Positions 1 through 64,000 of a stretch of DNA of 64,000 bases are shown here, in pieces. Location of the stretch: the NCBI GenBank assembly GCA_051531975.1, contig JAOPTT010000014.1, positions 64,001 to 128,000 on the forward strand, given 5' to 3'. This DNA is from Spirochaetaceae bacterium. GTDB lineage: Bacteria > Spirochaetota > Spirochaetia > DSM-2461. A program made the translations under genes and the position numbers. Under the pieces are notes generated by a model, which was not told the DNA's origin, did not search any database, and saw only the letters and a program-made list of their open reading frames with translations. Position 1 is the stretch's first letter, and every line of letters starts with the position of its first letter.

Positions 1-1
1 G

Positions 2-925
2 TTGATTTTTTTAGAGATTTCTATAAATCTAAAATCTATGAAAAAAAATATAAAATTAGTTGAACCAATTCCTGCAGCATCACTTAATAGATTATACATT
101 CCAAAATTAGAAAAAAATGGATTAGAGCTGTTATCTTCTAAAGCTGTAAAGATCATAAAAGAACAAGAACCCCAAGGCTGGACAAACATATTCTCAGAGC
201 GCCTAGCTATCCTTTTAGAAACTCTATGGCATGGTACCGGGTGGCAAGATAAAAAATACAGTTCTGAGATCTTAGATATAAGAGAATTCTGGTCTAACAC
301 AGTCGAAATAATGGTTGGTGGTGGTATATTAACTGGAGATGATGGAATTACAATTGTTAATAAAACAAATGTATTATTGAAAAACATAACTAATAAAAAA
401 CTTACCATAGCACCCTCTTCCCATAATATGGTTATAGATGGTCTGTTATCTAAAAACAGTGCAAATACCCTAGCTATAGACTTTGGTCATACATCTGTTA
501 AATCAGCTTTTATTGATGGAAGTTTAAAAAGAACTATTTTAAAACCGGTAGTTATGAACCTAGATGGTCAAAATGAAAAATGTGATGAAGCTTATTTAGA
601 ATCACTACTATTAAAAGTAAAAACAGCTCTAAAAGAGATATTAAACGGGCTTAATGGTAATAAAGTTACATTGTTAAATATTAGTATTGCTGCTTATTTA
701 GAAAACAATCAATTTGCCCAGAATAAAAAAGGTGGTTATTGCCAACTGCGACTTCTAAATACTAATGCTTTAAGTCTTTTTACTAATCTATGGAATGAGA
801 TTTATGATGATAAAACCCAAATACAAATATACCATGATGGTAATGCCGCTGCTAAAATATTAGAAACTAGTCCAGGGGCAATTATAGTATTTGGAACCTC
901 TATAGGTTATGGATTTAAGAATTAA
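2..925 (+). CDS. ROK/ASKHA-fold sugar-kinase-like protein with permuted motif order; start uncertain (window edge; ATG at 38 possible)
   Basis: Motifs LAIDFGHTSVK (phosphate-1), HDGNAAA (connect-1), VFGTSIGYG (phosphate-2), MVGGGIL (adenosine loop). Confidence 0.6.
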   Translation: MIFLEISINLKSMKKNIKLVEPIPAASLNRLYIPKLEKNGLELLSSKAVKIIKEQEPQGWTNIFSERLAILLETLWHGTGWQDKKYSSEILDIREFWSNTVEIMVGGGILTGDDGITIVNKTNVLLKNITNKKLTIAPSSHNMVIDGLLSKNSANTLAIDFGHTSVKSAFIDGSLKRTILKPVVMNLDGQNEKCDEAYLESLLLKVKTALKEILNGLNGNKVTLLNISIAAYLENNQFAQNKKGGYCQLRLLNTNALSLFTNLWNEIYDDKTQIQIYHDGNAAAKILETSPGAIIVFGTSIGYGFKN

Positions 926-969
926 TATCCATTAATTTACAATATTTATCATTTCGGCATATTCTCAAC

Positions 970-999
970 TTGACAATACTGTGCATCACACACTATTAT
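970..999 (+). promoter_or_regulatory. sigma70-type promoter of the padR operon, with a TGTG-N3-CACA palindrome in the spacer (possible PadR operator)
   Basis: TTGACA(970-975)-18 nt-TATTAT(994-999). Confidence 0.55.
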
Positions 1000-1016
1000 T
1001 AAATCAAGAGGTAGAT

Positions 1017-1358
1017 ATGGACGAAGACAATAAAATCTTTAACAACCTACAACAGGAGTTAAAAAGAGGAACACTGGTTCTCTCTGTCCTGCTAAACTCA
1101 TCTGAACCATGTTATGGATATACATTAGTAACCAGTTTAAATGATTCAGGTATTGCGATAGAGCAAAATACACTCTATCCACTACTTAGAAGATTGGAAA
1201 AACAGGAACTATTAGAGAGTTTATGGGACACTACAGAATCAAGACCTAGAAAGTATTATCAGATAAGTAAACTTGGAATTGAAGTAAGAGATAAACTTTA
1301 TGAAGAGTGGGTTAAAACAAATAAAGTTATAGAAAAAATGGCAATTAAGGAGAATTAA
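1017..1358 (+). CDS. PadR family transcriptional regulator
   Basis: ELKRGTL..YGY..TLYPLLRRLE..RPRKYY; GAGG RBS before ATG 1017. Confidence 0.93.
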   Translation: MDEDNKIFNNLQQELKRGTLVLSVLLNSSEPCYGYTLVTSLNDSGIAIEQNTLYPLLRRLEKQELLESLWDTTESRPRKYYQISKLGIEVRDKLYEEWVKTNKVIEKMAIKEN

Positions 1359-1359
1359 A

Positions 1360-2343
1360 ATGGAGATGATAGACAAATATATCTATGCAATTGGACAAAA
1401 GTTACCACTTAAAAGTAGGGCCGAGATAAAAAAAGAGCTAACATCTCTTATTTTAGATGAAATTGAGGGTAAGTATGGAGAAAATCCTACTGTAGCTCAA
1501 CAAGAAGAAGCTATTATATCCTTTGGTACACCAAATAAAGTAGCAAAAAGATATTCTGGGGCAACACTTGTAATTGGAGAGGGTTTTACAGACCTATATT
1601 TCATGATTTGCAAAATAATGGTTGGAGCAATGTCTATAGCCTTTGTTACAGTATTCATTGTTAGTCTTTTTACAGAAAACATAGCTGGGCTGGACATATT
1701 AAAAGGTTTTCTAAAAGTTCCTTTTAGAGTGTTACAGGCTTCTTTTAGTGGAATAGGAGTAGTAACATTAATTTTTATAGTTATATCAAAGTTAATGAAA
1801 AACGGAGAAGTTGATCTAGAAGATGACTGGGGTGTAAAAGAGCTAGAATCTATAGAGTTAACTGAAAAAGTGGAATCTAAAATAGAAGCAATAGTATCTA
1901 TTATATTCTTATCAGTATTTATTGCCCTTATTAACATTTACCCTGAGTTTATTACATTTTTGGAAGATAGCTATGAAAAGAGTGGATTAGTTCTTGGTAA
2001 TAGAGTCGATATGAATGTATTCTCTAGTTATATAATAGTCTTTTCAATTTTAGGAATACTTCAGATTATCAACCAGGTTTTAATACTAAAAAAAGAGATG
2101 AAAACAAGAGCCATATATATTTTTGAAACTTTTATATCCTTATTTGATCTTCTGTTTACTATTGCAATACTAAAAATTGGTACACTATTTATATACAATG
2201 GAATCGACCAAGGAATATTTACAACATCAACTATTGGTTTTAAAATCTTTTTGATTATAGGATTAATAACTGGATCTTTTGAACTTATAGGGAAGGTTGT
2301 AAACTATATAAAAATGGAATTTAATAACCGAAACAAAATATAA
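1360..2343 (+). CDS. PadR-associated membrane protein with HAAS-like N-terminal domain
   Basis: IDKYIYAIGQKLP..EI..FGTPNKVAKRY followed by multiple TM helices. Confidence 0.75.
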   Translation: MEMIDKYIYAIGQKLPLKSRAEIKKELTSLILDEIEGKYGENPTVAQQEEAIISFGTPNKVAKRYSGATLVIGEGFTDLYFMICKIMVGAMSIAFVTVFIVSLFTENIAGLDILKGFLKVPFRVLQASFSGIGVVTLIFIVISKLMKNGEVDLEDDWGVKELESIELTEKVESKIEAIVSIIFLSVFIALINIYPEFITFLEDSYEKSGLVLGNRVDMNVFSSYIIVFSILGILQIINQVLILKKEMKTRAIYIFETFISLFDLLFTIAILKIGTLFIYNGIDQGIFTTSTIGFKIFLIIGLITGSFELIGKVVNYIKMEFNNRNKI

Positions 2344-2359
2344 TAATAGGCATATTTTA

Positions 2360-2391
2360 AAAGAGGCTTTTAATATAATAAAAGCCTCTTT
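2360..2391. terminator. bidirectional intrinsic terminator
   Basis: AAAGAGGCTTTTA..TAAAAGCCTCTTT hairpin between convergent genes. Confidence 0.8.
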
Positions 2392-2395
2392 CTTT

Positions 2396-3124
2396 CTAAA
2401 AAAACAATAATTTAACAGACATTAAACCTATTGTAATTGCTAAACCAATCTTAACTATTATTTCACCTTTTTTTAACGCAAGTTTTACAGTCAACCAAGA
2501 GCCTAAAGCGTTACCTGCAGACAAAACCAAAGCGTATAACCAGTTAATTTTCCCTGAGAAAATAAATACAACGATAACTGGGATGGTATATATAAATACT
2601 ATAAAAACCCTATGCATACTCATTTTTAATAGGTCCATACTACTTAAGTGTCTTAGACTTGCAGCAATTATTAATCCAACACCTACTTGTACAAAACCAC
2701 CATATAGACCTACAAAAACCATAGCTGGGTATATTAGTTTCCCATTAAGTATGTTTGTAGTTTTATCTATCTTTTTTTTAGGTATAAACATAGAGATAAC
2801 AATGAAAATCATGACCATGGTTAAAATAAGTTCAAACATATCATTTTTTATTCTAACAGAGATTAAACTACCTAAAATTGCACCTGGAAGTGCACATAAA
2901 CCAAGCTTTAAACTTTGCTTAATATCCGTAAAGTTTTCACTTCTAAAAGCTGCAGCCCCGGAACCACAGGAGATAAGTACTCCTACCCTATTTGTTGCAT
3001 TAGCAACAGCAGGTTCAATCCCCATTAACATCATGTATCCTAGGATTATTGTGGATCCGCCACCTGCTAACATATTCACAAAACTTGCTACAATTCCTAA
3101 TAAAAATAGAACTACAAAAAACAT
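2396..3124 (-). CDS. sulfite exporter TauE/SafE family permease
   Basis: NMLAGGGS, ANATNR and GLYGGFVQVGVG motifs; about 8 TM. Confidence 0.9.
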   Translation of the reverse strand: MFFVVLFLLGIVASFVNMLAGGGSTIILGYMMLMGIEPAVANATNRVGVLISCGSGAAAFRSENFTDIKQSLKLGLCALPGAILGSLISVRIKNDMFELILTMVMIFIVISMFIPKKKIDKTTNILNGKLIYPAMVFVGLYGGFVQVGVGLIIAASLRHLSSMDLLKMSMHRVFIVFIYTIPVIVVFIFSGKINWLYALVLSAGNALGSWLTVKLALKKGEIIVKIGLAITIGLMSVKLLFF

Positions 3125-3137
3125 AAATACTCCTTAC

Positions 3138-3158
3138 AGTATATAGTTGCTATACACT
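3138..3158. promoter_or_regulatory. putative MarR operator upstream of tauE
   Basis: AGTATATAG-TTG-CTATACACT palindrome; matches 3628-3648. Confidence 0.65.
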
Positions 3159-3168
3159 TATATAAAAA

Positions 3169-3621
3169 CTAACTTCTATTATCCAATAAAAATTCATATC
3201 TACTTAGGAAATCTTTAATTACAAAAAGTGCTGATGGTTCCAATTTAGATAGATAATCACTAAAGCCACCATCCATCTCCTGGTGCCACTTTTCATGGGT
3301 TTTTAAGATCTTTTTACCCAACGTTGTTAGATACAAAAGTGACCTAGATGCATTAACTGGATCTGGATACTTCTTAACAAGGCCTCTCTTTTCCAGCTTT
3401 TTAAATGTCTGACTAACAGCTCCTTTTGTAATTCCCATAATTTCAGCAATACGAGTCATACTTTGTCCCTCTGATACTCCTAATACTTCAACAAGATACA
3501 TCTCGGAGTTATACATTTTAATGCCAGTACCAAATTCGTGGGGTCTTTTATCCAGTTCAGATTTTTTATTTGCAATATTTTTTAGCTGGTTTAGTAGTTT
3601 ATTCACATCAATTTCAGTCAT
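3169..3621 (-). CDS. MarR family transcriptional regulator
   Basis: wHTH MTRIAEIMGITKGAVSQTFKKLEKRGLV..SRSLLYLT; ATG at 3621 preferred. Confidence 0.92.
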   Translation of the reverse strand: MTEIDVNKLLNQLKNIANKKSELDKRPHEFGTGIKMYNSEMYLVEVLGVSEGQSMTRIAEIMGITKGAVSQTFKKLEKRGLVKKYPDPVNASRSLLYLTTLGKKILKTHEKWHQEMDGGFSDYLSKLEPSALFVIKDFLSRYEFLLDNRS

Positions 3622-3627
3622 AAACAA

Positions 3628-3656
3628 AGCGTATAGTACATATACACTACTGTCAA
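3628..3656 (-). promoter_or_regulatory. marR promoter overlapped by an operator palindrome
   Basis: TTGACA-17-TACGCT on minus strand; AGCGTATAG-TAC-ATATACACT at 3628-3648. Confidence 0.65.
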
Positions 3657-3699
3657 TAACCTTTTTTTATGCTATTATATTATAAATAGAGGTTATTTA

Positions 3700-4377
3700 A
3701 TGGATAAAAGAGATTTACTAGCAGTTGCACAATCCCCAATTTTTAAAGGTATTGAGATTACAGATTTACATAAAATATTAGAACTACATCACCCCTCTAT
3801 TAAACGCTTTACTAAAGGTCAAACTGTTTTAATTCAGGATCAGTTTTTAGATAAACTTATAATAGTTATAGATGGCAGACTAAAGGCACAAATGGCATCT
3901 GATGATGGAAAGATAATAAATATGGAAGAATTTGGTAAGTATATGCCTATAGCTATTCCAGTTCTTTTTTCTGAGGAGAAACTATTACCAGTATCACTAT
4001 ATGCAATAGAACCTTCTGAGGTGTTTTTTCTTTCTAAGGAAATGTTAATAAAATGCTGTATGGAAAACCAGAGAATACTTGAAAATACAATGGGAGTTAT
4101 GTCTGGAAAAGTTTCATTTTTATCTAAGAAGATTAAATTTTTACAACTGAATACTATAAAACAAAAAATTGCGGAAACTCTATTAAAGTTATCAAAAAGT
4201 ACTAACTCTCTTACTTTTAAACTTAATCTAACTAAAGAAGATTTGGCTAAAGAGATGGGAGTCACAAGACCAAGCCTCTCCAGAGAGTTTGCTAGTCTTG
4301 TGCAGGGGGGTATTATAACCCAGGATAAAGATAATATTACAATCCTAGATCCTGAGAATTTAAAAAACTACAAATAA
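3700..4377 (+). CDS. Crp/Fnr family regulator (probable HcpR)
   Basis: cNMP-binding domain plus HTH LAKEMGVTRPSLSREF; hcp with an HcpR-type box nearby. Confidence 0.85.
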   Translation: MDKRDLLAVAQSPIFKGIEITDLHKILELHHPSIKRFTKGQTVLIQDQFLDKLIIVIDGRLKAQMASDDGKIINMEEFGKYMPIAIPVLFSEEKLLPVSLYAIEPSEVFFLSKEMLIKCCMENQRILENTMGVMSGKVSFLSKKIKFLQLNTIKQKIAETLLKLSKSTNSLTFKLNLTKEDLAKEMGVTRPSLSREFASLVQGGIITQDKDNITILDPENLKNYK

Positions 4378-4740
4378 TTATAGACCTAATACTTCTTTCA
4401 TAGTTTGTACTAGTTGTGGTTTTGGTGGAGCACCTGCAGATAGTTGGGGTTTACCTTCCATTGGAACAAACAGTAGTGTAGGTATACTTTGGATACCAAA
4501 CATTGCAGCAAGATCTTGCTGAGCTTCTGTATCTACTTTATATATATAACATTTTCCATCGTACTCTTTTGCTAACTCTTCTAAAACAGGAGCTATTCTT
4601 TTACAAGGACCACACCAATCTGCATAAAAATCTATTAGACAAGGTAGATCACCTTTATATTTCCATTCTGCATTTGGCTCTCCGTCTATACCACATGCAC
4701 AAACTTTCTCTTTAAAACTTTCAAGTGTTAAATGCTCCAT
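4378..4740 (-). CDS. trxA: thioredoxin
   Basis: DFYADWCGPCK active site; GIQSIPT. Confidence 0.95.
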   Translation of the reverse strand: MEHLTLESFKEKVCACGIDGEPNAEWKYKGDLPCLIDFYADWCGPCKRIAPVLEELAKEYDGKCYIYKVDTEAQQDLAAMFGIQSIPTLLFVPMEGKPQLSAGAPPKPQLVQTMKEVLGL

Positions 4741-4794
4741 TTATATCTCCTTCTTATATTATTAATTAAATATTGATAACTGTATATATAAATA

Positions 4795-4830
4795 TAACAA
4801 TATAGTTTTAATATGGCAACTATATTGTTA
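4795..4830. repeat. perfect 13-bp inverted repeat between rlmF and trxA (terminator or operator)
   Basis: TAACAATATAGTT-10 nt-AACTATATTGTTA. Confidence 0.6.
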
Positions 4831-4898
4831 ATTATTAGGCAAAATAGTCACGAAATCAAACATAAAATATTTATTGGATGTAGATATAAACAAAGCTA

Positions 4899-5798
4899 TT
4901 AAATCTCTTTGCAGAATGTCCAAGCTATAAGTCTACTAATCTTACTACCTTGGCTCATCTCTTTAATTTTAACTCTAGTTGCGCCTTGTTTTCTAATATA
5001 GTGTCGTAATGGTCGTACATTTTCATTTTTTGATACTAATGACGTAAACCATGTAACCTGATCTTTAAACTTAGCACTCTCTTTTATTAATTTTTTAAGA
5101 AAGAACATCTCACCACCTGGGCACCACAACTCCGCTTTTTGACCACCAAAGTTAAGGTTATCTGGAGATTGCACAGTTCTATGCCTGTTTAAATTGGCAA
5201 TCTTTTTTCTATTACTTTCAATAGCTTCTCTCTCAGATGCATGAAATGGAGGGTTACAAACTGTAAGATCAAAATAGTCCCCCTCTTTTATTATTCCAGT
5301 AAAAATGACACTTCTATTCTCTTGTAGAACTATCTCTACTTTATCTTTTAAGTTTTGGTTAGATTCAACAATCTTTTTAGCATTGGCTATAGAATTTTTA
5401 TCAATATCAGTAGCAACAAAGTCCCAATTGTAACTTTGACTTCCAATAATTGGATAAATACAGTTAGCACCTGTTCCTATATCTAAAACCTTTAAGTCTC
5501 TTTTCCCATCCCTAAAAAGGTCAGCGGCATAATGTATGTAGTCTGCTCTTCCTGGTATAGGTGGGCATAAAAATCCCTGTGGGATCTCCCAATAATCTAT
5601 ATTATAGAAGTGTTTTAATAGTGCTTTATTAAGTAATAAAACAGCTTTACTATCACTAAAATCTATAGTGTCATCCCCTGCAGGGTTAGGTTTAATGTAC
5701 TCTTTAAGATCTGGAGAGGCTATTAAAAGTTCTGTGAAGTTATACCGACCTTCATGTGGATTATTATGATGTAGTACTGATTTGCTTTTATTATTCAT
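4899..5798 (-). CDS. rlmF: 23S rRNA (adenine1618-N6)-methyltransferase
   Basis: LCPPIPGRADYIH, LDIGTGANCIYP, CNPPFH, NFGGQ..ELWCPGGE. Confidence 0.95.
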   Translation of the reverse strand: MNNKSKSVLHHNNPHEGRYNFTELLIASPDLKEYIKPNPAGDDTIDFSDSKAVLLLNKALLKHFYNIDYWEIPQGFLCPPIPGRADYIHYAADLFRDGKRDLKVLDIGTGANCIYPIIGSQSYNWDFVATDIDKNSIANAKKIVESNQNLKDKVEIVLQENRSVIFTGIIKEGDYFDLTVCNPPFHASEREAIESNRKKIANLNRHRTVQSPDNLNFGGQKAELWCPGGEMFFLKKLIKESAKFKDQVTWFTSLVSKNENVRPLRHYIRKQGATRVKIKEMSQGSKISRLIAWTFCKEI

Positions 5799-5837
5799 TT
5801 TAAACTCTCCTAGGTAAGAAGATACATTATAACATAA

Positions 5838-5867
5838 AATAAGCCCATAGTTTCCTATGAGCTTATT
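5838..5867 (-). terminator. intrinsic terminator after hcp
   Basis: AATAAGCCCATAG-TTTC-CTATGAGCTTATT. Confidence 0.7.
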
Positions 5868-5896
5868 ATATTAAAAACTGATATTAAAACCGTTTA

Positions 5897-7522
5897 TTAA
5901 ACAGCGTCTCCCATGAATATCTTCATGTCTTCTGCAACTTCACCAATTGGTGCAATTCCAAAGTTTTCAACCAGAACGTTTGCAACGTTAGGTGATAAGA
6001 ATGCTGGAAGTGTTGGACCTAAGTGAATGTTTTTAACACCTAAGTGTAGAAGTGCTAATAATACAATTACAGCCTTCTGCTCATACCATGCAATGTTGTA
6101 TGCAATTGGTAAATCGTTAACACTATCAAGTTCAAAGATCTCTTGTAATTTAAGTGCAATAAGTACTAAAGAATATGAGTCGTTACACTGACCTGCATCT
6201 AATACTCTTGGGATTCCACCAATATCACCTAAGTTTAACTTGTTATATCTAAACTTTGCACAACCTGCAGTTAAAATAACTGTATCTTTTGGTAAAGCTT
6301 CTGCAAATTCTGTGTAGTAATTTCTACCTTTTTGTCTACCATCACAACCGGCCATTACAAAGAACTTCTTTATAGCACCAGATTTAACAGCATCTACTAC
6401 TTTATCAGCTAATGCAAATACCTGGTTATGTGCAAATCCACCAACAATTTTACCTGTTTCAATCTCTGTTGGAGAAGCTGTTGTTTTAGCTTGCTCAATA
6501 ATTGCACTATAATCGTAATCAGATACATGTGTTACACCTGCAAAACCAGTTTCACCTGTTGTATATAATCTATCTCTATAAGCATCTGTAGGAGGAACTA
6601 AACAGTTAGAAGTCATTAATATTGGTCCGTTAAACTTTTCGAACTCTTCTTTTTGTGCCCACCAAGCATTACCATAGTTACCAGCAAAATGCTCGTACTT
6701 TTTAAATGCAGGGTAATATTGTGCAGCTAACATTTCAGAGTGAGTATAAACATCAACTCCTGTACCTTCTGTTTGCTTTAATAACTCGTCTATATCTTTT
6801 AAATCGTGTCCACTAATTAAGATACCTGGGTTATTTCTAACACCTAAGTCTACTTCTGTAATTTCTGGGTTACCATAAGTAGAAGTATTTGCAGTATCTA
6901 ATAGTGCCATACAATCAACACCAAACTTACCAGTTTCTAATGTTAGTCCAACTAACTCGTCAACTGTTTTAGTATCGTTAGCAGTAGCTGCTAAAGCTCT
7001 ATACATAAAGTCATAAATATCTGTATTAATTTTACCTAATGCACCAGCATGTGAAACATAAGCTGCAACACCTTTTAGTCCACCAACTATTAACTCTCTT
7101 AAAGATCTAATATCTTCGTCTTCTGTTGCTAAAATTGAAGAAACAGTTCCAATAAGTGGGTATTCTGAAGTTGTTTTTGGTTCCCACAGTGCTGATGATG
7201 GAGCATCTGATAGGTCTAAACCTTTTGCAACTGCTTTAGCTTTTAAGTCAGCCTTAACAGCTAATGCTTTTGTAATTTCTTCTTCAAATATTGCATCGTT
7301 AAAGTTTGCATTTGTAATTGTTTTAAATAGACCCGCTGTAACAACTTGTCCAACATGATTTTCTGTTTCTACTTTTTCTGCAAAGTATGATAAACCTTTT
7401 AAAGTATATATAAGTACGTCTTGTAATAACGCTGTCTCATCTTTTTTTCCACATACACCGGCTGATCCTGTGCACCCCTTATTTCCTGCTGCTTCCTGAC
7501 ATTGATAACAAAACATTGACAT
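5897..7522 (-). CDS. hcp: hydroxylamine reductase (hybrid-cluster protein)
   Basis: [40 protein letters not shown]. Confidence 0.98.
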
Positions 7523-7619
7523 ATAATAGTCTCCTTAGTTGATTCGGCGGCCACATTGTGTCGGCCAACCTTAAATTCTGATTGATAAGAAGAATATAAC
7601 AAAGCTTTATATTTAGTTC

Positions 7620-7635
7620 TGTAACTTATGTTACA
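7620..7635. promoter_or_regulatory. HcpR-type operator upstream of hcp
   Basis: Perfect TGTAAC-TTAT-GTTACA palindrome. Confidence 0.8.
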
Positions 7636-7796
7636 CATTAATCATTTATTTCAAATAAAATCCTACTATGCAGATGGGAAACCTTTTATTTTTACTACTT
7701 GTTAAATGTCTTAAGGTATTAAATAGTTAATAATAAGTAAAAAATCAATTTTATTTTACTTATGACTTTTCAGATAATATTATATAGTATATTATT

Positions 7797-7806
7797 TTGT
7801 ATACAA
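7797..7806. promoter_or_regulatory. GntR-type operator, glycerate kinase promoter
   Basis: TTGTATACAA palindrome, recurring in the cluster. Confidence 0.7.
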
Positions 7807-7830
7807 TATATCGCATCCTCAGGAGACATT

Positions 7831-8967
7831 ATGAAGTTCTTAATAGCACCAGACTCTTTTAAAGGTTCATGTTCAAGTTTAGAAGCAGCAAATAGCATAG
7901 AGAAAGGGATTTTAAAAGTATTCCCTAATAGTCAAACAGTTAAATTATCAGTTGCTGATGGTGGAGAAGGAACAGTAGAGGCTATTTTACAAAGTTGTAA
8001 TGGAAAACTTATATATAAAACAGTTACAGGCCCAGACAATAACCCTGTAGAAGCATCTTATGGGATCCTACCTAATGGTACAGCAATTATAGAGATGGCA
8101 TCGGCGTCAGGTCTGCCTATAGTTCCAATTGAGAAACGGAATGCTCTTACAGCAACAACCAAAGGAACAGGTGAATTGATAATTTCAGCTATAGATAATG
8201 GTTGTACAAAAATTATTATCGGCTTAGGAGGTAGTGCAACAACAGATGGTGGTGTTGGTATGGCACAAGCCCTAGGTTACTCTTTTTTAGATGCCAATGG
8301 AAAAGAACTAGAAAATGGTGGAGGTGTTTTATCTGACCTTGTTAAAATATCAGATAAAAATATTGATTCAAGAATTACAGGTGTAGAATTTATAGCAGCA
8401 TGCGATGTAAATAATCCTCTATTTGGAAAGACAGGTGCTGCTTATATTTATGCCCCACAAAAGGCTGCAACAACTGATATGGTTAAACTATTAGACAGTG
8501 GTCTTATACATTTAGATTCAGTAGTAAAAGATACCTTAGGTGTTAATAATAGTAATACACTTGGAGCTGGAGCCGCTGGTGGATTAGGATTTGGTGTATT
8601 AACCTTCTGCAAAGGTATATTAAAATCTGGAATAACAACTGTTTTAGATGCCATAGAATTCGATAAACATCTAGAAGGTACAGATTTAGTGATAACTGGG
8701 GAAGGCCGAATTGATGGTCAGTCATTAAATGGAAAGGTGCCAGTGGGAATTGCAGAGAAAACAAAGTCTAAAAATATTCCTCTTTTAGTAATAGCTGGGG
8801 GAATAGGAGATAAAATAGATGAAGCCTATAAGCTAGGAATTGATAGTGTAATGTCCATTGTTAACTGCCCTATGCCACTAGAAGAAGCGATGAATAATAG
8901 TAAAGAGCTATTAACTGATTCAGCAGAACGGGCTATGAGAATGATAAAAATAGGAATGAATCTATAA
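7831..8967 (+). CDS. glxK: glycerate kinase (GlxK/GarK family)
   Basis: IAPDSFKGS, ADGGEGT, GGSATTDGG, GAGAAGGLG, TGEGRID; AGGAG RBS before ATG 7831. Confidence 0.95.
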   Translation: MKFLIAPDSFKGSCSSLEAANSIEKGILKVFPNSQTVKLSVADGGEGTVEAILQSCNGKLIYKTVTGPDNNPVEASYGILPNGTAIIEMASASGLPIVPIEKRNALTATTKGTGELIISAIDNGCTKIIIGLGGSATTDGGVGMAQALGYSFLDANGKELENGGGVLSDLVKISDKNIDSRITGVEFIAACDVNNPLFGKTGAAYIYAPQKAATTDMVKLLDSGLIHLDSVVKDTLGVNNSNTLGAGAAGGLGFGVLTFCKGILKSGITTVLDAIEFDKHLEGTDLVITGEGRIDGQSLNGKVPVGIAEKTKSKNIPLLVIAGGIGDKIDEAYKLGIDSVMSIVNCPMPLEEAMNNSKELLTDSAERAMRMIKIGMNL

Positions 8968-9600
8968 GTCCTTTTGTGCTAAACGCTCTCTAGTTCGCCA
9001 ATGGTGTTCCATGAGCTTCTTTTGAGCTAAATGTACATCTTTATCCTTTATTGATTTAATAATATCCATATGTTCAGCAAGTGACTCTTCTGGAGGTCTA
9101 ATTAAACCTTGTTGATAACACCTAATTATAAACTCACACCTAGAAATGAAATCCAAAATCAACTGATTTCCAGACATTTTTAAAATTGATGAGTGAAATT
9201 CTTGGTCTTTTTTCTGGTATCTTTTATATTTAGATTCAGGAACTGGTAGCGAAAACTCATCAAAAAGAGTTAAAATCCTACCCCACTCTTTATCATTTAA
9301 CTTTTCCATGCATATGTGCAGAGCTGTGCCTTCTAAACCTGCCCTAACCTCAAAAAGTTCTATCATATCCTTATTTGTAAACACTTTAACATAGAGCTCT
9401 CTTCTCTCTCTCTGTTCAATTATTCCTTCGTTTATAAGTCTATTTAATGCTTCTGTAACAGGGGTTAAGCTGACATCTAACATAGCTGCTAACTCTTTCT
9501 TTTGAACCTTTTCTCCTGGTTTTAAATCTTTATTTAACAACATTTTTACAATCTGCTCATATACTAAGTCACTTAATATTTCTTTAGATATCATTTCCAT
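8962..9600 (-). CDS. GntR family regulator (FCD domain)
   Basis: wHTH LDVSLTPVTEAL; FEVRAGLEG, DQEFH, EH. Confidence 0.92.
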   Translation of the reverse strand: MEMISKEILSDLVYEQIVKMLLNKDLKPGEKVQKKELAAMLDVSLTPVTEALNRLINEGIIEQRERRELYVKVFTNKDMIELFEVRAGLEGTALHICMEKLNDKEWGRILTLFDEFSLPVPESKYKRYQKKDQEFHSSILKMSGNQLILDFISRCEFIIRCYQQGLIRPPEESLAEHMDIIKSIKDKDVHLAQKKLMEHHWRTRERLAQKDL

Positions 9601-9603
9601 AAT

Positions 9604-10239
9604 CTACCCCTTAACCCGGGCAAAACCATATTTAAGGTGTCTTAACATAACTTCCTCTGCTGCATCTGGGTCTCCACTAAAAATAGCCTCTGCAACTTTT
9701 TTATGACTATCTATACTAGACTTGAAATTTATATCCGATGCATTTTGATTACTTAAACTGATAATGTTATAAGAAGATAACATAGTACTTAACATATTAT
9801 TTTGACTCATTTCCATTATTTGTTTATGAAACTCATAATCATGATTATTAAACTCTGCAAAGTCACTACTTGATACTATATGAACTGCATCTAAAGCCAT
9901 ATCCAGTAGTTCTTTTTTTTGTTCTGAGGTTCCAAACTCAGCTGCCTTCCTTGCACCTAAAGGTTCTAAACGTAATCTAATATCAAATAGATTCAGTCTC
10001 TCCTCTTGGCTCATTTCATATATAAAAAATCCACGCCTAGGTATACTTTTAACTAACCACTCTTTTTCTAACTTAGAGAATGCAGATAATATTGGAGTTC
10101 TAGATACACCTAATTTTGATGCGATATCTTCTTGAACTAGTTTCTGCCCTGGAACTAACTCTCTATTTAAGATCATATCTTTTATACTTGTATATACTTT
10201 TTCTGTTAACCCTAGTGTTTCAACTTTATATTCTTTCAT
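9604..10239 (-). CDS. GntR family regulator (FCD domain)
   Basis: LGVSRTPI..IPRRG; DIRLRLE, DYEFH. Confidence 0.93.
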   Translation of the reverse strand: MKEYKVETLGLTEKVYTSIKDMILNRELVPGQKLVQEDIASKLGVSRTPILSAFSKLEKEWLVKSIPRRGFFIYEMSQEERLNLFDIRLRLEPLGARKAAEFGTSEQKKELLDMALDAVHIVSSSDFAEFNNHDYEFHKQIMEMSQNNMLSTMLSSYNIISLSNQNASDINFKSSIDSHKKVAEAIFSGDPDAAEEVMLRHLKYGFARVKG

Positions 10240-10279
10240 AAACTAAGTATGTAATTAAATTTGCTTGGCGTCAACGATG

Positions 10280-10357
10280 TTTTGTATACAAAATGATAAA
10301 AACAAAAAAATACTTATTGACAGCACATCTATTCCGTGTGTAATATATTGTATACAA
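10280..10357. promoter_or_regulatory. divergent promoter region with two TTGTATACAA operators
   Basis: TTTTGTATACAAAA 10280-10293 and TTGTATACAA 10348-10357; TTGACA(10317)-18-TAATAT(10341). Confidence 0.75.
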
Positions 10358-10379
10358 AATAATAAATAAGGATTAAACG

Positions 10380-11219
10380 TTGATTGGAGTTTCACCAGCA
10401 TTTTACATTTCTAAGAATACATCACATTTTACTGTCCAGGATCAAATAGATAGTATGAAATGGTTAAGTGACAATAATTTTAACTCTCTTCAACTAGAAG
10501 TCTTCCATTACGATCAGTTAGATCAGTGGACATTTAATAATTGTGTTAAACTCAAAGATTCATTAAGCGACAATGGACTTCAAGTTAGCCAGTTTGTAGC
10601 TCATTTTCTAATGAACTGTTTTGACAGTGTGGAGTCAATAAAGTCAGACAGTGGATTAGCCGAGTTAGAGTTTATCTCTGTTATTTTAAATAATTTTGAA
10701 CTCACTAAAACCATAACAGTTCCAGTTCCTGCTTTTGCTGGTGCAACTAATAACAGAGATATTCTCGATTTATTTGATAAAAAACTTAGCTTAATAGAAG
10801 CTATAGCAGTAAAACATAACCTAACTTTAGCTTTAGAGCCTCAACCAGGTAGTTTAGCAGCGGATCTAACATATCTTAAAAGGTTCGAGAATATTGGATT
10901 AAACCTAGATCCTGGCCATATTTCATGTAGTGGAATAGACCCATTTACATTAGGTTCTGATATTTTATCTAAGGTTAAAGCTACCCATCTATGCGAAAAT
11001 GATGGTATTAAGAATTTATCATTAAGACCTGGAAGTTTAGAATATAACTGGGCAGAATTAATAAATAATTTATTTGCTGCAGGGTATAAAGGATCTTTAG
11101 ATATAGAGATTATTTGTCCTGTAGAACAGGTTGAAGCTGAATACAGAAGTGGAAACTTTTTTTTAAGCACAATTTGTATACAAAATAACATATACAGTAA
11201 AGGAGTAATAAGAGTATGA
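10380..11219 (+). CDS. sugar phosphate isomerase/epimerase (xylose-isomerase-like TIM barrel)
   Basis: LALEP, LNLDPGH, THLCEND and LDIEI metal-site pattern. Confidence 0.8.
   Translation: MIGVSPAFYISKNTSHFTVQDQIDSMKWLSDNNFNSLQLEVFHYDQLDQWTFNNCVKLKDSLSDNGLQVSQFVAHFLMNCFDSVESIKSDSGLAELEFISVILNNFELTKTITVPVPAFAGATNNRDILDLFDKKLSLIEAIAVKHNLTLALEPQPGSLAADLTYLKRFENIGLNLDPGHISCSGIDPFTLGSDILSKVKATHLCENDGIKNLSLRPGSLEYNWAELINNLFAAGYKGSLDIEIICPVEQVEAEYRSGNFFLSTICIQNNIYSKGVIRV
11173..11184. promoter_or_regulatory. intragenic GntR-type operator upstream of the second isomerase gene
   Basis: TTTGTATACAAA 31 nt before ATG 11216. Confidence 0.55.
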
Positions 11220-12190
11220 GTAATCAGCCAAAATTTGGTTTAATAACCAGTTTCCTTGGGCAAACCCACGATAGGTTCCGTTCATATAATCAGCCTGCGA
11301 CAATTGAGGAAAAATTTACAATAATGCAGTCTTTATCAGATACTAATGGAGTAGAGCTTGTTTATCCATACGAGGTAAATGATGCCCCAAAAATTAAGTC
11401 TTTATTACCAAAGTATGGCTTAGAGATGGCTGCGGTTAATGTAAACATTAAAAAAGAAGATCTTTTTATTCACGGTAGTATTTCTAGTCCAGACAAGACA
11501 ATTAGAAAAGAAGCTGTACAGATGATTAAAGATGCAAAGGATTTCGCTGCAAATGTTGGTGCAGACAAAGTTCAATGTTGCCCATTAGGTGATGGATATG
11601 AGTATAGCTTTCAATCTGACTACTCAACTTCTTGGAAACATATTGTTGAATCTATAGAAGAAGCTGGAGCATATAAACCAGAGATTCCTCTATTTATAGA
11701 GTATAAACCTAATGAAATTAGAGGTAACTGTTTTATTAACAACGCTGCAAAAACACTTTGTCTTTTAAAAGATGTTGGAAACACAGCTGTTGGTACTACT
11801 TTAGATTTTGGTCACTCAATTTATGGTGGAGAAACTCCAGCAGAAGCACTTTGTCTATTAGCAGATAGTGATTACCCATACTATGTTCATATTAATGATA
11901 ATGACGGTAGATGGGATTGGGACTACATGTGTGGAACAAACCATTTTCAGCAATATGTAGAGTTTGTTTATTACTTAAAAAGATTTGGTTATAGCGACTA
12001 TTTAACATCTGATACATCCCCTACTCGGGTTGATATGAAAGAGTGTTTTGAAGCAAATGCCAGATGGACAAGAAAAATATGGGATCTATTAGACACTATG
12101 GATCTTAAACATCTAACTAGTCTTTTAAATCAGACTGATTTTATCAAGAACTGGAAATTTTTAGAAAAAGAACTCTATTTTAGAGGGTAA
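11216..12190 (+). CDS. xylose-isomerase-like sugar isomerase
   Basis: IEYKPNEIR, TLDFGH, VHINDNDGRWDWD. Confidence 0.85.
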   Translation: MSNQPKFGLITSFLGQTHDRFRSYNQPATIEEKFTIMQSLSDTNGVELVYPYEVNDAPKIKSLLPKYGLEMAAVNVNIKKEDLFIHGSISSPDKTIRKEAVQMIKDAKDFAANVGADKVQCCPLGDGYEYSFQSDYSTSWKHIVESIEEAGAYKPEIPLFIEYKPNEIRGNCFINNAAKTLCLLKDVGNTAVGTTLDFGHSIYGGETPAEALCLLADSDYPYYVHINDNDGRWDWDYMCGTNHFQQYVEFVYYLKRFGYSDYLTSDTSPTRVDMKECFEANARWTRKIWDLLDTMDLKHLTSLLNQTDFIKNWKFLEKELYFRG

Positions 12191-12242
12191 AAAAGCAATA
12201 CACAGACAGTATAGTCTGTTAATATATTTGAAGGAGATTATT

Positions 12243-13244
12243 ATGAAGAAATTGTTATTACTGGTAACATGTGTTTTAGTATCAGGAATTCTTTTTGCAG
12301 AGGGTCAGCAGGAATATCCTGCTAGAGACATCACTAACGTATTAGTTTGGGGTGCTGGTGGTGGAACCGACTCATGTAACCGTGTTGTAATGGCAGAAAT
12401 GTCTAAAGAACTAGGTGTTAACATCAATGTTGTTAATAAGCCTGGTGGTGTTGCCGGATCAGTTGGTATGGCTGATGCTTTCTCAAAAGAATCAGATGGT
12501 TATACTATCTGTGGTCTTTCTGAATCTTGTGTAACTTCTGCAGTTATGGGTGGATTTCACGAAAGAATGAATGTTTGGGACTTTTTTGTAATAGGTGGAT
12601 CTCCTGATGTACTTTCAGTAACTGCTGATGCTCCTTATAATACTATTGAAGAGTTAGTTGAATATGCTAAAGCAAACCCAGGAGAAATCCAGGCTGGCGC
12701 AGCTGGTGCAGGTTCAATTCACCACTTAAACTTATTAGCTTTAGAAAAAGGTACTGGTGCTGACTTTAACTTTATACCTTACGATGGTTCAGCTCCTGCT
12801 CAAAACGCTGCAATGACAGGTGAAATTACAGTAATTATTACTTCTGTTGCAGAGCAAGCTCAACTAATTAGAGGTGGAAAATTAAAGCCACTAGCTGTTT
12901 TAGTTCCAGATGCATTTGACCTTGACGGAATGATGTTACCATCAGCATTAAAAGCATACCCATCATTAAATGAAGTTTTACCAATAGGTCAAGCAATTGG
13001 TTTTGGTATTAAAAAAGATGCTGACCAGGCTATTAAAGATAAATTAACAGATGCATTTAAAGTTGCAATGAAATCAAAAGCTGTTCAAGACTTTGGTAAA
13101 AACAACTTTTATATTCTATCTGGTGCTTATGGTTCAGAAGCTGGAAAGATATTTGACGATTTAGAGTCAAACTTTGCATGGACTTTAGATGAACTAGGTT
13201 CAGCTAAAATTAGCCCTGCTTCTTTAGGGATTCCTAAACTTTAA
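12243..13244 (+). CDS. tctC: tripartite tricarboxylate transporter substrate-binding protein (TctC/Bug)
   Basis: YPARDI..WGAGGGTD..VVNKPGG..DGYT..IPYDG; signal peptide; AAGGAG RBS. Confidence 0.92.
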   Translation: MKKLLLLVTCVLVSGILFAEGQQEYPARDITNVLVWGAGGGTDSCNRVVMAEMSKELGVNINVVNKPGGVAGSVGMADAFSKESDGYTICGLSESCVTSAVMGGFHERMNVWDFFVIGGSPDVLSVTADAPYNTIEELVEYAKANPGEIQAGAAGAGSIHHLNLLALEKGTGADFNFIPYDGSAPAQNAAMTGEITVIITSVAEQAQLIRGGKLKPLAVLVPDAFDLDGMMLPSALKAYPSLNEVLPIGQAIGFGIKKDADQAIKDKLTDAFKVAMKSKAVQDFGKNNFYILSGAYGSEAGKIFDDLESNFAWTLDELGSAKISPASLGIPKL

Positions 13245-13273
13245 GAATCCCAAAACATAATAAATTCAATTTT

Positions 13274-13295
13274 GGATACCTCCTGGGAGGTATCC
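13274..13295 (+). terminator. intercistronic stem-loop after tctC (mRNA stabiliser or partial terminator)
   Basis: GGATACCTCC-TG-GGAGGTATCC. Confidence 0.6.
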
Positions 13296-13327
13296 TTATA
13301 TTAGAAATCTAGAGAGGAAACCTGGAA

Positions 13328-14074
13328 ATGGAAGAAAAAAAACTTCGACAATACGATTTTGTAACAGCCATTGGACTAATATTATTTAGTTTTTGGGAAC
13401 TTGCAGAAGCACTTAAAATGCCTATGAAGGAATCATATGGAGGAGTACAAAACGATTGGTATGTATCTCCTGCTCTTCTGCCTCTTTTTATCGGTCTAGG
13501 AATTCTGCTTTTAGGAACACTTTTATTAGTTAATGCAATAAAAAGTGGCGGTGCTAAATCATTTATTGATGCAGCTAAAGCTAGTTCAAACATGAAGTTA
13601 ACTGTGGAGACTAAAAGAGTTTTTACTACAGTATTAGCCCTATTTACATTTATATTTTTACTTATTCCAAATGTAGACTTTTTCCTGAGCATAATACTAT
13701 TTCTTTTTGTTATATGTTCAGCATTTCTACCAGATGAGGAAGAGTACAGAAAAATAATAAACGGACAATTAATTATTGCAGCTATCGTATTATCAGTAAT
13801 AGCTTTTACTGGTGTTGGCGACCTATTAAGGGGAGTATTTAAATATACACTTGATATTTTAGCTTTACTGTTTATTATCTACATTAATATTTATAGTCGT
13901 ATTAAAGCTAAGGGTTTTAACTTTTCCGCTAAAATTTTGAGAAAAATAACTATTATATCAATAATAGTTCCTTTAATACTTTGTCCATTATTTCGGTATT
14001 TTTTACTTGTACCGCTACCGGTTGAAGGTGGAATCATTAAACTAATGAACCTTCTTTATTACACAATAAGATAG
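13328..14074 (+). CDS. tctB: TTT transporter small membrane subunit (TctB-like, extended)
   Basis: Position between tctC and tctA; SPALLP and LFRYFLLVPLP motifs. Confidence 0.75.
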   Translation: MEEKKLRQYDFVTAIGLILFSFWELAEALKMPMKESYGGVQNDWYVSPALLPLFIGLGILLLGTLLLVNAIKSGGAKSFIDAAKASSNMKLTVETKRVFTTVLALFTFIFLLIPNVDFFLSIILFLFVICSAFLPDEEEYRKIINGQLIIAAIVLSVIAFTGVGDLLRGVFKYTLDILALLFIIYINIYSRIKAKGFNFSAKILRKITIISIIVPLILCPLFRYFLLVPLPVEGGIIKLMNLLYYTIR

Positions 14075-14087
14075 GCAGGGAGGTCAT

Positions 14088-15638
14088 ATGGAATTTTTAG
14101 AACCGTTACAGGTATTTTTAGTTAATATAGGTGGATTAATAACTAATCCAGTTTCCATGCTGATTCTTTTTGGATCTGTTATTATGGGTATCGTATTTGG
14201 AGCAACACCAGGATTAACAGCAACTTTAGGTGTAGCATTATTAACAACATTAACATATGGAATGGATGTTTCAACAGCAATGGTTGCCCTAATGGGTATT
14301 TACGTTGGTGGAGTTTATGGTGGTAGTTATACTGCGATATTAGTAAACATTCCAGGAACAGCAGCATCGGCTGCAACAGCATTAGATGGATATCCACTAG
14401 CCTTAAAAGGCCAAGCTGGACGAGCACTTGGTTTAACTACTACTTCATCAGCTATTGGAACAGTTATTGGAATGGTATTTGTTGTACTTCTATCTCCGAT
14501 AATCTCCGCTTTAGCACTTGAGTTTACATCCTTTGAGTTCTTTTTACTTGCACTTTTTGGTATTGTAATTAGTGGAACTTTAACCAGTCAAGATTTAGTT
14601 TACAAAGGTTGGATCGCAGGACTTATAGGTCTATGGTTTTCAACAATTGGTCGAGATAGTCTACAGTTCTTCCCAAGATATACTTTTGGAATGAATGAAT
14701 TAGAAGGTGGTTTAGACCTTGTACCTGTTCTTATTGGTGCATTTGGTATACCACAAATAATGCAGACAATTAGAGACAATTTTAAAATAAAAGAGACAAA
14801 AAAGTTTAAAAGAATATTACCTGAGATTGGTACAATAGTAAAAAATACTCCATCTATAATTAGATCATCTTTAATAGGTGTTGGTATTGGAGCTGTTCCA
14901 GGAATCGGGGAAGATATAGCAGGTTGGGTATCATACGGTGCGGCCAAAAAAGCTAGTAAACACCCAGAAGAATTTGGTAAAGGTTCAGTAGAAGCTGTAA
15001 TATCAACTGAGACAGCTAATAATGCATGTATTGGTGGAGCAATGATTCCTCTATTAAACTTAGGAATTCCAGGAAGTCCTCCAGCAGCAATGTTATTAGG
15101 TGCTTTTATGTTACATGGTATACAACCTGGTCCCATGTTAAGTATTGATAGACCTACATTTGTTTTAGAGATAACTGCAATTTTACTACTAGCATCCATT
15201 ACGATGTGGGTATGTGGAATGTTATTAACTAAACAAGTTATTAAGGTTTTAAAAATACCAACATCCCTATTTATGCCAATAATTGCAGTACTTTGTGTAA
15301 TTGGTTCATATGCACTTGGAATGAGAATTTTTAACCTATACTTAATGTTACCTATAGGAATAATAGCTTACTTATTATCCGAAATGAAATATCCAATTGC
15401 CCCACTAATAATTGGAGTAATACTTGGAGATATGTGTGACCAAAACCTTAGAAGAGCATTAATGGTTTCTAAAGGAAGTTTCATGCCAGTACTTACTAGG
15501 CCAGTGTCGTTAGTATTAGTAATAATAATTTTAGTACTAATTGCAGGACAGATTCCATTCTTTCAGAGATTACAGAAAACAATGAAAGATAAGTTTATGT
15601 CTATGTTTAGCAGAAAGGTTAAAACAGAAGAAGCTTAA
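14088..15638 (+). CDS. tctA: TTT transporter large permease
   Basis: GATPGL, NIPGT..ATALDGYP, ETANNA, LGIPGS. Confidence 0.95.
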   Translation: MEFLEPLQVFLVNIGGLITNPVSMLILFGSVIMGIVFGATPGLTATLGVALLTTLTYGMDVSTAMVALMGIYVGGVYGGSYTAILVNIPGTAASAATALDGYPLALKGQAGRALGLTTTSSAIGTVIGMVFVVLLSPIISALALEFTSFEFFLLALFGIVISGTLTSQDLVYKGWIAGLIGLWFSTIGRDSLQFFPRYTFGMNELEGGLDLVPVLIGAFGIPQIMQTIRDNFKIKETKKFKRILPEIGTIVKNTPSIIRSSLIGVGIGAVPGIGEDIAGWVSYGAAKKASKHPEEFGKGSVEAVISTETANNACIGGAMIPLLNLGIPGSPPAAMLLGAFMLHGIQPGPMLSIDRPTFVLEITAILLLASITMWVCGMLLTKQVIKVLKIPTSLFMPIIAVLCVIGSYALGMRIFNLYLMLPIGIIAYLLSEMKYPIAPLIIGVILGDMCDQNLRRALMVSKGSFMPVLTRPVSLVLVIIILVLIAGQIPFFQRLQKTMKDKFMSMFSRKVKTEEA

Positions 15639-15685
15639 TACAACACAATAAAACTAAATTAAACAGAATATCTCAGGAGTAAATT

Positions 15686-16522
15686 ATGAATAATAATGAA
15701 AAGACAATCGAGCTACGTCTAAAAGCTAAAGAGCTTCGAACAACAACATTAAAAATGATACATAAAGCTGGTTCAGGACATCCTGGAGGTTCTTTATCAG
15801 CTGCAGATTTTATGACTGCGTTATATTTTAATGAATTAAATATTAGACCAGAAGAGCCTAATTGGGCAGATAGAGATCGGTTTGTTCTATCAAAAGGTCA
15901 TGTTTGCCCTATTTTATACTCTTCTTTGGCTCTAAAAGGATATTTCCCATATAAAACAATTTATACATTAAGGGTTCAAGGTTCCATTTTACAAGGTCAC
16001 CCTGATATGAAAGTTTGTCCAGGTATTGATATTAGCACTGGGTCTTTAGGGCAAGGTTTATCAACTGCTGTAGGAATGGCATTAGCTGCTAAAAGAGATG
16101 GTAAAGATTATAGGGCATTCTGTGTAGTTGGGGATGGTGAGTGTAACGAAGGTCAGATTTGGGAAGCTGTTATGACTGCTGTTAAATACGAGTTAGATAA
16201 CTTAGTTATTATTGTAGATAACAACAACTTACAAAATGATAATTCATGTGATGTTGTAATGCCTACAGGTGACCTTAAAGGTAAGTTTGAAGCCTTTGGA
16301 TGTGAGTCTTTTGATATAGATGGTCATGATATGGCGGAAATATTGGATACATTAGATAAAATTAGAGCAAGCAAAGTAAAAGCTCCTAAATGTATTGTTG
16401 GTAAAACTGTAAAAGGTAAAGGTGTATCTTTTATGGAGAATGTTGTTGGATGGCATGGAATGGCTCCTAACGATGAGCAACTAGCAATAGCACTAAAAGA
16501 GATAAACGAGGTAGAAGTATGA
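15686..16522 (+). CDS. transketolase, N-terminal (ThDP-binding) subunit
   Basis: SGHPGGSLS, LSKGH, TGSLGQG, GDGECNEG. Confidence 0.95.
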   Translation: MNNNEKTIELRLKAKELRTTTLKMIHKAGSGHPGGSLSAADFMTALYFNELNIRPEEPNWADRDRFVLSKGHVCPILYSSLALKGYFPYKTIYTLRVQGSILQGHPDMKVCPGIDISTGSLGQGLSTAVGMALAAKRDGKDYRAFCVVGDGECNEGQIWEAVMTAVKYELDNLVIIVDNNNLQNDNSCDVVMPTGDLKGKFEAFGCESFDIDGHDMAEILDTLDKIRASKVKAPKCIVGKTVKGKGVSFMENVVGWHGMAPNDEQLAIALKEINEVEV

Positions 16523-17463
16523 GTGGAAAAGCAACTAGAGAAGCGTACGGTGAAGCGATATTAGAATTAGGAAAGGCAAATCCAGATATATATATAGTAG
16601 ATGCAGATATTGGTAAATCATGTAAAACTACTGCATTTTTTGAGCAGTTACCTAGACAACATATAAACGTTGGAATTGCAGAGCAAAACTGTTGTGGTGT
16701 AGCCGCTGGTTTAGCAACAACAGGTAAAATTCCATTTGTAACTACATATGCAGTATTTGGTAGTATGAGAATGGTTGAACAAATAAGACAAGAAGTTTGT
16801 TATCCTAAATTAAATGTTAAAATAGCATGTTCACATGGCGGATTTACTCCTGCAAGTGATGGTGCAAGCCACCAAGCTATTGAAGATATGGGTATTTTAA
16901 GAACTATTCCAGGTATGACAGTTATTATGCCTGCAGACTACTACTCTGCTAAAAAATTAGTTCATGCTGCTGCGAAAATGCATGGTGCTGTTTATTTAAG
17001 ATTTACTAGAGACCCAATACCATTTATCTACCCAGAAGATGCTGAGTTTGAAATTGGTAAAGCGGTTGAATTAAAGAAAGGTTCTGATCTTGCAATTATA
17101 GCTAATGGAGATATTATGTCTATTGCTGTTAAAGCTGCTGGAGAGCTAGAGAAACAAGGGGTATCAGTTAGAGTATTAGATATGCATACAATAAAACCAC
17201 TAGATGAAGATGCTGTGAACAGAGCAATTGATGAGTGTGGTAAAATAATTACTGTTGAAGACCACAATATTTTAAATGGTTTAGGTAGTGCAGTATGCGA
17301 AATTGTAGCTGAACGTGGTAAAGGTAAAGTAAAACGTGTAGGAATCCAAGATAAATTTGGAGAGTCTGCACCATATGAGTATCTACTTGGTATTAATGGT
17401 ATTACTATCGGGAATATAGTAAAATCTGCCCAAGAGATGCTTAAACAGAGAGGTAAACAGTGA
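16519..17463 (+). CDS. transketolase, C-terminal subunit
   Basis: VGIAEQN, DGASHQAIED, TVEDH; 4-nt overlap with the N-subunit gene. Confidence 0.95.
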   Translation: MSGKATREAYGEAILELGKANPDIYIVDADIGKSCKTTAFFEQLPRQHINVGIAEQNCCGVAAGLATTGKIPFVTTYAVFGSMRMVEQIRQEVCYPKLNVKIACSHGGFTPASDGASHQAIEDMGILRTIPGMTVIMPADYYSAKKLVHAAAKMHGAVYLRFTRDPIPFIYPEDAEFEIGKAVELKKGSDLAIIANGDIMSIAVKAAGELEKQGVSVRVLDMHTIKPLDEDAVNRAIDECGKIITVEDHNILNGLGSAVCEIVAERGKGKVKRVGIQDKFGESAPYEYLLGINGITIGNIVKSAQEMLKQRGKQ

Positions 17464-18416
17464 AAATAGTAGTACTAGATGGTTATTCATTAAATCCTGG
17501 TGATCTATCCTGGGATGGATTTAAAAGCCTAGGAGATTTTGTCTGTTACGACAGAACAGAGATAAAAGATATATTAGCAAGAATTGGCAATGCTGAAATT
17601 GTAATTACAAATAAAACACCCTTAGGTGCAGAAATAATTTCAGCATGTCCAAAGCTAAAATACATTGGTGTTTTAGCAACAGGATATAATGTTGTTGATG
17701 TAAAAGCTGCAACAGATAATAGTGTAACGGTTTGTAACATCCCAACTTATGGTACAGCTGCAGTAGGGCAATTTGTTTTTGCTCTACTTCTAAATATTTG
17801 TCACCATGTACAAGATCATAGTGATGCTGTTAAAAAAGGACAGTGGACTAGTTCCCCTGATTTTTGCTTTTGGAATTATCCATTAACAGAGTTAGCAGGT
17901 AAAACTTTGGGTATAATTGGTTATGGTAGAATTGGGCAATCTACAGGTAAAATTGCTCAGGCTTTTGGTATGAATGTTATCGCATTCGATGCATATCATA
18001 ATAAAGATTTAGTTTGCGATACAATGAAGTATGGAACATTAGATGATCTATTAAAACAATCTGATGTTATATCACTTCATTGTCCACTATTTGAATCTAC
18101 GGTCGGTATAATAAACAAAGATAGCATAGCTAAAATGAAGGATGGAGTTATTATTATAAATACATCTAGAGGGCCTTTAATTGTAGAGGATGATTTAGCT
18201 GTAGCTCTTAAAAGTGGTAAAGTTAGAGCTGCTGGTTTAGATGTTGTATCAACTGAACCAATAACTTCTGAAAACGTACTACTTAATATAGAGAACTGTT
18301 TTATTACACCACATATTGCTTGGGCTCCTATTGAAGCTCGAGATAGACTAATGAACATAGCTGTAGATAATCTTAAATGTTTTATCGATGGTAATAATCA
18401 AAATAGTGTAAACTAA
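17460..18416 (+). CDS. D-2-hydroxyacid dehydrogenase (glycerate dehydrogenase/hydroxypyruvate reductase type)
   Basis: MKIVVLDG..NPGDLSW, GYGRIG, INTSRG, TPHIAW. Confidence 0.9.
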   Translation: MKIVVLDGYSLNPGDLSWDGFKSLGDFVCYDRTEIKDILARIGNAEIVITNKTPLGAEIISACPKLKYIGVLATGYNVVDVKAATDNSVTVCNIPTYGTAAVGQFVFALLLNICHHVQDHSDAVKKGQWTSSPDFCFWNYPLTELAGKTLGIIGYGRIGQSTGKIAQAFGMNVIAFDAYHNKDLVCDTMKYGTLDDLLKQSDVISLHCPLFESTVGIINKDSIAKMKDGVIIINTSRGPLIVEDDLAVALKSGKVRAAGLDVVSTEPITSENVLLNIENCFITPHIAWAPIEARDRLMNIAVDNLKCFIDGNNQNSVN

Positions 18417-18438
18417 TATAGATCAAAAATATCCTATG

Positions 18439-18471
18439 GAGGACTTGTTATAAACAAGTCCTCTTCTATTT
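18439..18471 (+). terminator. intrinsic terminator of the catabolic operon
   Basis: GAGGACTTGTT-ATA-AACAAGTCCTC followed by TTCTATTT. Confidence 0.85.
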
Positions 18472-18565
18472 ATAACATAGTTATTTACATATAAAATAAA
18501 AAATTGTTTCAATTTTTCTATATTCAGTGTGATAATAGAAAACAGAAATTAAAGGATGTATTACT

Positions 18566-19072
18566 ATGTATGATACTCGTAATGAAATATGGAATTCTAC
18601 TTGGAACTCATATTATGATACTTTTTATCAAGAGTTATTAGCTGAAGAATTAGAAGTTAGATGGAAGCGATTTGATGACATATCTAGAATTCTTATAGCA
18701 ATTACCGCATCAACCTCTGCTATATCTGGTTGGGCACTATGGAGTAATAAAGACTTCAAAATTATTTGGGTTTTTCTTGCAGCAATCGGCGCATTACTTT
18801 CTTTAGTTACGAAATCATTAGATATTCCCAGGAGAATATCCGATTGGAATGATTCAAAAAAATATTTCACAACACTTAGAATTGATTACCAAATTTTTTT
18901 AGATGAACTAGGGTTTAATCCCGAATTTTCTACTATCGATGCAACCGTAACAGTTCGTAATCTCAGACTAAGATATGCTGAAGGTTATAAGGAGATGCTT
19001 AATGATTCCTTCATAACTCAGAAACTTAAAATCATGATACAAGATAGTGTTAACAATAACATGAAACAATAG
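18566..19072 (+). CDS. 2-TM protein with SLATT-like architecture
   Basis: Amphipathic N-helix, two TM segments (ILIAITASTSAISGWALW; IIWVFLAAIGALLSLV), helical C-terminus; AAGGA RBS. Confidence 0.6.
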   Translation: MYDTRNEIWNSTWNSYYDTFYQELLAEELEVRWKRFDDISRILIAITASTSAISGWALWSNKDFKIIWVFLAAIGALLSLVTKSLDIPRRISDWNDSKKYFTTLRIDYQIFLDELGFNPEFSTIDATVTVRNLRLRYAEGYKEMLNDSFITQKLKIMIQDSVNNNMKQ

Positions 19073-19097
19073 TATACTTATAGTAAGGAGTAATAAA

Positions 19098-19172
19098 ATG
19101 GGAATCAAATCAGGACCACCAAAACCAAAGCCATCACCACCACCTAGACCAATGCCATCATCATCTAAATAA
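19098..19172 (+). CDS. 24-aa proline-rich peptide MGIKSGPPKPKPSPPPRPMPSSSK (not in ORF track)
   Basis: TAAGGAG 7 nt before ATG; 9 Pro codons (8 CCA) form a C-rich patch in AT-rich DNA. Confidence 0.7.
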   Translation: MGIKSGPPKPKPSPPPRPMPSSSK

Positions 19173-19199
19173 AAATCACAAAAACATCCTGCTCTAATT

Positions 19200-20156
19200 T
19201 TATATTAATGATAATAGAATATATAAAATAGGAACTGTATAAATTAAAGTACCCATTGTAAATAGCCAGGAAGTATTAGATAAGTCTATATCTAGATCGT
19301 AAACAGTTGGCGGAACTAAGGATGCAAACCCTGAAGGCATAGCTGATAAAATAAGTATAACTTTAATAACTAAGCCATTCTCCAAAGTATTTAATCCAAG
19401 TAACATTGCTATGGAAAATATTATAGTAGGAACCATTAAAGATTTAATTACAGCAATGGCAATACTATTTCTATAATGTCTTTTTATACTGGTAAAGTGA
19501 AACGCCATTCCTATTGATAACAGAAGCAAAACAGTTGCTCCAGTAATCAAGAAACTATTTAAAGATGCATACCATCCAGGCCTAACAGCTCCAGAAAAAT
19601 TAAGAATAAGACCAATTGTAATCGCAGTTAACATAGACATGATAAAAGGATCTTTAAAAATAGCTTTTAGCCTACTCTCCTTCTCTCCAACATGATCAGA
19701 ATATGATTTAGCAACTGGAAAGCCAATACCATAATTTACGAGCTCTTCAAATAGTTTATATAGTGGAACAATACTAAAACCAGGTTCTCCTAAAAAGAAA
19801 AATACAATAATCCCACCTACAGAACCTATATTAGTAAAAGCTCCAGAAGTTATTAACGAACCAGTCTGCTTTCGACCTATCCCCTTAGCTTTACAATATA
19901 TAAAAGCTAAAAAACCACCAGTAATAATAGCTGTGGCTCCAACAAATGGGATACTTATTATTTTCAGATCTTTTAATGGAGTTATCCATACAGCACCTAA
20001 AAATGCTATAGGGTTTAATAACTGTAATGCTACTCTTTGTAATACGATTCTAATCTTTTTTAAGCTTCCGATTTTTTTATTGAAGATTCTACCAAATAAG
20101 TAACCAGCAACAAGACTTAAAAATATCAATAATAGTGGTGATAAAAATGATTTCAT
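19200..20156 (-). CDS. AEC (auxin efflux carrier/malate permease) family transporter
   Basis: FTNIG..G, IFKDPF, LLSIG and LSAMPSG motifs; about 10 TM. Confidence 0.85.
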   Translation of the reverse strand: MKSFLSPLLLIFLSLVAGYLFGRIFNKKIGSLKKIRIVLQRVALQLLNPIAFLGAVWITPLKDLKIISIPFVGATAIITGGFLAFIYCKAKGIGRKQTGSLITSGAFTNIGSVGGIIVFFFLGEPGFSIVPLYKLFEELVNYGIGFPVAKSYSDHVGEKESRLKAIFKDPFIMSMLTAITIGLILNFSGAVRPGWYASLNSFLITGATVLLLLSIGMAFHFTSIKRHYRNSIAIAVIKSLMVPTIIFSIAMLLGLNTLENGLVIKVILILSAMPSGFASLVPPTVYDLDIDLSNTSWLFTMGTLIYTVPILYILLSLI

Positions 20157-20180
20157 AATCAATTATATCCAGTACTAAAT

Positions 20181-20196
20181 ATTTTGTATACAGAAT
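20181..20196. promoter_or_regulatory. GntR-type operator upstream of the AEC transporter
   Basis: ATTTTGTATACAGAAT, one mismatch to the cluster palindrome. Confidence 0.55.
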
Positions 20197-20241
20197 AATT
20201 TTACTATGTTCATAATTGAGTTTGAGATATAGAATATAAGG

Positions 20242-20694
20242 ATGAATAGTAAATTACCAAGAATAGGAACAGGTGTTGTTGTTTTTAATAAACAGGGACA
20301 GATTTTAATGGGTAAAAGAACATATAAACCAATTGGTTATAGTCTACCTGGTGGACACCTTGAATTTGGAGAAACTCTAAAAGATTGTGCAAAGCGGGAA
20401 GTATTTGAAGAAGCTGGTGTAGAAATCGAAAATATTGAGATAATAACTATAGGCGAGAACCTGTTTCTAGATAAAAACTTTCATAGTATCTCTATATTTA
20501 TATTTTCAACTATTAAAGATGACCAGATATTACAAAATCCAGAACCAGATAAATGTGATGGTTGGAACTGGATAAGTATAGATAATATTCCAAAAAATCT
20601 CTCTTTTAACTACGACCCAATATTTACTAATGATTTTAAGTTAATAAAAAATTACTTGCAGAGTCATTTTAAAAATTACTTGGAAAGTTATTAG
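20242..20694 (+). CDS. NUDIX hydrolase (NUDT15/MutT-like)
   Basis: PGGHLEFGETLKDCAKREVFEEAG Nudix box; EPDKCDGWNW. Confidence 0.92.
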   Translation: MNSKLPRIGTGVVVFNKQGQILMGKRTYKPIGYSLPGGHLEFGETLKDCAKREVFEEAGVEIENIEIITIGENLFLDKNFHSISIFIFSTIKDDQILQNPEPDKCDGWNWISIDNIPKNLSFNYDPIFTNDFKLIKNYLQSHFKNYLESY

Positions 20695-20727
20695 AAAATC
20701 ACTTGGAAAGTTATTTTAAAAATTACT
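20647..20727. repeat. degenerate tandem repeat of about 24 bp, about 3.4 copies
   Basis: Unit AAAAATTACTTGGAAAGTTATTTT spanning the NUDIX stop codon. Confidence 0.75.
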
Positions 20728-21235
20728 CAAAAATAACTGTTTCTTCTAGTGATAATCTTTCAGAGTCATGCCTATTAGGGGATGTTGGGTTTTTAGCAGA
20801 GTAACCAAATTCCAGTAGGTTAACAATTTTATAGTTCTTAGGTATATCAAACTCTTCATAAAGAACTTCTGGATCAAACCAGTTCAACCATAATGAGTCT
20901 ATTCCAAGGTTTTTAGCCATTAAAATCATATGTGTAGAGACAATTGAACAGTCTATATCGTTCATATCTCTATTATCGAATGGATTTATCCAACTATCTG
21001 GAGTATAACTACAAACAATCATTATTAAAGGTGCGTTATTAGTTCTTGCAGACAATGCTATTGATTCTATACCTGCCTTAGACTGTATAACAAAAATCCT
21101 TTGGGTCTGTCTATTTGCAGCGGTAGGGGCTACTCTTCCGGCTTCTAATATATAATCTAAGTCCTCTTTTTTTATTTCTGTATCTTTGTATTTCCTAGCT
21201 GAATATCTGGACTTCATTAGTTTTAATAGTTCCAT
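20723..21235 (-). CDS. nitroreductase family protein
   Basis: SRYSARKY, APTAANRQ, LGIDSLW. Confidence 0.92.
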   Translation of the reverse strand: MELLKLMKSRYSARKYKDTEIKKEDLDYILEAGRVAPTAANRQTQRIFVIQSKAGIESIALSARTNNAPLIMIVCSYTPDSWINPFDNRDMNDIDCSIVSTHMILMAKNLGIDSLWLNWFDPEVLYEEFDIPKNYKIVNLLEFGYSAKNPTSPNRHDSERLSLEETVIFE

Positions 21236-21447
21236 TTCTTATTCCTTTTAAATATATTATAGAGTTAATTATAGTATACTTATATATAATTATGAATAAA
21301 GAATTAACATAAATTTTATTTGACCGACAGGTGGTTATGACCTAATATTCATGTTTAATTAATTCAAAATTACCTTCCTTAGATAGTTCATAGTTTTATT
21401 GTTTAATTTACAGGAACATTATGTTATTATAAATAAGAGAGGTTTTT

Positions 21448-21669
21448 ATGATTAAAAAGATAAAGGTTAATGGTATGACCTGTGATGACTGCGTTAAAGC
21501 AGTAAGAAAAGCTATTGAAGGTATTAATGGAGTTGACACATGTAGTGTTAAAATTGGAAGTGCTACGATCGAAACATGTCTTTCTGGCCCTGAACAATTC
21601 CTTGAACTAGAAACATCCATAGTTTCTGCAATAAATGAAGCTGGTTATTCTGTAAAAAGTATTAAGTAA
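21448..21669 (+). CDS. heavy-metal-associated (CopZ-like) chaperone
   Basis: GMTCDDCV motif; AINEAGY; GAGG RBS. Confidence 0.9.
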   Translation: MIKKIKVNGMTCDDCVKAVRKAIEGINGVDTCSVKIGSATIETCLSGPEQFLELETSIVSAINEAGYSVKSIK

Positions 21670-21878
21670 TTGTTGGTATCTTATTTATAAGAATACAATT
21701 TTATCACATATCTTCTTTTCAATATCCTACTATTTAAATAGCATAAATTGAATAGGGATATTAATATCTACACTCAAAAAGGATTACAAACTCACTAGAG
21801 TTTATTGATCATCAAATTTTAGAATATTAAATATTTTTCTTCGAAAGAAGTATCATTTTAATAAGTCATGATAAAGAA

Positions 21879-21907
21879 AAACACACCCAATTATATCAGG
21901 TGTGTTT
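21879..21907 (-). terminator. intrinsic terminator after metY
   Basis: AAACACACC..GGTGTGTTT with a T-run on the minus strand. Confidence 0.6.
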
Positions 21908-21937
21908 AAGTTTTTTAGGATATTTTTGTAAGGATTA

Positions 21938-23215
21938 TTATGCCTTTAAAGCACTATCAAGGTCTGAAATTATATCATCTATATTCTCGATACCTATTGA
22001 AAGTCTAATTAAACCAGGTGTAATACCACCCTTCTTCTGAGCTTCTTCATTAAGCTGAGAATGTGTAGTACTTGATGGATGTACTGCTAAAGATTTTGCA
22101 TCTCCAACATTTGCTACGTGGCTAAACAGTTTTAAAGAGTCAATTAATTTCTCTCCAGCTTCCTTTCCACCTTTAACTTCAAATACAACCATTCCACCTG
22201 CACCTTTAGTTAACTTCTCTTTTGCAAGATCGTAGGATTCATCACCCTCGAGACCAGGATAATTAACCCAATCCACGTTTTTATGACCTTGTAAGAACTT
22301 TGCAACTTTTAATGCATTTTCTGAATGTCTTTCCATTCTTAGGGCTAATGTCTCAATTCCCTGTAAAAACTGCCATGCGTTATCTGGAGATATTGCTGAC
22401 CCTAAGTTTCTTAATGGAACTAATCGTAATCTAAGTGCGTAAGCTACTGGATTTAACGGTCCTAAATCGTGGGCAAATCGTATATTGTTGTAGCTAGCTT
22501 CTGGGTCATTTAAAAGTGGAAACTTCTCAGTTCCAAAGTTAAACTTACCAGAGTCTACAACAACACCACCAATTCCAATACCGTGTCCACCAATCCATTT
22601 TGTTAAAGAGTGAACAACAATATCTGCACCATCGTCAATTGGTCTATATAAATATGGAGTAGTAAAAGTACTATCAACAATTAAAGGAAGTCCATTTTCG
22701 TGGGCAATGTCTGCATATTTTCTAATATCAACAAAGTTAAGAGAAGGATTACCAATGGTTTCTGTATAAACAGCTTTTGTCTTTTCGTTAATTGCTGCTT
22801 TTAAACCTTCATAATCCCCGTTTTCAATAACATGAACTTTAATACCTAAGTCAGGTAAAATATTGTTAAACATTGTATAAGTTCCACCATATAGGTTACT
22901 AGTTGCTACAATTTCATCACCAGCTTTGGCAATATTAACAATTGAATAAAAAATAGCTGATGTTCCAGAAGCTAATGCAACTGCTGCTGCTCCACCTTCT
23001 AATGCTGCTAATCTCTGTTCAAGTACATCCTGAGTAGGGTTCATTAATCTTGTATAGATATTACCTAACTCTTTTAAGTGAAAAAGATCACTTGCATGTT
23101 TTGCATCTCTAAAATGGTATGCACTTGTTCTATTTAAAGGAACAGCACATGTTCCATCACCTTTTGTCTTATCATACCCTGCATGCAGTGCTAACGTTTC
23201 AAATTTCTGACTCAT
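21938..23215 (-). CDS. metY: O-acetylhomoserine aminocarboxypropyltransferase/sulfhydrylase
   Basis: GNIYTRLMNPT, HSLTKWIGGHG, ANVGDAKSL, HPSSTTH. Confidence 0.95.
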   Translation of the reverse strand: MSQKFETLALHAGYDKTKGDGTCAVPLNRTSAYHFRDAKHASDLFHLKELGNIYTRLMNPTQDVLEQRLAALEGGAAAVALASGTSAIFYSIVNIAKAGDEIVATSNLYGGTYTMFNNILPDLGIKVHVIENGDYEGLKAAINEKTKAVYTETIGNPSLNFVDIRKYADIAHENGLPLIVDSTFTTPYLYRPIDDGADIVVHSLTKWIGGHGIGIGGVVVDSGKFNFGTEKFPLLNDPEASYNNIRFAHDLGPLNPVAYALRLRLVPLRNLGSAISPDNAWQFLQGIETLALRMERHSENALKVAKFLQGHKNVDWVNYPGLEGDESYDLAKEKLTKGAGGMVVFEVKGGKEAGEKLIDSLKLFSHVANVGDAKSLAVHPSSTTHSQLNEEAQKKGGITPGLIRLSIGIENIDDIISDLDSALKA

Positions 23216-23225
23216 ATTTTACCTC

Positions 23226-23259
23226 TTCACTCTATTGTATTATTTCACTCTATTGTATT
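23226..23259. repeat. 16-bp direct repeat between cysK and metY
   Basis: TTCACTCTATTGTATT twice (23226-23241, 23244-23259). Confidence 0.7.
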
Positions 23260-23261
23260 TT

Positions 23262-24182
23262 TTAGTCTTCGTATAACCATGTACTTAAATATCTCTCACC
23301 TGATGATGGGGATATAGCCAATATTTTTTTACCTGCATACTCGTCTCGAGCTGCTAATTCTAAAGCTGCTTTTACCGCTGCACCAGATGAGATACCTAAT
23401 AGTAGTCCCTCTTCTTTTGCAACTCTTCTAGAAGTTATACCAGAATCCTCTGATGATATCTGAATTACTTCATCATAAATGTCTGTATTTAATACTGCAG
23501 GAACAAACCCTGCACCGATACCTTGTATTTTATGTGGTCCAGCACTCTCTCCTGATAATACAGCAGACCCAACTGGTTCAACCGCAGCAATATGAATATT
23601 AGGCCACTTCTTTTTAAGAACTTCACTTGTTCCTGTTATAGTACCACCTGTACCAATTCCTGAAACAAAAGCATCTAATCCATCAGGGAAATCTTTAATA
23701 ATTTCTAATGATGTAGTTAGTCTATGTGCTTCAGGATTTGAAGGATTTTCAAACTGTCTTAAAACATAAGATTTTTTATTCTCTCTTGAAATTTCTTCTG
23801 CTTTTTCAATTGCACCTTTCATTCCCTGAGCACCTGGAGTTAAAATTAGTTCAGCACCTAATGCTTTCAATAATTTTCTTCTCTCTAAACTCATAGTATC
23901 AGGCATAACTATAGCAACTTTATACCCTCTAGCTGCACCAACAAATGCAAGTCCAATACCTGTATTTCCACTAGTTGCTTCAATTAAAAGAGTATCTTTA
24001 TCAATATCCCCTCTAGCTTCCGCATCTAAAATCATCTGTTTTGCTATTCTATCTTTTACACTAGAAAGTGGATTAGAACCTTCTAACTTTACATATACTT
24101 CGCCTTTTAAACCTTCTGTTACTTTATTAAGTTTAACTACTGGTGTATTTCCAACTAAATCTATTACTGAATTATATATCAT
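23262..24182 (-). CDS. cysK: cysteine synthase A
   Basis: NPLSSVKDRIA, TSGNTG, GTGGT, PHKIQGIG; ATG 24182 preferred. Confidence 0.97.
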   Translation of the reverse strand: MIYNSVIDLVGNTPVVKLNKVTEGLKGEVYVKLEGSNPLSSVKDRIAKQMILDAEARGDIDKDTLLIEATSGNTGIGLAFVGAARGYKVAIVMPDTMSLERRKLLKALGAELILTPGAQGMKGAIEKAEEISRENKKSYVLRQFENPSNPEAHRLTTSLEIIKDFPDGLDAFVSGIGTGGTITGTSEVLKKKWPNIHIAAVEPVGSAVLSGESAGPHKIQGIGAGFVPAVLNTDIYDEVIQISSEDSGITSRRVAKEEGLLLGISSGAAVKAALELAARDEYAGKKILAISPSSGERYLSTWLYED

Positions 24183-24440
24183 CTTTATTCCCCTTAATTC
24201 CCATCTGATTAGTAGGTTAATCATTATTTTAATTAATGTCAACTATCGATATTCCTATTAGACCAGAATTTTATTTTGTGATTTAATTATTTACAGTATA
24301 ACATATTTTTATTGATGATTTTGAGATACAAATTAGTGTTTATTATTGCTGGGATAAACTAAGAACTCGATTAATACAATAAACCACAAATATTGATCTA
24401 TATCAAAATAATTAAATTAATCGAGTATTAGTAATAAAAA

Positions 24441-25298
24441 CTAAATGTTTACATCATTAAATATAATTTCTGCTTTCCCCAAAATTTCATTGGCTTCAAT
24501 TGCAGTCATAAATTGATCAAAATCGATATCTATAGAACTCTTTTTTGGAAGAGGTGATGGGAACTTTGCAAGGGCAAAAATAGTTATAACATACTCATGA
24601 GACCCTGCACTTGGGCTGCAAGGAGAAGTATATGATATTACTCTACCATCTTTATTTTGTCCCATAAACCTATTGCCACTACTTGCTTCACCATAAGAAA
24701 TCTTTTTTGTAGTAGGATCTATACCCCACAATAATAGATAGGAATTAACACCTGTTTTATCTTCTTTATTTGGATAGTGATACATAACGATTGCAAGTGA
24801 CTTTGTACCTTTAGGAATGTTATCCCAGTTAAGAGGAATAGACTTCTCTATTCCATCAACTTTCTCCTCGCACTTATATTTTTCTAGTAGTTCTCTATTT
24901 TTTATGGCTATACTATGAATTTTAAAGTCTGATGTACCATAATCTGTGGTTAGTGAAGAGTAAATTTTCCCACTACTCTTATTCTTATTTGGTGGGTTGT
25001 TTTTGGGATCTCCAGGTTTTCCAGGCTCTGCACCTTTTCCAGAACCTCCGGAACGAGTAGGTCGAGATAATAATTTTAATTCTTCAGGATCAAAACCTTC
25101 AGCTCGAATTAAATCATCAAGTGCAGGTCCATTTTTAAATCCAGCATCTTCAATAGCTTCCATTATTTCAACAGCACTATCTTTATTTAATGTAGAAGAA
25201 TTATAATTTTTCAATATATCTTTTATACTATCCCTCGCATATAAGCTAATAATACACGACAGCAAAATTATTATTAGTAATGGCTTTTTTATATTCAT
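24441..25298 (-). CDS. exported YbhB/YbcL (PEBP) family protein with N-terminal helical domain and Gly/Pro linker
   Basis: SIPLNW..PKGTKSLAIVM, YTSPCSP..HEYVITIFAL; signal peptide. Confidence 0.8.
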   Translation of the reverse strand: MNIKKPLLIIILLSCIISLYARDSIKDILKNYNSSTLNKDSAVEIMEAIEDAGFKNGPALDDLIRAEGFDPEELKLLSRPTRSGGSGKGAEPGKPGDPKNNPPNKNKSSGKIYSSLTTDYGTSDFKIHSIAIKNRELLEKYKCEEKVDGIEKSIPLNWDNIPKGTKSLAIVMYHYPNKEDKTGVNSYLLLWGIDPTTKKISYGEASSGNRFMGQNKDGRVISYTSPCSPSAGSHEYVITIFALAKFPSPLPKKSSIDIDFDQFMTAIEANEILGKAEIIFNDVNI

Positions 25299-25439
25299 AA
25301 TATCTCCCAATAAACTTTATGGGATAATAATAATTCATTTTAATGAAATGTACTAAACTAATTTATTATATTTAGGTTATAATACAAAACTTAGGCCTCG
25401 TTGGTAAAATATCTCGGTTTCTATTCTAAAAGGACTTCT

Positions 25440-25802
25440 TTAAAACTGATCTGTTTTTAACATAACTAAAGTACAACCGATAACAACATCGATACCTTCA
25501 TCTTTTAGACTTTTTATAGCATGAGCGGACTCTGTTCCAGGATTAAATATAACCCTTTTAGGTTTTAACCTAAAAATCCCATCAAGATTTGCATCTACAT
25601 ATTTTGGATTCAGATACAAACTTAAAGTATCAACTTTGTCTTTTATAGAATCCAGGTCAGAATAAACCTTAATCCCATCTATCTCTGAAATTGTTGGGTG
25701 CACAGGTAAAACATCATGTTTATAGGATGTCAAAAGCTTCACAGCCATATTTGAATACCTATCCTCTTTATTGCTTGCACCTAAAACTGCAACTGTTTCC
25801 AT
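25440..25802 (-). CDS. CoA-binding protein (YccU-like)
   Basis: VAVLGAS..RYS..IFNPGTE..CTLVML. Confidence 0.9.
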   Translation of the reverse strand: METVAVLGASNKEDRYSNMAVKLLTSYKHDVLPVHPTISEIDGIKVYSDLDSIKDKVDTLSLYLNPKYVDANLDGIFRLKPKRVIFNPGTESAHAIKSLKDEGIDVVIGCTLVMLKTDQF

Positions 25803-26572
25803 TAATTACTCCTTATTAGATCTACTAGCTCCTCATAATCTAGGTCTGGATGTATTCCAAGCCTAGAAAGAGCAAAATCCCACTTAACAGGATCATCTGG
25901 GTTTAAATTAGCAAACTCTTTAGTAATTTTAAGTACATTTGACATTGAATTGCTAGCAGATTTTGTAAAACCTAAAATTTTACTAATATTTGTCATGTGA
26001 ATATCTAGGGGAATTATGAGTTTAGATGCAGGGAGACCCTTCCATAAACCTAAATCTACTCTGTCTTCCCTTACCATCCACCTAAAATATAGAGCCAATC
26101 TTTTAAATGCACTATTTCCTGAACTTTTAGGAATTAGTGGAGAGCTTAAATTAAACTCTGCGGACAATCTTTTAAAAAGTGGAAAAAATGTTTCATCATC
26201 TTTATTATAATTATCCATAACCCAATTTTCTAAAGATTCATATTTAACTACTACTTTTTTTATGTTTACAAAGAACTCTATTATATGAACATCTTTATAA
26301 TACCTATAATAAAAACCCTTAAACTTTGTTTCTATATCCGGTTCAGAGCAATTTTTGAAAAAATCGTAGGGCCTGTTGCCCATCTGATCAAAAACTGACT
26401 TTAAAAACTTTAAAATCTGAAATACATTTCCTACTGCAAAAGAGGAAGCTATAAGTCCAACAATCTCCTGATCGTTTTTATTATTAAAGTTGCAAACCAT
26501 CTCAAACGGGTCGGGATGTATATACTCTTTTTTATTGTATTTATCATATAACTTATCTAAGTCATTTATCAC
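25802..26572 (-). CDS. TIGR02757/DUF2400 family protein
   Basis: HPDP, SAFKRL..RWMVR..VDLGLW, IPLD.H, DPVKWDFAL. Confidence 0.9.
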   Translation of the reverse strand: MINDLDKLYDKYNKKEYIHPDPFEMVCNFNNKNDQEIVGLIASSFAVGNVFQILKFLKSVFDQMGNRPYDFFKNCSEPDIETKFKGFYYRYYKDVHIIEFFVNIKKVVVKYESLENWVMDNYNKDDETFFPLFKRLSAEFNLSSPLIPKSSGNSAFKRLALYFRWMVREDRVDLGLWKGLPASKLIIPLDIHMTNISKILGFTKSASNSMSNVLKITKEFANLNPDDPVKWDFALSRLGIHPDLDYEELVDLIRSN

Positions 26573-27269
26573 TTTCTATATCCTTATATATTATTGGTAG
26601 AATCGGTTCTAATTCTGGAATAGTAACAAATCCCTCTGAATTTACGCCTACTTTGAATGGTACTATTTTAACTACCTGAGCTACTCTCTTTAATGTAGTT
26701 GCAAATGTAGGGTCTGTTATATTATTAGGAGAAAAGCTTGTTGAATTAGGATTGAAAACAACTAAAATAACCATCGCCTTATATCCTTCAGCTATTGCTA
26801 GCTCTAACTCGTTCAGATGTTTTACTCCCCTGGTCGTAGGAGCGTCTGGGAAAATTGCTTCTAGGCCATTAAACAAAGTACATGATTTAACTTCTATAAA
26901 TGTCTTTTCCCCACCGTCCTCAACTAAAAAATCAAACCGTGATTTTCCATAGGTAACTTCACTTCTAATTTCTGGTTTGTTAAAGAGTCTAGGAATTATT
27001 AACTTACCTGCAACATCGTTAGCCCTAGCCGATGTAATTGGAACTATTAAATTTTCTTTATATACTGCCACCACGCTATAGGCGGTTTTTCTATTTGGGT
27101 TTGTACTCTTTTCTAATATTAGTTTAACACCAGGAAATAGTAGTTCTTTCATCCGCCCTGTATTTGGACAGTGACAAATAACGACTTCCCCATCTATTAA
27201 AGCGTGGATTATAAACCTATTAGGTCTAACTCTGAATTCTGCAATCACATCGTTCTGGAATAACTTCAT
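26562..27269 (-). CDS. sfsA: DNA/RNA nuclease SfsA
   Basis: RPNRF, HCPNTGRM, SRFDF, EVKSCTL, FPDAPTTRGVKHL. Confidence 0.95.
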   Translation of the reverse strand: MKLFQNDVIAEFRVRPNRFIIHALIDGEVVICHCPNTGRMKELLFPGVKLILEKSTNPNRKTAYSVVAVYKENLIVPITSARANDVAGKLIIPRLFNKPEIRSEVTYGKSRFDFLVEDGGEKTFIEVKSCTLFNGLEAIFPDAPTTRGVKHLNELELAIAEGYKAMVILVVFNPNSTSFSPNNITDPTFATTLKRVAQVVKIVPFKVGVNSEGFVTIPELEPILPIIYKDIESDK

Positions 27270-27389
27270 ATATTAAATATAGGTATAATTATTATAATGT
27301 TCAAGTTTAACCCCTTCAAGATTTGACAATATAACGTTTTCTATATATATTACTTTGTATAAGAAATTGAAATTAGAGGTGAAAGAGAT

Positions 27390-27662
27390 ATGGACAATAT
27401 ATTAGATGGGAATGCCCCAATAGTAATCGATGTAAGATCAAGAGATGAGTATGCTGGAGGATCTTATCCAGGTGCTATTAACATTCCTGTAGACGAGATT
27501 GAGTCAAGAACTGGTGACTTAGGAAATAGAGACAGAGAGATCGTTTTATATTGTGCATCTGGTGGAAGAAGTTCATTTGCCCTTAGCATATTACAACGAT
27601 ATAGCTTCACAAACCTTAAAAATGGTGGTGGATTTATGCAAATGATGTCTACACTAAAATAA
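27390..27662 (+). CDS. single-domain rhodanese
   Basis: IDVRS..EY..GAINIP; LYCASGGRS. Confidence 0.92.
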   Translation: MDNILDGNAPIVIDVRSRDEYAGGSYPGAINIPVDEIESRTGDLGNRDREIVLYCASGGRSSFALSILQRYSFTNLKNGGGFMQMMSTLK

Positions 27663-27724
27663 AACATTGACTTTTTTATGAGTAACGGCTACTTTAGTTA
27701 GTATAGGCTAACATAGGAGTTATT

Positions 27725-28756
27725 ATGAATGTAATTTTTTACGATTCAAAACAGTATGATATAGACTCATTCACAAACGAAAACAGGGACTTTGGGTATA
27801 AATTAAAGTTCCTTGATTTTAAACTCACAATAGAATCAGCAGAACTTGCTAAAGGTTACGATGTTGTATGTGTATTTGTAAACGACATAGTTACTGAAGA
27901 AATTATTAGTAGGTTACATGAGCTAGGTGTAAAAATGATTGCTCTAAGATGTGCTGGTTATAATAATGTAGACTTTGAGAGTGCATTTGAAAAAGTTCAT
28001 ATCGCCAGAGTTCCAGCCTACTCCCCATATGCTGTAGCAGAACATGGTATGGCACTAATAATGACTCTAAATAGAAAAACTCATAAAGCATATAACAGAA
28101 CCAAAGAGAGTAACTTTAACATTGGTGGTCTTGTTGGTTTTGATCTATATGGAAAAAACATTGGTGTTATTGGTACAGGTAAAATTGGACAAAAGTTCAT
28201 AAACATTGCCAACGGTTTTGGTATGAATGTACTAGCCTACGACAAGTTTCCAAATAAAGATCTAGATGTAACATATACAGATTTAGATACACTGTATAAA
28301 GAGTCCGATATTATCTCTCTGCACTGTCCACTTTTAAAAGATACAGAACATTTAATAAACAAAGATAGTATAGATAAGATGAAAGATGGTGTAATGATAA
28401 TAAATACTTCCCGGGGTGGTTTAATTAAAGCTAAAGATCTTATTCGAGGTTTAAAAACCAGGAAAATAGGTAGTGCTGGATTAGATGTATACGAAGAGGA
28501 AGCAAAATACTTTTTCGAAGACTTTTCAGATGACATGGTTAAGGACGATATTTTAGCTAGACTTTTATCATTTCCAAATGTATTAGTTACAAGTCATCAA
28601 GCTTTTTTAACAAAAGAAGCTCTAAAAAATATAGCTAATACAACATTAAATAATATTAAAAGTTTTAGTTTAGGCCAGGATGAGTACAATGAAATATGTT
28701 ACAATTGCAAACACAAAGCAACCTGTCCTAAAAAAAATGGTAAAGGTTGTTTCTAG
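27725..28756 (+). CDS. ldhA: D-lactate dehydrogenase
   Basis: ALRCAGYNNVD, RVPAYSPYAVAEH, LDVYEEE, TSHQAF. Confidence 0.92.
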   Translation: MNVIFYDSKQYDIDSFTNENRDFGYKLKFLDFKLTIESAELAKGYDVVCVFVNDIVTEEIISRLHELGVKMIALRCAGYNNVDFESAFEKVHIARVPAYSPYAVAEHGMALIMTLNRKTHKAYNRTKESNFNIGGLVGFDLYGKNIGVIGTGKIGQKFINIANGFGMNVLAYDKFPNKDLDVTYTDLDTLYKESDIISLHCPLLKDTEHLINKDSIDKMKDGVMIINTSRGGLIKAKDLIRGLKTRKIGSAGLDVYEEEAKYFFEDFSDDMVKDDILARLLSFPNVLVTSHQAFLTKEALKNIANTTLNNIKSFSLGQDEYNEICYNCKHKATCPKKNGKGCF

Positions 28757-28915
28757 CAGTCTGTCGGACTTAATGTTTACAAGGATATTTGCAGAGATTT
28801 TTGTCCTATTTGAGACGAGAATGAGGAAAATATTTCCAATATTTGACAATTGAACAACGAAAAATAGGGCTAAAAGATCAAAAATAGACTGTAATTGATT
28901 GAGTCCAACTGACTG
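28757..28915. mobile_element. non-autonomous miniature inverted-repeat element (MITE), 159 bp, flanked by CTAG
   Basis: 18-bp terminal IRs (15/18 match), nested internal IRs, CTAG at 28753-28756 and 28916-28919. Confidence 0.75.
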
Positions 28916-29641
28916 CTAGGGTAGATACCTCTCAACCACGTTACTCATGGAGTTAAATAGATTATCCCGTATAACATCTCCATGGGTATCTGCCATAGTT
29001 TGTATAACCTCTCTCATGTCCCGTCTTTTAGAATTATCTGCAAAACCACACTGACAAGTACACTTAGTAATATTCAGATGATCAGCCATTTTAATGATTT
29101 CGTGCTCTTTTACATAGGCTAAAGGTCTAACTATTGCTTGATCATATCTATCGTAGTCCAGTTTTGGTAACATAGTTGATATTTTACCCTTTAAGGTCAT
29201 ATTCATTAATAATGATTCAATAATATCATCCATATGATGTCCTAAAGCAATTTTATCGTATCCATTTTCAACAGCATACTTTAAAAGTTCAGTCCTTCTT
29301 TGTGTGGAACACCAATAACAGTTCATTTTTCTACCAGGTTTTAATCTCTTAATAACACCAATTTGTAATATCTCATAATCTACACCCCAACTAGTTAACA
29401 ACGCTTCCATATTTTTCCGCTCTGCTTCATTACCAAACTCTGACTGTATATGTATAGCTTTAAATGAAAACTTAATAGGGAATCCTTTTATCTTTTGAGC
29501 TAGATAATAGGCTAATAACATAGAATCCTTACCACCTGAAACAGCAAGAAGTACCTTATCTCCTTCCTCTATCATTTCATATTTAAGTATTCCCTTAGTT
29601 ATTTTTTTACCAATAAGTGTCTCTAATTTCTTCAAAAGCAA
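28916..29641 (-). CDS. ttcA: tRNA 2-thiocytidine biosynthesis TtcA family protein
   Basis: SGGKDS PP-loop, CYWC, GHHMDD, VRPL. Confidence 0.88.
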   Translation of the reverse strand: MLLKKLETLIGKKITKGILKYEMIEEGDKVLLAVSGGKDSMLLAYYLAQKIKGFPIKFSFKAIHIQSEFGNEAERKNMEALLTSWGVDYEILQIGVIKRLKPGRKMNCYWCSTQRRTELLKYAVENGYDKIALGHHMDDIIESLLMNMTLKGKISTMLPKLDYDRYDQAIVRPLAYVKEHEIIKMADHLNITKCTCQCGFADNSKRRDMREVIQTMADTHGDVIRDNLFNSMSNVVERYLP

Positions 29642-29724
29642 TCCCCTTAAAAGGAATATATCAGAGTACCACGAATTATTGAAGTAACGCTTGTTCTTAA
29701 AACAACAACATACTAAAATAAATT

Positions 29725-31065
29725 ATGGACATAACTATTAAATTACTACTTTTATTAACAATCTACATTTTAGGTTTTCTCGCAAATAGGTTAGAAGGTC
29801 ATCTAAAACCTATAAATGTAACAAATCCAATTCTATTTAATCTAGGTAAAATAATCTCTTATTTCAGTGGAGGAATAATATTAGGACTCTTAGGTTTTTT
29901 AATTAAAATAAATGGATTTAATGGTGGGATTCTTCTTTATGTTTTTACAGTAGGGATAATAATTGTAGCAATATCCCACATCCCTGTATTCCCCAAAATA
30001 GTCATTATTGGGCTACATAGCCATCACCATCATTCTAGATCTTTTATAGCTGGAATGCTAAATATATTCTCTTCTTCAGCATCTTTACATATTATTATGG
30101 TTGCGGCATTAGCCCACGGTTATTTTATTGAAAGTGGGATAATCCTATTAGTTTTTTGCTTAGGAACTTTGTATATTCCAGGAGTTAATAAATTTAATCC
30201 AATTAAACTTTTTAAAATCCTACGAGGGGTTATATTTATTTTTTGCTCACTATTTATAGTAAATAAAGCTCTAATGTACTGTGAAACTTATCTGATTAGC
30301 CCTTTTGAAGACAGAAAAACTGCCATAGTTCCAGAAGTATTAAATAACGTGCAGTATCTAAAAACAAATATAAACCAACTGGAAAACAGAATACTTATAG
30401 GTAAAGAGTTAGAACTAAATTGGATGTTAGATGGTAATAAAAAAGGTGATCTATTATACATTCCAAGATACAGATATAGATCTGACCTAGGTGAGGATTC
30501 TCAATTTTTATCAATAAAAGCCAACAAAGCAGGAATAATATATTTAACAGGAAAGTTAGGCCGTGGAGACTATATAATTAAAGTTGTCGACAGTGTTAAC
30601 AATGTATTTGAGTTACCATATAAGACTATTATGGACTCAGGTTACGGAGATGATATTCATGGTGAGGACTATGTAGCCCAGGAGAAGATTCCTGATATAA
30701 CTGTTACTGATCCAGGAATAGCTAAGATAGTAGATAGCATACAATATGTTACCATTAATATAACTAAAAAAGGTTATACCCCATCGGTTGTAGTTCTTAA
30801 AACAGGAATGCCCGCTGTTATTAATTTTGTAGTTAAGGAATTAACAGAAGAGAACAAAAGAATCGTTATGCCTTCATATAACGAATACCTAAAGTTTTCC
30901 GAGGGAGAAAATCCTATAAATATACCAGACCCACTTATAGATTTTATTTTTTATAGCTGGAAGGGTGAGTTTGGTGGATACGTTCTGATTGTAGATGATC
31001 TACTTGGAATGACTAAAGAGAAAGCTGAAAGACAGATTAGAATGTTAAATATAAATGGCATTTAA
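29725..31065 (+). CDS. membrane protein: DsbD_2-like TM region plus cupredoxin-like C-terminal domains (degenerate)
   Basis: FNLGKIISY..G..LG, FIAGMLN, FCLGT; Q.V.I..GY.P.VVVLK.G.P. Confidence 0.55.
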   Translation: MDITIKLLLLLTIYILGFLANRLEGHLKPINVTNPILFNLGKIISYFSGGIILGLLGFLIKINGFNGGILLYVFTVGIIIVAISHIPVFPKIVIIGLHSHHHHSRSFIAGMLNIFSSSASLHIIMVAALAHGYFIESGIILLVFCLGTLYIPGVNKFNPIKLFKILRGVIFIFCSLFIVNKALMYCETYLISPFEDRKTAIVPEVLNNVQYLKTNINQLENRILIGKELELNWMLDGNKKGDLLYIPRYRYRSDLGEDSQFLSIKANKAGIIYLTGKLGRGDYIIKVVDSVNNVFELPYKTIMDSGYGDDIHGEDYVAQEKIPDITVTDPGIAKIVDSIQYVTINITKKGYTPSVVVLKTGMPAVINFVVKELTEENKRIVMPSYNEYLKFSEGENPINIPDPLIDFIFYSWKGEFGGYVLIVDDLLGMTKEKAERQIRMLNINGI

Positions 31066-33177
31066 ATGAAAACATTATTAATAACTCCACCATTTTCTCA
31101 ACTAAATACCCCCTACCCTGCGACCTGTTATCTAGCAGGATATCTAAGATCCAAAGATTATAATATTGATCAGAAGGATCTAGGTATTATTGTAATTAAC
31201 CGTATATTTTCTAAAAAAGGTTTAATACGTATATTTAATGAAAAAAGTGTTGGCAGAATTGGAGCAATAAAAGATAGTTATATAAATACAATTGATCCTG
31301 TAATAAAATTTTTACAAGGAAATGACCCAACACTAGCCCACAGAATAGTAAAAACAGATTACCTACCTCAATCTGATCGTTTCGATAACCTAGATACAGA
31401 AAACTTTGGGGATATGGGAATTAATAACTTAGCTAGACATATGGCAACTCTATATATGAATGATATAGGGGATTATATAACTGTAAATATCGATAACAAT
31501 TTTGGATTTAGTAGATATAGTGAACGTTTAGGTCTATCTCCTGGTAGTTTCGAAAGTGTGGAAAATGAGCTTCTAAATTGTAAAAACTTAATTACAGATT
31601 TTATATTAGAAGAGTGGGATAAAATACTAAAAAATAACTACGATGTTATAGGTATTACTATTCCATTTCCAGGGAATCTGATTTCGGCACTTCTAATTGC
31701 AGATAGAGCTAAAAAACTAAACCCAAAGGTTAAAATAATTATTGGTGGTGGTTGGGTTAATACTGAACTTAGAGACCTTACAGAAACAAAGTTATTTAAC
31801 TACGTAGATTATGTAGTATTAGATGATGGAGAAGATCCTTTAGATCTTATTTTAAAATCTATTTTACATAAAGATTCATATATAAAACTTAATAGAACAT
31901 ATATTTTAGAAGATAATAAGGTTACCTATAAAACTGATAATCAGGCAGTTGATATACATCTTAATAATCTTCCAGCCCCAGATTATACAGGGCTAGATTT
32001 AAGCCTATATATTTCCTTATTAGATACACTAAACCCAATGCATTCACTATGGAATAGTGGTAGATGGAATAAAATGACCTTAGCCCACGGTTGTTACTGG
32101 AAACGTTGTGCATTCTGCGATACAACACTACCTTACATTGCAGAATTTCACCAATCTACAGCCTCAATATTAGTAGATAAAATTGAAAAAATAATAAAGG
32201 ACACAGGAGAGAGTGGATTCCATTTTGTAGACGAAGCAGCCCCACCTGCTCTTCTTAAAGAGTTATCGTTAGAACTAATTCGCCGGGGGGTAACTATAAC
32301 CTGGTGGACAAATATACGTTTTGAAAATAGGTTCAACCCAGGAATTGCAAAAATAATTGCTAAAGCTGGCTGTATTGGTGTATCTGGAGGTGTAGAAGTT
32401 GCATCTGATAGACTATTAAAACTTATGGATAAAGGTGTAACTGTAGACCAAGTTGCCAAAGTAACAGGAGATCTTGGATTAGAGGGGATAATGGTACATG
32501 CTTACTTAATGTATGGCTTCCCTACCCAAACAGCACAGGAGACCATCGATGCCCTGGAAGTTGTAAGACAGCTATTTAAGCTAGGTTTAATACAGTCTGC
32601 ATACTGGCATCAATTTGCCTTAACAGCCCATAGTAGTGTTGGGCATAATCCAGGTGATTTTAATATAAAAATAACTGAGAAAAAGTTTGAAGGATTTGCA
32701 AGGAACGATTTAGAATTTAGCTCGGGGATGGAAGACCCAAATAGATACTCTGTTGGGCTTAAAACTTCACTATATAATTACATGGCTGGGAAAGGCTTAG
32801 ATCAACCTCTATCTATATGGTTTAAATCTAAAGTACCTAAAACTAAGATAAAGAAAAACTACATAGAGACATTATTAGAAGGCAAAGAGTTAGAACTTAA
32901 AAATACAACCGAGATCATCTGGTTAGGTCCTGAAGTTGATATAAAGGAGAACATACTCTACCTATATGATAATGTTGCTCAGGAAAAAATTGAGTTAACA
33001 ATTTCAGAATCAACTTTTATTAAAGAGTTAACTTCTATGGCAAGTTATAATAATCCTGAAAAGTTAACTTTAGCAGATATGGATATAATAGCTGAAAAAT
33101 ATAAAATAGACCCTGACTTATGGTTAAGCCAAGAGTCTGCTAATTTATTATATAGTTATGGGTTAATACTAATTTAA
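31066..33177 (+). CDS. B12-binding-domain radical SAM protein
   Basis: TPPFSQLNTPYPAT; HGCYWKRCAFCD; HFVDEAAPP. Confidence 0.9.
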   Translation: MKTLLITPPFSQLNTPYPATCYLAGYLRSKDYNIDQKDLGIIVINRIFSKKGLIRIFNEKSVGRIGAIKDSYINTIDPVIKFLQGNDPTLAHRIVKTDYLPQSDRFDNLDTENFGDMGINNLARHMATLYMNDIGDYITVNIDNNFGFSRYSERLGLSPGSFESVENELLNCKNLITDFILEEWDKILKNNYDVIGITIPFPGNLISALLIADRAKKLNPKVKIIIGGGWVNTELRDLTETKLFNYVDYVVLDDGEDPLDLILKSILHKDSYIKLNRTYILEDNKVTYKTDNQAVDIHLNNLPAPDYTGLDLSLYISLLDTLNPMHSLWNSGRWNKMTLAHGCYWKRCAFCDTTLPYIAEFHQSTASILVDKIEKIIKDTGESGFHFVDEAAPPALLKELSLELIRRGVTITWWTNIRFENRFNPGIAKIIAKAGCIGVSGGVEVASDRLLKLMDKGVTVDQVAKVTGDLGLEGIMVHAYLMYGFPTQTAQETIDALEVVRQLFKLGLIQSAYWHQFALTAHSSVGHNPGDFNIKITEKKFEGFARNDLEFSSGMEDPNRYSVGLKTSLYNYMAGKGLDQPLSIWFKSKVPKTKIKKNYIETLLEGKELELKNTTEIIWLGPEVDIKENILYLYDNVAQEKIELTISESTFIKELTSMASYNNPEKLTLADMDIIAEKYKIDPDLWLSQESANLLYSYGLILI

Positions 33178-33608
33178 ACGTATTTACCAAAGGTTTTTAA
33201 CATAACAAAAGTTTCAGTATCTGTAATACCATCAACTGCTGATAAAGTTTCAGTTAAAAATTTAACAAGGCCTTTATTAGATTCAACTAATATTTCAATC
33301 ATAATATCATATCGACCAGTAGAGACAGAAACAGATAAAACTTCTTCCATTGCAGCAATCTCTTCAGCCTTTAATTTTAACAAAGAGCTATCACTTAAAG
33401 TTGCAGCAATTAGAGCTAACATCTTATTTTCAAGAACATCAGGATTAATTAAACCACTAATTTTAACAACACCAGAGTCTTTTAGTTTTTTTAGTCTCTG
33501 TCGGATCATCCCCTCAGAAACACCTAACTCTCTTGCTATTGCGTTATTATTTTTATGCTCTTCACGGATATTTTCAATAATCTTCCAATCTATCTCATCT
33601 GGTTGCAT
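33174..33608 (-). CDS. Lrp/AsnC family regulator
   Basis: IARELGVSEGMIRQRLKKL; TGRYDI; TETF. Confidence 0.9.
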   Translation of the reverse strand: MQPDEIDWKIIENIREEHKNNNAIARELGVSEGMIRQRLKKLKDSGVVKISGLINPDVLENKMLALIAATLSDSSLLKLKAEEIAAMEEVLSVSVSTGRYDIMIEILVESNKGLVKFLTETLSAVDGITDTETFVMLKTFGKYV

Positions 33609-33628
33609 ATCTGATACTCCTTTAAGTA

Positions 33629-35314
33629 CTATTTCTTTTTCTGCATTTTAGCCCATGAATCTTTTAGGGCTACAGTTCTATTAAAAATATAATTATCATC
33701 TGTTGAATCAATATCTTTACAAAAATAACCAATTCTCATAAATTGAACAACTTCACCTATAGTTCGATCTTTTATTGAAGGTTCAATATAAGCGTCGGTA
33801 ATTACTTCTAGGCTCTCTTTATTAATATAATCGTTATATGATTTCCCTTCTTCCATTTTATTCATATCTTCTAAGGTAAATAGTTTATCATATAGTCTAA
33901 CTTCTGCTTTTACTGCGTGTTTTACAGATACCCACTGTATTGTACCCTTAACTTTTCTTCCATCTGGAGTTTTTGCACATCTAGACTCTGGATCATAAGT
34001 ACATAATAACTCTATAACATTACCATTATCATCTTTAATAACCTCGGTACATGTTACATAATATGCATGTTTTAACCTAACTTCCTGACCGACTGTCATC
34101 CTAAAAAACTTTCTAGGTGGTTCTTCAATAAAATCTGTCTGATCAATGTATAACTCTTTTGAAAAAGGAACCATTCTTGTTCCAGCTGTTTCACTATTTT
34201 GGTTATTATCAGCAACAAACTCTTCAACTTGGCCATCAGGGTAGTTTGTAATTGTCACTTTTAAAGGTTTAGTAACTGCCATAACTCTATCTGCACTTCT
34301 ATTTAAGTCTTCCCGGATGATAAACTCTAAAAATGCATAATCCACTAAAGAGTTAACATTAGATAGACCAATTTGTGAACAAAAGTTTCTTATGGATTCA
34401 GGGGAGTAACCTCTTCTACGCATACCACTAATAGTAGGTAGTCTAGGGTCATCCCACCCTGTTACCATATTGGATTCAACAAGCTCTAAAAGATACCTTT
34501 TACTCATAACAGTATAACTTAAATTAAGTCTAGCAAACTCAATTTGTTTTGGTCTATATTCAAAATCTAGGTTATCTAGGAACCAGTTATATAACTCTCT
34601 GTGGTTAATAAATTCTAATGAACATAACGAGTGTGTAATTCCCTCAATTGCATCTTCTAAACAGTGAGCAAAATCGTACATAGGGTATATGCACCACGCA
34701 TCTCCAGTTCTATGATGTTCTACTTTTCTAATTCTGTAAAGAAATGGATCCCTTAAATGAACATTTACATGGGCCATATCAATTTTAGCTCTTAGAGTAC
34801 ACTCTCCTTCGTTAAAATCTCCATTTCTCATTTTATTAAATAGTTCAATATTTTCTTCTATGCTTCTATCCCTAAATGGGCTATTTTTACCTGGTTTAGT
34901 TGGGCTTCCTCGAAACTCCCTAGACTGCTCTGGAGTTAAGTTATCAACATATGCTTTACCATCTTTTATTAATTTAATAGCAGAGTTATAAAATATTTCG
35001 TAATAATCAGACGCAAACTTTACGTCTTTGTCCCAAACGGCACCTAACCACTCTATATCTTTTTTTATAGCATCAACGTAACTAGTATCCTCTTTAACTG
35101 GGTTAGTATCATCAAACCTAAGGTTAAACTTTCCACCATACTCAGATGCAATACCATGGTTAACACAAATAGCTTTAGCATGACCTATATGAAGAAAACC
35201 ATTTGGTTCTGGTGGAAATCTAGTATGTACTCTACTGTCATTCAAGTTGTTCTTTAAATCTTCATTTATTTGAGTTCTGATAAAATCTACTGTTTTAACT
35301 TCACTGTTATCCAT
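33629..35314 (-). CDS. glnS: glutamine--tRNA ligase
   Basis: TRFPPEPNGFLHIGHAK, MSKR, GWDDPRLPT. Confidence 0.98.
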   Translation of the reverse strand: MDNSEVKTVDFIRTQINEDLKNNLNDSRVHTRFPPEPNGFLHIGHAKAICVNHGIASEYGGKFNLRFDDTNPVKEDTSYVDAIKKDIEWLGAVWDKDVKFASDYYEIFYNSAIKLIKDGKAYVDNLTPEQSREFRGSPTKPGKNSPFRDRSIEENIELFNKMRNGDFNEGECTLRAKIDMAHVNVHLRDPFLYRIRKVEHHRTGDAWCIYPMYDFAHCLEDAIEGITHSLCSLEFINHRELYNWFLDNLDFEYRPKQIEFARLNLSYTVMSKRYLLELVESNMVTGWDDPRLPTISGMRRRGYSPESIRNFCSQIGLSNVNSLVDYAFLEFIIREDLNRSADRVMAVTKPLKVTITNYPDGQVEEFVADNNQNSETAGTRMVPFSKELYIDQTDFIEEPPRKFFRMTVGQEVRLKHAYYVTCTEVIKDDNGNVIELLCTYDPESRCAKTPDGRKVKGTIQWVSVKHAVKAEVRLYDKLFTLEDMNKMEEGKSYNDYINKESLEVITDAYIEPSIKDRTIGEVVQFMRIGYFCKDIDSTDDNYIFNRTVALKDSWAKMQKKK

Positions 35315-35402
35315 TAGGCCCTACTTAATTATCAATTTATCTAAATAATTTTATAGAAAAAAATCTATTGTCACAATGGCAACAAAACAAATATTATATA
35401 CT

Positions 35403-37991
35403 ATGATTACAAAAAAAATTACATTGCTGTTACTACTTTTAATCTTAACATTTTTTAGCGTTTTTTCTGAAACGTCCCATTTTCCATTTGATCTGAATAA
35501 TTGGGACTCAAAAGAGACATATACAAACCAAACATTTAACCTTGGTATCATACAAAGACACAATAAACATATACTTCAGAAATCATTTACAATGCCAAAT
35601 AATATAAATGACAAAATCATATACTTAAATATAAAAAACCATACTGGTTTCTCAAAAATATATTTTAATAACCACCTGTTATCTACAATAGGTTCAATTT
35701 CAAATATTAAAGAGGGTCACTTAGAATATTATCAAGGAATAGTTCTTCCTATAACTACTAAAAAAAACAGTATTAAAATTATCAATTATTCTATAATAAA
35801 TACTTTTAATACAGAATATAGCCTTAACCCTAAAATTCAACCCTCAATTATCTCTAGGTTTTACACTAAAATTACAAAAGTAATCCCTATAGCTTTTGCA
35901 ATAATTACACTGCTTGTAATATTTACGTTCTTTTTTTTCAAGACAGTAGAAGATGGAAAAGGTATTTCATATGTAATATCTCTTACTCTTTTTCTTATCT
36001 ATTTTTTAATATCAGCTATAAGTCCACACGATGTTTTGTCTAAACAACTATCTTTTGTTGCACCACCACTATACGGCCTAGCCTGGCTAATATTTATACT
36101 TTTTTATAATAAAAAATATGACATCTGGGATATTAAAAAAACTTCAATAGCAACATTTAGTATATTATCTCTCTTTCTATCAGTATTTATAATTTATCAT
36201 TACAATATTATTTTTTTAGATATAAGGGTTGTATATAATATTTACTACTTAATACTTATTACAGTTTTAATGATATTAACCTTTAAAGGGCCCAAGCCTA
36301 ACGAAAAACAATTTAGAATAGGTCTTATTGTTTCTATTACAATCCACAGTATTAATACAATTTTATTAATATTTTTTAGTTTCCCAACATATGGGATATT
36401 GGAAATGGGTACATTGGTGTTTATAATATCCTACGATTTTTCATTTTTAACTGCCATGGTTACAAAAATTAATAGTTCAGAAAACTATACACAAAAGCTA
36501 TTAGATACTATTGAAAAGAGTAAAATTGAGATAGATAAAAAAGACAATAAAATAGCTGATTTAAAAACAACAAATGGAGAAATATTAAGAGAGAAATCAC
36601 TCTTTTTCTCAACATTAAGTAGTAACCTAAGGGCTCCACTTAACAGTATTATTGGATATGGAGAAAACCTATATTCTACAGATAATATAGATGGTGTCCA
36701 CGAATTAGTATCTGGGATTATTTTAGAGTCAGATAAAATATTCCAAGCAATAAATAATGTGACAGACTTCTCGGTAAAAGATTTCACAAATAACGACCTA
36801 CAACTAAAAGATTTTAGAATGAAAGAGATATATGAAAATTCAGTTTATGACTCCCCTATAATATCAGCATATAAAAATAGGATTAACTATAAATCTTTAG
36901 ATAACACGGATAAGATTCTAATATGTGGAAACCCTAATATTTACAAACAGATATTAACAAGTTTCTTTAACTATTTAATTACAAAAAGCCCTGAATCTAT
37001 AGATTATTCAATCTCCCACTCTGAAATTATTGGAGACTATATGGAATTAAATGTCTCTTTAAAAGCAAACAATTTAAAAGAGACTGAGATCTCAATTATC
37101 TCCCCAAAAGAAAAGTATCGAGAGATATTTATTAAATATATAAAACTATACAACATTGGCTTCGAAGAGGAACTAAAGGATAGTAACTACTATATAAATA
37201 TTAAATTTGAGTGTGGAGTATCTAAAAGTCAAAGTATAAGCAAAAGAGTACAGGAAATACCTTCAAATATAATGTTATCAAAAAATATAACAGTCCTTGT
37301 TGTAGAAGATTATATACCAAATCTTAAAATTGTTGAGATGCACTTAACAAAAATGGGATGTAATGTATTAACAGCCACCGATGGAGAGCAATCGATATCA
37401 ATTTTTAATAATAATATTGTAGATGTTGTTTTAATGGATATAAAAATGCCAATAATGGATGGTTGGGAAGCTACAGAGAAAATAAGATCTACAGAAAAGG
37501 GATTAGATACTCTAATAATTGGTCTTACTGCAAGTTCTTTAGACTTAGATATTAGGCACTGCTTTGAATCAGGTATGGACGATGTACAGGTAAAACCGAT
37601 ACGTAAAAATCAGCTATATAATAAACTTAGAGCGTTAGAGACATTTGAACCGCTAGTCTTTCCAACCCCTAGTCAACTTAGAGCAGACTATGGCCTATCT
37701 AAGGTAGAAACTGATAAACTTTTCACATCATCTATAAAACAGATAGAGAAACAGATAGAAGTTATGGAAATGTTAGCATCAGCTGGGGATGATGGCGGAC
37801 TAGATAAAGAGAGACCATCAATAATAAATGCTGCGGTATCAATAAATGCATTCTATTTTGTGCGGCTACTACGTAACTATTTTAATGCATATGAGAATAA
37901 AGAACCAATTAGACAAAATGATATTTTAATAAGATTAAAAGCTATAATAAAGGAGATAATTCAGACAAATGTTACACTATTCAGGGATTGA
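35403..37991 (+). CDS. membrane hybrid sensor protein: degenerate HisKA, intact receiver, Hpt-like tail (start 35403 or 35376)
   Basis: About 7 TM; SSNLRAPLNSIIG H-box without His; VLVVED..LMDIKMP..KP receiver. Confidence 0.8.
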   Translation: MITKKITLLLLLLILTFFSVFSETSHFPFDLNNWDSKETYTNQTFNLGIIQRHNKHILQKSFTMPNNINDKIIYLNIKNHTGFSKIYFNNHLLSTIGSISNIKEGHLEYYQGIVLPITTKKNSIKIINYSIINTFNTEYSLNPKIQPSIISRFYTKITKVIPIAFAIITLLVIFTFFFFKTVEDGKGISYVISLTLFLIYFLISAISPHDVLSKQLSFVAPPLYGLAWLIFILFYNKKYDIWDIKKTSIATFSILSLFLSVFIIYHYNIIFLDIRVVYNIYYLILITVLMILTFKGPKPNEKQFRIGLIVSITIHSINTILLIFFSFPTYGILEMGTLVFIISYDFSFLTAMVTKINSSENYTQKLLDTIEKSKIEIDKKDNKIADLKTTNGEILREKSLFFSTLSSNLRAPLNSIIGYGENLYSTDNIDGVHELVSGIILESDKIFQAINNVTDFSVKDFTNNDLQLKDFRMKEIYENSVYDSPIISAYKNRINYKSLDNTDKILICGNPNIYKQILTSFFNYLITKSPESIDYSISHSEIIGDYMELNVSLKANNLKETEISIISPKEKYREIFIKYIKLYNIGFEEELKDSNYYINIKFECGVSKSQSISKRVQEIPSNIMLSKNITVLVVEDYIPNLKIVEMHLTKMGCNVLTATDGEQSISIFNNNIVDVVLMDIKMPIMDGWEATEKIRSTEKGLDTLIIGLTASSLDLDIRHCFESGMDDVQVKPIRKNQLYNKLRALETFEPLVFPTPSQLRADYGLSKVETDKLFTSSIKQIEKQIEVMEMLASAGDDGGLDKERPSIINAAVSINAFYFVRLLRNYFNAYENKEPIRQNDILIRLKAIIKEIIQTNVTLFRD

Positions 37992-38844
37992 TGAAGCTGG
38001 ACTAGGACCTATCTTAGGACCATTTTGTGCGGCATCTACAACTTTTTATTCTCCAAGCCCACTAAAAGAACTTCTTGCAGACCAGCAAAAAAAACTATTT
38101 TATGTAGATGATAGTAAAAAAGTATATCAGGGTAAAAATGGATTATATAGATTGGAACTAAATATCTTAAGTTTTTATCTGTTATTACATGGGCAGATTC
38201 CTAAAGATACAATGTCATTTATTCCATCAATGAAAACTTTATGGAATTCAGATAATATAGAACTCCCTATAATTGCAAAACGAGAAGAGATCTATGAAAA
38301 AGCTGATAAAATAAAGGACGTTTTTGACCAGAGAGGTATTAGATTAATAGATATAAAAAGAACAGCAGTCTCTGCAGAAAACTTTAACAAGTTGATCGAT
38401 ATTTGGGATAATAAAAGTGTAGTTTGCCAAAAAATAATAAATCCACTAATTCTATCAACAACTAACATTCAAACAACACATCAGATGGTTATTGATAAAC
38501 AGGGAGGCAGAAAGTTCTATAAGGAATATTTAGATACACTACTAAATAGTAGCGTTGAAATTATAAGAGAAGAACCAAACCACTCTCAATATAAAAAAGA
38601 TAATATGGATATACATTTTAGAGCAAAAGCCGACTCCTCAAATTTTTGTGTTGCTCTATCATCTATGTTTGCAAAATATATGCGGGAGGTTTCAATGGCC
38701 GGTTTTAATAACTATTGGATAAGACAATACCCAGAGCTTAAAAGAACTGCTGGCTATTATACCGATGGAATCAGGTTTATAAACCAGTTAAAAGATAAAA
38801 ATCTGGAACCACAAAACATAGATACTCTTATAAGAAAAAAATGA
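37969..38844 (+). CDS. ribonuclease HII-like protein
   Basis: GIDEAG.GP..GP, DSKK, KAD...VALSSMFAK..RE. Confidence 0.78.
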   Translation: MLHYSGIDEAGLGPILGPFCAASTTFYSPSPLKELLADQQKKLFYVDDSKKVYQGKNGLYRLELNILSFYLLLHGQIPKDTMSFIPSMKTLWNSDNIELPIIAKREEIYEKADKIKDVFDQRGIRLIDIKRTAVSAENFNKLIDIWDNKSVVCQKIINPLILSTTNIQTTHQMVIDKQGGRKFYKEYLDTLLNSSVEIIREEPNHSQYKKDNMDIHFRAKADSSNFCVALSSMFAKYMREVSMAGFNNYWIRQYPELKRTAGYYTDGIRFINQLKDKNLEPQNIDTLIRKK

Positions 38845-38865
38845 CAGATGCCCAGTGGACATCTG
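38845..38865. terminator. terminator hairpin between convergent genes
   Basis: CAGATGCCCAGTGGACATCTG flanked by A-runs. Confidence 0.65.
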
Positions 38866-38893
38866 CCAAAAAATAAGGAAGAAAAATATGAAA

Positions 38894-39727
38894 TTATCCC
38901 TTTACAGCACCTGCGGAGAGCCCTTTTACGAACTGTTTTGCTAAAAGAAGATATATGATAATTACTGGAACAGAGGCTAAAGTAAGTACAGCAAATACAA
39001 GGTCAAACTTAGTATCAAACTGTCCAAATAGCTGTCCTGTTGCTAGTGGGATTGTATATAAATCCCTTGTTTTTATTAAAACTAAAGGGAACCAAAACTC
39101 ATTCCAGTTAGGAATAAAACTAATTATAGCTGCAGCTGCAATTCCTGGTTTAACTAGTGGTGCTATAATTCTAAAGAAGATACCAGGTTCAGAACAACCA
39201 TCAATTCTAGCAGCACTACTTAACTCGTCTGGTATCATTTTGATATAGTCGTATAAAATAAATACACTTAACGGAATAGCCATAGCAATATAAACAATAA
39301 TCAGAGATGTATGAGTATCAAAGATTGTTAAATTAATCATTGTTTTCATAATATCAATAGTTCCTAACTTTATTGGAACAATTAAACCTACAATAAAAAA
39401 TGAATATAGAGCTTTTTGAAACTTAAACTTATACTTAGATAGAGCAAAAGATGCTAATGAAGATATTGAAACCGCAATAGATAGAGAAACTACGGTAACA
39501 AAAACACTATTATAGAAATACCGCCCATAATTAGATTTACTAAAAAGTTTAATATAAGCGTCAAATTTAAATGCTGCAGGCAAACCCAAAGGGTTTGTAA
39601 AAATCTCAGCGTTGCTCTTAAAAGAGGTCATTACCATAATAAAAAGAGGTAAAATAATACTTAATGCATAAAATATCATTACAAGGTATAACCCTGTTTT
39701 AGCCAAAGGCTTTTTTAAGTCTTTCAT
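38894..39727 (-). CDS. carbohydrate ABC transporter permease (MalG-like)
   Basis: IPDELSSAARIDGCS EAA loop; WNEF; GAVKG end. Confidence 0.95.
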   Translation of the reverse strand: MKDLKKPLAKTGLYLVMIFYALSIILPLFIMVMTSFKSNAEIFTNPLGLPAAFKFDAYIKLFSKSNYGRYFYNSVFVTVVSLSIAVSISSLASFALSKYKFKFQKALYSFFIVGLIVPIKLGTIDIMKTMINLTIFDTHTSLIIVYIAMAIPLSVFILYDYIKMIPDELSSAARIDGCSEPGIFFRIIAPLVKPGIAAAAIISFIPNWNEFWFPLVLIKTRDLYTIPLATGQLFGQFDTKFDLVFAVLTLASVPVIIIYLLLAKQFVKGLSAGAVKG

Positions 39728-40647
39728 TAGTTCAACGCCTCCTTTCTCTTGTTAAAGAACGCCATAAATCCAGTAACACCAACACAAACAATAACAAACA
39801 TCATGGTTGCAACTGTAGCACCCATACCTGTTCCCCAACCTCCACGTTCAGGAGATGAGAATGTAGTTCTATAAAATAGAGAACCAAATATATCTGTACT
39901 ATAACCAGGATCACCTTTTGTAGATGTCATGGCATAGATAATGTCAAATTGAGTAAAATCACCAATAAATATAAGTATTGTTACAATACCAACAATTGGT
40001 AAAACAGAAGGTATAATAATATAAATAATTTCGTGCCATAGATTAGCACCGTCAATTCTTGCAGCTTCCATTATTGAATCATCAATTCCATCTATACCAG
40101 AAGCATAAAACATAACTGACTCACCAAAGAACTGCCAACTAACAGCTACGGAAACTAAAACTAATGCTGTCCTTGGATCACCTAACCATGGTAAAACAAG
40201 TTTCCCTAATCCGATAGCTTCTAAAAAGTTATCAAAAACACCTGGGTATGGTTGAAGAATTAGTTTAAAAATAAAACCTACAACTAATACAGAAAGTGTT
40301 GTTGGTAAAAAACTTAATTTACGCATAAACTTAGAACCCGTAAAAGTTCTAGTAACTAAAACAGCCATAAAGAAACCAAAAACATTTTGTATTAATGTAA
40401 CAATAATAAAAAATTGAATATTGTTTCCAAAGGCATTCCAAAATTTCGAATAGTATCTTTCCTCTGTAAAAAGTCTGATATAATTATCAAGACCTACAAA
40501 CTCATCTAATATTAGACCATCTCCAGTAAACAGACTGTAACGCATGGAATTAAGAATAGGTAGTAGCATAAATATTGTATAAACAATAAATGCTGGAAAG
40601 ATAAAAGCAAATAGAAACTTAAAATGTTTTTTATTAGCTTGTAGCAT
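39727..40647 (-). CDS. carbohydrate ABC transporter permease (MalF-like)
   Basis: FVGLDNY, WLGDP, EAARIDGA. Confidence 0.95.
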   Translation of the reverse strand: MLQANKKHFKFLFAFIFPAFIVYTIFMLLPILNSMRYSLFTGDGLILDEFVGLDNYIRLFTEERYYSKFWNAFGNNIQFFIIVTLIQNVFGFFMAVLVTRTFTGSKFMRKLSFLPTTLSVLVVGFIFKLILQPYPGVFDNFLEAIGLGKLVLPWLGDPRTALVLVSVAVSWQFFGESVMFYASGIDGIDDSIMEAARIDGANLWHEIIYIIIPSVLPIVGIVTILIFIGDFTQFDIIYAMTSTKGDPGYSTDIFGSLFYRTTFSSPERGGWGTGMGATVATMMFVIVCVGVTGFMAFFNKRKEALN

Positions 40648-40709
40648 ATAAAACTCCTTTATTAACTTTAATTACACTAATAGTATAACTAGTACTATAG
40701 GTTTCCCTA

Positions 40710-40739
40710 GGTACATCAGTACTAAAGTTAGTACTGTTT
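40710..40739. promoter_or_regulatory. putative response-regulator box upstream of the permeases
   Basis: GGTAC-N3-AGTACT-N5-TAGTACTGTTT, same spacing as 42150-42179. Confidence 0.7.
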
Positions 40740-40754
40740 ATTGGTATTAAATCT

Positions 40755-40788
40755 AATAAAAAAAGCCCCCGAAGGAGCTTTCTATTAT
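40755..40788 (-). terminator. intrinsic terminator after the binding-protein gene
   Basis: AAAGCCCC-CGAA-GGAGCTTT with a T-run on the minus strand. Confidence 0.8.
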
Positions 40789-40803
40789 TGTTATTGTTAT
40801 TGT

Positions 40804-42090
40804 CTACTCATAGTACCAAGATAAACCATCGTCGATATACTTAGCAGCTTCGTCTACAGAATGAACATCTGCATACATTAACTGAATAGCTTCACCAACT
40901 AAAGCGTTACCACTAGGGTCTTGTGCAGATAATTTTTCCCAAACTGTTCTTACAGTAGGTACAGAATCTGCAACATAATCTTGCATCTGCTTAGCTAAAT
41001 CGTTAGTTAAAGTATATTTTCCTGGAGTATAACTAAAGAAACCAGGTAACTCATCCATAAATAACTGAGCATATTCAGGAGATGCTAACCACTGCATATA
41101 CAGTTTAGCTTCTTTTAAATGCTTAGTGTTTTTATTTAATGCAATACCAGCATCAACATGGAAACAGTACTGTAATGTATCTCCAGCTTTAGCAACAGGA
41201 GGTGCAAAATAACCAACATCTTCAAGACCACCTAAGTCCTCAAAAATACCAATTTCCCAGCTTCCACCCATAAACATAGCAGCGTTAGCAGTACCAAACA
41301 TCTGTTGCATAGTTACATAGTCAACAGCTTGGTAACCTTTTGGAAAGTACTGTTGTAGTTCTTTCATTTTTTCTAAAGCTAATACAAAGTTATCGTCTGT
41401 CATTCTAGCTTCTTTTGTTAATAGTTTTTGTCTAGCAGCTTCACCACCATAGAAGTTAGCACCTAAACCAGCATACATTACTTCGTATAACATCCAGTTA
41501 TCTTTAGTTCCCTGTGCAAATACAGTCTCACCAGCAGCTTTTAATGTATCACAAACAGTAATGAACTCATCCCAAGTTGCAGGAGGTGTTAAACCATGTT
41601 TTTCAAATATACTTTTTCTGTAGTAAACACCATGAACAACACCAGCTGAAGGAATACCATAACTAGCACCTTGTGGAGTAGCCCAAGCAGCTTTTGCAGC
41701 TGATGGAAAATCACTTAAACTAGGAATTATAGAATCTAATTCTAATAGTGAATCAGTTTTATAAATCTGATAACCAGAGTCATAAGATCTTAAGAATATA
41801 ATATCAGCTCCAACACCAGCAGTTAAAGTTTGCTTTAACTGTGCGTCGTACTCTGTATCTTTTACAGGTTGAAAATCAATTTCAATGTTTGGATACTTTT
41901 TCGTAAAAGCTTCATTGATTCTATCCATTCGATCAATGTCCTCAGTTCTCCAACTTGTAAAAACAAGCTTAACCTTCTCTACTTTTGCTTCTTTAACTTC
42001 TGCAGGTGCACTTTCTGCAGCTTTCTTTTGACAGCCAGTAAACATTAAAGCAACTAGCATTACCGATAATAATAGGGCAATTTTTTTCAA
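40804..42090 (-). CDS. carbohydrate ABC transporter substrate-binding lipoprotein
   Basis: Lipobox FTGC; FTKKYPNI, PATWDEF, AAMFMGGSW. Confidence 0.93.
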   Translation of the reverse strand: MKKIALLLSVMLVALMFTGCQKKAAESAPAEVKEAKVEKVKLVFTSWRTEDIDRMDRINEAFTKKYPNIEIDFQPVKDTEYDAQLKQTLTAGVGADIIFLRSYDSGYQIYKTDSLLELDSIIPSLSDFPSAAKAAWATPQGASYGIPSAGVVHGVYYRKSIFEKHGLTPPATWDEFITVCDTLKAAGETVFAQGTKDNWMLYEVMYAGLGANFYGGEAARQKLLTKEARMTDDNFVLALEKMKELQQYFPKGYQAVDYVTMQQMFGTANAAMFMGGSWEIGIFEDLGGLEDVGYFAPPVAKAGDTLQYCFHVDAGIALNKNTKHLKEAKLYMQWLASPEYAQLFMDELPGFFSYTPGKYTLTNDLAKQMQDYVADSVPTVRTVWEKLSAQDPSGNALVGEAIQLMYADVHSVDEAAKYIDDGLSWYYE

Positions 42091-42149
42091 AACAGTTCTC
42101 CTTTTTTTAATCCTAAGTTAAGGCTAAGCCCACTTTAAGCAGAACACAA

Positions 42150-42179
42150 GGTACTAAAGTACTGGAAATAGTACTGTTT
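42150..42179. promoter_or_regulatory. putative response-regulator box upstream of the binding-protein gene
   Basis: GGTAC-TAA-AGTACT-GGAAA-TAGTACTGTTT. Confidence 0.7.
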
Positions 42180-42200
42180 TATATGAAAGGTATGGGTTTA

Positions 42201-42842
42201 TTAGATATATTCAGATGCAATTTTAATAACTTCTCTTCTATCATGGGTATCAATTTTAGAATAAATTAGACTTACATGATTTTTTACAGTCTGTTCAGCA
42301 ATAAAAAGTTCCTCGGCAATCTCTCTGTTATCTAGACCATTAACTATTAACTTTAAAACCTGTTTTTCTCTACGACTTAAGGATTTAAACCAGCCAGGTT
42401 TTATATTGTTTTTTGCCATTGGAATATTCTGAGTCAGATGTTTAGCAACAGATGGAGATATTAAAACCATACCATTACTAGCACCATGAATAGAAGAAAT
42501 TAATTCTAGAGGAGGAGTATCTTTTAATAAAAACCCAGTAGCTCCAAAGTTTAGGGCATCTCTAATATATTCATCATCATCGAAGGTTGTTAACATAATA
42601 ATTTTTATATCAGGGAATTTCAGATGGATTCTTTTTGTTGACTCTACACCATCCATTTTAGGCATTCTAATATCCATTAAAATAAGGTCTGGTTCATGTT
42701 TTTCTGCTAGTTCTATAGCCTCTAAACCATTAGTAGCCATAGCAACAACATTTATAAAATCGCTACGAATCTCTAATACAATTTTTAAACTCTCGGCAAA
42801 CAGTGCTTGGTCATCAACTATTAGAATGTTTATTTTTTCCAC
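42201..42842 (-). CDS. NarL/LuxR family response regulator
   Basis: VDDQ, LMDIRMP, LTTFDDD, LSRREKQVL..TVKNHVS. Confidence 0.96.
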   Translation of the reverse strand: MEKINILIVDDQALFAESLKIVLEIRSDFINVVAMATNGLEAIELAEKHEPDLILMDIRMPKMDGVESTKRIHLKFPDIKIIMLTTFDDDEYIRDALNFGATGFLLKDTPPLELISSIHGASNGMVLISPSVAKHLTQNIPMAKNNIKPGWFKSLSRREKQVLKLIVNGLDNREIAEELFIAEQTVKNHVSLIYSKIDTHDRREVIKIASEYI

Positions 42843-44074
42843 TATGTTTCATCCTTCCAGGGTATCTCAACTTTAACAGAAAACCCACTTTTGGTACTTA
42901 AATATAAAAGTTTACCAGAGACTTCGTTAAGCCTCTCTTCCATACCTTTTAAACCGATACCTTCTTTGATGTCAATAGAACCGTTACCATCATCAATTAG
43001 ATTTATGTAGATAATATCATCACTATATCTAAAATGTATATCAATATTTTTTGCTTCACCATGGGTTAAAGAATTTGTCATTCCTTCCTGTAAAAACCTG
43101 TATATTATATTGTTAATTTTGTCAGGTAGTACCCAGGGTAAATTTCCTAACTCAATCCTAACATCTATACCTGTAGAGTTCCTAAATACATCTACAAGGT
43201 TTCTAACAATCTCAATACTATTACCTTTTTTTACTTTAGTATTTCTTAAGACCCGTAAAGACTGACGCATATCTTTATGTCCATCTTTTATTAGTATAAG
43301 AGCTTTGTCTAATAACTCTTCTAATTTTTTTGGTTGCTTTCCTACAAGGTCAGTACTAGCCTCTATCATCATTAAAAGATTAGTCATTGTATAACCAACG
43401 GTATCGTGGATATCCCTAGTTAACCTCATTCTTTCCGAGGTTATACTCTTCTCTTCTGCTAGGTTTGCATATTTTTGAAATCCAGTATTGGCGCTAGATA
43501 GTTTTTTAATAATTAGATTCTGATCCAATAATACATCTCGTTGTCTTTTTAGAAGTATATATCCAGACTTTAATATAATACAAAAACTACACATCAAAAC
43601 AGTTAACATCAGAAGGGCAATTTTTGTATCTAATGTTCTCTCGCTAACAATTACACCCCAATAGATATCGCTATGGCTTGTAAACACCGAAGTAAGGATC
43701 AGGGTAACAGAAAGTGAAACAATCTCTTTTATAGATAAAAAGATAACCCCTTCAAATAAAATTATAACTATAATCAAAAACTCAAACCAAATATTATTAC
43801 TAAATGGTTTAGTTAGTAGATATTTGTAAATTAACTCTATAGCAAAAAAAAGAGCTAAAATAAGCCCTCTAGGTTTAAGTAAAAAAGCAATTATAGTTGT
43901 AATTAGAGATACCATAAGAATAATATAAAATTGTAACATCCAAGACCTAGGAAAGTGGTTCTCCCCATGTTTAAAGTAAAACAATAAAAACATAGTTAAG
44001 TAACAAAATGCTATCATACATAAAACAGCCCATTTACCTATTGTGGTTCCTTTTTTTAAAAGATTATTCTTCAT
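42842..44074 (-). CDS. membrane sensor histidine kinase (HisKA_3)
   Basis: [37 protein letters not shown]. Confidence 0.94.
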
Positions 44075-44177
44075 AATACAATTAAAACAGAGAAAAGACG
44101 CAAAGTCAAACAAACTCTATTTACATTCCCTTAATCCCATGATATTTATATTAGAAACCCAGTTTAAAGGAAGTACC

Positions 44178-44987
44178 ATGAGAGTAATTATACAAAACGA
44201 CTATAATAAAGTATCTAAGTGGACTGCATCGTTCATTGCAAAAAAGATAAAAGATTCCAACCCAACCCAGGATAATCCATATGTATTAGGGCTTCCAACT
44301 GGATCTACTCCTCTAGGTGTATATAATGAACTAATCAGATTAAACAAAGAGGGATATGTTAGCTTTGAAAATGTTATTACATTTAACATGGACGAGTATG
44401 TAGGAATACCTAGAGACCACGAACAAAGCTATTATACTTTTATGTGGACAAACTTTTTTAACCATATAGATATTCAAGAAAAAAATGTAAACATATTAAA
44501 CGGTAATGCTCCAGACTTAAATAAAGAGTGCCTTGAATACGAAGAAAAAATAACTTCTGTTGGTGGTATTGATCTATTTATGGGTGGTATTGGCCCTGAT
44601 GGTCATATTGCATTTAATGAACCAGGTTCATCTTTAGAATCATTAACAAGAATTAAAACACTTACTCAGGATACTATAATAGCAAACAGTAGGTTTTTTA
44701 ATAACGATGTTAATTTAGTACCTAAAACTGCTTTAACTGTTGGGGTTAAAACTGTTATGTCAGCAAAACATGTTGTTATTTTAGCAACTGGTTTTAATAA
44801 AGCACTGGCTCTTCATAAAGTAATTGAGGAAGGTATAAACCATATGTGGACAGTATCTGCTCTTCAGCTACATCGTAACGGAGTTGTTGTTTGTAACGAT
44901 GAAGCTACAGTCGAGATGAAGGTAGGAACAGTAAACTACTTTAAAGATATAGAGATGGATAACTTAGATCCTAAAACTCAACTTTAA
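44178..44987 (+). CDS. nagB: glucosamine-6-phosphate deaminase
   Basis: [34 protein letters not shown] 44178. Confidence 0.97.
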
Positions 44988-46684
44988 TACCATAAAGCAA
45001 ATATGTTCCCAGGGTCGTTTATCTCCTGGAGCATATTTAGTTCGCTAATAACTGCGGGTAACTTTACTTTATTAAACATGTTAGTAGTAAGACTCTCTAA
45101 AAGTGGTAACTCTTGTTCAATATCCACAAAACCGACATTTTTAACACCAAACTCTTTTATAAAGTAGTTTTTTACATCATCTAATCCACCAATATTATCA
45201 ACTAACCCATTCTCTAACGCCTGCTGACCACTCCAAACTCTTCCACCTGCAATGTTTTTAAGTGTTTGTGTTTCAATTCCACGGCTAGAACTAACTAAAT
45301 TCAAAAATCTTAAATAAGTATTTTCCACATTTAGCTGATATATCTTTGCTGATTCTGCAGATATATTTTTTGTAGGGCTTATATTATTATTAGAAGAAAT
45401 TGTTGATATACCATCGTTATGTACACTTAAAAGTTCTTCTAGAGTTTCTTCTAACCCAAAAATCATAGCAAAAACACCAATAGAACCAGTTATAGTTGTC
45501 CTGTCTGCAAATATAATATCTCCAGCTGTAGCAATCCAATAACCACCAGATGCACACATATTACCCATTGAAATAACAACAGGAATACTTTGGGCTATGG
45601 CCTGGATCTTACGCCTTATAATTTCAGATGCATAAGCACTTCCACCACCACTATTAATTCTAATAACAAGACCTTCGTATTCATTTAAATCTATACTATC
45701 AAGCAGAGCTTCGGTTTCAACTGCATCGATAGTGTTATAACCTTCGGAATATACAATATTACCCTCTAATGTAACCACAGCAATTTTCATATTGTTAGTT
45801 CTATTTTTTTTACCTTCAAGATAGTCAGTAAAATAGTTCATTTCAGAAAATTGGTTAAAGAATTCACTTCTGGTTTCTAAAACATCAACATACCCTTCTT
45901 CCAGGGCTAACAGAGAATTATCTCCACTATATTTTTTTACTAAGCTAAGTTTATTATTTGTAAAGAGGTTAAAATTTTCTTCTGACAACCCAATATTAGT
46001 TCTAACTTTATTAGTATAATTATCCCACATATCATTCATCCAAACTAAATTTTGTCTTTTTACGTCACTAGACATCGAAGTGGATAAATATGGTTCAACA
46101 TAGGATTTATACTCACCTGCTCTAAAAACCTGAACTTCAACATTGTATTTATCTAGAGTCTCTTTCCAATAATTTCTGTAAACACTAATACCTGTAAAAG
46201 ATACCTCTCCAAATGGATCCATAGATATCTGGTCAGCAAAACTTGCTAAATAATAGTGCCCTTGTTTGTAAAATGATGAATAGGCATAAATCTGTTTTCC
46301 ACTTATCTTAAATTCTTCTAAGGAATTTCCAATTTCTTCCATCTGTGCAAAACCGATAGTTGTTAAAAAATCCAGATCTAAAACAATTGCAGATATATCC
46401 GAGTCAGTTGCTGCTATATTTATTGATAGTAAAATATCTTTTAATAAAGTAGTTGCCGGAAGTTGCAAATCCCTCGATGACAACATTGATAGAATATCAC
46501 CTTGACCTGGAGTCTCACTAATAGTACCACTAGGCTGAATAAGTAGAATATTTCCTGTAGACTTTGTTCCTGAATATCCAGAAAAAAGAATTATAGAGAT
46601 AACAATGGCCCAAAAAACAGCATTAATTATCCCAATTCTTATTTTATTACTAACCTTAGAAATCTTCTTTATTATATTTATCAT
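44984..46684 (-). CDS. sppA: signal peptide peptidase SppA (two-domain)
   Basis: [38 protein letters not shown]. Confidence 0.93.
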
Positions 46685-47339
46685 CTCTTCCCTTTTCCAA
46701 AAGCTTAACCTCTTTTATGTCCCTAGAAGATTGTTGCCAATGTGTATCAAGTAGAGCTTGGATATCGGTTCTATCATCGTTAAACATAGCAGTGGTCTTA
46801 ACAATTTCATTGTATTTTTTAACTAAAACAGAAACATGAAAAGGATTATCATTATCGCACTCATCAACAATATTTCGCCGTAAGTTCTCATAATTTCTTT
46901 TTAAAAACTGTCCAACTCTAATTTTATGTAACTCTCTTAATTTTAAAATCTTATTTTTGATTATAAATTTATGCTCTTTTTCCAATATACTTTTACCAGT
47001 CATCTGTTCTTCTATAGAGGTAATATACCCATCTATTTTATCAGCTTCTTTAAAATCTTTTGCCTGGGTAATTAGTTTATGACCATCTTCTATTAGTTGT
47101 AAAATTCTATTTCTTTCTTTATCTTCAGGTGATATTCTACCTTTTAGTTCTTTAGTGACACTACTATATAATTTTAATAATTGTTCTCTATCAGAATTTT
47201 CGATATTAGCTTTTTTTATCTCATTTTCTAATTCAATTATTACTGAACTAGCCACTGAAAAGTTCTTCTTTAATGAGTTAATTTTTAAACCTAAATTTAT
47301 AGCTCTATCTTTATTATCCAAAATGTTATTCTCCTGCAT
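46656..47339 (-). CDS. hypothetical helical protein
   Basis: Long charged, coiled-coil-like ORF overlapping the sppA start. Confidence 0.65.
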   Translation of the reverse strand: MQENNILDNKDRAINLGLKINSLKKNFSVASSVIIELENEIKKANIENSDREQLLKLYSSVTKELKGRISPEDKERNRILQLIEDGHKLITQAKDFKEADKIDGYITSIEEQMTGKSILEKEHKFIIKNKILKLRELHKIRVGQFLKRNYENLRRNIVDECDNDNPFHVSVLVKKYNEIVKTTAMFNDDRTDIQALLDTHWQQSSRDIKEVKLLEKGRDDKYNKEDF

Positions 47340-47544
47340 TGTTAATACCCAAAGTATACCCCAAGACAACTCTTTTTAATAGATGTTATATTTTAAGAGT
47401 TAAAGTGTTCTATTTCGTTTAATTATAAGTGATAATTACGTTATAGGGGCAAAATTAGACTACAAAAAGTGCTGCTTAACATTATTATAGGAGTTTACTA
47501 TTAATAAAATGACCTACTCCTGTGCCAAAATATAGGAGAATATT

Positions 47545-48933
47545 ATGACTAATAAAGAGTTAGAAGAGAAGCTATTATTAAAGAGAGAAAGTTCATGGAT
47601 AACATACCCAGACGATGAGATTAAAGCTGCCTTTGATTTCTGCGAAGGGTATAAAACATATATTGATAATTCTAAAACAGAGAGACTTTGTGTTACCTAC
47701 TCTGTAGAGATGTTAAAAGAGAGTGGATTCAAAGATATAAACTCATTTAAGAAGCTAAAAACTGGAGATAAGTTTTATAAAGTTTTAAAAGGTAGAGCAC
47801 TATTTGCTGGTATTGTTGGTAAAGATCAAGATATTTTTAATATAGTTGGTGCCCACGTGGATTCTCCTAGGTTAGATACAAAACCAAACCCACTTTTTCA
47901 GGATTCAGATTTAGCACTTTTTAAAACTCATTATTACGGTGGAATAAAAAAATATCAGTGGGTAAATCAGCCACTTTCAATCCACGGTGTGGTTTATACT
48001 ACAGACGGTAGAGAGATTTCTATATCTATAGGAGAAAAGGAAGATGAACCTAAATTTATTATTCCAGATCTTCTTATACATCTGTCCCAAGAGCAACTAA
48101 AAAAAGAGGGAGCTAAAGTAGTTGAAGCTGAACAATTAAATGTAATTGTTGGTAGTATCCCTGTAAACGATAAAGATATTAAAGAGCAGGTTAAGTTTGC
48201 TGTTTTAAAATATTTATATGAAGAATATAACTTTACAGAAGTGGATTTTAATAGTGCAGATATCTCTATTACTCCAGCTGGAAAGGCGATTGATATTGGT
48301 TTTGACCGTGGTCTAATTGCTGCATATGGTCACGATGACAGGATCTGTGCTTTCCCTGCATTAGAAGTAATTAGAGAATTAGATACACCACAAAAAACAG
48401 CTATAGTATTTTTATCAGACAAAGAAGAAGTAGGTTCAGCCGGTGATACTGGTGCCGATAGTAATGTTCTATTAAACCTAACAATTCAATATACAGAATT
48501 AACAGGAACAAAAACTAATCCACACCTAATTTTAGAAAAATCTGCTGCAATTTCTTCAGATGTGACAGCTGGTGTTAACCCTAACTTTAAAAATGCTCAT
48601 GACTTAAACAATGCACCTATTCTTGGAAAAGGTGTTGGTATTGCAAAGTATACAGGTGCTAGAGGTAAATCTGGTGCCCACGATTCTGGTGCAGATTATG
48701 TAGGTTATATTAGAACAATTGCAAAAGAGAGTAATACAGCTATCCAATCTACAACTATGGGTAAGGTTGACTTAGGTGGTGGTGGAACTATTGCAAAGTA
48801 CCTAGCTAAATATGGAATGAACGTAGTAGATGCAGGTCCAGCAGTACTTGGAATGCACTCTCCCTACGAAGTTGCATCTAAAGTAGATATATACTCTTGT
48901 TATAAGCTATACAAAGCATTTATGATCCGTTAA
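47545..48933 (+). CDS. M18 family aminopeptidase
   Basis: GAHVDSPR, HYYGGIKKYQW, HDDR, KEEVGS, GGGGTI, MHSP. Confidence 0.95.
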   Translation: MTNKELEEKLLLKRESSWITYPDDEIKAAFDFCEGYKTYIDNSKTERLCVTYSVEMLKESGFKDINSFKKLKTGDKFYKVLKGRALFAGIVGKDQDIFNIVGAHVDSPRLDTKPNPLFQDSDLALFKTHYYGGIKKYQWVNQPLSIHGVVYTTDGREISISIGEKEDEPKFIIPDLLIHLSQEQLKKEGAKVVEAEQLNVIVGSIPVNDKDIKEQVKFAVLKYLYEEYNFTEVDFNSADISITPAGKAIDIGFDRGLIAAYGHDDRICAFPALEVIRELDTPQKTAIVFLSDKEEVGSAGDTGADSNVLLNLTIQYTELTGTKTNPHLILEKSAAISSDVTAGVNPNFKNAHDLNNAPILGKGVGIAKYTGARGKSGAHDSGADYVGYIRTIAKESNTAIQSTTMGKVDLGGGGTIAKYLAKYGMNVVDAGPAVLGMHSPYEVASKVDIYSCYKLYKAFMIR

Positions 48934-48935
48934 GA

Positions 48936-48967
48936 TATTAAGAGCTACTATTTGGTAGCTCTTAATA
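48936..48967 (+). terminator. stem-loop after the aminopeptidase gene
   Basis: TATTAAGAGCTAC-TATTTG-GTAGCTCTTAATA. Confidence 0.7.
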
Positions 48968-48985
48968 CAAGTTTAAGGAGATATT

Positions 48986-49405
48986 GTGGGAACTTGGGAT
49001 ATAGGTTTTTTTGATAACGACATGGCATGTGACTGGGAAAATGGTTTAGTTGAATCAAAATCTCTAGGTTATATAGAAGATGCAATTTCACCTGTTTTAA
49101 CTGATACCGACGATACCTTAGATATAGATATTGCAAATAAAGCCCTTGCTGCTTCAGAAGCATTAGCACGACTTTTAGGTCACGATGGGGAGCATACCAG
49201 TTATACAGACCATATTGATAACTGGGTTAAAGAGTTTACAGATCCAATTCCAGAAGAACTACTACAAAAAGCTTTAGAATCTTTAGAAATAGTTCAGGGT
49301 AGTAACTCAGAAATTAAACAGTACTGGAAAATTAGAGGTGAACTGGATAATTGGCAGTCAAATATTCAAAACCTAAAAAACAGACTAGTTCCCAATAATG
49401 ATTAA
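48986..49405 (+). CDS. DUF4259 family protein
   Basis: MGTW..GFFDND.A.DW..ALAA.E..SE....W....W...L..RL. Confidence 0.85.
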   Translation: MGTWDIGFFDNDMACDWENGLVESKSLGYIEDAISPVLTDTDDTLDIDIANKALAASEALARLLGHDGEHTSYTDHIDNWVKEFTDPIPEELLQKALESLEIVQGSNSEIKQYWKIRGELDNWQSNIQNLKNRLVPNND

Positions 49406-50168
49406 GAAGTTAGACAAATTCGCTATTAAAAACTTAACATTAATAATAATTATAGGTCAGATTCTAGTATATTTAGGTCTAAACTCAAAGATAATATCCT
49501 ACGAGATGTTATACCTCTCTTACCCTCACATCTTTAGTGGTCAAATATGGCGGGTAATATCATTTATATTTATACCTCCAACCTCATCTCCAATATGGGC
49601 AGTATTAGCATGGTACTTCTTTTATCTAATAGGTAGCAGCTTAGAACATTTTTGGGGAGCACTACATTATAATATCTACATACTAATTGCAGTTGTTTTA
49701 ACTAACATTGTAGCTTTTCTGTTTAATTTTCAGATAGGTTCAAACTACTACATACAAACATCCCTATTTTTAGCATTTGCATTTCTTAATCCTGAATACC
49801 AAATTAGACTTTTTTTTATAATTCCTATAAAGATTAAATGGATAGCAATATTAACTTGGATTCTATATTTAGGTGTAGTTTTATTTGGTTCTACAGGAGA
49901 AAAACTACTTTTAGCATCATCGATTATCAACTTTATTCTATATTTTAACAGAGACATTTATTTTAAACTTAAATATAGAGGGAAAAAAGTTAAGATAAAA
50001 ATTGAAAAAAAGGTCACAGAAAATAGAGCGATTCATACATGTGCAAAGTGTGGAATAAATGATAAAGATAACCCTTATACAGATTTTAGGTACTGTAGCC
50101 AATGTACTCCAGAGCAATGTTATTGCCAGGAACATATTTTAGATCATGATCATTATCAGGGAGAATAG
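49398..50168 (+). CDS. rhomboid/Derlin-like membrane protein with C-terminal Cys/His zinc-finger-like motif
   Basis: GQIWRVISF, G.SLE..WG, IPIKIKW; HTCAKC..FRYCSQC...YCQEH..H.H. Confidence 0.75.
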   Translation: MIKKLDKFAIKNLTLIIIIGQILVYLGLNSKIISYEMLYLSYPHIFSGQIWRVISFIFIPPTSSPIWAVLAWYFFYLIGSSLEHFWGALHYNIYILIAVVLTNIVAFLFNFQIGSNYYIQTSLFLAFAFLNPEYQIRLFFIIPIKIKWIAILTWILYLGVVLFGSTGEKLLLASSIINFILYFNRDIYFKLKYRGKKVKIKIEKKVTENRAIHTCAKCGINDKDNPYTDFRYCSQCTPEQCYCQEHILDHDHYQGE

Positions 50169-51238
50169 GTTCCCTTAAAAGATATAGTACTTTTTCTGTT
50201 AGATAGTTCATCAGAAATTTTTATATTCTCAATAACTTCTCCAGCTACACTTGGTATATAAGATACTTGAAAAGTTTGACTTTCTCCCCGTGCTAACTCT
50301 AAACTTCCTAGATCTGTAATAAATGAAGTAAACTCACTTGTTACAACTAAATCCATATCAAATGGTGAATTATTTGTTAAAACGAAGTCTTTAACAACTG
50401 GATCATTAGTCGCATAACTTCCAAAATCAATGTCCCCTATAAGTTCAGTCCCAACATCGTCATAAAGTGTACCTAAAACATGTTTACCAGCGTATAATGA
50501 AAAAAGGAATGTAGAATCTAAAGCATCAGTGTCTATATCTAAATCACTATCATTCACATTTGAGCTGTCAAAATTATATGTCAATTTAATTTCTTTCGTT
50601 TCATTTATACTTAAACTAAAATTTGTTCCGCTAACAATATTAATATCACCATTTGGATGTGTAATACTATTTATCTGAACATCTTCTAAACCTTCATTTT
50701 TAATAACTAATGTATGTTCACGGTTATCATCCCAATTCCCAAGATCATACTCTGTTAGCTCATTATCGTCGGAATCATACATTTTTAATGGTTGTCTATT
50801 AGAGGTAGCCCATAGAGTAAATGTAAATGGTCTATCATTTTCATCATAAAATACAACCTCTTTTGTTACTCTTGTTCCAGCATTTGCTGAAGTAAAGTCA
50901 AAAGTTGCTGCAAAAGTAAAACTTGTTCCAGAAGGTATATTTACCGACTCAAAGGCTTCAATTATAAAGTCCCCTGAAATTCCACCAAAGGCGTTTAGTG
51001 TAATACTACTCTCTTCGTTATTAGTTATAGTGCATTGAACCTCATGGTCTGATATATGGAACCCCATATTTACAGCTTGAAGATCATCTATATCCTGAAC
51101 GCCTTCCCCGTCTAGTGTAAAATCAATAGGTGATCTTGATGCTATATCATCAATGTATTCTTGTAGTTCATCTTGAAACTCAACATCACAACTAAAGATT
51201 ATTAAAAACAGTAATGCTAAAATGGAATATTTATTCAT
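50156..51238 (-). CDS. acidic lipoprotein with about 3 Ig-like (ASH/choice-of-anchor D-like) repeats
   Basis: Lipobox IIFSC; repeats NMG/DLG/DFG..I.N....L.I..L..GES..F.V.Y.P. Confidence 0.65.
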   Translation of the reverse strand: MNKYSILALLFLIIFSCDVEFQDELQEYIDDIASRSPIDFTLDGEGVQDIDDLQAVNMGFHISDHEVQCTITNNEESSITLNAFGGISGDFIIEAFESVNIPSGTSFTFAATFDFTSANAGTRVTKEVVFYDENDRPFTFTLWATSNRQPLKMYDSDDNELTEYDLGNWDDNREHTLVIKNEGLEDVQINSITHPNGDINIVSGTNFSLSINETKEIKLTYNFDSSNVNDSDLDIDTDALDSTFLFSLYAGKHVLGTLYDDVGTELIGDIDFGSYATNDPVVKDFVLTNNSPFDMDLVVTSEFTSFITDLGSLELARGESQTFQVSYIPSVAGEVIENIKISDELSNRKSTISFKGTYSP

Positions 51239-52373
51239 ATCTACTAACTCCAAAGCCAAATTTTGGGATATAACTTACTTCAGAAAGGCCATCTTCATTT
51301 AAATACAAAGTATCCATACCACCTCTAATTTCTATATTTATACCACCAACTCTTATTAAATTAACAGTTAGATAAGTTTTTGAATTAATACCTAAATCTA
51401 AATTGTCTGTATATAATGGTGCAATTAAAAAATCGAAAGAGAGATCTAGCTTTAAGATTTTAAGGAATGAATACCCATTTATACCAATACCAATTGTTGG
51501 AGATGGTAACTCTAAAACTGCTACCGTTTCAAAATCATCACTATTAAATCCGTAATAATTATATAAAAAACCTGCTCTTAAAAATAGTGGGATATTATAA
51601 ATTGACCGACCAAAAGAGAAAATTGCATCAGTAATAACCTGTCTCTCTTCATCTACAAAAAGGTCTTCGTAGGTTAAATTCCCAGTAAAATCTATTCTCC
51701 AGTTAAAAAATCCAGCTCCAGAACCTATTCCAAAATCTAAACCAAAACCGTCGCTATGGTTAAAATGCTCATCTCGGTCAAAATACCCATCGTAAACTTC
51801 CGAGGTGTAGTTTTTATACGAGATGGGATAAAAGTAGGTATTTGTTGTATATTTTATTTCATCTAATTCGTCAGTATATAAACTTGTAATACTTTCTAAC
51901 TCTTTGCTTCTCTTTGCAATAGCCGCCATATATTCTTCAAACTGGAACATCTCTTCAGTTTCTTCATTAAAGATTGTAATCTCTTCTCTTTTAATATTAA
52001 CAATCTCTTTTTCGACTTCAACCCTTTCTTTAATCTCAATGTTTTTGTTTATAAGAATAACATAGAGATTCTGAGCATCCTCGTTTTCCAGATTAAGATA
52101 TAAAATAGTTTCAGTTAATAAAAGTGGATAGGTTAGATCATTACTCTCTGCCAATTTTGATGCATAATCTAATATGTAATCTTCAAAATCTTCATAACTA
52201 GGATGCTCTATAGTAATGTCGTTTAGAATAGTATCTAAGTTATTATCTTGATTCTCTAAACTAGTATCAATTAGACTATATATTTCCTTATCGGTCATGA
52301 CGATTTCGTCAGTTTCCTCAGAGACAAGGGAAAACATAGTAAAGATGTAAACAATAAGTATAATTTTTTTCAC
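51231..52373 (-). CDS. exported protein: helical N-domain plus probable outer-membrane beta-barrel C-domain
   Basis: Signal peptide; alternating hydrophobic beta strands, ending PKFGFGVSRYE. Confidence 0.55.
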   Translation of the reverse strand: MKKIILIVYIFTMFSLVSEETDEIVMTDKEIYSLIDTSLENQDNNLDTILNDITIEHPSYEDFEDYILDYASKLAESNDLTYPLLLTETILYLNLENEDAQNLYVILINKNIEIKERVEVEKEIVNIKREEITIFNEETEEMFQFEEYMAAIAKRSKELESITSLYTDELDEIKYTTNTYFYPISYKNYTSEVYDGYFDRDEHFNHSDGFGLDFGIGSGAGFFNWRIDFTGNLTYEDLFVDEERQVITDAIFSFGRSIYNIPLFLRAGFLYNYYGFNSDDFETVAVLELPSPTIGIGINGYSFLKILKLDLSFDFLIAPLYTDNLDLGINSKTYLTVNLIRVGGINIEIRGGMDTLYLNEDGLSEVSYIPKFGFGVSRYE

Positions 52374-52447
52374 AAAAACCCCTACCCTTCTACTTCAATT
52401 CTAGTAGACTTAAAAAGTAGGGGCAATATAAAAACAATAAAAACTAA

Positions 52448-52597
52448 TTAAAAATTAACATTTTGATAGTCTATGTTAGCTCCAATTTGATATAATGTAT
52501 CATCTGTACCATTTATAGTCATATATACAACTAATATAACGAACAGTATAATAGGGACACAAAACCCTCCAAGTAGGACTTTATTACTTAATTTCAT
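52448..52597 (-). CDS. 49-aa single-TM small protein MKLSNKVLLGGFCVPIILFVILVVYM... (not in ORF track)
   Basis: AAGGAG RBS inside the ytrA-like 3' end; overlapping start; hydrophobic helix. Confidence 0.6.
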   Translation of the reverse strand: MKLSNKVLLGGFCVPIILFVILVVYMTINGTDDTLYQIGANIDYQNVNF

Positions 52598-52964
52598 TTT
52601 TTACTCCTTTTAAATACTCCTGGTAATATAACTTTAAAGCATCTGGATCAATACCATATAACGAACTCTCTTTAAATATAGTTGGTAGTTCTTCTTTTAC
52701 AAAGCTGCTCTTTTTAAGTTTTAGTACCATATCTTTTGCACCTTCACAAATAAAATAACCTATACCTCTTTTATTAAATATTATTCCCTCGTCTTGTAAA
52801 AAGCTAAATGCACGCATTACAGTATTAGGGTTAACTTCTAACTCTACAGCCAAGTCTCTAACGGACTGTATTCTATCTTCCTCTTTAAACTTCTCTAATA
52901 GTATATTTTCACATATTAGATCTGAGATCTGATTGTATATCGATTTTTTACTGTTAAATTCCAC
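52584..52964 (-). CDS. GntR family regulator, YtrA subfamily
   Basis: IYNQI..SVRDLAVELEVNPNTVMRAF..KRGIGYF; GTG start 52964. Confidence 0.93.
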   Translation of the reverse strand: MEFNSKKSIYNQISDLICENILLEKFKEEDRIQSVRDLAVELEVNPNTVMRAFSFLQDEGIIFNKRGIGYFICEGAKDMVLKLKKSSFVKEELPTIFKESSLYGIDPDALKLYYQEYLKGVKNEIK

Positions 52965-53817
52965 CTTTGACCTCTTTCTCAGCCAACTTGAGATAACCCA
53001 CAACATTAAAAAAGAGACTAAATGGTAAACCAATTATAGTTACCCACTTAAACATAAAGGGTGAAATAGTATCTGCATTTATGTACTGTTCAAAATATGG
53101 CTCAACCCAGTCAAAAGTTCTCATGTCCCAATTTTCATATAGACCAGTTTTAATAATAATAATTACTAATATTCCAATAATAAAAGAAATAATAGTTTGA
53201 ATTACAGATGATGCTAATAGCGTCTTAATAAAAGCTGCTTTTTTGAATACAATGGAACCAACTAAAAACATTGGTTGTGTAAAAATGTATATTAAAATCA
53301 GAACAAATAAGTTTACACCAAATGAATCTGATGAATACTCTGAAACACCGCTATCTACTATTGTTCCAAATGTAAATGGGTTAAATATTTCCACACCAAA
53401 ACCCATGATAAGTTTAGTTAAAATAGAAGAAATAACTGACGAAACAAAAAATGCAGCTATTAAAAACACAACATATCCAATAGTTGAAACTATGGCTCCT
53501 ACCATATACTTTTCTAGTGTTGAACCCGGAACCGAGAACCACAGGGAACTAGTAAACTTATTATTTATTTCTGAAAATGTGAGGGAGGTTAAAATGTATC
53601 CTCCAATAAATAAAAACCCAGGAAACATATAGTTTAAAGTATATGGATCAAATTCAGCATTCCCTGGAAACAGTCTAAACAGTATAGCCATTAATAGTGC
53701 TATTCCTACATATATACCTACAATTGTAAAAAGGTAGATACTCCACATTTTATAATTTGAAATTACTTCGTTTTTACTCAGAAGACCAAATCGTCTTTTA
53801 TTAAAATAATTATTCAT
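52954..53817 (-). CDS. ABC-2-type membrane permease
   Basis: 6 TM; VPGSTLEKY motif; lies between ATPase and YtrA. Confidence 0.8.
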   Translation of the reverse strand: MNNYFNKRRFGLLSKNEVISNYKMWSIYLFTIVGIYVGIALLMAILFRLFPGNAEFDPYTLNYMFPGFLFIGGYILTSLTFSEINNKFTSSLWFSVPGSTLEKYMVGAIVSTIGYVVFLIAAFFVSSVISSILTKLIMGFGVEIFNPFTFGTIVDSGVSEYSSDSFGVNLFVLILIYIFTQPMFLVGSIVFKKAAFIKTLLASSVIQTIISFIIGILVIIIIKTGLYENWDMRTFDWVEPYFEQYINADTISPFMFKWVTIIGLPFSLFFNVVGYLKLAEKEVKGGI

Positions 53818-54652
53818 CTGTCCCCTCCTTATTAAATGCCTTTGTTACCGCGGCAGGCTCAGATATTACTGCATTAAATAGAAGCTCTAGATCTACTGAT
53901 CCCTCTTCTTTTGTACTATTTTTACTAACAACCTGATATCCACCTAATATTTCCTGAGCATAGATCTCAGAACCTGTTAAACTTGTAACTTGTTCCATAA
54001 CAAGTTTGCTAGCAACATTAAAAGTTGGTTGGTTAAATATAATGTGCCCATCTTCTACAATAATAATTGGGTCAATTAAATTCTCTACATCCTTAACCTG
54101 ATGGGTAGAAATTAAAATAGTTCTTTCATCGGTCATAGATTTTGCAATTATTCTTCTAAGTGTAGTTTTTGATGGAATATCCAAACCGTTTGTAGGTTCA
54201 TCCATTATCATTAACTGTGTTTTAGTTGCTAAACCAAAAGAGAGTAAAAACTTCTTCTTCTGCCCAAAGGATAAAGTATTTAATATTGCATCCATTGGAA
54301 GATCAAAATCTAATAAATACTGATTAAATTGATCGTAATCGAAATTTGGGTAGAAAGGAGCTCTTAGCTTTAAAAAGAGCTCTCCTTTAATTGGTGGAAG
54401 AAAAAATTCTTCTGGTAGAAAAAATACATCTTCTAAAAAGCTAGGCTCTCTTTTAGTAACATCTGAATCGTTATAAAAACAAGTCCCACTGTTAGGGTAT
54501 AATAACCCCCCCATAATTTTTAGTAATGTTGTTTTACCTGCACCATTTTTTCCAAGTAAACCATAAATATTCCCCGGTTCTAATTCTAAATTAAGTTCTT
54601 TAAATAGATCTTTTTTACCATACCGGAAGAAAACGCTGTTTAATTTTAACAT
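53810..54652 (-). CDS. ABC transporter ATP-binding protein (YtrB-like)
   Basis: GKNGAGKTT, LSFGQKKK, MDEPTNGLD, STH. Confidence 0.96.
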   Translation of the reverse strand: MLKLNSVFFRYGKKDLFKELNLELEPGNIYGLLGKNGAGKTTLLKIMGGLLYPNSGTCFYNDSDVTKREPSFLEDVFFLPEEFFLPPIKGELFLKLRAPFYPNFDYDQFNQYLLDFDLPMDAILNTLSFGQKKKFLLSFGLATKTQLMIMDEPTNGLDIPSKTTLRRIIAKSMTDERTILISTHQVKDVENLIDPIIIVEDGHIIFNQPTFNVASKLVMEQVTSLTGSEIYAQEILGGYQVVSKNSTKEEGSVDLELLFNAVISEPAAVTKAFNKEGTDE

Positions 54653-54667
54653 ACTGCCATCTCCTTA

Positions 54668-54723
54668 TTAGTGTACTGCACCACTAATACACTAAGAATA
54701 AGTCTAGATTAAGAAGTTGTCAA
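54668..54723 (-). promoter_or_regulatory. promoter with YtrA-type operator
   Basis: TTAGTGTA-N12-TACACTAA (54668-54695) directly downstream of TTGACA-17-TATTCT. Confidence 0.75.
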
Positions 54724-54728
54724 GAACC

Positions 54729-55700
54729 TTAAAGTAACATATTGCACATTTTTACTAAATTCAGAGAATCGCTAAAACTTGCATTGCTCTTTTCTTGTCC
54801 AAGAATCTCACTACTAATTGATAATTGGTAGGGCATAGAGATATGTTCTGGAGTTTCAAAATTATATTCTGTAGTTTCATTATTAACTGTTACACTAAAG
54901 TTTTTTACAGATAGTCCGTCGTAGGTAATGTTACCTTTCTCCCCAATTATCTGTATTTCACTAAAGTGTCTATCAGCAACAAAACACCATGTACCAGTTC
55001 CAATAACTCCATTTTTAAACCTAAAATTGGTTAATACTGTATCGTTGGCAATATAATACCCACCTCTATTTTCTGCAATCCCAGTCATAGTTTCTAGTTC
55101 ACCGAAATACCATATAAGACAGTCTAAGACATGGGTTCCCACATCTAAAAACTTTCCACCACCTGATATTTCTGGTATTACTCTCCAGGGTCTACTATAT
55201 TCATGTTTTTCAACTTCTTCGACATTCATTAACTGTATAACATTTACAACTTTTACATCCCCAATTATTCCAGAGTCTAAAATCTCTTTTATCTTTATAA
55301 ACTTCTCTAATCCTCTTCTGTAAAATGCAACATAGGGAGTAATATTTTTCTTTTTTGCAAGGGACTCTATAACCAGGGCATCCTTAATATTGGTTACCAT
55401 AGGTTTCTCAATATATGGGATCTTTCCAGCTTCTAATACTTTAATAGTATATTCAAAATGACTATTTGGTGGGGTTGCAATATATACCACATCAATTAAA
55501 GAATCTGCTAATAGCTCATCCACACTGTTATATACTTGTTTCAATCCATGGCGTTTTACATAATCTTCTGCTTTGGCCAAAGTTCTATTAAAGACCCCAA
55601 TTAGGTTAGAGTTATCAGCTTTATATAAACCTGGTCCACTTTTAACTTCTGTAACATCTCCACAGCCAATAATTGCCCAGTTAACACTTTTTTTTGTCAT
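54729..55700 (-). CDS. Gfo/Idh/MocA oxidoreductase
   Basis: IIGCGDVTEVKSGP, YIATPP, EKP, SGGGKFLD.G.H. Confidence 0.92.
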   Translation of the reverse strand: MTKKSVNWAIIGCGDVTEVKSGPGLYKADNSNLIGVFNRTLAKAEDYVKRHGLKQVYNSVDELLADSLIDVVYIATPPNSHFEYTIKVLEAGKIPYIEKPMVTNIKDALVIESLAKKKNITPYVAFYRRGLEKFIKIKEILDSGIIGDVKVVNVIQLMNVEEVEKHEYSRPWRVIPEISGGGKFLDVGTHVLDCLIWYFGELETMTGIAENRGGYYIANDTVLTNFRFKNGVIGTGTWCFVADRHFSEIQIIGEKGNITYDGLSVKNFSVTVNNETTEYNFETPEHISMPYQLSISSEILGQEKSNASFSDSLNLVKMCNMLL

Positions 55701-55737
55701 AGTTGCCTCTAAACTTATTATAGTACTATATTTTGTA

Positions 55738-58179
55738 TTATTTTTTTCTTTTAACTCTATTTGTTGGTATTGCAGTATAGGGGTCAGTTGGCCAGTGGTG
55801 TTTTGGATAACGTCCCATTAGGTCTTTCTTAACTTCAGTATAAGTAGTTTCCCAAAAGCTTTTAAGGTCTTTAGTTATCTGTATTGGTCTAGATGCCGGG
55901 GATAATAGGTGTATTGTTATAGGCACTTTTCCATTTAATACTGTAGGAGTTTCTATTAATCCAAATAGCTCCTGTAATCTAACTTTTAAAACAGGCTCCC
56001 CTGTAGAATAATCTATAGGAATGTTTGATCCACTAGGAACTTTAAAGTGTGTAGGTGCCTCAGCTTCAACTCTTTTAAGATCATTCCACTGGAAAAAACC
56101 TTTAAGTGCCTCTAATAATGGTATTTCATCTAGTCTATTTTTTATTGTAATACCTGTAATATAAAATTTTAACCACTCTATAGATTTTGTTAAATTCCTA
56201 TCAGAAAAATCTGGATACAACTCACTATTAAAACTATGTAAAAAGTTAATCCTATCCTTAAAACTTAGACACTCTTTAGTCCACTTTAGGTCAGCTAATC
56301 CACTCTTTTGTAAATAGTTTAGTAGAGCTACATGGAACTCTTCTTTCTGGATATTACTAGTTCTCTCTTCTCTTATTGTTATATATCCAAGTTTTAATCT
56401 ATTTATTGCACTAAACTTGTTTTTATCTTTAATAAATTTAAGGTCCAAAACATTTTTTAGGTTGGATCTATTATATTTTAATATATCTTCTAATAACACA
56501 GGGTATGCCAGGTATATTTTATCTGTTTTACCTAAGCCACCAGAGTTTGTAACTATTAAGTAGTTACTAGAGTACAAACTATCAGTTTCTGGTAAAAACA
56601 CTTCAGAACCGTTTACCATCTGGTAACGTCCATCTGTTATTTTTTTGGCAATCCGATCAGGAAAAGATGTTATTAGAAGTTCTGTAATATCATAGTTCTC
56701 ATTTTTAGTTTTTATAGATTTAGATATCTCTTTAACCCTATTTAGAACTGTATAATTCTTTTTAGCAGATATTATACTTTTACCTTCAAGCGCCTCTAAT
56801 CGATACCTAATATCACACCCGCTAGATCCATGTTGGAAGCTTAATATATCTTTTTCAGACAATAGTGCTGCTAAGTTTGCTGCAAACCTACTATTAGATG
56901 TTGTAATTATAGAACCAAGCCTTGGGTGAAGTGGTAATTTACTTAAAGCCTCACCTTTAGGTGTAATTCCACCTGCGTCAATTGCCCCTAACATCTGTAG
57001 TAGCTCTAAACTTTTTTTAAATATTGAGACATTAGGTTTTGTCAACCAATCTATGTCTTTTATATCTGTATAACCCCATTTAGCCATTGTTAATAGTGAT
57101 GATGAAAAGTCGACATTCTCTATTTCTGGTGTATCAAAGTTATCCAGTTTTTTAAAGTTATCCCAAAGCCTATAACAGACTCCAGGTTCTACCCTACCAG
57201 CCCGTCCTGTTCTCTGATCCGCCGAGGCTTTAGATATTTGTAGTGTCTCTAGGCTATCCATCCCATTTTTAGGGTTAAACAGTGGTTTTCTAATTAGTCC
57301 AGAGTCTATTACAACTTTAACTCCATTTATAGTTATACTAGATTCAGCAATAGATGTTGATAAAACAACTTTTCTTTTACCTGGTGGTACAGCTTCAATA
57401 GCTCTCTCTTGTTCTGCTCTTGGCAGTCCACCAAATAGAGGCTGTATAATAATATCTTTTGGTAATTTAGCTAATAGTTCTTTCTCTACTCTTTTAATCT
57501 CTCCAACACCTGGTAGAAAAACTAATATACTACCAGTTTCTGAGTTTAGAGCTGTTATGACACTGTTTACAGTAAAAGATACTAGATTATAATCTGGGCT
57601 TCCTAAATATTTGACATCCACAGGAAAGCATTTCCCAAGGGAAGTAATAACTGGGGCATCATTTAGGTATTTTGATACTGGTTCAGCATCTAATGTTGCT
57701 GACATTACCAATATTTTTAAATCTTCTCTTAATACTTCCTGGGTCTCTTTAACTAAAGCTAAGGAGAGATCGGCATCCAGGCTTCTCTCATGGAATTCAT
57801 CAAATATAACAACTGCGATACCTGCTAGTTCAGGGTCTTTTAACAGTCTGTTAATAAAGACACCTTCGGTTACTACTTCTAATATAGTATTTGAGGAAAC
57901 CTTTTTATCTAGGTGTACTGAGTAACCAACTCTATTTCCAACTTGTTCTTTTATACTTTTTGCCATCCAGTATGCTGCACTTCTTGCTGCAATCCTTCTT
58001 GGTTCTAACATAATTATCTTTTTTCCGTCTAACCATGTCTGTTTTAACAGTTCTAGTGGAACACAGGTAGTTTTACCAGCTCCAGGAGGTGCCTGAAGTA
58101 CTAATCGATTACTATTTTGTAGTTCATCTAATATCTGAGGTATAACTTCGTATATTGGTAGGGAAGATTTATCTGCCAT
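55738..58179 (-). CDS. hrpB: ATP-dependent RNA helicase HrpB
   Basis: APPGAGKTT, DEFHER, MSAT, QRTGRAGR, GRYPKHHWP. Confidence 0.97.
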   Translation of the reverse strand: MADKSSLPIYEVIPQILDELQNSNRLVLQAPPGAGKTTCVPLELLKQTWLDGKKIIMLEPRRIAARSAAYWMAKSIKEQVGNRVGYSVHLDKKVSSNTILEVVTEGVFINRLLKDPELAGIAVVIFDEFHERSLDADLSLALVKETQEVLREDLKILVMSATLDAEPVSKYLNDAPVITSLGKCFPVDVKYLGSPDYNLVSFTVNSVITALNSETGSILVFLPGVGEIKRVEKELLAKLPKDIIIQPLFGGLPRAEQERAIEAVPPGKRKVVLSTSIAESSITINGVKVVIDSGLIRKPLFNPKNGMDSLETLQISKASADQRTGRAGRVEPGVCYRLWDNFKKLDNFDTPEIENVDFSSSLLTMAKWGYTDIKDIDWLTKPNVSIFKKSLELLQMLGAIDAGGITPKGEALSKLPLHPRLGSIITTSNSRFAANLAALLSEKDILSFQHGSSGCDIRYRLEALEGKSIISAKKNYTVLNRVKEISKSIKTKNENYDITELLITSFPDRIAKKITDGRYQMVNGSEVFLPETDSLYSSNYLIVTNSGGLGKTDKIYLAYPVLLEDILKYNRSNLKNVLDLKFIKDKNKFSAINRLKLGYITIREERTSNIQKEEFHVALLNYLQKSGLADLKWTKECLSFKDRINFLHSFNSELYPDFSDRNLTKSIEWLKFYITGITIKNRLDEIPLLEALKGFFQWNDLKRVEAEAPTHFKVPSGSNIPIDYSTGEPVLKVRLQELFGLIETPTVLNGKVPITIHLLSPASRPIQITKDLKSFWETTYTEVKKDLMGRYPKHHWPTDPYTAIPTNRVKRKK

Positions 58180-58203
58180 AAGCTAGTTTACTATAGATTC
58201 TTA

Positions 58204-58689
58204 TTAATAACCTGACTTAAGATGTAATGAATCATCGTTTTCTATCCATTCCTGAACTTTTATCAATCTAAAGGTCTCTCTGTTATCTCTAATTATTACT
58301 TCATCAATCCCTGCATTAATTATTAATCTTTTACACATCATACAGGAGTTAGAGTTTTCTATATAATTCCCGGAACTATACTCTTTACCTACCATGTACA
58401 GAGTTGAACCTAACATGTCTTTTCTAGGAGCTGATATAATTGCATTTGCTTCACTATGTAGGGATCTGCAAAGCTCATACATTGTTCCCCTAGGTACATT
58501 TGCTTTCTCTCTATGACATGTTCCAATATCAGTACAATTCTTTCTTCCCCTTGGGGCTCCAACATAACCTGTAGATACAATCTCATCATTTTTAACTATG
58601 ACACTTCCATAACTTCTTCTAAGGCATGTACATCTTTCTAATACTGTTTCAGCAATGTCTAAATAGTAGTTTGTTTTATCTCTTCTCAT
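58204..58689 (-). CDS. deoxycytidylate deaminase family protein
   Basis: RCTCLRR, HSEANAI, SCMMCKR. Confidence 0.9.
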   Translation of the reverse strand: MRRDKTNYYLDIAETVLERCTCLRRSYGSVIVKNDEIVSTGYVGAPRGRKNCTDIGTCHREKANVPRGTMYELCRSLHSEANAIISAPRKDMLGSTLYMVGKEYSSGNYIENSNSCMMCKRLIINAGIDEVIIRDNRETFRLIKVQEWIENDDSLHLKSGY

Positions 58690-58723
58690 ATTGTTCCTTA
58701 GTCAACATTTTATAGTAAAACGA

Positions 58724-59983
58724 TTAGGAATAAAACAGTTCTATTTCTTCCCAAAAGTTTGGGAATGATTTTGCAACACACTTACTACCATCAATTTCCT
58801 GCTTCTCTACTGCTAAACCAGCTATTGCAAATGACATAGCTATTCTATGGTCATTAAAAGAGTCTATTTTAGCTCCCTTTAATATCTCTTTATTACCTTC
58901 AATATATAAGTTGTCATCATCGTAGTGAGAATCTAGACCCATTCGTTTCAGACCAGAAACTACAGCTTCTAATCTATTACATTCTTTATATATTAATCTT
59001 CCAACTCCAGTTAACTTAGATGTTCCAGTAGCAAATGCACAAGCTATTGCTAAAGGTGGAACCAGATCTGGTGTATCAGTCATATCAACTGTAATAGCTG
59101 TTAAATCTTTGCCTTTTATTATTAGATCATCACTATCCCAACTAATATCACAACCCATAGCTTGTAGGTAGTTGATCATCTCTTTATCACCCTGTTTAGA
59201 GTCTCTGTTTAAACTTTTAATTCTCATCTCTAGTTTATTAATTGCAGCACCTAACATAAAAAACGAAGCACTACTAAAATCACCTTCTATAGTTACATCT
59301 GCAGACTTATACTTAGCTGTTTGTATGTTTATCTCTTTATAGTTATTGTTTGATAATTGTACTGAAAACTTATCCATCATATATTCTGTAATATCAAAGT
59401 ATGGTTTTTCGGACATTGAGTCTGTACAAATTAGGGTAACATCGTTTTGTGCAAATGGTGCAACCATAGATATTCCGGAGAAGTACTGGGATGTTTTACT
59501 ACCAGAAATATTAACTTTAGTTCCAGTTAATACTCCACTTTTAACTTTTACAGGAGGGAATCCCTCTTTATCTAAATATTCAACTTCTGCACCTAACTGC
59601 TCTATCCCAGATACAACTTCTTTTATTGGTCTAATTAATAATCCAGGATCACCAGTTATAATAATTTCCCCAGGTACAATAGAGCAAATAGGAGTTAGAA
59701 CATTCATTGCAACACCAGATTCTCCACAGTTTAATACATTATTAACTGGTTTAAAGTTTCCATTTGTTCCCTCTATAATAAGGTGATCATCATTTACTTC
59801 AATTTTAACACCTAAGTTCTTAAAACACTGTATTAGGTTTAACTGATCTTGCCCTAATAACGGGTTAGTTATTTTACTTGTTCCACTAGCTAACGATGCT
59901 AATATTATTGCTCTAAGAGTATGTGCCTTAGCCGATGGTGCAGTAAAAACAATATCCTGCCGTTTTAATTCCTGAATTTTCAT
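58724..59983 (-). CDS. aroA: 3-phosphoshikimate 1-carboxyvinyltransferase
   Basis: CGESG, RP, SQYFS, EGDFSSA, KECNR, DHRIAM, KSFPNF. Confidence 0.95.
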   Translation of the reverse strand: MKIQELKRQDIVFTAPSAKAHTLRAIILASLASGTSKITNPLLGQDQLNLIQCFKNLGVKIEVNDDHLIIEGTNGNFKPVNNVLNCGESGVAMNVLTPICSIVPGEIIITGDPGLLIRPIKEVVSGIEQLGAEVEYLDKEGFPPVKVKSGVLTGTKVNISGSKTSQYFSGISMVAPFAQNDVTLICTDSMSEKPYFDITEYMMDKFSVQLSNNNYKEINIQTAKYKSADVTIEGDFSSASFFMLGAAINKLEMRIKSLNRDSKQGDKEMINYLQAMGCDISWDSDDLIIKGKDLTAITVDMTDTPDLVPPLAIACAFATGTSKLTGVGRLIYKECNRLEAVVSGLKRMGLDSHYDDDNLYIEGNKEILKGAKIDSFNDHRIAMSFAIAGLAVEKQEIDGSKCVAKSFPNFWEEIELFYS

Positions 59984-60222
59984 AACACCTCATATTATCT
60001 TCATCTTTATTTCAATTTTGCAAATATTATATGTTTAAACTTTAATTGTCCATGCCATATTAAAATATATTTTGCAGATCCAAATTTAACAATATATAAT
60101 TCGTTAGAATAAACAATTAAAAGAGAATAGTTCTATAGGTAATTCAAGGTTTTACTCAATATATTTATGGTTTTTTATAGTAATTCTCATTAATCATTTG
60201 CCTAGATAATAACTATAAAGTT

Positions 60223-61167
60223 TTACCCCTGTATAAATTCAACAGCATCTTTAACTACATCATCCCAGTTTTCTGGAACATTGTGGCTGGCGTTTTTATT
60301 AATGACATAAACTGATGGTAAATTATGTTTCTTTGTTAATTCAAGTAACTCTGCATGAAATGGAACTGCCCCAGATAATTCCCCTTCTAAAAGAACTAAT
60401 TTTAATCCTCGTTCAGCTGCTTTTTGTATGTTTTCTTCAGTACAATCAGGAACTTTATTTGGACATAGAGCCATTATTCCTTGAACAGGAAATAGATCAT
60501 TCATAGCTACACTTAGAGATGCCATACTTCCTCCAGAGAAGCCACCTAAAATTACTTTTGACCTGTCTATAGGGTATTTTGAACACAGGATATCATAACA
60601 GATTGAAATATCATTTCTAGATTTTTCATAATCAGCTGTCCATGTAAAAAAGGATGTAGCTACTGGATTTGAAGACTGAATATAGGCCACTATAAAGTTA
60701 TTTTTTAATAGAAAATCTGGTTTCCATTCGTAACTAAATTGTTCAAGATTTCCACCATCTCCATGTTGGATGCAAAACAGTGGATATTTTTTGTTTTGAT
60801 CGTATCCCTGGGGGGTAAATACTTTATATTCCATTTTAGCAGTTTTAAGAGCTAGGTTTTTATTTTCGCTATTTTTCTTCTCAATTTCTGGCCATTCTGG
60901 ATAACTTCTTAATGGGTCCCATTTATCCCATGTAAGTCCATAAAAGTGACCATCGTCTGTACCCTTTTTTAATAGTTCCAAACACTTAACATAGTATTTA
61001 CCTTCTATATAACAATAAAGTGCGTATACATTTAGTTCCATATAAAAACCTGGTAACAGGTCATAAGAATCTTCTAATAACTTAGCTGCTTCTTCATATC
61101 TTTTCTCTTCATAGAGTTTATCAACTTTTCCATCAAGGGTTTTATATTCTTTATAGTTTAGTTCCAT
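60223..61167 (-). CDS. alpha/beta hydrolase with N-terminal TPR-like helices
   Basis: YPLFCIQHGDG, GGFSGG nucleophile elbow, C-terminal His (SHNVP). Confidence 0.75.
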   Translation of the reverse strand: MELNYKEYKTLDGKVDKLYEEKRYEEAAKLLEDSYDLLPGFYMELNVYALYCYIEGKYYVKCLELLKKGTDDGHFYGLTWDKWDPLRSYPEWPEIEKKNSENKNLALKTAKMEYKVFTPQGYDQNKKYPLFCIQHGDGGNLEQFSYEWKPDFLLKNNFIVAYIQSSNPVATSFFTWTADYEKSRNDISICYDILCSKYPIDRSKVILGGFSGGSMASLSVAMNDLFPVQGIMALCPNKVPDCTEENIQKAAERGLKLVLLEGELSGAVPFHAELLELTKKHNLPSVYVINKNASHNVPENWDDVVKDAVEFIQG

Positions 61168-61268
61168 GTTTATTATTTTAACACTAAACAGTTAGAAAAA
61201 CTATTCAGAAAATATTTCCTTTAAATGAAACTTAATTCCATCTAGATACATAGAATCATAATTGCATT

Positions 61269-63329
61269 TCATTTAAATTTTCTGATTAAGATAATACTTA
61301 TAAGCAACATTAAACTTAAAAGGATTATTATACTTGTTATTACTTTTTTTCTGTTATTATCTTTTATTAGTTTAAGAGTAAAGTTTAATATTTCATCATT
61401 TCCTGATAAAACATCTTCAATAGAATCTACTATATAATAATCTGGAATAACTCCACGATTAAAAGGTATATCCTCCTGTTTAATAAAACCACTTCTAGTA
61501 GCTATCAATGGAATATTAAGTTCTATCCCTGTTTCTCCTAATCTAATTCTCGCAAAATCTAAACCATTCATGGTATAAAAATTACCACAACCTTCTTGTC
61601 CAACAATCTTACCTCTATTAAAATACTTAAAATATGATGAAAGTTTTACAGCTGCAGAACCTGTTAGTCCATTTGTTAAAATATACACATTACCTTTAAA
61701 TCTGTGATTAGAAGGTATTATAAATTTAAAATTATCAGGATGAGTCTCTATATTCTGATAAAAACCTTGTTTCCCATCAAGTTCAATATAGTCTGAATAT
61801 AAATGATCATTAATACTTAAATTTAACGAATAATTAAATGACTCATAGGCTTTATTACTGTTAACTTTTTTCTCTACTTCAGGATAAAATTGTTTTGATG
61901 CAAAAAGTGAATACAAGAAGTATGTATTCTCAATTTCTCCCCCCATATTATTCCTTAAGTCAAGAATGATAGTTTTACCTTTTAGTTTTGTATTCATATA
62001 AAAAGATAAGATCTCTTCCTTGTCTACACTTGATAATGTCATGCTTTTAACATTAAACAAAACAATATCATTGGACATCATCTCAAGACTATAAGGTTTG
62101 TAGTTTTTATCATCATGACTATTAAGCTTTATGACTTTATTATCTAATATATACTCTTCAGTTCTATTATTATTAAACTTAACCTTAATAACTTCCCCAG
62201 GATTCAACTCTTTATATAATATATAATTATTCCCAAATTGCTGTTTTAGTAGCTCGTCTTGCCAAGCATTAATATCCCCAGAAGCTATTGTCATTATTTT
62301 TTTTACATTATCAATTATATTTTGAACAGGTTCATTGTTTATTTCAATGATTTCTGTACCCCTTTCGATAGAGTGAACTGGATCATCCAAGATATAACAT
62401 TTATTATTTATTATAGTTACTTCCAAAGGAAAATACCCTTTAGTCGTATAATTGTAAAAGTCATCATAATAATACTTTCTGCTTAAATAAGTATGATTAT
62501 CTTTTATTTCCTGAATTAAAGGTACCAACCTTTTATAAAACTGATCTGATGTTAAGGGATCTTTAATTTCTTTTTTGATATTCTCATATATCTCTCTTAA
62601 TTTTACTGTTGTTGTAAAATTATCTATAGCAGGGTGAATTTCTTCTAGTGAATCAATGACAATATCAAGGTTATTAATTAGATCTTCTGTAGAGTGCCTC
62701 TTATATTTATAATTCTCAGATTCTCCTTTTTTTAAAAAGAATGGGTTTTGAATTCTGGTCATCTTCTCTTGAAGATCAGCTAAACGACCATTTTTATCAT
62801 AAGAGATATGGATACTAGGTTGATCTAATAATGGATAGTCAAATCCAATGGTTCCTATGATATCACCCTGTTTAACATTATCTCCAGTTTTAAGATTAAT
62901 TTTATCATCAATATGTAGACCTGTGTACCACACCATTTCGTTGTTACTAATTTTCAAACCTATAGAGAAACTTATCCATTTTAAATTACCATCTTTTTTT
63001 AAAACATATTGTTTAATATCTTCATAATCATCGGAGCCATAAGAATATGCTGGTTTATCACTGTAGTGATAGTCATAATCATATATTATTCCATCAGCAA
63101 CAGCTAATACAGCTGCACGTTCATCTCCACCAATATGATAATTAAAGTTCGGCTGATATATATTTCGAACACTGTTAAATACCTGATCTAAGGGTGACAA
63201 AATAGTATTTTCACCAGTATATGAATCCTTAATTGGCCATAAAAAATCAGGCTTTTTATTATTAATATTTTGCGAATATAAAACTGTTAATTGTATTATT
63301 AGTTGAATCATTATTATTACTTTTTTCAT
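61269..63329 (-). CDS. M23-like/S41 peptidase fusion with signal peptide and C-terminal TM anchor
   Basis: FLWPI, VLAVADG, GDNVKQGDIIG (M23-like); D.HT, ILDLRNNMGG, TGSAA, VGQE, GVIPD (S41). Confidence 0.8.
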   Translation of the reverse strand: MKKVIIMIQLIIQLTVLYSQNINNKKPDFLWPIKDSYTGENTILSPLDQVFNSVRNIYQPNFNYHIGGDERAAVLAVADGIIYDYDYHYSDKPAYSYGSDDYEDIKQYVLKKDGNLKWISFSIGLKISNNEMVWYTGLHIDDKINLKTGDNVKQGDIIGTIGFDYPLLDQPSIHISYDKNGRLADLQEKMTRIQNPFFLKKGESENYKYKRHSTEDLINNLDIVIDSLEEIHPAIDNFTTTVKLREIYENIKKEIKDPLTSDQFYKRLVPLIQEIKDNHTYLSRKYYYDDFYNYTTKGYFPLEVTIINNKCYILDDPVHSIERGTEIIEINNEPVQNIIDNVKKIMTIASGDINAWQDELLKQQFGNNYILYKELNPGEVIKVKFNNNRTEEYILDNKVIKLNSHDDKNYKPYSLEMMSNDIVLFNVKSMTLSSVDKEEILSFYMNTKLKGKTIILDLRNNMGGEIENTYFLYSLFASKQFYPEVEKKVNSNKAYESFNYSLNLSINDHLYSDYIELDGKQGFYQNIETHPDNFKFIIPSNHRFKGNVYILTNGLTGSAAVKLSSYFKYFNRGKIVGQEGCGNFYTMNGLDFARIRLGETGIELNIPLIATRSGFIKQEDIPFNRGVIPDYYIVDSIEDVLSGNDEILNFTLKLIKDNNRKKVITSIIILLSLMLLISIILIRKFK

Positions 63330-63482
63330 ATTACTTTTTGTTATCCTTACTGATAAAACTATACTGTCTAAAGTTTATGATACTGTCAACTATTTTATAT
63401 AAACCGCTTAAATACTCAGGATATTCCTAGACCTATTAGATAAACTTAGAATCCGATAGATCTAGAAAAACAAGACACACAA

Positions 63483-64000
63483 TTAACTAGTGATATAACT
63501 GGTATATAGTTTTAATAAGTCATTTTTTGATACCTGTTTTTTAGTATCAGCAAGACTCAAATATTTACTATAAAACTTCTTTAACTCTAGTTTACTTAGA
63601 TTAATACCTATTTCACCAAGAATGTGTTTAAGAGCATGTTTACCAGACCTTGCAGTTAAAATTATCTGATGTTTATTTAGACCAAGTAACTGGGGAGGAA
63701 TTATCTCATAGGTATCAGACTGTTTTAATATCCCATCCTGATGGATTCCTGATGAGTGAGAAAAGGCATTTTTACCAACTATTGCTTTATTCGCCTGTAT
63801 TGGTAGTTCCATCATTTCACTTACAAGTGCACTAGTTGGTAGTAGTTCAGAAAGGTCAATATTAGTACTCTTTCCATAGAAGTCTGATCGTCTATTAAGT
63901 AACATAACAACTTCTTCTAAAGATGCATTACCAGCCCTCTCTCCTATTCCATTCATTGTTACTTCTACCTGGCCTACTCCACTTTTTATAGCAGCCATAG
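63483..64000 (-). CDS. leuA: 2-isopropylmalate synthase, short form, 5'-partial
   Basis: NGIGERAGNASLEE, NKAIVGKNAFSHSSGIHQDG, LTARSGKHAL. Confidence 0.9.
   Translation of the reverse strand, partial: MAAIKSGVGQVEVTMNGIGERAGNASLEEVVMLLNRRSDFYGKSTNIDLSELLPTSALVSEMMELPIQANKAIVGKNAFSHSSGIHQDGILKQSDTYEIIPPQLLGLNKHQIILTARSGKHALKHILGEIGINLSKLELKKFYSKYLSLADTKKQVSKNDLLKLYTSYITS

What the first reader, a model, noticed from the sequence alone, without database searches (positions are those of the whole stretch)
18520..19172. SLATT-like 2-TM gene plus unannotated proline-rich micropeptide: candidate two-gene defence or toxin-antitoxin module
Seen: a self-contained unit between an operon terminator and a convergent gene, inside the GntR regulon but without its operator. 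It has its own extended -10-like TGTGATAAT, a 168-aa protein with helix-TM-TM-helix layout, and 25 nt later a TAAGGAG-led 24-codon ORF MGIKSGPPKPKPSPPPRPMPSSSK (9 Pro, basic, with PP and PPP runs). The larger gene uses CGT/CGA codons that are uncommon in its neighbours. Known: SLATT 2-TM domains are predicted pore-forming effectors of nucleotide-signalling conflict systems, and polyproline runs need EF-P. No cyclase or SLOG partner is present here. Inference: an inserted module in which the peptide inhibits, triggers or translationally gates the membrane effector.
Basis: partly seen in the sequence, partly recalled or inferred. Interest (0 to 1): 0.78.

Follow-up and report, generated by a model that had tools for sequence, protein, structure and literature searches.

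The report
SLATT effector paired with proline micropeptide
A membrane protein distantly related to the cell-killing SLATT effectors of bacterial immunity is followed, in about nine of ten relatives from several phyla, by an overlooked tiny proline-rich gene instead of the usual signal-making enzyme, and the pair likely forms an undescribed anti-phage switch in which the peptide would hold the membrane protein shut.

Summary
Confirmed and extended. Both ORFs are at the stated coordinates, in a ~730-nt segment missing between the same two flanking genes in a same-genus genome. The 168-aa protein is SLATT-like by profile, language-model and fold searches, but scores below the SLATT_4 cut-off. It founds a rare, patchy family (267 representatives). 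The 24-codon peptide is not chance: 62 of 68 homologue clusters have a Pro-rich small ORF right behind the gene (66 of 68 after hand inspection), against 9 of 189 control ORFs and 0 of 58 upstream windows. Its prolines are kept while codons drift. No cyclase, SLOG, TIR or RT gene accompanies the pair; 0 of 5 canonical SLATT_4 loci have the peptide. In two or three loci both genes lie between attC-like sites, as one integron cassette; 9 of 64 loci have defence-type neighbours. Best reading (inferred, 0.4): a labile basic peptide binds the acidic, aromatic N-terminal helix and blocks pore opening until phage stops its supply. The codon-usage and EF-P gating arguments are not supported. Translation, binding, toxicity and defence are untested. 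No description was found in ten literature searches.

The parts
18438..18464 (+). Intrinsic-terminator-like hairpin closing the upstream sugar-acid operon; left boundary of the unit
   Evidence: a different hairpin sits at the same place in same-genus genome G003
18465..19197 (.). About 730-nt segment present here and missing between the same two genes in G003 (approximate ends)
   Evidence: the two coding ends are 57 nt apart in G003; GC 0.307 against 0.315 for the genome
18528..18536 (+). Extended -10-like TGTGATAAT, possible promoter (weak evidence)
   Evidence: 94 copies genome-wide
18551..18556 (+). Ribosome-binding-site-like AAAGGA of the membrane gene
   Evidence: read from the sequence
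18566..19072 (+). 168-aa SLATT-like two-TM protein: acidic and aromatic N-terminal helix, two hydrophobic helices (about residues 40-59 and 66-84), C-terminal helices
19084..19090 (+). Strong ribosome-binding site TAAGGAG of the peptide gene
   Evidence: an SD-like motif precedes 50 of 62 homologous peptide ORFs
19098..19172 (+). 24-codon basic proline-rich micropeptide gene, conserved partner of the membrane protein
17460..18416 (+). Left flank, not part of the module: 2-hydroxyacid dehydrogenase
19200..20162 (-). Right flank, not part of the module: convergent membrane transporter (PF03547)

Best explanation
The two genes form a conserved unit found across several phyla, and it is likely an anti-phage, toxin-antitoxin-like switch in which the membrane protein is predicted to be a SLATT-type pore former and the peptide would bind it and keep it shut until infection cuts off the peptide. 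Shown: the pairing, its order (membrane gene first, peptide gene directly behind, often with overlapping stop and start), selection on the peptide's prolines, SLATT-like sequence and fold, no signal-making enzyme nearby, a patchy distribution, and carriage between attC-like sites in a few loci. Inferred: that the peptide is translated in excess from its own RBS; that, basic and polyproline-like, it docks on the acidic, Trp/Tyr-rich N-terminal helix, one repeat per subunit; that it is short-lived, so host shut-off or a phage protein that cuts or binds it frees the pore and the infected cell aborts. Odds: real two-gene unit 0.97; anti-phage or other conflict function 0.65; this inhibitor mechanism 0.4.
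For: Pairing: 62 of 68 clusters at 90% identity, 54 of 59 at 70%, 47 of 50 at 60%, against 9 of 189 control ORFs, 8% of 2040 shuffles and 0 of 58 upstream windows. Selection: in 12 hand-picked close peptide pairs, mismatches fall 58/39/156 on codon positions 1/2/3, and 56 of 97 kept prolines changed codon. Close membrane proteins carry similar peptides (tree). Charge match: residues 4-38 average net -2.9 with 7.3 aromatics over 129 sequences, peptides +4.5; Y17, E23, W59, W68 nearly invariant. Several peptides are internally repeated or doubled (L134, L083, L147, L144), which suits multivalent binding to an oligomer. Conflict context: 9 of 64 loci have a defence-type gene among the two nearest on either side, including CapH/CapP directly upstream in L151; attC-like sites enclose both genes in L182 and L184, and in L076 at a looser threshold. 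Precedent: a constantly made signal holds a 2TM effector off in Panoptes (PMC13434031, passages), and the same logic is proposed for the DRT10 SLATT (10.1101/2025.10.16.682844, passages).
Against: No expression, binding, toxicity or phage data exist. The defence-neighbour rate (9 of 64) has no background control, and many copies, including this one, sit between housekeeping genes. SLATT_4 scores are below cut-off (24.8 of 55 bits; no Pfam hit for the window protein). Peptide sequences are loosely conserved (27% mean column identity even in a chosen set of 38) and 3 of 62 are not basic, which is little for a specific inhibitor. One locus has an intact-looking membrane gene without a clear peptide (L042, 71% GC). 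Charge complementarity fits an activator equally well.
Confidence: 0.4

Rival explanations
1. The peptide is the trigger, not the brake: a bait that a phage protein cuts, modifies or protects from turnover, after which it binds and opens the membrane effector.
For: The peptide takes the place that signal-making enzymes hold beside other SLATT genes (CD-NTase-like genes upstream in 2 of 5 canonical SLATT_4 loci, read from sequence motifs; TIR in type VII Thoeris). In L196 the Pro-rich stretch heads a Gly linker and a Hint domain, which would release or ligate it. The charge match fits too.
Against: A constitutive RBS and coupling to the effector gene would make an activator dangerous unless it needs modification; no modifying enzyme recurs nearby. 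The Hint fusion is 1 of 68 clusters.
Confidence: 0.22
2. The peptide is the toxin, a home-made relative of proline-rich antimicrobial peptides that would block the ribosome exit tunnel, and the membrane protein sequesters or exports it.
For: 47 of 62 peptides meet the two compositional criteria for such peptides (Pro at least 25%, net charge at least +1; criteria from PMC11678341, passages), and 44 of 62 contain PRP. In L149 and L178 the peptide is fused to a RelE/ParE-like domain.
Against: No signal peptide, transporter or peptidase recurs. Composition alone is weak evidence. Two of three other relatives of the RelE-like domain lack the peptide and the third has only a short Pro/Lys start, so that fusion looks secondary. 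SLATT proteins are described as effectors, not antidotes.
Confidence: 0.12
3. A non-defence accessory pair (envelope stress, selfish addiction module or transport), with the peptide as a subunit or assembly factor of the membrane protein.
For: 55 of 64 loci show no defence-type neighbour. No relative in the plasmid or phage collections (one query) or in 120 viral pattern loci.
Against: SLATT ancestry, sporadic spread (0 of 40 relatives; 1 further full-strength and 1 weak hit in 600 sampled genomes of two phyla), cassette carriage and broken copies (L152, L170, L194) are typical of conflict genes.
Confidence: 0.12
4. The membrane protein is an orphan effector that answers to a nucleotide made elsewhere in the genome; the peptide only tunes translation or mRNA stability.
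For: Known SLATT effectors respond to nucleotides. The own genome has one TIR-domain gene elsewhere.
Against: No SMODS match in the own genome (98% complete) and in 4 of 5 other carriers. The N-terminal helix is acidic, whereas ThsH is predicted to have basic pockets. The peptide is downstream and often lacks stalling motifs.
Confidence: 0.1

Closest known systems
SLATT-effector systems: type I CBASS with SLATT_4 (PF18186), DRT10/UG17, type VII Thoeris (ThsH), Shaseng
   Same: Two-TM helical effector with weak but consistent profile and fold similarity; two-part operon.
   Different: All of these pair the effector with an enzyme that makes a nucleotide or cDNA (passages). Here the only constant partner is a 17-81-residue Pro-rich peptide; 0 of 5 canonical SLATT_4 loci have one. 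Scores are below family cut-offs.
Panoptes / mCpol-2TM-beta
   Same: Proposed logic: a constantly supplied molecule keeps a 2TM effector from oligomerising, like an antitoxin (PMC13434031, passages).
   Different: The brake there is a cyclic dinucleotide made by an enzyme, and the effector has a beta domain; here the brake would be a ribosomally made peptide, which is inferred only.
DUF6338 operon with three proline-rich small proteins in Pseudomonas stutzeri (PMC10433244)
   Same: A conserved gene with Pro-rich micro-ORFs in one predicted operon; those peptides were detected by mass spectrometry (passages), so such ORFs can be translated.
   Different: A different protein family; the authors call the peptides unconserved beyond the species, and their function is unknown. 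No homology to the present protein was tested.
Proline-rich antimicrobial peptides (oncocin, apidaecin, drosocin)
   Same: Size, Pro content, positive charge, PRP motifs.
   Different: Those are animal peptides secreted against other cells; these are bacterial ORFs without export signal, tied to a membrane gene; activity untested.
Streamlined anti-phage integron cassettes (10.1101/2024.07.02.601686; 10.1101/2024.07.02.601719)
   Same: Small one- or two-ORF cassettes, often with transmembrane pore candidates (passages); some copies of this module lie between attC-like sites.
   Different: Neither text contains 'SLATT', 'proline' or 'peptide'; the window copy has no attC-like site.

Membership tests
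SLATT superfamily (2TM effectors) | Two adjacent TM helices flanked by long soluble helices | tested here: met
   AF2 model, pLDDT 95; mean hydropathy 1.11 and 1.65 for the two segments over 129 sequences. The first segment is only moderately hydrophobic.
SLATT superfamily (2TM effectors) | Sequence or fold similarity to SLATT proteins | tested here: met
   Atlas features 0.96 to clusters with SLATT_4 in 14-33% of members; PADLOC RT-associated SLATT E 1.2e-5; hhalign to 5 canonical SLATT_4, probability 80, E 1.3e-5, 130 columns; 7 of the top 20 viral fold matches are named SLATT, TM up to 0.78.
SLATT_4 (PF18186 / NF033632) | Score at or above the curated cut-off | tested here: not met
   NF033632 24.8 bits against 55; no Pfam hit at E up to 1; 17 of 102 family members hit PF18186 at E up to 0.1.
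CBASS / DRT10 / Thoeris VII SLATT systems | Adjacent CD-NTase, SLOG, RT or TIR gene | tested here: not met
   None among 104 neighbours scanned with Pfam or 147 with PADLOC; none in the window flanks.
SLATT superfamily (2TM effectors) | Oligomerises and breaches the membrane when activated | not testable with these tools
   Needs experiment.
Type II toxin-antitoxin pair | Two small genes in one operon, tightly coupled | tested here: met
   Peptide starts -38 to +27 nt from the stop in 60 of 62 clusters.
Type II toxin-antitoxin pair | Protein antitoxin binds and neutralises the toxin | not tested
   No complex prediction was obtained; needs experiment.
Type II toxin-antitoxin pair | Antitoxin with a DNA-binding domain for autoregulation (typical; recalled) | tested here: not met
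   Median peptide length 28.5 aa, one third proline; no family hit.
Proline-rich antimicrobial peptides | Pro at least 25% and net charge at least +1 | tested here: met
   Window peptide 9 of 24 Pro, net +5; 47 of 62 homologues.
Proline-rich antimicrobial peptides | Antimicrobial activity through the 70S ribosome or DnaK | not testable with these tools
   Needs experiment.
Leader / arrest peptides | Lies upstream of the gene it controls | tested here: not met
   0 of 58 upstream windows hold a Pro-rich ORF; the peptide is downstream.
Integron gene cassette | Bounded by attC sites | tested here: inconclusive
   Own regex-and-fold detector, not IntegronFinder: none in the window; both sides in L182 and L184, and L076 at a looser threshold; one side in L137, L139, L196; 2 of 804 random controls. 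An earlier detector found both sides in 0 loci. No integrase was sought.

The most novel reading that the evidence does not exclude
A new class of bacterial immune switch in which a ribosomally made, unstructured polyproline micropeptide replaces the nucleotide second messenger of a SLATT pore, and one instance of a wider, overlooked layer of proline-rich micropeptides that act as the sensors, brakes or tags of minimal defence systems.
Probability: 0.4. Interest if true: 0.88.

Novelty: new variant of a known kind. Interest (0 to 1): 0.74.

Why it matters
How SLATT effectors are switched on is stated as an open question in the DRT10 papers read here. A 170-residue effector with a 20-residue natural partner and no enzyme is the simplest SLATT system one could test, and the peptide can be synthesised. 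The partner gene is below normal gene-calling limits, so defence-system pipelines would list the membrane protein as a lone hypothetical gene; the finding suggests that other lone membrane effectors also have hidden peptide partners. If the peptide instead acts on ribosomes, it would be a bacterial counterpart of animal proline-rich antimicrobial peptides.

Tried and rejected
Word-based homologue search found only one relative; the full HMMER scan found 267. Single-protein and alignment scans of viral contigs found no relative, nor did 120 viral pattern loci, plasmids or phages (one query, L069). A search for longer, fused forms found none, which is weak evidence. PDB searches gave only generic helical bundles. 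No complex prediction was available, so binding is open. No RNA holder was listed; the one RNA run from the same sample laid nothing, which says nothing about expression. Codon-usage evidence for foreign origin was rejected. A conserved terminator after the peptide was rejected (4 of 61), so the signal is not an RNA hairpin read as prolines; all four Pro codons are used. A conserved third gene was rejected: the largest cluster of neighbours has 4 proteins from 3 loci. SLATT_4 hits in the own phylum were sub-threshold chance matches to other proteins. A distant hit (L358, E 1e-9) has no clear peptide, in GC-rich DNA; it is not in the counts. The first attC detector missed sites seen by eye and was replaced, so the second was tuned on these loci. 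The paper that defined SLATT (Burroughs 2015) is not held; I cite it only through other papers. Literature searches without a description of this pair. Supplements were not read, and defence-system tables in closed supplements could list this family.

Full report
Observation. The window holds a 168-codon ORF at 18566-19072 and, 25 nt later, a 24-codon ORF at 19098-19172 with 9 prolines and net charge +5, led by TAAGGAG at 19084-19090. They lie between a terminator-like hairpin at 18438-18464, which follows a 2-hydroxyacid dehydrogenase, and the stop of a convergent PF03547 transporter at 19200. In the same-genus genome G003 (71% complete) the orthologues of those two flanking genes (76% and 64% identical) are 57 nt apart, so about 730 nt are present here and missing there; one comparison does not tell gain from loss. 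The family was not found in 40 relatives. The palindrome that marks the upstream operon is absent from the unit.

The membrane protein. It has no Pfam hit but scores 24.8 bits on NCBIfam SLATT_4, cut-off 55, and E 1e-5 to 6e-4 on three PADLOC 2TM/SLATT models. The Atlas places it at 0.96 beside clusters in which 14-33% of members carry SLATT_4. A full scan found 267 representatives at E up to 1e-3, 177 at 1e-10. Of 102 aligned members, 17 hit PF18186 weakly. The family profile aligns with five canonical SLATT_4 proteins over 130 columns (probability 80, E 1.3e-5). The model (pLDDT 95) is a long helical hairpin; 7 of its top 20 viral fold matches are named SLATT, while PDB searches give only generic bundles. 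It is a distant SLATT-like subfamily, not a SLATT_4 member by cut-off. Three members looked up carry only the name 'hypothetical protein'; six others carry none.

The peptide is a conserved partner. Degenerate patterns from the conserved core were run on genomes (120 loci, scan stopped at its limit, flanks for 80), metagenomes (84 loci) and viral contigs (120 loci); five short genome loci were re-fetched. An HMM kept 110 ORFs, none viral. I dropped 25 rows that were truncated, split, duplicated or had under 140 nt downstream, leaving 85, the window included. Of these, 77 have a small ORF with at least 5 Pro in 12 residues starting -40 to +90 nt from the stop; by cluster, 62 of 68 (90% identity), 54 of 59 (70%) and 47 of 50 (60%). 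Controls: 9 of 189 other ORFs in the same loci, one of which is the same peptide seen through another frame; 8% of 2040 shuffles; 0 of 58 upstream windows. Of the six negatives, L160 has the peptide overlapping the gene end, L149 and L178 carry it as the N-terminus of a RelE/ParE-like protein, L196 as the N-terminus of a Gly linker and Hint domain, L194 has a truncated membrane gene and no peptide, and L042 is unclear. Named carriers include Planctomycetota, Acidobacteriota, Pseudomonadota, Nitrospirota, Chloroflexota and Smithella. The patterns favour members with a canonical core, and the loci of the closest representatives could not be fetched.

It behaves as a coding gene. Peptides are 17-81 aa (median 28.5), 33% Pro, 10% Arg, 9% Lys; 50 of 62 have an SD-like motif, ten start at -4 or -1 (stop-start overlap), and all four Pro codons are used. 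The consensus of 38 chosen peptides is GPPxPxPxPxPRPK. In 12 close pairs that I picked, mismatches fall 58/39/156 on the three codon positions; alignment by protein biases this upward. Close membrane proteins have similar peptides (quick tree). In the own genome it is the top Pro-dense ORF of 4359. No conserved hairpin follows (4 of 61). Translation itself is not shown. Pro-rich small proteins in a predicted operon with a DUF6338 gene were detected by MS in P. stutzeri (PMC10433244, passages).

Context. No third gene recurs. Among the two nearest genes of at least 100 aa on each side in 64 loci (147 proteins in PADLOC, 104 of them in Pfam), none is a CD-NTase, SLOG, TIR or RT. Nine loci have defence-type neighbours: type I restriction (L077), SoFic (L145), CapH/CapP directly upstream (L151), GmrSD and methylase (L154), AbiTii (L155), nSTAND1 (L160), SIR2 (L175), Abi-alpha (L183), Mrr (L208); I ran no background rate. 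I did not count HEAT, radical-SAM and dehydrogenase hits. Many others sit between housekeeping genes. A home-made detector, tuned after a first version failed, finds attC-like sites on both sides of the pair in L182 and L184, in L076 at a looser threshold, and on one side in L137, L139 and L196, against 2 of 804 random positions: in those loci both genes appear to move as one cassette. Integron cassettes often encode small defence systems (10.1101/2024.07.02.601686 and .601719, search listing and passages). Five canonical SLATT_4 loci from 401 genomes have no Pro-rich ORF behind them, and two have a CD-NTase-like gene upstream by my reading of sequence motifs. No SMODS match was found in the own genome or in 4 of 5 other carriers. 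The family is rare: one further full-strength and one weak hit in 600 sampled genomes of two phyla, none in plasmid or phage collections.

Mechanism. SLATT proteins are described as membrane-breaching effectors switched by a partner's product (passages of 10.64898/2025.12.03.692087; 10.64898/2026.04.29.721553; 10.1101/2025.10.16.682844; 10.1101/2024.12.27.630466; PMC11381338). Here the peptide holds the partner's place. The N-terminal helix is acidic (mean -2.9) and rich in aromatics (7.3 of 35 residues), the peptides are basic (+4.5), and aromatic grooves are the usual binders of polyproline helices (recalled). I infer direct binding. A partner that is made constantly, unstructured and from its own strong RBS fits a brake better than a trigger, as in Panoptes (PMC13434031, passages) and as proposed for the DRT10 cDNA. 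Loss of the peptide on host shut-off would open the pore and abort infection. I give this 0.4; trigger or bait 0.22; ribosome-targeting peptide toxin 0.12; non-defence role 0.12; orphan nucleotide receptor 0.1. Cis gating through EF-P is unlikely, because the peptide is downstream, 20 of 62 have PPP and 8 of 62 have no PP.

Novelty. Ten literature searches found no SLATT-peptide pair; 10.64898/2026.04.06.716658 (passages) mentions SLATT only as an extra gene. Closed papers and supplements were not seen. Earlier notes of this scan show no report on this family but describe Pro-rich micropeptides beside DUF6338 and beside E1-E2/JAB enzymes; these are unchecked leads that hint at a wider theme. 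Verdict: a real, undescribed two-gene module, a new variant of the SLATT-effector kind, function inferred; interest 0.74.

Noticed in passing
L196:4378-5043 (+): Behind the membrane gene, the Pro-rich stretch is fused through a run of glycines to a Hint domain (Pfam PT-HINT, TIGR01445), followed by an array of six attC-like sites. Self-cleavage would release a Gly-ended peptide or ligate it to a target.
   Followed up: partly
L149:869-1243 and L178:840-1211 (+): The peptide is fused to a RelE/ParE-like domain of a small undescribed family (4 proteins found); no antitoxin gene follows directly in L178, and a MazE/AbrB-like gene lies further on in L149.
   Followed up: partly
L144, just downstream of the membrane gene: Two tandem Pro-rich peptide ORFs instead of one.
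   Followed up: no
L152, L170, L103/L219, L205: Broken or shifted copies: split membrane genes (L152, L170, L219), a decayed peptide in L152, and a frameshift that joins the peptide to the membrane protein in L205. Some may be sequencing errors.
   Followed up: no
L151:976-2303: A CapH/CapP-like regulator pair lies directly upstream of the module on the same strand.
   Followed up: partly
window 7797, 10282, 10348, 11174: Four copies of the palindrome TTGTATACAA, two between the tandem GntR-type genes and the sugar-acid operon, two inside coding regions; likely operators.
   Followed up: no
window 20677: The contig of DNA run X1 has 23 more letters here than the window and ends loosely at 20692, at the end of the NUDIX gene.
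   Followed up: no
G000 contig C6, + strand near 420095: An RBS-led 38-aa ORF with Cys and Pro/Gly near its end that looks like a modified-peptide precursor (by eye).
   Followed up: no
L355 and L356, L357: Canonical SLATT_4 genes without a cyclase: one behind an FRG-like gene (motif recalled), one alone, one behind an unnamed 260-aa gene.
   Followed up: no
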